DNA of 64,000 bases, taken from the NCBI GenBank assembly GCA_048013815.1, contig CM106586.1, positions 1,302,001 through 1,366,000 on the forward strand, given 5' to 3'. The number at the start of each line of letters is the position of its first letter. The stretch's first letter is position 1. The notes under the pieces are model-generated. The model was given only the letters and a program-made list of their open reading frames with translations. It was not told the origin of the DNA and did no database searches. Shown piece after piece: positions 1 through 64,000 of this stretch. This DNA is from Setoptus koraiensis (taxonomy: Eukaryota; Animalia; Arthropoda). Position numbers and translations under genes: made by a program.

Positions 1-105
1 GCCGCTACAGTGACTTGTGTGAGTCAGCTAAACACGACATTACACAACAACAACAATTCACACATTAATTGTTAATTGTTAACATTAAACAACAACCACA
101 ACAAC

Positions 106-1263
106 ATGAATAGAACACGTGTACTCAAGGAAGCCCAATTGAGGCGCCTCAAGGAGCACAAATACAGCTCCTCGGGCTCCACTATGCTGGACAAATATAT
201 GCAAATCTACTGGGAATGGGTTGTATCACATCTTCCTCTTTGGCTTGCCCCAAACACAATGACTTTATTAGGCTTAATTGTTGTTATCATAGCAACAACC
301 ATATTAATATATTATAGTCCCGATGCCAAGCAAGACATGCCACCATGGACAATGTTATTGAGTGCATTAAGTGTATTTATTTATCAAACCCTAGATGCTT
401 GCGACGGTAAACAAGCTAGAAGAACTCAATCCCAATCTCAGCTTGGTGAATTATTTGATCATGGATGCGATTCATTGTCCACTATATTTATTTCTATTAT
501 GGTAGCAATTACATGCCAACTTGGATCAAACCCTCCATTACTGTTTTTTCAATGCGCCTTTGCAATTTGTTTATTCTATTCAGCACACTGGCAAACTTAT
601 GTCTCTGGCACATTGAGATTCGGCAAGTTTGATGTCACAGAAATACAATGTAGCATAATGTCCATGCTTATATTAACAGCTGTATTTGGTAGTAAACTTT
701 GGTCGCTCTCAGTACCTGTAGTTAATATTTATATGAGTACGTTACCTGTTATTGGGGCAACAATTGGCGGGTCATTAGCGTTTTATGACTACTTTAGAAT
801 AATATTCACCGGAGGTGTTGGTAGAAATGGTTCATCAGTGGCAGGCACCAGTGTACTATCGCCATCAATACCATTAGCTTCGGTTATAGCGCCAGCTTTT
901 TTTATTTGGCAAAAATCACCATCTGGATTATATGAAAATAATATTTGCCTATATATTTTATGTATAGGATTTATAGCAACCAAGATTACAATGCGACTTA
1001 TTGTCTGTCATATGAGCAGAAGCGAAATGGATTACTTTGATTCTTCCATGATTGGACTGTTATGTTTATTCTTGAATCAATATTTTGATTGTATGTTAAA
1101 CGAAACGACAGTCCTATGGTTAGCCTTCCTATACTCAGTCTACGATCTCATTAGTTATTCTAGCTCACTATGTCAAGAAATATCAGAATATTTGAATATT
1201 TACACATTTACAATATCCAAAAGGGTACAAAAGGATAGGAGGACTTCTAGACGACAATACTAA
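106..1263 (+). CDS. CEPT1: Choline/ethanolamine phosphotransferase (CDP-alcohol phosphatidyltransferase), intronless, 385 aa
   Basis: CDP-alcohol phosphotransferase motif DACDGKQARRTQSQSQLGELFDHGCD (DGxxARx8Gx3Dx3D); HKYS...WLAPNTMTLLG N-terminus typical of CEPT1/CHPT1; multiple TM segments. First ATG is at 106; the ORF-track start at 76 is TTG. Confidence 0.95.
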   Translation: MNRTRVLKEAQLRRLKEHKYSSSGSTMLDKYMQIYWEWVVSHLPLWLAPNTMTLLGLIVVIIATTILIYYSPDAKQDMPPWTMLLSALSVFIYQTLDACDGKQARRTQSQSQLGELFDHGCDSLSTIFISIMVAITCQLGSNPPLLFFQCAFAICLFYSAHWQTYVSGTLRFGKFDVTEIQCSIMSMLILTAVFGSKLWSLSVPVVNIYMSTLPVIGATIGGSLAFYDYFRIIFTGGVGRNGSSVAGTSVLSPSIPLASVIAPAFFIWQKSPSGLYENNICLYILCIGFIATKITMRLIVCHMSRSEMDYFDSSMIGLLCLFLNQYFDCMLNETTVLWLAFLYSVYDLISYSSSLCQEISEYLNIYTFTISKRVQKDRRTSRRQY

Positions 1264-1310
1264 TAAACTGTTACAAAGATTATTAAATTAGATGAATTTC
1301 AAGTCTTTAT

Positions 1311-4238
1311 TTAAATATACATTATAAATGGTTGCATAGGGCAACATTCTTCCTGAATTTTGGCATCGGATGTATCGTCAACCTCTTTCAATTCTATATC
1401 TTGTATATCTAGAGTGTTTCGCAAGTAGGTTAGATTTTCTCCAAGTACTTTAATCTCGTTGAAAGGCGCCGTTTGATCAAATGCGCTTTCGCCTTGTTTA
1501 ACTATGAGTTGTTTCCTAACCTCAGCAAATGGCATAGCCTTTTTCATATACTTTTTCAATGACTCTATTTTGGATAGTTTAGAAGCTATTATCTTGTTTT
1601 CAGGCATTGAGCCGCAATGCTCAATATATAATTCATGCAGAGCTTCTGATATAGTAGCCTGCCAAGTTGGAAATATCCTAGCGACATAAATTGTTGCCTT
1701 AGACGCCTTTGGTGGGGCTTCCTGAGTTCCAGTAACTTTTGATTTCTTGTTCGACTTCAAACTTGCCAGTTGGAATGCTTTCAGACGTATTCTAAAATCA
1801 TGAGATACATCCATAAGGTATTCGTATGACTTGTGCAAGTCTTCATCAACAACCTCTGTAGTTGGGAACCTGACACAGGTGGTGAATAAAGTTAAATCCC
1901 TAGTTTGAGGCATCACTTCCTTCAATTTTTCTGCAATATGTGGGCAGATTGGACTCAGAAGGATTGTTTGGGTGTATATAAAACGCAAGGTGAGCTCTTT
2001 GTGCATACCTATCTCACCGCATAAATCACGGTATTTCAGTCTCAAGTCTTGGTATTCGAAGAAGCCATCCTTCAGAGCCTCTTTGAACATCATTTTTTCG
2101 TAATGATCACGAGTTGAGTTGATGTACCTATTCATCGCATTCTGAAAAGCTAGATCTGCAAAAGATTCAATCGGACCCGATCTTAATTGGTCTATGGAGC
2201 CGATGGTTTCTATGCACCATTTGTAATAATTGGATAATTTTAAAAGTCCAGTTTCTGCTTGCTTGGCGACGAAATTTGCGTCTTCGATGGCATCACCGGA
2301 GTCAGCCAGAGCGAATCGAACACCATCGGCACTGTAAATATTGATGGCGTCTTGAAGTGTAAGGAAATTACCAGTTGATTTCGACATCTTTTCACCGTTT
2401 AGTAATAGATGACCGTTGACACGGAAAGCTTTCGGCCACATATCTGGTTGATCTTGCCAGACGGCGCAATGATTATACAATGAGAAAGTTAAGTGATTTG
2501 CTATCAAATCTTTACCAGATGACCGCAAATCAACAGGATACCAATATTGAAACTGTCTACGCATCTCTTCTAGATGTTCTCTCGGGATTTGACTCTCATC
2601 TATGTCCTTGACATCACCAAAGAAAATGTAATTCCAAACCGATGGAGTCATGTGTGCTGGTGAGATCGTACCTAGTGAATTATCTGGTGATTCTATGAGA
2701 CTGTTATGCTGCAAATACTGTGATACAGTATAGTAGGCCATATAAATTGTTGAATCTGACAGTGATTCGACCAACCATTGCTCATCCCATGGAAGTTTTG
2801 TTCCTAGACCGTAGGTTCTTGAACAAGCATACTCATGCAGCCAGTCCACTGTTATTTCAAAATTCCGTTTTGTTTCCTCCGTGTAAGTTTCCAACTGATT
2901 TAGAGCTTTTCTGACATCCTGTTTCCAGGATTCGTCACCATAATCCAAATACCATTGGTCACATAAAGCTACGACACATTCTTCCCCAGAACGAGACATC
3001 ACTTGCTTCTCGGGTTCCATGTACTTGATTCGATTTGTTAGATCATCTTCTAGAGCGCATCGGACTAATTGTTGACCTTTGAACTCGCAAAGAGCATCAA
3101 CTTTACCATTGTTTGGGGTTAGATCTTGAAAAGACATGTTGAGTGCGATCCTCTCGTTACAGATGCCAATTTCATCATTCAGCAGTCTGAACGCAACATA
3201 TTTCATCTCCGGTTTGATCCAAGAATCAGATTGCTCACGAATGGAGTCGGGTTCCAGAGTAGGAAATAATAAGAATACCTTAGATTTGCTATTTGTATCT
3301 GTCACTAGTTCTAACGCTTCAGGTAACAAATTTTTCAATTTAATTTTGAAAAGAGTATATTCCAGTGGTGCAACACCTTCACCTGTAGCTCTATCGTGGT
3401 CCATGCATGGTTGCTGATCTCTGGGTGAATAAATGGTGTGTCTTTTGCCAAACTTAATTCTGTTGTTTTTCTTTAAATGCCAAAATTGCCACCTGACAAA
3501 ACTATCATAGTAAGGATTGTTTTCAGTGGTGATAAAAGTTCTTCTCCAATCGGCGCTTAAACCAAAAGCTTTCAAATCTCTTATGGCCTCACGCGGAAAG
3601 TATTCAAACCAATATTCCGGATTGGCAAATTTAGCAATTTCTAAATCTATCTTCTCTTGGCACTGTTCCTCTGTGAGATTGGCTGATTCCTCAGGACTCA
3701 GTTTGATATTCTCACGCATAATTTGCCACTGAAATTTTGCTGTGCCAGATTTGGCAGCCACTTTGGTCTTTTTTGCTTTGCCTTTATTCTGGACTTTGTT
3801 TTGACCCGCGGGACCGTCGGCATCCAACTTTGCACCATCACCTTGGCCTACCTCCATTTTATCTGCCTCTTCTTCTGTTGGAAACTTTGGCGGATTGCCA
3901 TAGGTGGCCATCTCACGTTTGAGTTTGTCAGCACAAGCCAATATTGGCATACCGGTACAATGAAAACCGAGAGGTAATAGACACTGATGGCCAGTTAAAC
4001 GTTTGTAACGGACATAGAATTCCACTTTAGACAGGGAAAACGAATGGCCCAAGTGTAGTTTTCCATTCATGTAAGGATAGGGGAAGGTGGCAAAGAATTT
4101 CCCGCTCTCAAACTTTTGTTGTTCAGCAGGACCAACTGGTTCGAAGGCTTTGTGACAAGACCACAATTTTTGTGCCGATGCCTCCATTTGCAGATATTCC
4201 GTCAGCTTTTCGCTGGACTTCCTCTGAGGTGCAGCCAT
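1311..4238 (-). CDS. LARS1: Cytosolic leucyl-tRNA synthetase, intronless, 975 aa, with internally deleted CP1 editing domain and no C-terminal UNE-L extension
   Basis: KFFATFPYPYMNGKLHLGH (HIGH-type motif), WLVESLSDSTIYMAYYT, DLRSSGKDLI, NGEKMSKSTGNF (KMSKS) and DAIEDANF, all typical of eukaryotic cytosolic LeuRS. Confidence 0.97.
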   Translation of the reverse strand: MAAPQRKSSEKLTEYLQMEASAQKLWSCHKAFEPVGPAEQQKFESGKFFATFPYPYMNGKLHLGHSFSLSKVEFYVRYKRLTGHQCLLPLGFHCTGMPILACADKLKREMATYGNPPKFPTEEEADKMEVGQGDGAKLDADGPAGQNKVQNKGKAKKTKVAAKSGTAKFQWQIMRENIKLSPEESANLTEEQCQEKIDLEIAKFANPEYWFEYFPREAIRDLKAFGLSADWRRTFITTENNPYYDSFVRWQFWHLKKNNRIKFGKRHTIYSPRDQQPCMDHDRATGEGVAPLEYTLFKIKLKNLLPEALELVTDTNSKSKVFLLFPTLEPDSIREQSDSWIKPEMKYVAFRLLNDEIGICNERIALNMSFQDLTPNNGKVDALCEFKGQQLVRCALEDDLTNRIKYMEPEKQVMSRSGEECVVALCDQWYLDYGDESWKQDVRKALNQLETYTEETKRNFEITVDWLHEYACSRTYGLGTKLPWDEQWLVESLSDSTIYMAYYTVSQYLQHNSLIESPDNSLGTISPAHMTPSVWNYIFFGDVKDIDESQIPREHLEEMRRQFQYWYPVDLRSSGKDLIANHLTFSLYNHCAVWQDQPDMWPKAFRVNGHLLLNGEKMSKSTGNFLTLQDAINIYSADGVRFALADSGDAIEDANFVAKQAETGLLKLSNYYKWCIETIGSIDQLRSGPIESFADLAFQNAMNRYINSTRDHYEKMMFKEALKDGFFEYQDLRLKYRDLCGEIGMHKELTLRFIYTQTILLSPICPHIAEKLKEVMPQTRDLTLFTTCVRFPTTEVVDEDLHKSYEYLMDVSHDFRIRLKAFQLASLKSNKKSKVTGTQEAPPKASKATIYVARIFPTWQATISEALHELYIEHCGSMPENKIIASKLSKIESLKKYMKKAMPFAEVRKQLIVKQGESAFDQTAPFNEIKVLGENLTYLRNTLDIQDIELKEVDDTSDAKIQEECCPMQPFIMYI

Positions 4239-5379
4239 TTCTGTCTAGATGCTGAGATTTAAATAGCTATGAGGTATCCTTTAAATAATAAATAATAATA
4301 AATAACAATAAATTTCAAGTGGAGGTAGTAATAATCCAGTTCAATCTAAAGTGTATTGTTATGTAAGAGAGGATATTAATGCCGATACTGCCGGCATCAT
4401 GTGAGTCATATGTCAGATTGGCTGCGAGAATCCATGCTTGTTCCTTTGACAATGAAAAAAGCGCACCGTGTATTTGCAAACACGCAGCAAGTAAAGCTGC
4501 CAAGTGAATAGCGCGCTGATCAATATTTTCATTGAGAGGAACTGGTCTGTCCCCAATCGAAATGCAAAAAAAAGTTGAGTTTGAAATTTTTGCCCGCTAT
4601 TTTCCCTTTCCGACTAGAACTTCCGCCAGATGGTCCTTTGAGCTTAAAATTTTATTTCATTTTCAACTAGATTATAGAAAAGAATTACATCTGCAATCAT
4701 TAGGTAATGGGACCATCTTGTAATGAATAATAAATAAAAGGTAGCCTGCTCAAACAAAGGGAAACAGAGATGATTCATTGATGCTAATGAGACAGCTCAT
4801 TATCAGCATATTGTTGTAATAATTGTTTATGATTATTACTATGGACAATGTTTAATTATATTTGTCCGTTGTGTTATTGGAAACGTGTAGATTTATTATG
4901 TTATGATGTGTTGTTGTTGTTATTATTATTATTAGCATTATTATCCATATCATTTATATTACACGAAGATACTTATTAATAGTTTGGAGAGACAACAATA
5001 CATTCCACTGATTCTATTCTTTTATACAATTTGTATGAGCTTTACAATTTATGAGCTTAGAGTTGTTTGTGTGTCTTATACTACCATAAAACTTGTGATG
5101 GTTCGTGTCTAATTGATGGCCCAATGTCTACTGATGGGCATACAATAACACAGAGAAAGAGAGGTCAGGTAATTGTGACAGGTCAATAATGGTCGAAATA
5201 CACTGCACTTGTGAGTTTACTGTTGCATTTGCTTATTAGCAGCTACCTGTAATGTTGTTGGCTGCCAGCCAGTTAGCCAATCAGCCAATCTTATGATTAG
5301 TTCACCGTTTGTTCCATTTGATACATCCGGTACATCGGTATGATTAACCTTTTTTTGTTTCATCTTATGGTTGGCTAAA

Positions 5380-6519
5380 TTATTGAGCTTTGAGTTTAGT
5401 TTGTTGATTGTTGCTTGATGATGATACACTGGCTTGTTTTTGTCCAACATTTGCATCTTTAGCCGCTGTCGTTGTGGTCTTATCCGCTGCTGGTGTTGCT
5501 GTATCTCTAATGTAGGCCTTGATGTAAAATGATACAAACAACCATAGGAATAATAATGCACCCAGTGTTTGTCCCAGCACAAATATAGCAGGATATGTAC
5601 AATTGTCGTAACCATATAAGAATAGTGGTTGTAATGAATGTACCACAGCAATTAAAAACTGTGCTATTTGTAAACGGGTCAAATAAACTTTCCACCAGAG
5701 ATACTTTTGTACTTTGGGTCCAAATGTTGATAAACCATAATAGCTATACATAATAACATGAACAACTAGATTTAGATAGGGTATGAAACAGCAGACTGGA
5801 TAAAAGGCAAATTTAACGCCTATCCAAAAGCCAACTGGCACAACAGTATGATGGAATACATGTAAGAATGATACGTGACTAAATTTTTTACGTAACACAA
5901 AGAATACTGTATCAAAGAAATCACAAAATCTTGATAGTAACACTAGCCAAACAATTGGTATTGCTTCGTCGACCATTGGCTGTAATGCCTTGCCACAACC
6001 CCAACACCATGAGCCATAATTGAGGAATGGTGAGGCGCCACAAAATAGATAGGCATTGAAGATAACCATGCCAAAGTTATAGAATCTGATTAATGGCTTC
6101 AAATCAAATGGTTCTCTATTTGACATTAATTGTGGTCCTAATTTCAATACAAAATATAAATATAATCCAACTATCGTTAATAATTGCCATGGTCCACCAT
6201 CGAATAGACTATATTTGTTTAATTCAGGATTGTGGTTCATCTCCCAAAAGTCATAATAGAGATATTGGGCCCATTCGCCGTAGGTGGACGACGAAGAAGT
6301 GGCATTAGTTAGCAAGGGGGTGATATCACTATTGATTGATGATTCAATTGTTGCTGCTGCTGCTGATTCTGACGCTTTTGATAGGATTGATGCTTCATGA
6401 TTATTGTTTATAGATGATAGTTGATCTGATATTAGTTGCTCTGTAGCATTATAAACAGTTTTAACGATTGTCTCGGTGGCTGTTGCGGCGACATTTAATT
6501 GGAGCGGAGATGACGCCAT
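5380..6519 (-). CDS. ELOVL: Very-long-chain fatty acid elongase (ELOVL1/7-like), intronless, with S/A/T-rich N-terminal extension
   Basis: DFFDTVFFVLRKK, HVFHH (HxxHH), LNLVVHVIMYSYYGL and KYLWWKVYLTRLQIAQF motifs. ATG at 6519; the ORF-track start at 6525 is TTG. Confidence 0.93.
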   Translation of the reverse strand: MASSPLQLNVAATATETIVKTVYNATEQLISDQLSSINNNHEASILSKASESAAAATIESSINSDITPLLTNATSSSSTYGEWAQYLYYDFWEMNHNPELNKYSLFDGGPWQLLTIVGLYLYFVLKLGPQLMSNREPFDLKPLIRFYNFGMVIFNAYLFCGASPFLNYGSWCWGCGKALQPMVDEAIPIVWLVLLSRFCDFFDTVFFVLRKKFSHVSFLHVFHHTVVPVGFWIGVKFAFYPVCCFIPYLNLVVHVIMYSYYGLSTFGPKVQKYLWWKVYLTRLQIAQFLIAVVHSLQPLFLYGYDNCTYPAIFVLGQTLGALLFLWLFVSFYIKAYIRDTATPAADKTTTTAAKDANVGQKQASVSSSSNNQQTKLKAQ

Positions 6520-9500
6520 GGTCAATGGCGCGCGCGTTGTTTTTTAGTGCGTGTATATATGTAAATCGTACAGGATTGAGATAAACAAACAAACAAGCGA
6601 CTTGCGACAGTTAATAACTGTTTTGATACACGCTAGAAAAAACTTATCAGGTTTGTCACTTTGGCTTGCGCTAATGATTAGGTCGATGATTCTTAATGTG
6701 TTGTTAACAAGAAGAGCGAAATGAATGAGTGAAGAAAAAAAAATGCGGCGTTAATTAACTATTTCCGCTTCTAGTTGTTGCAATGATGTGCTGCTGCTGC
6801 TTGATTACTGGCGCCGCAACACAGGTACTGATGAGTATTTCTGTAAAGTGTTGCTGCAGGTTGATTAGTGATTTAGCAGTAGTATTAGTAGGAGATTTAT
6901 CTAGTGCGTGTACACATGATGATGACTTAGTTTCACTTGACTTCTTAGGTGTGTGTGTGTGCTGGTCTTAGTCGTCGTCATTTGCAAGAAACATATCAAC
7001 AACATTAGCAACAACATTAACAACTTCAACAACAACAGCAACAACAACAACAACAGCAGCAGCACACAGTAGTATGGGCGACAACAACAACAGCAACAAC
7101 AATAACAAAAAGTCCAACAAATACAAATAACGCCGATAGCCAGCGAGTCAGCAAGCCAATGTTTGTATTTGTGAACTACTAATCATGATACTCACAATAG
7201 AATAGGAGGAGATATTGATGGTTGTTGTTAGGGGAAGCGGCGACAACAACAACAACCACGACAGACCATAATGAGACACCATCGAGAACATGCCGCCCGC
7301 CATGGGACAGCACGATGATAGAGTTAGAAGTCTCACAAGTCACCTGTGCTGACTTACAAGGTGAGAGAGGCTTACTGATGGTGACTTGCTCACTGCCGGC
7401 TGGCTCGCTCGCTGGCTGGCTGACTTAATGAAGCGTATCAGCAGCACCACCAGCAACTACCAACTGCCAACAACGACACACACTTTGCCAAGACCATGAG
7501 ACCGACTTGAGCGAGAGCAAACTCAAGCGAACGCATGGTAATGAGGGCGGCAATATGGTTGTTCTTTGCAGATTGTGTGTGTGTCGTTGCAATTGAAGTT
7601 GAAAGAGATGAATAGGTTAGATTAAGAGAAGGAGCGCTCAATTGTCGAGACACTTTCTCGGCTTCGAATCAAAACCAAGAAGAATCATCGAACCGGTTTT
7701 CACTCCCCGAAAGCGCGCTCATCAGATCAGTCTAGACGACGATGATCTAGCCAGTTAATGCTGGTTGATGATCGCTCTGGGCCCTTCTCTCTCGCTCACT
7801 CTCTCTGTTCTAACTAACAAATTCTGTTCTTGTATCTCTTTCTCTCTGTTCTTATTTTGTGCCGAGCTCTCTGCTCTCAACTTGTTCGCGCCGCTCGCTC
7901 GCTGCTCAACATTCCTCGCACTGGCTGTAGGAACAGTCAGCCAGACAAATATCCGAATATTCAAGCTGGCTCTTCTTTAGTTCAGTGGTCTGTTTGCTTG
8001 TTCTTGGTCAAACAACATAATTAATTCACGGCCACTATCAGCGAAACTAACTAACTAATAACAGGAAGTTGGCTTAAACAAGCGCAAACAACAGCAACAA
8101 CATGATATGGGCGAGATGCCAATCAGGCACAGTATTACGGTGTTACGATTTTATTGATATTTTGATTCAAAATCAAGTTTGCTCCTAACAAAACTTTCAG
8201 CCAGTTAGCCAGTTAGCCATTCAACCAGTTAGCCAATCAGCTAGCTGGCCAGACGACCGGTCAACGCCAACTAACCAAATAACTAATTGACTAATAAATG
8301 GCCAGATAACTGGCAACTTGACCATCACTTGGCGCGGTTGTTTGTGAAAACGAAAGTGAAACTAGAGAAATGAAACGAACAAGTGCACTTGCAGTCAGTA
8401 ACTTATGCCGATAATAATCATTACGATTATTATTACTATTATTATTATTATTATTACTTCTCCATTCTTCACTCTTCATTCCAATTTCAGTCCTAATACG
8501 AATGGGCATCTACTGCTGGTGTAATAATGCGTCTGCCGTTGTTTAACTAGATTTGTTTGTTGCACACATGACATGCCATGATCGAGTGGCCGAAGTTTAG
8601 CTTGGCCAGCAAAAACAGATAATTAACTGCTCACACAGCAGACAGACAAAATAACTTTCACTTGTTGTGTACAATTGACCATTCACCGTCAATACGAAAT
8701 CTCGGCCGTCGCTCGGTTCAAATTTGTATTCATCCATGAACTTGGGTGCGCTGAATCTGTTTATGGGCTATTCCAACTGCCAAGGTCGCTTTTGAAACAT
8801 TGACACTACTCGAGAATAGGAATATCTGAGCCATGCAAAGAGTTGAATAACCAAGAAAGTTAACAACCCACTAACAAGTAAGAGAAAGGAAAACAATTCA
8901 AACATGAGAATGAATGAAATCAATTGAGAACAGAAGCACGAGGCAAATATCTGATTTGGGTGTCGTGCAGGACCATTCGATCATCATTAGTGCGACAACG
9001 AATGATAAAAATTGCTGTTCCACAGCATTCAACATTGAAAAATCTTGTGAACGAATTGCAATATCAATTACATTGTAAGATCGACAAGTGTCGATAGAGA
9101 GGAAGAAACAGTTGTTCACCTCAGCCGTCGCTAAACTTCGTTGGGCATCAAGCTCGCTGTAAAATGACACACGTTTATTATGGATATACATCAAGATTCT
9201 AGCCGACCTCGTGTTCGAAGGACAAATAATATTCGAGACAGTCATACGTGAATATATCATGCGTAAATTGTTGTTTACAATTCACCGCATCTCTGGCAGG
9301 GATATTTACAGAGATATGCAATCAAAAACAGACAGTTCGTCTGGCTTAAGGTCGACTATTTAAAAAGCCCAAGAAAGTCTGGCTAGACCGAAATTCATCA
9401 AGTCGAAATTGGACGGTCGACTGATAAAGCTAAGTGGACGGTAAAAATGAAAAAAAAAGCGACTCGATTATCGCCATTTGTTGTCCGTGTTTCTTACGCA

Positions 9501-12500
9501 ACAACCTGTTGCAATTTATTTCTATTTGAAATTTTGATATTCTTCACCGGCTTGTGTATATCTGTCTGTCTAGCCTTTTTTCTCTGTCTGTGCATTAATT
9601 TGGTCACCATTAAATTTATTATGATGATCATCATTTCATCATGATTGACCAATTCTTCTCTTGCCTAATTCATACAGATTAAATTAAGTTCAATGTAATA
9701 CATGCGTTCTAACTAACACCCAACAACAGCAGCGAAAGTCATTCACATCGGTCATTCGTCTAGCTGGCTAATGACCGACATTTGAAGCATGTTGCTGTTG
9801 TTATTGTTGTCAAATAAGCCAAGGTGATATTGTTGTCAGTATTGAGACTCGCAAAGTTCACTCTTCTTTTATCTTGGTTTTATGGTGTTTGTCCAGAGAT
9901 GATGATAATCATAACGATGGTGATCTAATACTAACTTAATGCTACTGCTCGCAGCTGTAATAGTTTAGATCGAAAACCATTCTTGAAAGGTGAAACGCAG
10001 CACAAGAGATGATCAAACCTTTTGGCGAGAGTGATCCCCAATTTTGAACGAAATCATGATGGCATATATATACATATATATATACATATATATATTAATA
10101 TTGATGATAAAAATAGTAGTTGCTCCGTGCGTGTGTTATGGTCAAACATTTACAAACTTAATTATAGATGGCAATTAACTCATTGTTGTGCATGTTATCC
10201 GTATTATGCAAATCAATTGTAACCAGCGGTTGTTGATGCCAACGATGATCAGTATTAGTGTTGGCTAATCTATTGGGAACAACCAACAAAAGGTTACAGG
10301 TGGCAGATCGATATAATTGGCCATAAATGAGTATAGATCTTTTAAATCGCAGCAACAGCGAACACAACAACAACAGGGGAGAATCACACACAAAATTAAA
10401 TTACTGATTTAATCAGGTTTTAGTTGTTGTTGGTCACCTTGAACTTGTATACCTCGTTGGCAACTAAATTGGAAGAAAACCTTCAACACTCACCCTGTCT
10501 GAATTACTAATTTACTACTTGGCTTGCTAAATTTACCGTCATACAATGTCAATGCAGTTGTATATGTAAACACAATTGTAAATTGTACTGATTGCGTTTG
10601 AAGATATTGAAAATTGTTTCTATTTAAATTTAGCTAGACTCTACCGTTACTTCAACAAGCATCATCGCTGTGATTGCGTAAGATAATTTTTGTCTAAATT
10701 CTTGTGACGCCACACAAATATTTATCAATCTAACACATAATAATAGAAATTTATAGGATTGTGTTTTAGATTGACGATTGGCATAAAAATATGGATAAGA
10801 TCCTCAAAATAAGGAACTTCCTAAATGATTCATACTGAGTCACGAGATCTATTGTTAGACTTGGCACTCTAAGCGACCTTGCCCGTATTGAGCTTGATTA
10901 ATGCCAGTCAAGTGCCTTAAACCAGCAAATCTTACAATGTTAGTCTGAATAAATATACGCTTCAATCATTAGATTCAGAGTGAATTTCCAGCTTGGTCCC
11001 ATAAAATCGGAGACATACCATCTGCATGTTGATTGCACGATTAGGGAAGACAGGAACGACGAATAATTTATTTGTTTCCTCTGATAGTTGCAAATCTACG
11101 ATGAGCATAGATAATGAGTTAGTTGACTCTACGAACTAATTGTCAACCTATCGTTGATTCGCAAAGTGTCGTCGAAGAATTGGGTGACGAACAAAGCATT
11201 CAAGAAGTAAAGAAAGACTCGATGATAAGTAGTCGAATTCTTTGTAATTATTCATGTCCAATTAGAACTTGTCACTTTTATTATTTTATCACTTCGTGCA
11301 GGATTTAAAATCTATTCTAATGGATTTGTTTATTGCAAGTTCTGGTATATTGATACTATTCAAATTAAACGATTCTAAGTGCAACTTGTGCACAACATAC
11401 CTTTCACCACCTTACACGGTGTAAATACTATGGTGATTACAGACAAACAAAAAATAACAATAAATGTCGGTCATCAATTGGAAAATTATACCTTACAATC
11501 ATCGATGACTATTGGGATTTTCTATTCAAGGTAGACATGATAATTTATCACGTGGTGAGTGCGTTCTTGGTACCAAGTCAGTTCAAGCGTAATATCATCA
11601 CAATTAGATATAGGCACATATAAACTATCAGGTATCAATCGGGAATCATAAAAAGACCGTTCAAACTCAAAATCAATTCTTGCACTTAACGAGCGACTTA
11701 TAATATTACGCTGTATTGCATGAGGTTGATCTGCATGTCAGTGGTATATCCTATATCTTCTCTATAATGAAGTAATAAAGTAGCAAACAAGAAAACACTA
11801 ATCAGCATGCGTCCCGGTGTCTAAATATAATCTGACCTAAAAAAAGAATCCTGGCTTTGCCGATGGCTTGATGCCTTATTGTTTACTACTACTTAATGTA
11901 AATCGTTAACAATTATATTTACATGCTGAGACTCATGGCGTGTGGCATTGATTGACTTCGTCAATTAATTACCTCCTTATGACCTTCAATATACATTTAT
12001 CATCATCAGTGTGGCTATGTGGTACAGTGAGAGAGTTTGTCGAAAGGCTAGCCAGATCATGCATTCGATTGTTGCCATCAGGTTATATTTACACCTACCC
12101 TCGAAAAGAAAACAATTGCAACTCGATGAAACGAGACGACAGCGCTTGTTGAGCTTATTGTCGTCTTAGTGTTGTTGTTTTAGTTGCTTTACTTAACGGT
12201 CATGGGACGGTTACGCTGGATGGGATGTTGTTGGTATTTGTTGGCGTTGATTTTGAGTCTCTCTCAACAAGTGGATACTGTGTTGAATAGCTGTAATTAT
12301 ATCTTATTCTATCTAGTGATCAAAAAGTGAGAGAGGGAGACAGACAGAGACATATACATCTAGTGAATAAACATTATTCAGTCAGATAATGTGAATATCG
12401 AAAATAGTTACTCCTGTTTTACGCAACACTAACAACTGCAGCAGCAGCAGCAACAGCAACAATTACAACTAGAATAGAATAGTCAACTTAAATACAATGT

Positions 12501-13175
12501 AACTTTGGGCTATGATACCAATCTATATGGCAACAACAACTCATGCCAGCGGTAGCAACAACTAGTAACAACGCCGACGTCGATATATTGAGCAATGAGA
12601 CGATTATTAGGTCTAGAGAGTCGACCGGGAGACATTATGAGCCCACGAACATCAAGGGAGAGAGAGAGAGAGCGAAAGAAAAAATGGATAAGCCACCATA
12701 AGGCACCACTTAAATAGAAAGAGAGTGTTTATCTCGCTCTATTGGCTAGACATGTTGTTGACATTGTGTGAGAGATTGTAGACCTCTATAATTATTTTTG
12801 TCAAGCTAGAGCAAAAAGAATAGACCCAGTGAGCACAACACACTGTGATAGAATCTCAATAGAAATAGATCTGTCTCTTGTAATCTTCTACAGAGATCTT
12901 CTGTTGTCGTTGCGTTCATATGACACTATTCCACCTAGCCACAAGAGAAGTAACTCTCTATTTAGATACTTGTACTTTCGAAGTTCAAGCAACTTGGAAC
13001 AACTTGGTTCGATTATAAAAGTAACTACAGTATTGTGTTGTGACTATGATAGTCTGATCACCATGCTGCTGATACTATCACAAGATGATGACACAAGCAA
13101 GTACAGTGTGTGACATCATCGTTGCTAAAGCCACTGTACACACCAGTCTATCCGAGTGGAAAAGTTGGTTGAAGG

Positions 13176-13250
13176 GAGACAGAGAGACAGACAGACAGAG
13201 ACGGAGACAGACAGACAGACAGACAGAGACGGAGACAGAGAGACAGACAG
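13176..13250 (+). repeat. Compound (GACA)n/(GAGAC) microsatellite
   Basis: Read directly: gagacagagagacagacagacagagacggagacagacagac... Confidence 0.85.
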
Positions 13251-13384
13251 AAAGGGAGAACGGCTTCTTCGCAAACTAGTTCGACAGATATAAAGTAAAG
13301 TTGTCAACTTTTCTCAAAATACAAATAATCGAAAGTGTTTCACTTCTTCTTCTTTAATTCATCTCATCATATCTTTGAATGATG

Positions 13385-13417
<33 letters not shown>

Positions 13418-13767
13418 GGTGTGCTGACATCCAGTACCGAATTCGCACTACCTTCAGTTGTTGTATTTAATGGCGGATCTTCCAAAGACAGCAACAAAAA
13501 CAGACTCTTGTTACGCAACCATGTGACAAATGTAATTGCTGAATATTGGCGGCGGGGAAGTAACAGGCGTTGCTGTTGCCGGGCTTGCACCCTATGAGTA
13601 AAGTTTTCTATCCAGTCATAACGAATGAGTTGGGTTTTTTAGAGGCAACAACAACAACAACAACAATAAACTTAACAATGGTGATAATAATGATACAAAC
13701 GATAATCATTTTTTTAAAATCAAACCTCAATCGTGACGTCAATAGAGAGACGCTCGTTTAAAGCTTG

Positions 13768-13989
13768 TCAGGCCAACATTTCAACAGTGTTCAATTTATT
13801 GATCAAACTTAACACCTCTTCTCTATCTAATTCGAGAACTAAATTCTTAATTGTCTTGTCTCTAGTTTCTAGTATTAATTTAAGCTGCAACATTGGTTTG
13901 TTTAATTTTGCTGCCGAGTCCGACGACAGAACGAGTTTGTATTTCCAATCATAATTAATTAAGCGGTGAACTCTATCATTCCCATCCAT
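13768..13989 (-). CDS. COMMD8: COMM-domain protein (COMMD8-like), COMM domain only, 73 aa
   Basis: LINYDWKYKLVLSSDSAAKLNKPMLQLKL...LVLELDREEVLSLINKL matches the COMM signature (DW.+KL.LSSD...L..P+L.L...+E+.REE+..LI..L). An in-frame TAG lies 8 codons upstream of the ATG. An upstream exon cannot be excluded. Confidence 0.75.
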   Translation of the reverse strand: MDGNDRVHRLINYDWKYKLVLSSDSAAKLNKPMLQLKLILETRDKTIKNLVLELDREEVLSLINKLNTVEMLA

Positions 13990-14746
13990 TGGCGAATTGT
14001 TGTTGTTTGTTGTCTCCGACTAGAACTATAAATAAATTATGATTCTAAATGAATGTTATGCAAAAAGTTGTATCATCAAACTTTGTTCTACAAATTGCTG
14101 TTTGTCCGGACGGCTTCCAAGTACCTCATCGCCAATATCATAAAGTTGCGATATTTAAGTTTATACACCGACACCTGTTGTGGTGTCCAGCGCGAGATTC
14201 AATTGATATTCAACTCCAATGAGCAATGAAAGCCATTGTCGATAGTGACGATGAAGTTGGTTTGATAGAAAAGAGTTTCATAGTGAGGGTGCTAATTGGG
14301 TTTTTAATTCAAGATAAATGAAATGACAAATGTCATTGTTGATGATTCTGTGCGCCAGCATAAATGACTTGAATATCTTACAATGCACACTGAGCCCAAT
14401 TTATTCCTTTTTCAGTTTTCCAACGCACAATGTGTGCACATGTGCACTCAATTGCTTGTGTTTTTGCTAACACAAATCTGTGAGCATGTGAGAATTATCA
14501 TGCGCCCACTAGATGATTTTTGTGTGCCAAAAACTGTATCGCATGCGAGATTTGAGCAGTCTGAGCTCCTGTTGACAGCGAGCGCCTCCTGGAGATTATC
14601 TCGAAAGTAAATTTAGTTTCAATTTTGCCGCCTGACAAACAAATAAAAACACTCGTTCCTGAGGACGTGCGCGTGTATCTCGCGAATTAAAATAAAAATA
14701 ATCCCTATTACACTCTCTTTTTTATTTATAAAATATCCCACCAATC

Positions 14747-15097
14747 ATGTCATCCGTAATTAAGGCCCTGGACAAAACAACCAGGCGTCTTCTAACTAAA
14801 ACTAATCGACCTAAACAGCCAAGATCGCCTTGCAACTTTTACACAATGGAAAAATTCAAAGAGGGTCAATTCAAGGGCACCGTCTCGGAAAATTCTCACA
14901 AGACTAAGCAAATTTTCGAGGCATACAAACGATTGAATGATCGAGAGCGCCAGCGATACATTGATGAGGCGGAAAAGGACAAGATTAGATTCAAGAATGA
15001 GTTCAATCAATGGTACTCAACAATTCAAAACAATGAGAATCTAGTTGGCGTGGCCAATGCACTTAAGGAAAAATATCAACGCTTGGGTCATCTGTAA
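14747..15097 (+). CDS. Single HMG-box protein resembling TFAM HMG box B, 116 aa
   Basis: RPKQPRSPCNFY...YKRLNDRERQRYIDEAEKDKIRFKNEFNQW is an HMG-box pattern. The basic N-terminus without acidic clusters could be a short mitochondrial targeting peptide. AATAAA at 15105, just after the stop. Confidence 0.75.
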   Translation: MSSVIKALDKTTRRLLTKTNRPKQPRSPCNFYTMEKFKEGQFKGTVSENSHKTKQIFEAYKRLNDRERQRYIDEAEKDKIRFKNEFNQWYSTIQNNENLVGVANALKEKYQRLGHL

Positions 15098-15098
15098 G

Positions 15099-15307
15099 TG
15101 TTTAAATAAAATTGCTTGTGCAAGATGAATGAGACAAGACAATTATGGCTGAACTCGGCATCATTTGTGAATAGTGTTCTTAGATAATACAATATACTCC
15201 TTATAATGTGCGTCACAATTTGCACATAGTATCTCAGTTCTATCTAGATTGTGATTCTCTGCCAGTGGTAGTGTTAACTCCCACAGAAAATAAATCTTCA
15301 ACATATT
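15099..15307 (-). pseudogene. Decayed duplicate of the msrB 3' region (downstream flank plus a frameshifted coding fragment)
   Basis: 15099-15198 aligns without gaps to 18254-18353 (80/100 identical by hand count). 15205-15307 aligns to msrB coding 18529-18633 with a 2-nt deletion. About 170 nt between the two blocks is missing in this copy. Confidence 0.9.
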
Positions 15308-15486
15308 ATTGTGAGAATAATCAATAAAATTCCATAGTTTTCGCTAAGTTCTATTAGTCTATAGTGCTCGAACTTGCATCATTTATTGAAAAAAGGTTGG
15401 AATTATTGGAATGTAGTATGAAACCGAAATAGACGAATTGACTCGAGCTAAACATTAAAACGACAAAAGTATTGAGTTAATCATAC

Positions 15487-17499
15487 TCAGTGATATCCAA
15501 CGTTGATAGGAGCACCTTGAGATATTGTTTCCTTGGCGCGTAAACCTAGTACACCTTTCTGCAATAAATATTCACTGTTAGGATTCATTGAATGTTCCGT
15601 TAGTCTGTATGAGGTAAATGAACCGATTGCAATATTCTCATCAGTTGTGCTGTCGTATATTCGAAACATATTTGATAGTGCAAACATGAATATCTCCGCT
15701 AAGCGATCGTAATCAACTGTGTACTCTATCCACCGTTCCTCTATGAAATCCAACATGTCAATAAGAGGACTGCCAAATTTACTGGGCACAATGTTGGTGT
15801 CCTTGCAAAAGACTCTATAGGTGGTCTTGTTTTTGTTACAATTGCCATTCTTGTTAGTTGTCATACCTTGTAACCCATCTTCGGCGCCATTTGCGTATAC
15901 TTTTTCGTCTCGGAAGCGGAAATGAAGTCTCTGATTCTTGATGCTCATGTACATCCTCAAATAGAGTGACAGCTCCGCGTTCTTGGATTCCTGAAGAGAA
16001 TTACTTTCATCTTTAGAATTTAGTAAACATTCAAACCTTTGATGTATAATTGTGTCTGATTTCTGACACTTAACCGAGCAATAATTGAATTTCTGACACG
16101 TGTCGCACGTGTAAATAACTGAACCTGTTAAATTGGTCAAACACAGATTGCAATATTGTTTCTTATATTGTGGTAAAACGACATAGAAACATGGAATACC
16201 GTCTCTTATATAGTCTCCTTGTATGTATTTCTTTTCGGCTGTTTTATGGTTCTGGCAGCTAATTAGATACTTGGCAAGCTGATCTGCACTGCTACTTAGA
16301 GATCCAAACGCCTCAATTGAATGTCGCTTTTCGTATATTTCATCAAATGGAGGGACGCCAAACGCGGACCTGTCCACAGAGTCTCCTAATATAGCGAATG
16401 ATTCTAGCGCCAGCAAGTTTTCAACATATGTATCAAAATGTTCCTTATTCGGCCACTTCTTCGACAAAGCAATCATTTCTTTGAGAGTGAGCATTCCGAG
16501 TAGAAGGTTGCCGCGGTAGGAATGAGTATGATAAGTCCTTCGAAGTACATTGAATTCGAATTCGTCTCTTTCCAAAGGTGTCAACTTTTGGCAAAACGGA
16601 CAGTTGCACGTAAAATAATGTGTCGACTTCATGCTAGTGTAAAACTCATCTCTTGGCTCAGGGTCAGTGTAATGGATATACATTTCATCACCTGATTTGA
16701 TCGGCTTGAGAGCCAACAGTTTCATTTCGTCTCTTTCAAAGAAAAATCTTACATTGGCTTCGCAAGAATGGTCGAAGATGGCTGTCTCAATAAACAGTCC
16801 AAAAGCCAATGGCTTCTCCTGCTTCTTTGCTATCTCAAAAGCATTGGATTTAATTATGCCCATTATGACTAGTAGATCGTCTGAGCACCAATCATATTTA
16901 GGGCCCAATATTTCCTTGTATATATTCTTGAAAAGCCAGAATGTGTCTACGAAAGCACCTGATTTGATCTTGTCGAAGTGGCTTATGAGCTCTAAAAAGT
17001 TTCGCTTATGACCATTGAAACAAGTGAAATCTTTGTACAATATTCCAGACGATTCCTCATTATGGTCACCAGATTGGTTTTTGGTTTTTTTGGAATTCCT
17101 CAGAATGAGATATATACGTGCCATTAATCTACATAATGTCGTCTGTTCCACAAGTATTCGTTTTTTGTCCTTTTTATATAGATCACATTCCTTGAATTTA
17201 TGTGCCTCATTCCAATCGGCAATCTGACATTCTTTGCTACAATAGTAGAATGTTCCACACGCCTTACATCGTTGCAAGTGGGTTTTATTCTCATCGAGAC
17301 AGTAATCACACAATTTGCCCTTGCATGATTCATGCAATGCCTTTGAAAATGGGCGACATGATGTGATGAAATCACCTGTGTTATATCCTTGGATGGCCTT
17401 TGTAGGAACTGGTCGTCTAGATTCCTGTGATAACAATTGTTTTTCCGCCAGGTTCATTTTGTGAAAAGAAGATAATCTAGGAAAATTGAATTGTAACAT
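15487..17499 (-). CDS. SMYD-family SET/MYND protein with two tandem SET-MYND modules, intronless, 670 aa
   Basis: MYND1 CDYC...CKAC...YYCSKECQ...H...EC; SET1 IIKSNAF...FDHSCEANV...YIHY with post-SET CNCPFC. MYND2 CNLC...CDTC...YCSVKCQ...H...EC; SET2 ALSNMF...EHSMNPN...INVGYH, then stop. Confidence 0.9.
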   Translation of the reverse strand: MLQFNFPRLSSFHKMNLAEKQLLSQESRRPVPTKAIQGYNTGDFITSCRPFSKALHESCKGKLCDYCLDENKTHLQRCKACGTFYYCSKECQIADWNEAHKFKECDLYKKDKKRILVEQTTLCRLMARIYLILRNSKKTKNQSGDHNEESSGILYKDFTCFNGHKRNFLELISHFDKIKSGAFVDTFWLFKNIYKEILGPKYDWCSDDLLVIMGIIKSNAFEIAKKQEKPLAFGLFIETAIFDHSCEANVRFFFERDEMKLLALKPIKSGDEMYIHYTDPEPRDEFYTSMKSTHYFTCNCPFCQKLTPLERDEFEFNVLRRTYHTHSYRGNLLLGMLTLKEMIALSKKWPNKEHFDTYVENLLALESFAILGDSVDRSAFGVPPFDEIYEKRHSIEAFGSLSSSADQLAKYLISCQNHKTAEKKYIQGDYIRDGIPCFYVVLPQYKKQYCNLCLTNLTGSVIYTCDTCQKFNYCSVKCQKSDTIIHQRFECLLNSKDESNSLQESKNAELSLYLRMYMSIKNQRLHFRFRDEKVYANGAEDGLQGMTTNKNGNCNKNKTTYRVFCKDTNIVPSKFGSPLIDMLDFIEERWIEYTVDYDRLAEIFMFALSNMFRIYDSTTDENIAIGSFTSYRLTEHSMNPNSEYLLQKGVLGLRAKETISQGAPINVGYH

Positions 17500-18406
17500 G
17501 CTGCTTTGGTTGTTTTTGGCTTTATTTGCCTGCTAACAATTAAATGATAACCGGTGCAAACCTACAACGGTATATACAATGTAATTATTCTTGGCGTGAG
17601 GCCAGAGTAGAAGGTAAATGTTTTCAAGAGGGGGATGAGATAATGCTGTTGATGTGGCAATATTTTGTCTAGACCTGTTGACAATAAATACTGTAGAGAA
17701 GAGAGCAGAGTCATTCCTTCATATCGAGATAATGAAATCTTGCTTTACAAGATGACTTGCAAGTTGCAACTCACTCGCGTCTCAACGAAAAAGATGCCCA
17801 TAGCATGTTGGAAGGTACATGTATCGGTCGATGTGATTGGTTGGTTCATGCCTATCTGTCTCCAGTATTGCAGTTGTAGTTATTTATAGTAATATTCATT
17901 CACAAGGCGCGTCTTAAGTATATCGCCTGGCATACACGCAAACAGTAAACTTATCCGGCCAAACGAGGAACAAAGGCCATGCTTGTTTAATACTGTGTGT
18001 GATGTGATCCGACAAAATTGACTCAAGATTCACAAACGACACATAATAGAGAATGGCTGAATGACAGGATTACCTGTTGAATGTTTCGAATAACTCAATC
18101 TGCCGAGGCTCAAGTCTGCCAATGGGCATGGTGTCGTGTAATGTTCTAAGAATGTATAAAACCTGGCCGATAACTAAAAAATTCAAGGGGGAAAATTTCT
18201 TTGTACTATTGGCACTATGAGGTCAGTTAAAGATTACATAATCAACTTAACAATGTTTAAATAAAATTGATTGTGTGAGATCAATACAACAGGACAATTA
18301 TGGCTGGACTTAGCCTCAGTTGAGAACAGTCTTCTTGCATAATGCAAAATACTAATGATTATGTATCACATGTGTGATTGTTAGTTGGTCGCTTCCATTT
18401 CTAAAA

Positions 18407-19498
18407 TTACAGTTTCTCGCTTGGTACGGCACTATCAGTTGATGATGCCTTAGTGAACCTTAATGACGCTGAATTAACACAATATCTTTTCTTTGATGGT
18501 TTTGGCCCATCATCAAAAACGTGACCTAAATGCGCGTCACAATTTGCACACAGTATCTCAGTTCTAACTAGATTGGGATTCTTTGCCAATAGTAGTATGT
18601 TAGCTCCCACAAGAGAGAAATCTTTAACATATTTTATCTTGCTCTTGTCTATAGAATCGAAGAAAGAAGGCCATCCGCATCCAGACTCAAATTTAGTATC
18701 GGAGGAGAACAATTCTTCCTCACAAACTACGCAATGGTATGTTCCTTTCTCTTTGAAGTCGTTATATTTTCCTGTGAAGGGTCTTTGAATGGAATAATCA
18801 ATGAAGTTAAAATTAGGGTATTGACTTGTCCAACATTTTTCCCATATGGGGAACTGTTATGCAACACTCGTAATAGTTAATAGTGACAAAAATTACCTTT
18901 CTGTGTCCTTCTCTTGTGTGACTTTGTATTCGAGGGGTGTCAAAGTAGCCCTCAGCTCTTCTTTAGTTTTGCTGAATTTTGGCTTGGATTTCTCAGTAGT
19001 TTCCTCCGACTTGGAGCCTGAGGATGTGGACATGACACGTCCAGACGAAATGAGCTCCTTTAGGGGAGCTCTAGCATCAGGATGACAAACGAGGTGATGG
19101 ATTATGGCGGAGGACAACAAGCGTCTTTGATGATTCAACTTTGATGATTGAAACAATGAAATATGATGATAATCAGTTGCTGTATCCTTGATAGAAGCAT
19201 GAAATTCATCTGAGATAAAATCTAACTCAGATGGATTAAATACTTTCTCACTATTGCTATGATTACTAGATCGATTGACTCTGACAAGTGCTACTTGTTT
19301 GTTATGGTTGAATGGTTTAATACTGCGACCATGAGATGATTCCTTTTGTGAACATATACAAGATTTTGTTGTGATTGCTGTGGTATTGTTTTTGCGATTA
19401 GTAAATGATAAAAGTAGCTTCCTATCGCGAAACGATTCGTGAAATTTGTCGAGCAGACAACGAGACGAATATATCTCTGAAACAATCGGTCCTAGCAT
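18407..19498 (-). CDS. MsrB: Methionine-R-sulfoxide reductase B (Cys type, zinc-binding); 2 exons: 19498-18897 and 18782-18407
   Basis: Exon 1 ends ...LTPLEYKVTQEKDTE-AG|GTAATT. A 114-nt intron (18896-18783) ends ...TTCAAAG. The spliced product reads TERPFTGKY...CVVC...KFESGCGWPSF...CANCDAHLGHVFDDGP...RYCVNS. The start codon is uncertain (19498 or 19033). Confidence 0.93.
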
Positions 19499-30595: not shown

Positions 30596-31862
30596 TTAGG
30601 GTGCGCAGTAAGTTCTGCGTCTAGATATGAAGGACCGGTTTTTATTGACTAAAATTTCGTTCTACAATAGGTATTCACCTCCCAACTCTATGCATCGCTT
30701 CCATCTTTCACCCAGACGATCTAAACCAGACTTGTAGTAATCTGAAGATTTCGCGCCAAAATAGCTTTCTAGGGCCTCAGTGACCTCAATTTTTGTCTTA
30801 AAACTCTTTCCTGTCAAGAATTTTTTCAAATCTTTGAACAGGAAGTAATCAGACGGAGCCAGGTCTGGACTGTAGGGCGGGTGTTCAACTAATTCGAACT
30901 TCAATTCTTCGATCACAGCTCGACTGAAGTTCGAAGTGTGAACGCGCGCGTTGTCGTGCAAAAGTTTCAACTTTCGAAGAGTTGGATGTCTTCTCTCTGA
31001 CCGTCTTGCATCCTTTGCTCGCCTCATTAAATTGCTATAATATTCAGAATTTATGGTTTCTCCTCTGGGCAGAACATCAATCAGCAGAACACCTTCTGAA
31101 TCCCAAAAGATTGAAACCATTATCGACTGCCTATTTGAGGCGATTTTGGGGCGAACAGGGGGCGCCGAGCCTCGTTCGCGCCACTCAGCTCCACTTGTGC
31201 GAGTTTCCGGTGTGGACAACTTCACTATTGTCTCGTCACAAGTGATTAAAGTTTGGACAAACTCATCCCAATTCGATTTATAGAGCCTCAAATTCGACCT
31301 GCACGCACTCACGCGCTTCTTTTTTTCTTCAATTGAAAGCAATTTGGGCACCCACCGACAATTCATTTTTACCATACCAAGATCATCAGATAAAATTCTT
31401 CTCGCTGATGAAGCCGAACAATATATTCTCTCTTCGATCTCTCTTGCTGAAATTTTTGGATTTTCATTGACCAGGCTTCTTATTTTTTCGATTGTTTCGG
31501 GGGTCCGGGCCTCACAGGGCCTCCCTGATCTAGGGGCATCCTCTACACTGGATTCACCTCTTCTAAACTTCCACAACCAGCGATTGATAGTGGACATGCT
31601 TGGCGACCCATCGCCATAGGTTTCGTCCATTTCCTGTTTGATTTCGTTGGCTGATTTGCCTTTTAAAAATAGATGTTTGATGACGATTCGAAATTCGATT
31701 TTATCCATGATGCAAAATTGTTGATATTTCGACAAAAAAAAGGAGGTGAAAAACAAAAACCAGAGAACAAAGAGAGGAAAACCAGAGCAATATGCTGGTG
31801 CAATCGGGTGCAATACCGATTGCAGCATCTTACTTAGACGCAGAACTTATTGCGCACCCTAA
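30596..31862 (-). mobile_element. Full-length mariner DNA transposon, 1267 bp, 28-bp TIRs, TA target-site duplication
   Basis: Left TIR TTAGGGTGCGCAGTAAGTTCTGCGTCTA (30596-30623); right TIR (31835-31862) is its reverse complement with 1 mismatch. TA at 30594-30595 and 31863-31864. Confidence 0.97.
30662..31708 (-). CDS. Mariner DD34D transposase, intact ORF, 348 aa (N-terminus Himar1/irritans-like)
   Basis: MDKIEFRIVIKHLFLKGK; CRWVPKLL; TCDET; HDNARVH followed by 34 residues to YSPDLAPSD (spacing counted); ATG 31708. Confidence 0.95.
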   Translation of the reverse strand: MDKIEFRIVIKHLFLKGKSANEIKQEMDETYGDGSPSMSTINRWLWKFRRGESSVEDAPRSGRPCEARTPETIEKIRSLVNENPKISAREIEERIYCSASSARRILSDDLGMVKMNCRWVPKLLSIEEKKKRVSACRSNLRLYKSNWDEFVQTLITCDETIVKLSTPETRTSGAEWRERGSAPPVRPKIASNRQSIMVSIFWDSEGVLLIDVLPRGETINSEYYSNLMRRAKDARRSERRHPTLRKLKLLHDNARVHTSNFSRAVIEELKFELVEHPPYSPDLAPSDYFLFKDLKKFLTGKSFKTKIEVTEALESYFGAKSSDYYKSGLDRLGERWKRCIELGGEYLL

Positions 31863-32844
31863 TACATGTCGATACCACGCGAACTCTCCTCTTACTTCGG
31901 AAAAGTTTTCTGTCAAAATAAAATCAGCACTCACTTTGCTTGAGACTGTTTTTGTCTGTTGTTCGTCGGCTACTTGCCGGTTTGCAATAGAATTTTTAAT
32001 TGAATTGAATTTATTTTTCTGACTGGAGTAGTTATTGGAAGTGTTGATTACGACGACATAATCAAAACGATGACATAATCAAAACAAGTTATGAGGATGG
32101 AAAAGAGAACAAATGTGACGATTTAACGTTTTGTCCGAGACACTGTCCAAAAACCGAGGTGATCAGCACAGACAAGTGATAACTGAGTTATATCTGATAG
32201 AAGGGACTGCAGATGACCTATCAATTTCTAAATTAATTAATTCGGACAATTTGATCACATATAGGCCTTTTTATGTTATCAAACTACAAAAAAAAAATCA
32301 GATTACTGTTGTCTCTGATTAAATTGCAACCAATGTATCGATTTGTAGTTTTAATAATTTTGGAATCTTTTCACTACCACTTCTCAACATTTACTAGTTG
32401 CACATCATTACCTCACTATGTGCAATTCAAATAAATTATCGTGTTGATTGGCGAGATCTTTTTGCAAGACGTCTTGCCTAGTCTTTCTACTAATATCTGA
32501 TCCTTTTGAGACTGATAGCACTCAACGGGTAGAAAAACTAATATTTCATGTTGCCATCATAAAAACCTGGAAAACATCTAAAAAAGTTAGATTTGGGATG
32601 TGGTCGCAAATGGATAAGCGAATGGAGGAGGTGATAGAGAGGAGGTTATTTATAGTCGAACATTATCCACTCAATATATGACTAGCTGGTGATCTCAATT
32701 GGGATTCCATGAAAAACTAAAAATTTGTTTCATCATTTTCGCATAGCAAACATATAAAATATATCAAAACACAGTTTCTTGGCATATTATACCAGGTCAG
32801 TACAGCATTAAACATAAACCCGGAAAACGAATTATCAAAAAACT

Positions 32845-33002
32845 ATGATGTCTAAAGTACATTCCCTCAGCTTCTTCATATTGATATTGGTTGCGATTTC
32901 AATTCTTTCAAGTCATGGAAATGTGCAATTGGTCCAATGTAATGATGCAACGATTAGTAAAGACGCACTCATTGAAGGATCGCAATCTAATCAGGAATAT
33001 GA
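32845..33002 (+). CDS. 5' end of a probable secreted-protein gene, truncated by the assembly gap
   Basis: MMSKVHSLSFFILILVAISILSSHGNVQLVQC is signal-peptide-like, with A-rich Kozak context (aaaactATG). The frame runs into the N run. Confidence 0.5.
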
Positions 33003-33502
33003 NNNNNNNNNNNNNNNNNNNNNNNNNNNNNNNNNNNNNNNNNNNNNNNNNNNNNNNNNNNNNNNNNNNNNNNNNNNNNNNNNNNNNNNNNNNNNNNNNN
33101 NNNNNNNNNNNNNNNNNNNNNNNNNNNNNNNNNNNNNNNNNNNNNNNNNNNNNNNNNNNNNNNNNNNNNNNNNNNNNNNNNNNNNNNNNNNNNNNNNNNN
33201 NNNNNNNNNNNNNNNNNNNNNNNNNNNNNNNNNNNNNNNNNNNNNNNNNNNNNNNNNNNNNNNNNNNNNNNNNNNNNNNNNNNNNNNNNNNNNNNNNNNN
33301 NNNNNNNNNNNNNNNNNNNNNNNNNNNNNNNNNNNNNNNNNNNNNNNNNNNNNNNNNNNNNNNNNNNNNNNNNNNNNNNNNNNNNNNNNNNNNNNNNNNN
33401 NNNNNNNNNNNNNNNNNNNNNNNNNNNNNNNNNNNNNNNNNNNNNNNNNNNNNNNNNNNNNNNNNNNNNNNNNNNNNNNNNNNNNNNNNNNNNNNNNNNN
33501 NN
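33003..33502. other. Assembly gap (500 N)
   Basis: Run of N. Confidence 1.
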
Positions 33503-36500
33503 CCAATTGAATATTAGGCCTGACCTAAAAAGAGGAATTGTAGAAGGAGAAAGAAAAGTGGAAATGAAAAAAAAAAGGAAGAAGGATAATAACAACAAGA
33601 AAGGATCCATATAAAAGTATCAAGGGAGGGGGGGGGGGGGGGGGAGGGAAGAATAGGGGGGGTGGAGATAGGGTGGGAGAGAAGAGGGGAAAGAGAGCGG
33701 AAAAGAAGTAGAGTAATGGTGGGGGGGGTGGAGAAGTGGGGGTGAGAGGTAGAGGGGAGTGAAAGGGAAGGGGTGGGAGGGGAGGGGGAGGAAGAAGGGA
33801 TGATCTTGTTTAAGAGTTTACTTTTGAGCAAAAAAAAATGAAGGGGAGGGGGGAACCGGGCGAAGGGGAGAAAAGAGGGCGGAGGGAGAAAGAGGGGAAG
33901 AAAGGTGGGGGGGAAAAAAACAAGCATTTTATCAAAGATGGAAGGGAAGGAGGGGTGGGGGGGGGGGGACAAAAAGAACTATTTCGATGTGATTGAAGGA
34001 AAAGAAAGAAAAGAGGGGATAACTTTCTAAAACAAATATCCCGTAAAAGGAAGAATGAAATAGGAAATTTGTACATTTAGATTGCTTAGATATCATAAGG
34101 GGGAACTCTATGTGAAGTTCATAGAAGAAAAGGGAAAAAAACAAAAGAAAAAAGAAGAAAAGGAAAGAAAAGGAAGGGAAGGGGGGCGGGGCGGGAGGAG
34201 AGGAGAAAATCTGGAAAAATAAGAGAAAATGAAAAGGAAAAAGCCTGTAAAAGAAAGATTAAAAAAAAAAAAAAAGGAAAGAAAAGCGGAAAAACCCATT
34301 CTTACTAAGGGAAGAATGAAAGGGTGATGGGAGGAGAAATGGAAGAAGGGGGAGATAGAGGAAAGGGGGGGGGGGGAGGGGGGACTTCAAATAGAAAAGA
34401 TTTAAGGGGGTGGGGGGGTTTGGGGGAGGAGGAGGAGGGGGGGGGGGATATATTTGCATAATAGGTGGAAAAGAAAACCTTGGTATAATAGTTATACCAG
34501 AAAGCGGGGGAAAGGAAAGGGGTAGGGGAGGAGGATAACTACTATTTTTAAAAGAGAAGAAAAAAAAAAAGAGGAGAAGAAAAGGAAGATAATGGATCAA
34601 TAGGAAAAAGAAAGAATAAAACCATCAGATAAGTGTTACTTTAAATCTATTATTAAGTCTAGAAGCGACGGTGAGAAAAAGGGATGGGGGGGGGGGGGGA
34701 AAGAGGGGGGATAGGGGGGGGGGGGGCTTGTCTGTGGAGGGGGGAAAACTTCATAATTTCCCAAGAAGAAGAGGGAGACGAAGGGGGGAGGGGGGGGGAA
34801 AAATAAAAGTGATCACATATAAATCCTAATTCTTACATTTTTCAATACTCCTATCTGTGGAGAACGGCGGGGGAAAATTAACATCTCCTACACCAAAACT
34901 TGAAAGAGGAGATGGGAAAGAAAAATACTATCCAGAAAGAAGGAAGAGGGACAAAAATAGAGAAAAAAAGAAAAAATGGAAATGAGGAAGGGGGAAGAAA
35001 GATGAGGGGAAATATAGAGGAAACACGTCTATTAGTTGACAAATCGCTGTTTCAAAAAAATTATGAATGGGAAGAAAAAAGGAAGAAAAAGAGGGAAGGA
35101 AGAAAGGAAGGTGGGGGGGGGGGGAATGGCGGGGGGGGGGGGGGGGGGGGGGGGGGGGAGGGGGGGAAGGGGAAGGAAAAGGGAGATAAGGGGGGGTGGG
35201 GGGGGGGGGGGGGATGGAGAAGGAAGAATAAAGAAATATGGGGAAAGAGAGAACATTGAGGAAAGGGAGGGATTTCAAGGAGGGGTGGGAAGGGGGAAGG
35301 AAAAGAAGAAGGAGCAGGGGAGCGGGGGAGGGAAGGAATGTGGGGAGAAGGGGGGGGGGGAAGGGAGGGGGGGGAAAGGGGGTGGAGGGAACGGGGGGGG
35401 GAGGAGAAAAAGAATAAAGGAAGGATGGAAAAGAGGGGAATGGAAAAAAACAGAGATAAAGGGGAGAAGACATTCAAACTATTAAGGGTAAATATTTAAC
35501 ACCATCGAAAAAAAAGGAAAAACAAAAAGACAAGAAAAAAAAGGAAAGAAGTTGACATTTCCCATTGAAGGAGAAACGGATAAAGGGGAAGGGGAGAGAA
35601 GGGGATGGGGGGGGGGAATGGGAAGAGTGGGGGGGATGGGGGAGATTAGAATGGGAAAAAGATGAGGGGGGAACTTAAACAATTAAGGATTTCTAGAAAG
35701 GGAGGATTAAGTCAATTAAGACTTTATTTTAGGGGGAGATAGAGGGGGGGTGGGAGTAGGGGAAGAGGTAGGGGGGGGGGGGGGGGGGGGGGAAGGAAAG
35801 ATTGAGATGGATAAAACTTAAGAAGAATGGAGGTCGGTAGGAAGAGTATAGGGGAAAGGGGGGTGGGGGATTGGGAGACAAGAAATGAAAATACAAAAGT
35901 GGAAGCAGAAGATAAGGAAGAGGAAAGAAAAAAAAGATAATAAGACTATAAGAAAGCGTCTTGAATTTATGAAGGGGCGGAAAAATAAAAGGGGGAGAAA
36001 GGTGAGCTTAAGAGGGGAAAATAAATAAGGAGGATAATTAGAAGAAAAATGTAAATAATTAAGCATAGGGGGGGAGATAGGGGAAGGGGAGGGGTGGGGA
36101 TAGGGAAGGGGGGAAGGGGAGAATCGAGGGGAATGAGGTAAGTATGGTTGTAGGATCATAATTAGGGGTTAATATATTATGCCATGAGTATTTAAACACA
36201 TAATGAGCTCGCCTAGACGGAAGAAAGAGAAGGCTGATACAAGGCGGGAGTGAGACGAAGGGGAGATGTGGGAGGAAGATGAGAGGGGGAATGAAGGAAA
36301 GTGAGGAGAAGGTGGGGGAGAGAAGGATGAAGAATGGAGGTGGAGTGATTTGGGGGGTTATAGGGCGGGTGTGTTGGGATGGTTATAGTTTGGCTTTGAG
36401 GTTTGGAGATATGGTTGTTAGGGGGATTTGTAGGTCGAGGTGGGGCGAGGGAGTGGGGTGTGGGGTTTGTTTGGGGTAGGGGGGGTGGTGGAGTGGTTTG

Positions 36501-39500
36501 GTGGTGGTTGGCGTGGTGGTTTGGGGGGGGGATTTTTTGTTGTTTGTACCAGTTGTGTGTTGTGTTGTTGGTTCTTGATTCTGACGAGAGTTGAGGGTTG
36601 TGGGTTTGGTGGGGTTTGTTTGTGTTGGTCTGTAGAGTTTGTTTGCGTGGTGTAGTGTTGTGCAAGTGGGCGTTGCGCTGTGGGTGGTCAGTGTTTGGGA
36701 TTATTTGTGTGGTGAACAATACCTGCGGGCTGGGGAATGGTTGGGTGGGGGTGTTGATGGGTGGTTGTATGGTTGTGTTGCTGTTGCGCACAAATTCTGA
36801 AAGACATTGTTTGGTTGTAGCGGAAGAAAGAAAGTAGGAGGTAGAGTGTGCGGGTGAGGTGTTGTTTGTTTGAGATTCGTGTTGGGTATTGTGTTAGGTG
36901 GGGTTGGGGGTGGTGTGTGTTGGAAAGGAACTGTTGGTTGCGTTAGTGTGTGATGCTGTGTGGTGTTGGGGGGGGGGGTTTGGTGGGGGGTTGGTTGCGT
37001 GGGTGCTTGTTGTTGTGGTCTTGGGTTGGTGCGACTGTTGTGGTGTTTGGTTTTTGTGTGGTGGTTGCGTGTTTGGTGTGGAGTTGTTATTGTTTGTTAT
37101 ATTTAGTCTTTCTCTTGTTATAGGTTTTTTGTGTTCTTTGTTCGGGGGGGAGTGTGTGTTTGTTTTGGGTTGGTTTGGATGTATTGTTGTGTTGGTGTGT
37201 TGTGGTTGTGGGTGTGTTGTCCGTGTGTGTCGTTTTGTGGGTGGGGGAGGAGTGTTGTTGGGCTTGTGGTTTTGTGTGTGTGGTCGGTTTGTGTGGTGGT
37301 GTTGTTTGTATACCTATTGCGCGCTGTTTTTTGGATGGTGTAGTTGGCCGTTTGAGATTAGGCTTTGTCGGTATGGTTGTTGGGGTTGTTTGGAGTTGTT
37401 TTGAGGTGTTGTGGTGGGTTGATTTGGGTGGTTTCGTGTGGTCTGTTGGGTGGTTTTGGTAGGTTGTGAGGTGTGAGTGGTGTTGTGTGTTGGTTGAGGT
37501 GGTTCGGGATGTGTTTTAGTGTTTGATAATGGAGTTTCTTGTTTGTATTTTTTTTTTTTTTGATTTTGTTTTTTGTTTATATTTTATATTGTTTTTATAT
37601 TTTTGTAAACGAACATGTGTGAGAAGGTTTGAATAGAAATTAAAAAAAGAAAATTAAAGATAATAGAGAAAAGATAATAATAAAATTAATTGAATATGAA
37701 ATAAAAAAGAAAAAAAAGACTAATAAGTATTTTACAATAAAGAAAAAGTAACAAATAAAGATCATAAACATACAACTTGAATAGTGGAGAGGAAGGAGAG
37801 AGGGGAAACAGAAGAGGGAAGGAGAGAAAGAAGAAAAAGAAAGGAGATAGGAAAGTAGAAGAAGGGAAGGAGACGAAAAAGAGAGAAAGAAGAACACACG
37901 TAGTGGGGTGAGAATGAAAGAGAGGGAAGAAGAGAGATAATAGAATAAAGAAGTGAGAAGTAGGAAAGAAGAAAAGGGGGGGGGAAGTAAAGGAAAAAAA
38001 AGAGGGGGAAAGTTGATCAAGAAAGAAAGTAGAAGAAAAATGAAGGGAAAAAAAGAAAGGGGAAAAAGTAAAAAAAAAAAAAAAATTAAAAAAAGGATGG
38101 AAAAAAGGGGGGGGGGAAGAAGGGGAAGGAATGGAAAGAAAAATAAAACTAAAGTAGAAAGAGACCGAAAAAGATATAAGGATATCTTTAGGGGAGTGAA
38201 ATGGGTGGGGATGGGGAGGGGGGGGGAGAAGAAGGGATTTTAAAATGAAGAATAGATCAAGAATAAATACATATAAAAAAAAAAGAAAAGTTGGGAGGAA
38301 GGGGTATATCTAGATGGGTGAGAGGGGGGGGGGTAGGAAAGGATGGGGGGGAGGGTGGAGTAGTTGAAGTGGCATTAAGGTGATATATTGGTGATGAAGA
38401 AGTCGGAGGGATGGGTGGGGGGAAAATAGGGATAATTAGATTTAAAAATAGGATAAATAAGAAAGAAAAAAAAAATATATGGAATTGTAGTATGGTGATT
38501 GATTGGAGGGAAGGGAGTGGAATTAGGTGGTGTTTCAGGCATAGGTATGAATAGGTAAAGGGTGGGGCGTTGGATGTAGGAATGGGGGGGAATGGAGGGG
38601 ATATGGTGAGGGTAGGTAGGCGGATGAAAAAAATATAGGGGGTGGGGGGGGGGGGGGGGGGGGGGGTTGGAGGGGTGTTGTCTGAAGAGGTGGAGAAAAT
38701 GATAGTGTAGTAAAAAAAATAGCGGGGACTATGGATATATTATATTAAATGTAATTATAATTTCTAAAAAAAGTAAAATTGGAATGGTAGTATAGAAGAA
38801 ATAATTGTTAAGAAAAGGATGTGAAAAATAGAAGGGACGAGTTGTGGAAAATATTAATTTAGGGAAATAAGGAGGAATATAATAGAAAAAAAAATATAAA
38901 ACTAAAAATAAGAATAAGAGAAATAAAATGAAGGAAGAATATAAAGGTATATATTATTGATAATGAAGATCGTTATTTGTATGTTGATTTTGTTGATAGT
39001 TTTAGTGCTGCTTTTGTATTGTTTATTATATTTATTTTTTTTAGGTAGGGGTGGTTGGGGGGGGGGGAGTTGTGGGGGTGGGTGGGGTATGGTGGGGGTT
39101 TTACGTTTTGTTGTATTATTTGGAATTTATTTGCGGGTAGGGATGGTTTAGGCGGGTGTGTTATGGATATTAGTTTTGAGCGGGTGGTGAGAGTGGTTGT
39201 GTGAGCGTGGTTGTGCGATGGTGTAGTTGGGAGGAGTGATTGGTGGAGGGGTAAGGTTTACGGGTGTGAGTGTTGTGTGAGTAGGTGGGTGAATCTTGTT
39301 TTGGAATGCTGTGTGTGGGTGAGTTGGTGGTGTGGGGACTTGAGAATTGGTGGTTGTGGGTGATTGATGGGGGGTGGATGATGGGGTGAGAATGATGTAT
39401 GGTGGGGTTTGGGGTTAATTAATTTAAAGTTTTTGTGGTTTGTTTGTTTGGGTTTTTTGTTATTTTTGTTTTCTTATGATTTTGTTGTTTTTATTTTTTT

Positions 39501-39807
39501 TATTTTTGATTTTTAGTTTTTTTTTATTTAGTTCTGTGATGTTTAGGGGGGGGGGGTGGGCGTATTTTATTTTGTATTATGGTATTTATTTTGGAGGGTG
39601 GGGGTTTTGTTGTTATGTTTTTTTGTTTGAGGGGATGGTTGTGTTTGGATGGGTGTGTTGGGAGGTTATAATAGTGTTCGTTTTTATTGTGTACTAGGGG
39701 GGGGGGGGGGGTGTGGGGGGGGTGGGGCTGGGTGGGGGTGTGTAGGGGTGGGGGGGGTGGGGGGGGGGGGGGGGTGGGGTGGTGCGGGGGGGCGGGTGGG
39801 GGGGGGT

Positions 39808-39840
<33 letters not shown>

Positions 39841-42800
39841 GGGGGGGGGGGGGGTAGGTGGTGTGGGATTGTTGTTTGGGGGGGATTGTGTGTAGGATGT
39901 GAAGGATCTGAGAGGATGTAGTATTTTGGAGGGGGGTGGATATTGGGAGGGGGTTATGTGGTGGGGGTGAGGTGTGATTGGGTGTTGTTGATGGGGGGGT
40001 TGGGTGGGGTGTGGGTTGGTTGGGGGGATATAAGTTGATGGGTTGGTTGGGTTTATGGAAGTTTTTGTTATAGTTTGTGGGGATTTGGGGGGGGTGGGGT
40101 TGTGGGAGGTGAGGTGGGGTTTTCGTGTTTTCCGTTTTATATTTTTTTGGATATTGTTATTATTGGTCGTTTGGCGTTTTGTTTTGCTTATTTGTTATTT
40201 ATTATTTTTTATGAATTTGGGCGGGATATGGTGGTTTTTGATATTAATAAAATAAATGATTATTAGATCTTTGATTGCTTTAGGTACAGTATTTAAAAGT
40301 GCAACGTATGGCTAATAGGGGGAGGAGGGGTAGGGGGTAGGTGAGGTAAGTAAATAATATTAATTATATATATTACAGGAAATAGATAAAAAAATAAAAA
40401 AAAAATAAATAAAGAAAAAAAATGGAATCAGAACAAGAAAAGAAGAAAGAAAAAAAGAAAAAAAATAAAAAATGAGAAAAAAAAAAATAAAAAAAGAAAA
40501 AAAAAAATACATAAAGAAAATATGATAAATAAGATATTAAATATATAATTATATTTTTTTTTGGGGATTATGATGTAGAATGATAAGATAGTTTGTCGGT
40601 GGGTTAAGATTTATGGTTATTTTAATGAACTAGATGGCTGTGGAGTTTTGTGATGTATCATAGTGTGTTTTCGCGTTGTTTTGATTAGTTTTTCATTTCT
40701 TTTACGTATTAATGTTTCATTATATTTATTAACGCGCTAGTTATTGTTTTTTTTATATATTTGTTTTATTTTTTGTTTGGGTTTAGTTCTCATCAAATTT
40801 TATTTAAAAATATAAATAGATAATGTATAAATATAATAAGCATAAGGGGGGGGAGGAGATGAAGCTCCTATTATTAGTCTTTGTTATTTATAATATAAAT
40901 ATATAAAACTGTTGTATTTAATTTACTCTATTCAATCGTTAAGTAGGATAAAAATAAATGGGTGTATAAATTGTACGCGGTGTGAGTGAGTGGATTAGAA
41001 GGGTGGGGAACAATTAAAGTATAATATTATATAATTTAGATGCAAATATAATTATATATATAAATATAATATAAATTAAATATTAAAAGAATAAATAAAC
41101 TATATAGGGGACATAAAAAAATAACAATGGGGGAGGGAGGGTAAGAGAGGGGAAGATACGGTGGCGAGCGGGAGGGGTTGGGGGTTCCTGTAAGTTGTGC
41201 TTTGCTTTGGGGTTGAGTAGTATTTCTGACCTGGTAATAAGTAAGGAGAAGAAAGAGCGCGGGGGGGCGATGAAATAAGGTTGTATTGAAAAAAGGGGTG
41301 GGGGAAATGAAGGGAGATAAGAAAACGTGAGGAGAGGGGAGGGATTTGTTGGAGGATGAAGTGGCTTGAGAGAAGGAGGGTTCGAGGAAAAGAGGAAGGA
41401 AAGAGAGGAGAGGGTGGGGAGGCAGAAGATCGGAGAGAGTTGAGGAGAAGATGAAGAAGAGAATTGGAGGGAAGAAGTGGGAGGGGGAAGTGGGGGGTGG
41501 GTGCGGTCTTGAGGGGGTATGGGGAATGGGAGGTCACCGGGAGAGAGGAGTGGAGGGGAAGCGAGGTGGGATCATGGTGGTTAGGTAGAGGGATGAATTG
41601 TGGGTTTTATAAAAATAAATAAAAAAAATAAAAAAGAAAAAAAAAAAAAAAAAAAAAAAAAAGAAACAAAAAAAAAAAGGAGAAGGGGCCCGAGAGTGAG
41701 GAGAGCAGATACTTGAAGGCATGAAGGGATGAGAAGAAGAGAATGAGAGAATGAGGGAGAAGTGTAGGGAGAGCGGGGGAGGAAGAACGAGTCTCGCACG
41801 GGGGGTGGGAATCCGGGGGAAAGAGCGATTGGAGTGAGGAGGAGGGTGGGGGCGATAAAGAGGAGGGAAGGGAGGTGGAGGGAGAGATGATATGACTGAC
41901 TGGGGGAAAGAGAAAGTTGCGTGGACGTGGGGTTCTCGAAGAGAGACCATGAGGGGCGGGAGAAGAGGAGATGGCTGGCGGGATGATAGTAATGAGAGTG
42001 GAGGTCCGAAGAGAAAAGTTGGAGAATGAGGGGAGGAGGAGTTGAGAGAGAGAAAGGGGCGGGAGAAGGGTTAGGATCCTGGGAAGATCAAGAGAGAGAT
42101 GAGGGGTGAGTAGAGTAGAGGAGACAAGGATAGATAAAGATCCGGTGACTTCGCTGTTCTTCGATGGATGAGATTTGTTTTGGGGGGGAGAGGAGGAGCG
42201 GTCGGAGAAAAGATAGGGAGAAAGGGATTGTGAGGGGTTGATTTTGGGGTGAGAAGTGCGAGGTGCCATCCTGCGGAGGGGCGGGGGGAAGAAGAGAAGA
42301 AAGTGGAGGGAAGGTGTGTGTGAGACATAGGGGAGATGAAGAAGGAAAGGTCTGGGATTCGTGTGGTTGGGAGTGGGTGTTTGGAAGAAAGAAGAAGATA
42401 AGAGAGATGTTGGGAGACGGGGTGATGGAGGGAAACACTTTGAAGGGAGGGGAGAAGAGTGAGGGAAGGAAGAGAGTTAGAAGACATAGAGAAAAAATGT
42501 CGAGTGGAGGGGGTAGGAGGAAGGAGAGGAAACGAGGAGAGAGAAAGGTAATGAGAGAGGGACGAGTTGAAGTTCCAGGTGCAGTGAGAGAGGAGACGAA
42601 TCGAGGATATAGTTGAGAAAGAATGGAGAGGAGGTCGGCGATTGGCTGATAGGGGTTGGAGCGGAAGAACGTGTAGAGAGAAAGAGAGAGGCGACCGGAT
42701 AATGACAGAGAGAGATGAAGAGATGGGATTCGTGAGAAGCAGAGTTTAGAGAGAAAGAGAAAAGAGAAAGAGAAAGAGAAGGAGAAAGAGAAAAGAAAGA

Positions 42801-42920
42801 GATAAGAGAGATAAGAGAAAGAGATAGAGAAGAGAAGAGAAAAGAGAGGGAAAAAAGAGGAGAAAGAGAAAGAGAAAGAGAAAGAGAAAGAGAAAGAGAA
42901 AGAGAAAGAGAAAGAGAGAA
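33503..42920. other. Low-complexity, C-depleted stretch, probably uncorrected low-quality long-read sequence; ends in an (AGAAAG)n microsatellite
   Basis: Alternating GA-rich, GT-rich and AT-rich blocks with long G and A homopolymers and no recognisable motif or codon structure. It abuts a gap, and the repeat becomes progressively perfect toward 42920. Confidence 0.8.
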
Positions 42921-43308
42921 AATAGGAGTTAGATAGTTTTCAACTAAATATAGATACCGTTCTCCGGCCATCATATGCACCAGCACACCAACGGCAATTC
43001 TAATTTTAAGCTAGACCACGCGAAGATCTGACACAATTCAGCACTCACTTATAATCAGTGACAAATATCGCACAAATCTAACCATCTTCTCGTTTCATTT
43101 CCAATTCCTGTAAATTCACTTGAATGGCAGCCTGATTTAAAATCTGCTAATTAAGCGACAACAACGGCAAAAACAACAGTTTATATCGCTTTATTGTCAG
43201 TCGCTTCATTCATCATTTGATTGGCAGCCAGCTCCATGGATAAACAAACAACGACTTAATGATTGGGACGAAAGAGAAACTAGCTCGCCGTTTGTCCAAT
43301 TCGTCGTC

Positions 43309-44292
43309 ATGCTACCATCCTCCTGGTTGCGCTTTGGCAAATCACGTCAAAAGCACCATCAACGCCAACAACAGCAGCAACAACAACAGCAACAACTAGA
43401 GCAGAGCAACACAGGTGAGCAAGTCAATCAGCAAACAGCAACATCATTAGCAGCGGCAGTAACACCATCAACATCATCAAGCAACGTCATTTCTGGCAAG
43501 ACAAGCGCCAAGAGGCAACATTTTCGGGGCCGCGCAGAAGTATCGCCCCCATCTAATACACAAACTGCCAACACTAATTCGGGATATGTGCACATTATAT
43601 CCAATTTCATCAATCGAGCTGTATCGCTGACTTCGTCATCGTCGACCGCAACAACTTCACCACAATTGCCACATGTGATTAAAGCGGCATCGACAAGTGC
43701 AGGCAACGGCGATAACACAATCGATAATGAAACCACAACAACCAGACCACATTGCCAAGATATTCTCTCTAGCCTTTCACAGCAACCAGCTACTTCCTGC
43801 TCCTCATCTCAACGTGTCACCGCCCAAATAACCACTGGCTCATCTGGCTCATCAGCATCTCACAGTTCAGTAGCTCGCCAGCAGAGCGCGGCCGCCGATG
43901 ATTGCCAGCGAGCGACCATCACAGCAAATGCCAAGCCGCCCACAAGCTCGCCGGGCCACTTTGATTTTATCCCGTGGTGTAGGCACCATTCAAAGACATC
44001 TTCTGTGCCAGCGACACAGCAAGATGTTGTTGGCGCAGCCGGACAGCGACATAACCGCAAAACAGCACCAAAGAGTCGCAGCCGGTTATGTGCAACAGCG
44101 GCTGTATCAAGAGGCAAGGTAGTGGAACAAACAGGTAGTGGCGCGCCCTCTAAAAAGTCGACAAATGTCTGCGCCCGTCAAGTGACAAGATCAACGAAAT
44201 TGCCAAGCTCAACAACAAGCAAAACAGAAACTGACCGAGCGGCGACAGGCGATGAAAATTCTCGAGTCGTCGGACAAGCTAGTCGAGCAACG
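43309..44292 (+). CDS. Probable first coding exon of a large spliced gene (Q/S/T/A-rich disordered N-terminus)
   Basis: 328 open codons from ATG, with poly-Q and S/T runs and higher GC than the flanks; ends at a strong donor ACG|GTGAGT (phase 0). Confidence 0.6.
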
Positions 44293-44891
44293 GTGAGTGT
44301 TCAAAATTGAATTAATTTAATGCCATTCCATTAATGATTTCAGACCGCAACTATCCGCTGCAAATAGAAAGTATTACGTTTCTTGCGTTTCTCTTGGTCC
44401 CTGTGGTTCAAGTGGCAAAAAAAAGAAAAAATCTTTAGGCTGCTACAAAACTCCATCCATTTCTTCTGGTTGCTCGCTAGTTTTGAAATTATTGTCGATT
44501 GCAGTTCGTATCGGTTCGGCACACAAACACTAGGTGTGTACGTGCGGACTGGTGAAGCCGCCGACCTAAATGGATAGACAGTGGCTTTCGCTCAATCAAA
44601 CTGTCTGACCTCGTTTGTATCACGAGCGAGCAAACGATAGAACTTATATTTTTGGTGCCAGACCCATCCATCCAACAAGGGGCATTCGCAGGAAGTTGGA
44701 ACGTGTCTACCAGACGTGTGTACTTTGCTACTTGGTGGAACACGTTACGCTCGTTGGCCGCTGATTCTAGCATCGCGCTGTAATTTCGCCTGCAGTTTCT
44801 AGTTGCTTATTTGTTATCTGTTGTTGTAAACTTTATGCAAATTAGTTCATCATCATCTCTATTTCTCATCTCTAGCTGGCTTGTTATGTTC

Positions 44892-44976
44892 GCTGTTGTG
44901 CTGTTGTGCTGTTGTGCTGTTGTGCTGTTGTGCTGTTGTGCTGTTGTGCTGTTATGCTGTTATGCTGTTATGCTGT
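44892..44976 (+). repeat. Octamer tandem repeat (GCTGTTGT)7 (GCTGTTAT)3
   Basis: Units counted directly. Confidence 0.9.
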
Positions 44977-45337
44977 GCGTTTGTCCATCAGAGCTGGACG
45001 TTCAGTTACTGTTGCCATTAGTTAAACTTTCGCTCTCTCTCCCTTGGATATTGCGCAAGAATAATGAATAGGATAAAATTTGAGCAACGAACACACGCAC
45101 AATCATCATCTCCATCATACGTTTGCGTCTGGCTAGAAATTCGCATGACTAGCTGGACGCGCAAGCTTGTTAGCCAGTTTGAATACATGAAATGCACGCG
45201 AATTGCAGATTAGAGAGGGACCAGCAGAAAGCAAAAAAGTTTGGCCACTAACCTAACTGACCTGAACCACTGTAAATAGGGCACAGGATTGTGTCGTCTG
45301 ACACACGATCAGCCATTTGGAAGAAAAAATTGCGCTT

Positions 45338-45682
45338 GGTTCGGTTCGGTTCGGTTCGGTTCGGTTCGGTTCGGTTCGGTTCGGTTCGGTTCGGTTCGGT
45401 TCGGTTCGGTTCGGTTCGGTTCGGTTCGGTTCGGTTCGGTTCGGTTCGGTTCGGTTCGGTTCGGTTCGGTTCGGTTCGGTTCGGTTCGGTTCGGTTCGGT
45501 TCGGTTCGGTTCGGTTCGGTTCGGTTCGGTTCGGTTCGGTTCGGTTCGGTTCGGTTCGGTTCGGTTCGGTTCGGTTCGGTTCGGTTCGGTTCGGTTCGGT
45601 TCGGTTCGGTTCGGTTCGGTTCGGTTCGGTTCGGTTCGGTTCGGTTCGGTTCGGTTCGGTTCGGTTCGGTTCGGTTCGGTTC
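45338..45682 (+). repeat. Perfect pentanucleotide array (GGTTC)69, equivalent to (TTCGG)n / (AACCG)n
   Basis: 345 nt of uninterrupted repeat; it produces the spurious RTEPN and FGSVR ORFs. Confidence 0.98.
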
Positions 45683-48600
45683 GGCCCGATGGGGTAGGAT
45701 GAGCCGCTGTGCAAGGGTCATCGGGCCGATCTTAAGCAGCAGCCCCGGCACTGCAAATAGGAGCAATCTGTGTGGCTCCTTTGTTGACGAAGCCAACTTG
45801 CTTGGTAAGCTCTGCATGCTGGTTTTGGAGTTTCTCTTCGGGTTCGGGCTCTGGTTGCTTTTATTATTATTGTTATTGCTATTATTACTATTATTATTTA
45901 AGCTGGCTGCTGCTTATGGTCAACGTGTGCCGTCTCATTGGTGGCGATGACGACAGCCAACCGCAGATGGCGAGCACCATGCCTTGCAAACAGTATATAG
46001 TTCATGCATGGGCCTCAGCGGCCACTGATATTGGTAGCAGTAACATTATAGGACAGAGAGTTATCAAACAAATGGGGCCAAGTCGACCAATAGACGAAAC
46101 GACTAGCACAAACAGTATGATGTTGCTCACCTGGCTTGCGATAATGGCAAATGATTGGATATCATTGATGAGCTCAAACTCATATTGGCGCCATCAGAAT
46201 CACAAGCAGTGAGCAGCGAACAGCGAACAGCAGACGGACTAGAAGCAGTACTAGTTATTTGCTTATTATTGGTCAGTTATTCTGAATATAAAGTCGCCTC
46301 TCACTTACTCTTGCCTCAATCCAACTTGACTGGCCTCACTCGCCGGGCGCATTCGTTGGAAGCTGCACTTCGTATGTTCGCGTTCGAGCATAGACTGCAC
46401 CACCAGTGTCTGCGGTGCAAAGCTCGTCTAGCTCGTATGCTCGTGAGCTTGCTTATCTTTTTCTTTTGCTGCTTCTTCTTCATTCGATTCCAGCGAGCCG
46501 TCAGTTAGCGCCCAATTGGTGCGACCCCCTATTTGGGAGGTAGCCAAGCGAACGCAGCTAGCTCACCATAAAAAGGTATCATAGCGGCAAAATGGTCTAA
46601 CCCTGTTCGCTTGCTCGCTCCCTCGCTCCCTTTTTTCCCTCCTTCTCTCGTCTGCTGCCCAACAGATCTCGCCAGCGGGCCAGTCAGCCTATTATCGTGC
46701 GTCCACGGAGCGGGCAATCTCATAATAAGCGAACCAAAGCGAGAGAATGGTACCCAGCGCAACAGAGAGAAAGAAGCTAGCTTCTGGCACATAATGGAAG
46801 GGGAAGCGTCTGGCGGAAAAAGCTAGATCATAATTCATCATAGTCAGAGTGGTCGGAGTGGTCAGAGTGGTCAGAGTTTGCTTGATATACAGTTCGAGAG
46901 TTATGTGATTACAAGCATGTGAATCAGTCCACTTTGATATTCGCCACAATCTACCTGCGAGCGTTGTCCAATACTGTCCTTGTTGCTTAATACATAATGC
47001 TACAAACGTATTACGCAACACACACACCTCAACATTATAGTTCAACTTCAACTGAATCGACCAAAAGGAGATGCTACTTAACAATTTACTAGTACACACG
47101 TACAAACTCCCATATGCCCATCTATTCTTGATAACTTGCATAAAATAGTCTCGCTCTGATAAGGCTCAATGAGGCTTTCACCTAAATGCACCCTTAAATA
47201 TTCATATGAGTACATGTGTATATGTGCCCCTCGCTGAGTGTATCTCGCCATATTCGCCAGTTTTGTGCCCGCACACATACGCTGCATTTTTCTCAACTCG
47301 CCGTTCGGATTGGCTTGACCCGATCGAATGGACAGTTGAGCAAGTCGTGGAGGAAACAGGCACTCGCGTCGTCTCGATCCGTACCCTCAGTGACTGTTTT
47401 CTTAGAGTCCAGGTACAAATGAGAATCGGACCCCAACCCGGTGTCATCCACTCGGGTTACCCACTCACCATTACTTGTATTTACGCCTTTCGGGAGAAGT
47501 GAATCTTACACGTTGAATGAAATTTGCATAACTTTAAGAGACAAGCGGCCATGCTATATAACGTTAGCACTTGTCTCTGGAATTTTCAACTTCTGCATGA
47601 ATCGCTTTAGTCCCAGATATCGTTGCGATTGACAGCATACCTTTTGTTATTGTTTGTTCAGAGGAACTTTTTGCAACTACCGGTGACTAAGGCGAACATT
47701 ATTGGTAATTATTCTTGTGAAAAATCGTCATGAAGCCACAACTTTTTTCGCTCAATAGGTTGCTATGAGGCGAAACACTAACTTTTTCCGATACTTTTGT
47801 AGACATGATTGCAAAACATGGTTTTTATTCGACTTGATTATACTAGAGCCTACGGTTTAGCCTAATTCATATTCCATTATATTTTTATGCAAAGTCAGGA
47901 TACTGAATGATTTCGCTAGAATGAAAAAAAAGTTCGAATCGATTCATCCGGTCGAAACGAATACGTCTCAAACGACATACTGCTGCATCAATGCACGAAC
48001 AATTTTGCTCAGATGCGAGCGTTGAAGGTTTCCACAGAACCTGAAACGAATTTATAATATATATAAGCCGATTCTGTTGGCCTTACTAAAAATAAATAGG
48101 GTCTACGAAATCGATTTTTAACAGAAGAATTTCGGCTTGTGGCAAAACTCTGAAAAGTTTGTTGTGGGGATCGTCAGCTACTGACAATAATCTCTCTGCA
48201 TAGTCATAGAAGTAGAAAAAAACTGCCTCAAAACAGATATCGGGGCCTTTTTTGAGGTACCTTCCATTGAATAAAATAGAAAAAAATTGGCGGTAGTAAA
48301 ACCGATTTACTCCGGCGGTGAGAGCTGATTTGGTAGGAACTCCACTAACAAATAACCCGAAAGACACTGTTGGAGGCAAAAAAGGGATCGGGCCGAGTTC
48401 GGTTCGAAGTTCAATTTGATGATGGAATAAATCGAGTGCAAGGAACCGATTCGACTACCTAGTCGCATCGGTGGCTACCGATGTGTCCAAATGTTGCTGT
48501 ATAAATTCCACCACTTGGATTATAACAACATCGGCTGGCATGTTATCGCCCGGGAGGTCGATATCATAGTTATAGCTATGCCTCTGACAAAAATCAACTA

Positions 48601-51600
48601 GCTTAACTTAATTAATCTAGATACTAGAGGCGGTAGCCTATTAGCGATCGAGAGCAGATGTTGGTTGCGTGTTGCTGTTTGTGTTCGCATAAGTCACGAT
48701 AACTCAAACAGCTGATAGTTGATAAGCATTGCCAGAGGCCACGTCACTTTAACGTCATGCGAAATAGATCAGATCCGAGTTTAGTTAGTTATTTTCTGAT
48801 TAATTTAGTGTCTAATCACCGGTATATATATATACAAAAAGAATGGAGATAGTGTATTGTGCATTCGAGACACTTGATTACTGTGCAAGCAAACTAGCGG
48901 TATCAATATAGATGCTAGAATGTTTTATTGTAGACTTTTATTGAATTGAAACGAGCCGATTTGTATACCGACTCGAAGCGTTTAATATCTGCACACCAGC
49001 CAGCATACTTTGAAACACGCTAGTAGTAGACTTTATCTAGACTATCTATTATGAAAAATTGCGACTAACAGCGGGGAAAAACATTTTTAGATTCATTTAG
49101 TTGTCTGTGTGTTGGTGGCAGCAACAACAGCAACAACAACAGCAACAACAACAACAACAACGACAACAACAGAGACATCATATAACTAGACTGGATACTT
49201 ATTTAGCCAGTTGAGGCTGCGAACGCTTGTCGCTTCGTTGCGGTGTCTCGCCTATGTATTTACCAATGGCAAGCCAGCTAGCAAGGCCAGAATGGCTGGC
49301 TGGCTGACGGCAACAGTGGCATTGTTGTGCATAGATCGCATATTGGAAACGTGCCATTAGACATGATGTATGTGATCATTATCATCGACCTAGATAATTG
49401 CACTTTGGCTCTCTTGCTATACATACACACACACACACACAGCGACATGCCACATATACTGTCTATGTCTATGTGATCTAGACTAGATTGGCGCACACTG
49501 GCTGGCCACGGATAATATCCGAGGCTCTTGCCATTTCTTTTCGCTCAATTATTATCTCCCTCTCGTTTGGTCTGCCAACTCACAACTCTCACTCCCACAT
49601 ACAATCTGCCTGTGTGTCGCCTGTATGCATCTCGCCAGGGAGGCTAGCTGTCATATGAAACATGGAGGCTTCGCTTTTAATTGTTATTGGAGTTTGTGAG
49701 TTGTCGCTATGATCCGATGCCCGCCCGATGCGTCGCTGTGTTGTGCTTTCGTAAGCGCGTTGTGATATCGCAAATATTTGCAAATCTCCGGCTATGCGCC
49801 TCAGGTGGAGAGCAGAGGAGCGAGCAGCAGCGCCAGATCGGCGCATTCGAGCATTTTTGAAATTGACTTATCGACACAAACAAGCGGCCACCGAGAACGA
49901 GCACAGAAAGAGTGAGCGAGAGAGAGAGTTGAAGCGAAACAAGTCAGGCTCACAAAGCCAGCTTCTTACTCTTGCGGGCCCCCACACAAAACTACTATAA
50001 TGAATTGTGTCGGACGACGTTACGCCCTCCATTTCTATTATAGTGCGTGCGTGCGTGTGTGTGTGTCACAGCATTTGCAAATTGACATCTAGTCTGTTTT
50101 TTGTTTTGGCCCCCTGTTCTTATTATGGCGGCTAGTTGAGCTTGTGGTGGTGATGGTGACGCTGGTAAAATAACAACCAGAATAAACTTTGGGGCCGCAA
50201 AAACAGCATTAGAAGCAGGCACAGATTTCTGCAACTGGCAAGTTGACATTTTGGCCAGCCTTCGCGGGGTGCGCATGTCGTTATCTCGCGATTGCCATTT
50301 CACCAGCTCACCAGCACACCAGCTCACTTGCTGGCTCGCAGCTTGGCTCTCTGTAAAAGCGATAACAAACAAATCGTAAGCGGCCTTCTATTCTCATTAA
50401 TGATTTTTGCGCTCGCACTCTCACTCACTCTCTATTTCGGCTTGTTATTTTAGCTGTCTGATTAGCATGAGCAATGCAAAGGAATCACTTGTGCCTTTAG
50501 GTTGTGTGCATTGAGGCCACCAGTCGTAAAGCCAGCGAGGCCCTTTTTGCCTTAAGGGGAAAAAACTGTTTACTCTCGCACAAAATTACTTGTTGGGAGG
50601 CCCACAGCTAAGCAGCCAACAAGACAAAATCACCGCCATCCATGCCATAAGCTGCTTGCGAATGAGCTGTGAATTATCCAATGTATCGCCACTTTTGTCT
50701 AATTTGAATTTATAGTTTCTTGTCTGCTACTTGGCATCGCTTTTCGGTGCGACCAGACCATTAACAAAGCGACCTGCTGCGATTTGTTAGCATTTGTGAG
50801 CAGCAGTCGTCGCAATGTGACATACGAGGCCGCCAGGTATGCGCGTCTATCGCTAATTATTGGTACATTTGTGTGTACAGTTGGCAACTTATCCAACTAC
50901 AGCTATCCTTTGGAATAATCGCTGACCGGGTGTTATGGTGTCCCCCAGACAAGCACACTCACCGAAATGGGCGTCAGATTCAAATCGGAACTTTCTTTTC
51001 GATTTTTGTGATATACTAAAATAGACAGTGTTGCAATGCAACGTATCTTTTCGATGTCTTCAAGAATAGGGGAAAGCAATTAGTTTCTGCAATGATCGCA
51101 ATTCTTTGAAATAAATTCAGAAATTCACGCCTGCTTCTAATGCTGTTTTTGTGGCCTCAGAAGTTATTTTTTTATCGACTTTTCACAACAATGACACTCT
51201 AACAACGAAATTCGGATCATTCGTTGTCTGGTAAGTTCGTTGTTCGATGCAGCTGTGGGCTTGAATCATTTCGTCGTTGTAAAAATGCTTTATTGTGATG
51301 CAAACGTCACCTGAGACCCATCATGAGGCATGCGCCTGTTATTTGCAAAATTTTGCAACAATTTTTTTCTGATACGGAGCTCTTTTGTTTTCTACAGTAG
51401 TTTCTCTAGTAGTTTTCTGTAGTTATTTGTCGTCCACCAGATTAACGATCATTTGTCACACGGATAACTTACTATCCAACGGTTATAGATTATCTTTGAA
51501 AAATCAAAGTTGTCTTAATCTGTCTGTTTGCGTACTCATTTACATACCAACTCGTTTCTAGGGCGTTGTGTCGTCATCTTCAGTGTTTTTTTCTAACAAC

Positions 51601-51760
51601 AGATGCTTACCACTATCTTTTAACCTACACGACTAGCTACCCAAAATGTCTCATCAAGCAACGCCATAACCACATGTTGACCCATTTATCTTATCTTTAT
51701 TACCGTTTTAAAATTGTTTACTCGCCCGTATGACCATTTGTCACTGAATAACATTAGCAG

Positions 51761-51956
51761 AATTTAATCGAGGCGCAACGAAAATCAGACCGTAAGCAAA
51801 TTGTAATTGGCGATGACAGCGCCACTTTGGCTGCAACAACAACGCCGCTAACCAGTGAAGGAACAAGCTTAGCAACAACATCAACATCAACAACAACAAC
51901 CAGGCTGCCACGAAAGCAGCCAACCAACAGCTATAACGTCAACAACAAATCTCAAG
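51761..51956 (+). CDS. Candidate internal exon of the gene starting at 43309 (S/T-rich)
   Basis: Acceptor ACATTAGCAG|AAT; open frame NLIEAQRKSDRKQIVIGDDSATLAATTTP...NNKSQ; donor CAAG|GTGAGT. Phase 0 in, phase 1 out, and the composition matches the 43309 exon. Confidence 0.45.
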
Positions 51957-54169
51957 GTGAGTGATTGTCACAACTGCTTTCCAACATTACTATTGATTTA
52001 TCAATTAATTAATCGAACGCGCACGCAATCAACTGCCTGCATAAGCTGAGCGGCAGCGGAAGGCCGCCCCGTGCTCCCAAAGTGCGCGAATCCATTCTAA
52101 TACCTATGCACTGTTCTGCCGTTTCCGGCGCCCCAGGCCCCAATTCAACTCACTGTCTGCGTATGTGTGCGTGTGTTGGCTGTTTTTCTCTACTCGCGTA
52201 GCGAATGCCAAATGCAGCCGAACGCGCACATTTTGGTACATTAGCAAAATGATTATGTTGATTTGCCGGAGGGAACACAAACCAACAAAATGAATTGCCT
52301 CAATTCCGCAATCACCGAATTTGAGAATCGCAGTCTTAAGCCCTCTACTGGCCAGTGCAGCTGTGTGCTGTCTATTTTAGCTAGCTCAACAATAATAACG
52401 AGTCGGCATTTTTGCAATTATCTGTGTGGCTAATGGGGGCAACGGCCAAAGAGTTGAGTGAAAATTTGCTCCATTGAAGCCCGATGAGACCGCTCACCGG
52501 AAACGCTCTCATCCAGCAAGCAATGAGCAATTGCCAGTTTCGATAACACATTGTGCACAACGGCTTGCCAGGCTCGCTTTTCGAATCACTTTGGTGGCTT
52601 TAACCTCCACTCGACAACCGGCCGACAACCGGCCGAGGGCCAGCAGAGGCCATCAACTAACTGGCAAGGATAGCACTAGAAAAACAACCTAGGGCCTCTC
52701 TTTTGCAGATCTTTACACACACTTGATATACTTGACGTATGTGGAGAGATATTGTATAGTTGCTGTTGTTACTGATTTATGGGCACACATGCGTGTTCTC
52801 GCGAATATAAATCAACAACAGACGTCAAATATTACCAGTCTTTATGTACAATTAATAGTGGCTAGACAGGAGCTGCACACAACGTATATGAAATCGGCAA
52901 TTGCACATGTTATTGGTTGTAGTTTCATTTGTAGTTGTTACCAAGTAATGGTGGTAGCGGTTGTTGTCGTTGTCATTGTCGTTGTTATTGTTGTTGCTGC
53001 TGCTGCCGAGATCGCCGACGATGCACAGACAATTGTAATGTGAATGTACACTTTGTACAAATCACTTCTTTTCAGAAAAGCTGGACCCTCTTTGGCCGTA
53101 ACGCTTGACACACAAACACAGTTTAACAAATGTCTCTACACTGCCCATAATAACTCGTAGTTTACAAGTACACAATTCGATGCGAAGCGCTCGTTTAAGC
53201 GCTTGAAATCTAGCAAAACTCGCAGAAATATTTAATTTTGATTCTCTCAAATCATAATTCATAATGCGAGTACATTTAGTTCAAATAACTCTGCATCGAA
53301 ACCTGACTTGTTCATTGAAAAGAATCATTCCATCTCAACACGTTTCTATTCAGAGTTTGAACTAAACAACCAAGCACAGCTGAATCGGTGATCTAGTTCG
53401 AGAAAGGGTTCGTCTCACACGACATTTCATGATCCGCTCTAACACGGGCCTCTAAAAACCCCTATAATCTGCTTGAGAGGTCCTGTCGAAAAAAAAGGGC
53501 TGTAGATAAGTTGTAAGTCGATCAAATGTCGGTGTTATCTCTAGAAGAAATTCTAAATCGAACAAAATTTTTCCAGATACCGAAAATCTCAACTTGTTAG
53601 TTCAGATCAGTCGTTACACACCATTTCCATTTCAGAGCTTTTGGGGGATAGTATGAATTCGATGTATGATGAATTCTGTGAAAAGTTTCAAAAACGAAAA
53701 ATAAAACGGATAAAATTACACATTTATTTGTTTGCGAGGAAATGTTTATGCAATGTTTTGAGCGTTGGATTCGATCACCTCAGGAGTGTTACTTGTGGGG
53801 TCAAGTTGACAAATACATGCAATCGGAGAGAGAAAGAGAGGGAGCTTACGTGATTTTCTGTAGCGAAATGCGCACAGAACTCTTCTGAAACGATGTAAGT
53901 CACATCGTTCCTCTCGGGATGGGTTTTGTGTGCTCTGAGGTGGCAGAGGAAGAGTTGTAGTGCTGAGGCGCGTCACGGCCGCGTTGCCCCACAACATGAA
54001 GCCGATCAATACCGTCTTTGGTTTGTCTGTCAGAATGGTTAGTTAGTTGGTTGCTTTCTATCTACGCATGTAGTAAGAGAAGCTTCAACTGGAAAGCATC
54101 TTACTAAGTTGTGTACTGGTGAGTCGAGTGAGCTAGCAGCCGTCATCTATTGACCAGTGATCACTGTAC

Positions 54170-55462
54170 TTTCCGGGCAATAATTTTAGGCCTGCCTGAA
54201 ACCCAGGAACGAATTGTCGGAGTGCAAGCGAGAGTATTTGGATAACATTCGGCTTCGATTGTGACCCCTGTCTGGAGAACGCACGTGATCATATGACCCT
54301 CGTCATCCCAAGAAGGCAGCTATCAAATACCTCTCGCTTCACGCTAGAGTGGAGGTCTTTATTTTTCGTCCATCGTGGATTTTATCGTGGTTTATTCCAA
54401 AAAATTTAAACCATTGGCTTTTATTTGGACGAAATGATTAATTCATTTTTCTTATTTTTTTTCTGATTTAAACCATGGTCTAAATGCGTGATTTTAAATA
54501 AAATGGACGATATGATTTTTATGTCGGTTGGTTTAAACCAAATTAGAATAAAAATCATTACAATCAATGATTTAAATCATTTTGTATTAAAAATACATGC
54601 AAAATTATGACATGCGACACCTATCGACTTCGCGCTGACACACAACTATACATTGTCACTCGAACTAATCAACATGGTTTTAGACCATGGTTTAAATCAT
54701 TTTTGGTTTAAATGGTTTTTATTGCTAATAAAAACCATATAATCCAGAATTTCTGAGTAAAAGCCATTTCAATAAAGCCAAGAAATATTAAAAATCATTT
54801 CGTCCAAAAAATGCCTTTTTTAATCATGGTTTAAATCAAAAATGGTCTATATTCATAAATGCCTAAAATGATTTGATCATCGCCCTTGATTTAATTCATG
54901 ATTTTAATGTAAAGACCCCACTCTACTTCACGCGTCGTAGAGCGCGCGCTTTTGCGCAGCAAAAAGCCCCTTAGGTACCCTGCAATTTATCGCTTTCGCA
55001 CCCAGATCTTGAGTTAGAATCTCGCAAACACTAGCATGGTCGATCTCGAGCATATCTCCTATATTTCTGGACGCATAGCTTGGGATTCTTTTAATCAAAA
55101 GACCTCTTCCATCTGACAAGCCAAAAACCAAACTTGTTCTAGATCACATTTTCCATTTGGGACGTGTCAAGCACCGCTTCCGGTATGTCCTGACGCAATC
55201 TCTAGCTCTTCCAGTTCTATCGTGTTCCCACTAAGTTGAATTTTTTTCGGGCTTCTCATCGGCCATCTTGCGTGATACTGACTCAAAGATAGTGTCGTTC
55301 GGCGCTGATTCGGACAATACAGTAGTAATAACAATGTAAAAATAAAATAAAGCTAAAGAATAAATACGAAAAGAGCAAAAAATGAGAAAGACACCTATTT
55401 CTGACTCTAGACAGATTCTGGGCCCCACGGCCTAAGCATAATTATTTGAATACTACGTCGTA
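54170..55462 (-). mobile_element. Decayed, internally deleted mariner relic interrupted by a hAT MITE
   Basis: Right of the MITE: LIKRIPSYASRNIGDMLEIDHASVCEILTQDLGAKAINCR-VPKGL (HTH and WVP region). Left of the MITE: WDDEGHMITCVLQTGVTIEAECY, similar to WDSEGVLLIDVLPRGETINSEYY of the intact mariner. Possible TIR TACGACGTAGTATTCAAATAATT at 55462. Boundaries approximate. Confidence 0.7.
54345..54925. mobile_element. Non-autonomous hAT-type element (MITE), 581 bp
   Basis: TIRs TAGAGTGGAGGTCTTTA and TAAAGACC-CCACTCTA; perfect 8-bp TSD CTTCACGC at 54337-54344 and 54926-54933; many internal GATTTAAACCA / TGGTTTAAATC repeats; no ORF. Confidence 0.92.

Positions 55463-64000: not shown

What the first reader, a model, noticed from the sequence alone, without database searches (positions are those of the whole stretch)
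3021..3383. Animal cytosolic LeuRS that has lost the catalytic core of its CP1 proofreading domain
Seen in sequence: between GEGV and YMEPEKQVMSRSG there are only 121 aa in one uninterrupted ORF, with the junction ...LVRCALEDDLTNRIK|YMEPEK at about 3021-3060. The human LARS1 interval, as I recall it, is about 252 aa. Roughly 130 aa are therefore missing, including the whole GTGVVTSVPSDSPDD segment with the catalytic editing Asp (human D399, E. coli D345). The retained Thr-rich motif is also eroded: ATLRPETMFGQTNCW has become PTLEPDSIREQSDSW (3219-3263), while flanking synthetic-site motifs remain highly conserved. Local decay plus deletion argues for real relaxed selection rather than a mis-assembly. 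Established: CP1 hydrolyses mischarged Ile/Met/norvaline-tRNA(Leu); degenerate CP1 domains are known from Mycoplasma and microsporidia, where they cause statistical mistranslation; benzoxaboroles need this site. Inference: this animal may run editing-deficient Leu decoding (error-prone proteome, or a compensating stricter synthetic site or trans-editing) and may be benzoxaborole-insensitive. I know of no description of this in a metazoan cytosolic LeuRS.
Basis: partly seen in the sequence, partly recalled or inferred. Interest (0 to 1): 0.93.

Follow-up and report, generated by a model that had tools for sequence, protein, structure and literature searches.

The report
Mite LeuRS missing its proofreading core
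A tiny plant-feeding (eriophyoid) mite makes its cytosolic leucyl-tRNA synthetase without the catalytic half of the proofreading domain, and related mites lost the same piece at least three separate times, which appears to be the first such case in an animal.

Summary
Window 1311-4238 (minus strand) is one uninterrupted 975-aa cytosolic-type LeuRS. From GEGV to YMEPEK it has 121 residues against 252 in mammals. The missing 131 aa include the GTG loop and the editing Asp (human D399). The Thr-rich motif is decayed.

The junction is spanned, with no alternative joints, by assembled contigs of four public runs from four studies.

The gene is under strong purifying selection: dN/dS is 0.06 against a 91%-identical sister species. 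It keeps 166 of 172 animal-invariant residues outside CP1, but only 13 of 56 inside it.

Relatives place it among eriophyoid mites, between Fragariocoptes setiger (truncated) and Aceria tosichella (intact). Truncated forms are scattered among about 24 intact eriophyoid LeuRS. A single origin is rejected, so there were at least three and up to five independent losses. One truncated/intact sister pair shares its neighbouring gene, which indicates in-place loss in the orthologue.

The deletion edges match those of microsporidian LeuRS. All eriophyoid LeuRS also lack the C-terminal ULD_3 domain.

Three things are not shown: that no second LeuRS exists in this genome, that the gene is expressed, and that fidelity actually drops.

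This scan separately noted AlaRS and ThrRS genes lacking editing domains in this genome. I did not test those.

The parts
1311..4238 (-). Intronless ORF for a 975-aa cytosolic (archaeal/eukaryotic-type) leucyl-tRNA synthetase; the stop codon is at 1311-1313
   Evidence: Pfam tRNA-synt_1, Anticodon_1 and RBD_LARS1. Human LARS1 structures match at E = 0. The AF2 model matches 6LPF at TM 0.77. dN/dS is 0.062 against L001.
3021..3383 (-). GEGV-to-Y(MEPEK) interval: the CP1 remnant, 121 aa where mammals have 252
   Evidence: dN/dS 0.17. pLDDT is mostly 75-91 in the model.
3219..3263 (-). Decayed Thr-rich editing motif PTLEPDSIREQSDSW (the intact consensus is ATLRPETMYGQTNxW)
   Evidence: R295 is changed in 5 of 5 truncated lineages and N304 in 4 of 5. 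The motif is invariant in 30 intact rows.
3024..3047 (-). Deletion junction (aa 398-405, ...DDLTNRIK before YMEPEK). About human residues 366-504 are missing, including GTGVVTSVPSDSPDD and D399.
   Evidence: Spanned by contigs in four runs with no joints.
3381..3443 (-). CP1 hairpin fragment 1 (human 236-256), retained
   Evidence: R236, Y240, P242, P247, D250, H251, D252 and G256 are all kept. These residues are needed for activation and aminoacylation in human LeuRS (PMC4138327).
2940..3023 (-). CP1 hairpin fragment 2 (human 507-534), retained directly after the junction
   Evidence: S516, R517, D528, Q529, W530, Y531, L532 and Y534 are all kept (PMC4138327).
4044..4055 (-). HIGH signature (HLGH, aa 62-65)
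2376..2390 (-). KMSKS signature (aa 617-621)
1470..1685 (-). RagD-binding domain (PF24810, aa 852-923). The protein ends 52 aa later, with no ULD_3 (UNE-L) domain.
   Evidence: tblastn finds no ULD_3-like or CP1-core-like coding sequence anywhere in the 64 kb window.
76..1263 (+). Convergent neighbour, a 395-aa ORF. Its homologue lies in the same position in the sister species' contig L001. It ends 48 nt from the LeuRS stop, so there is no room for a further LeuRS exon.

Best explanation
This is the orthologous, and probably the only, cytosolic LeuRS of an eriophyoid mite. It still activates leucine and charges tRNA-Leu. An in-frame deletion of about 131 aa removed the half of the CP1 domain that forms the hydrolytic editing pocket (the GTG loop and the Asp that anchors the amino group, human D399). 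The Thr-rich wall of that pocket has since decayed. The enzyme therefore cannot carry out CP1-dependent post-transfer editing of Nva-, Ile- or Met-tRNA-Leu. The retained N-terminal half of CP1 and both CP1-hairpin strands are kept for structural reasons. The deletion edges sit just where aminoacylation-critical elements begin, and the same module was excised independently in other eriophyoid lineages and in microsporidia. Shown here: the architecture, the reality of the junction, selective constraint, recurrence, and positional orthology in one sister pair. Inferred: loss of deacylase activity; that fidelity now depends on the synthetic site and any CP1-independent pre-transfer editing; that Leu-codon mistranslation is raised, as in microsporidia and Mycoplasma (my estimate about 55%); and that benzoxaboroles, which trap tRNA-Leu in the editing pocket, have no target.
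For: Architecture. Junction real: contigs of four runs from four studies, no joints.

Functional gene: dN/dS is 0.062 overall and 0.02-0.04 in the catalytic parts, at dS 0.75, against the sister species. It keeps 166 of 172 residues invariant in 47 intact animal LeuRS outside CP1, against 13 of 56 inside CP1. HIGH, KMSKS and all tested CP1-hairpin residues are kept. The AF2 model has pLDDT 81 and matches human LRS 6LPF at TM 0.77.

Clade: the protein is bracketed by Fragariocoptes setiger KAG9508813.1 (truncated) and Aceria tosichella A0A6G1SPP9 (intact).

Recurrence: truncated forms are scattered in the tree, and one clade for all six is rejected with the CP1 columns removed (dlnL 299, p-AU 4e-45). 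The deletion edges differ between lineages, and P0022 keeps a KGTG relic.

In-place loss: truncated P0028 and intact P0025 come from different samples and share the convergent PfkB neighbour.

One LeuRS lineage only: the 30 eriophyoid sequences form a single clade, and no second mite-like clade occurs among the 120 best hits.

D399A in human LeuRS permits Nva/ABA mischarging (PMC3017609). Precedents with measured mistranslation: PMC7373986 and PMC7017984.
Against: I could not search the rest of this genome, so a second LeuRS with an intact CP1 is not excluded. Expression is not shown, because the library kind of the runs is not on record. No enzymology or proteomics exists. Human LeuRS also has CP1-independent pre-transfer editing (PMC3017609), and human mitochondrial LeuRS is described as coping with a degenerate CP1 (my recollection, not checked here), so fidelity may be preserved. 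The remnant is still under constraint (dN/dS 0.17) and could retain some unknown role. I found no convergent compensating changes in the synthetic site, which neither supports nor excludes compensation.
Confidence: 0.75

Rival explanations
1. It is a specialised paralogue. A second, full-length LeuRS elsewhere in the genome does the bulk charging with proofreading, and this copy has another role, or a condition-specific low-fidelity role.
For: The genome outside the window could not be searched. The three long-branch truncated lineages (window+P0001, P0026, P0033) can be held as one clade without loss of likelihood (p-AU 0.555), and that clade could in principle be an old paralogue clade.
Against: Only one eriophyoid LeuRS clade exists among the 120 best database hits. 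The annotated F. setiger proteome contributes only the truncated protein, whereas canonical LARS1 as distant as vertebrates all score high enough to be listed. None of the samples looked up yields both forms. P0028 and P0025 are syntenic orthologues. A redundant, editing-defective copy would not be expected to keep 96% of invariant catalytic residues and dN/dS of 0.02-0.04.
Confidence: 0.12
2. CP1 editing is lost, but fidelity is maintained by a stricter synthetic site, CP1-independent pre-transfer editing, or low exposure to norvaline and other near-cognates. There is then no statistical proteome.
For: Human cytosolic LeuRS clears alpha-aminobutyrate mainly by pre-transfer editing (PMC3017609). 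The catalytic core is very strongly constrained.
Against: In the two documented natural precedents, mistranslation was measured. There are no recurrent substitutions in the synthetic core across the independent losses; only human D138 and D209 recur outside CP1.
Confidence: 0.35
3. It is a catalytically inactive LeuRS-derived signalling protein (a leucine sensor for TORC1), analogous to the human splice variant LSV3.
For: The RagD-binding domain is retained. Human LSV3 shows that LARS can lose charging and keep signalling (PMC8941210).
Against: LSV3 deletes 71 aa of the Rossmann-fold catalytic domain, not CP1. Here HIGH, KMSKS, the CP1 hairpins and 166 of 172 invariant residues are intact, and the Rossmann halves are the most constrained parts.
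Confidence: 0.04
4. It is an assembly or annotation artefact, or a decaying pseudogene.
For: None found.
Against: Identical contigs occur in four runs from four studies with no joints. The same architecture occurs in a sister species at 91% identity and dS 0.75. The reading frame is open and dN/dS is 0.06.
Confidence: 0.01

Closest known systems
Microsporidian cytosolic LeuRS (for example Vavraia culicis; here Astathelohania contejeani KAF7684363.1, P0354)
   Same: It is the same eukaryotic-type enzyme with the same excision. The N-terminal part of CP1 is kept but degenerate, the GTG-to-D399 core is gone, and the chain rejoins just before Y(M/Y)EPE. Appended C-terminal domains are also lost. 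The organism has a reduced genome and depends on a host. Mistranslation at Leu codons has been measured there (PMC7373986, PMC7017984).
   Different: Those are fungi-related intracellular parasites and the loss is ancestral to the group. Here the organism is an animal that lives on plant surfaces and in galls. Close relatives still have a perfectly conserved CP1, and the loss recurred at least three times. The window protein is an animal LARS1 by phylogeny.
Mycoplasma LeuRS with absent or degenerate CP1 (M. mobile, PDB 3ZIU; Li et al. 2011 as cited in PMC7373986)
   Same: A natural loss of LeuRS editing in a genome-reduced, host-associated organism, with charging retained.
   Different: It is a bacterial-type LeuRS in which the whole CP1 is missing. 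It gives only a weak structural match to this model (TMq 0.39).
Canonical animal LARS1 (human 6LPF/6KID; 1176 aa)
   Same: 52% identity. Same fold (TM 0.77), HIGH/KMSKS, CP1 hairpins, anticodon-binding domain and RagD-binding domain.
   Different: The window protein lacks about human residues 366-504 (the editing pocket) and the C-terminal ULD_3/UNE-L domain, which ties LARS to the multisynthetase complex (PMC8941210). It carries an insertion of about 20 aa before the CP core that is shared by most eriophyoid LeuRS.
Intact-CP1 eriophyoid LeuRS (Aceria tosichella A0A6G1SPP9 and about 23 unnamed assemblies, 1069-1121 aa)
   Same: Same clade, same insertion, same lack of ULD_3, intronless compact loci, 58-62% identity.
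   Different: They keep ATLRPETMYGQTN and GTGVVTSVPSDSPDD unchanged.
Human LARS splice variant LSV3
   Same: A naturally occurring internal in-frame deletion in LARS.
   Different: LSV3 removes part of the catalytic Rossmann fold and abolishes charging (PMC8941210). Here the catalytic fold is untouched and the editing pocket is removed.

Membership tests
Archaeal/eukaryotic-type cytosolic LeuRS (LARS1) | Class Ia Rossmann core with HIGH and KMSKS | tested here: met
   HLGH at aa 62 and KMSKS at aa 617. PF00133 at E 1e-23.
Archaeal/eukaryotic-type cytosolic LeuRS (LARS1) | Overall sequence and fold match to solved LARS1 | tested here: met
   6lpf, 6kid and 9w01 at E = 0 and 1014 bits. Foldseek TM 0.77-0.78.
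Archaeal/eukaryotic-type cytosolic LeuRS (LARS1) | Split CP1 hairpin (CH1/CH2) flanking the CP1 insertion | tested here: met
   16 of the 17 residues mutated in PMC4138327 are conserved. G245 is Q here, as in Dermatophagoides.
Archaeal/eukaryotic-type cytosolic LeuRS (LARS1) | CP1 editing pocket: Thr-rich motif, GTG loop, catalytic/anchoring Asp (human D399) | tested here: not met
   The GTG-to-D399 stretch is absent and the Thr-rich motif is decayed. Only 13 of 56 invariant CP1 positions are kept.
Archaeal/eukaryotic-type cytosolic LeuRS (LARS1) | Anticodon-binding and RagD-binding C-terminal domains | tested here: met
   PF08264 and PF24810.
Archaeal/eukaryotic-type cytosolic LeuRS (LARS1) | Metazoan C-terminal ULD_3/UNE-L domain | tested here: not met
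   No PF22947. The ORF stops 48 nt from the convergent neighbour. None is found in the window.
Naturally editing-deficient LeuRS (Mycoplasma / microsporidia kind) | Editing-site residues deleted or degenerate while synthetic motifs are conserved | tested here: met
   The deletion edges are the same as in microsporidian P0354.
Naturally editing-deficient LeuRS (Mycoplasma / microsporidia kind) | It is the organism's working LeuRS (no intact second copy) | tested here: inconclusive
   Single eriophyoid clade, synteny of P0025/P0028, strong constraint. The full genome was not searchable.
Naturally editing-deficient LeuRS (Mycoplasma / microsporidia kind) | Loss of deacylation, mischarging, and mistranslation at Leu codons | not testable with these tools
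   Needs enzymology and proteomics.
Catalytic-null LARS variants (LSV3-like) | Deletion within the Rossmann catalytic domain; no charging | tested here: not met
   The catalytic parts are intact and the most constrained. LSV3 is defined in PMC8941210.

The most novel reading that the evidence does not exclude
Eriophyoid mites, the animals with the most streamlined arthropod genomes, are dismantling aminoacyl-tRNA proofreading as a lineage trait. LeuRS editing was lost repeatedly, and AlaRS and ThrRS may also lack editing domains (scan notes on this genome, untested). These animals would then live with a measurably error-prone, 'statistical' proteome, something so far documented only in Mycoplasma and microsporidia.
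Probability: 0.3. Interest if true: 0.9.

Novelty: new member of a known kind. Interest (0 to 1): 0.76.

Why it matters
Natural loss of LeuRS proofreading has been documented only in Mycoplasma and microsporidia, and it is taken as a hallmark of extreme host restriction. In animals, editing defects of synthetases are known mainly as causes of disease.

Here an animal lineage carries a strongly conserved LeuRS without the editing pocket. Close relatives with an intact pocket sit next to it in the tree, including a syntenic intact/truncated sister pair. That is a ready-made natural experiment with at least three replicates. It allows direct tests of how much proofreading an animal proteome needs, what compensates for its loss, and whether loss follows genome streamlining.

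It also shows that the C-terminal half of eukaryotic CP1 is an excisable module with fixed edges, because mites, microsporidia and giant-virus-like contigs all remove the same piece. Finally, it predicts that benzoxaborole LeuRS inhibitors would not act on these crop-pest mites through the usual editing-site mechanism.

Tried and rejected
1. Free-standing CP1 core or ULD_3 domain in the window: tblastn with seven CP1 cores and three C-terminal domains gave only chance hits, apart from the 13-residue overlap with the LeuRS C-terminus itself.

2. Stand-alone CP1 proteins in the 5.8-billion-protein collection, searched with a profile of five eriophyoid CP1 cores restricted to 82-262 aa: only exon or contig fragments of LeuRS from beetles, nematodes, plants and others, at 47-74% identity. 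None was eriophyoid-like.

3. A single origin of all truncated forms was rejected. The three long-branch lineages as one clade could not be rejected, so I claim at least three losses, not five. A further test (window+P0001+P0033) did not finish in time.

4. Synteny between the window locus and intact relatives: no shared neighbours except with the truncated sister species L001. For P0022/P0024 there is only a weak, inverted neighbour homology (E 1e-5) and no match to P0027's neighbour.

5. Convergent compensating substitutions in the synthetic site: none. Recurrent changes lie in CP1, except at human D138 and D209.

6. Other animals with the same loss: among 150 representatives at 50% identity, all other short-CP1 LeuRS fall outside the animal clade. 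Clustering at 50% can hide cases.

7. Literature: no paper on eriophyoid synthetase editing was found. PMC6298100 (Melnikov et al. 2018b) is not held.

8. Whether X2, X5 and X7 are RNA runs could not be determined.
Full report
**What is there.** Window 1311-4238 on the minus strand is one uninterrupted ORF of 975 codons.
- Pfam finds the class I synthetase core, the anticodon-binding domain and the LARS1 RagD-binding domain.
- The best solved relatives are human cytoplasmic LeuRS structures at E = 0. The match is split in two: query 5-418 on chain residues 25-407, and query 399-972 on 522-1081 of 6lpf_A.
- GEGV starts at residue 286 (3383-3372) and the Y of YMEPEK is residue 406 (3023-3021), so the interval is 121 residues. 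In a 1176-aa mammalian LARS1 the same interval is G256-Y507, 252 residues.
- The missing roughly 131 residues include the GTG loop and SDSPDD with D399.
- The Thr-rich motif at 3263-3219 reads PTLEPDSIREQSDSW.
- The protein also stops about 115 residues before mammalian LARS1 and lacks the ULD_3 (UNE-L) domain. A convergent gene ends 48 nt beyond the stop. Neither a CP1 core nor a ULD_3 domain is encoded elsewhere in the 64 kb.

**Is it real?** Contigs of four public runs from four studies were laid on 1250-4300.
- Two runs cover all 3051 nt without a difference. One has a 1622-nt contig over 2327-3948. One has a contig over 2806-3170. No joints or indels occur at the junction.
- One run (X1) may be the assembly's own source.
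- All four are assembled contigs rather than raw reads, and their library kind is not on record. This shows the DNA is real. It does not show expression.

**Is it a working gene?** A 977-aa protein of the same architecture, 91% identical, is encoded on a contig from another sample with the same convergent neighbour.
- Nei-Gojobori estimates between the two genes give dS 0.75 and dN/dS 0.062 overall.
- By region, dN/dS is 0.04 and 0.02 in the two catalytic parts, 0.11 in the C-terminal part, and 0.17 in the CP1 remnant.
- Of 228 alignment columns invariant in 47 intact LeuRS from mites to vertebrates, the window protein keeps 166 of 172 outside CP1. All six changes are conservative. Inside CP1 it keeps 13 of 56.
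- HIGH, KMSKS and 16 of the 17 CP1-hairpin residues whose mutation impairs activation and charging in human LeuRS (seven abolish it) are present (PMC4138327).
- An AlphaFold2 model (pLDDT 81, pTM 0.81) matches human LRS 6LPF at TM 0.77. It predicts the remnant (residues 291-405) as an ordered subdomain. The alignment that fed the model contains intact homologues, so this part of the prediction is weak evidence.

**Whose gene is it?** The nearest proteins are mite LeuRS.
- Thirty sequences form one well-supported clade, sister to other acariform mites.
- Named members of that clade are Fragariocoptes setiger KAG9508813.1 (937 aa, truncated) and Aceria tosichella A0A6G1SPP9 (1093 aa, intact). 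Both are eriophyoid mites.
- The loci are intronless and tightly packed.
- The window organism is therefore an eriophyoid mite, in agreement with earlier notes of this scan.

**The loss is recurrent.** Six of the thirty sequences are truncated: the window protein, P0001, P0022, P0026, P0028 and P0033. They represent five lineages.
- Every deletion starts near human residue 360-372 and ends at 500-506, but the edges differ. P0022 still carries the relic IKDDKGTG.
- All thirty intact sequences in that alignment (24 eriophyoid, six other animals) have ATLRPETMYGQTN and GTGVVTSVPSDSPDD unchanged. All five truncated lineages have a decayed Thr-rich motif, with R295 changed in 5 of 5.
- At positions at least 80% conserved among intact eriophyoid LeuRS, the remnant differs at 26-59% in truncated sequences and at 0-10% in intact ones.
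- In the tree, P0028 is sister to intact P0025 (support 100). P0022 lies inside a clade of intact P0021, P0024 and P0027 (support 100).
- With the CP1 columns removed, a single clade of all truncated forms is rejected (dlnL 299, p-AU 4e-45).
- The three long-branch lineages (window+P0001, P0026, P0033) can be joined at no cost in likelihood (p-AU 0.555). The supported count is therefore at least three losses and at most five.

**Orthologue or extra copy?** I could not search the rest of the genome, so the case is indirect.
- (a) Truncated P0028 and intact P0025 come from different samples, and both have a convergent PfkB gene directly downstream. The PfkB proteins are 61% identical, and the LeuRS are 82% identical in the C-terminal part. 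This is in-place loss in the orthologue. Intact P0003, P0025 and P0027 share further neighbours, TMEM179 upstream and KxDL downstream.
- (b) Among the 120 best hits there is a single eriophyoid clade and no second mite-like clade. The annotated F. setiger proteome contributes only the truncated protein, although vertebrate LARS1 still score high enough to be listed.
- (c) No sample that I looked up yields both forms.
- (d) The strength of constraint on the catalytic core is what one expects of the enzyme that charges tRNA-Leu.
- I put the sole-copy reading at about 0.8 and a specialised paralogue at about 0.12.

**Mechanism.**
- Established: post-transfer editing by LeuRS takes place in the CP1 pocket. 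Some pre-transfer editing is independent of it (PMC3017609).
- Shown here: the pocket is physically absent, while the two hairpin strands that human LeuRS needs for activation and charging flank the deletion untouched.
- Inferred: the enzyme charges tRNA-Leu but cannot deacylate mischarged tRNA-Leu. Benzoxaboroles that trap tRNA-Leu in that pocket would have no site. Leu codons are probably decoded with more errors, as measured in microsporidia (up to 5.9% at Leu codons) and Mycoplasma (PMC7373986, PMC7017984).
- I found no recurrent substitutions in the synthetic core that would suggest compensation. Only human D138 and D209 recur outside CP1.

**Comparison with what is known.**
- A scan of 1.84 billion representatives found about 25 further short-CP1 LeuRS among the best 150. 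All lie outside the animal clade.
- One is the microsporidian Astathelohania contejeani. Its deletion edges coincide with those in the mites.
- Two others lie on ankyrin-rich, gene-dense contigs that look like giant viruses.
- So this is a new, animal member of a known kind. Its novelty is that intact and truncated forms coexist among close relatives and that the loss recurs.
- I found no description of it in the searchable literature.

**Earlier notes of this scan.** They report, on other DNA of this genome, AlaRS genes without editing and C-Ala domains and a ThrRS without an editing domain. I did not test these. If they hold, they would make the loss of proofreading a lineage-wide theme.

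Noticed in passing
window 1311-1470 (-); alignments A1/A2: All 30 eriophyoid LeuRS, intact or truncated, end right after the RagD-binding domain and lack the C-terminal ULD_3/UNE-L domain (PF22947). In human LARS that domain tethers the enzyme to the multisynthetase complex (PMC8941210). Some other acariform sequences (P0032, P0036, P0042, and the 'partial' P0029 and P0030) also lack it.
   Followed up: partly
L012:3489-6071, L013, L014:6001-8607, L015: Two LeuRS with truncated CP1 (P0254, 860 aa; P0259, 868 aa) sit on gene-dense, intronless contigs rich in ankyrin and F-box proteins. One contig also carries another class II synthetase, and one is 127 kb long. The context looks like a giant virus, which would mean viral LeuRS without an editing core.
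   Followed up: partly
P0354 and about 20 unnamed representatives: Microsporidian-type LeuRS are cut at the same two edges as the mite enzymes: after the first half of CP1, and just before Y(M/Y)EPE. The C-terminal half of eukaryotic CP1 therefore behaves as an excisable module.
   Followed up: partly
L009 (P0025): The intact sister of truncated P0028 has the most diverged CP1 core of all intact eriophyoid LeuRS: 20% of conserved positions changed against 0-13% in the others. Its GTG-to-D399 motif is still present. Relaxation may precede physical deletion.
   Followed up: partly
window 3910-3965, run X2 record 3: A 217-nt contig at depth 4, against 117 for the main contig, matches this conserved stretch with 5 differences. 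Its flank reads like another eriophyoid-type LeuRS (…ELFGNPPSF…). The 30-fold lower depth points to a second mite species in the sample, not a paralogue.
   Followed up: no
window 3627-3722 (-), about aa 173-204: An insertion of about 20 residues (…ENIKLSPEESANLTEEQCQEKIDLE…) before the CP core is shared by most eriophyoid LeuRS and absent from other animals. P0025 and P0028 lack it.
   Followed up: no
same genome, outside the window (scan notes s1-321316, s1-330318, s1-314362): Earlier first-stage notes report AlaRS genes that stop before the editing and C-Ala domains, and a mitochondrial-type ThrRS without TGS and editing domains. I did not test these. They are relevant as possible parallel loss of proofreading.
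   Followed up: no
window 76-1263 (+) and 5380-6525 (-): The flanking genes are intronless ORFs of 395 aa (a multi-pass membrane protein, convergent, 48 nt from the LeuRS stop) and 381 aa (with a 'HVFHH' motif, ELO-like by my reading). The layout is typical of the very compact genome.
   Followed up: no
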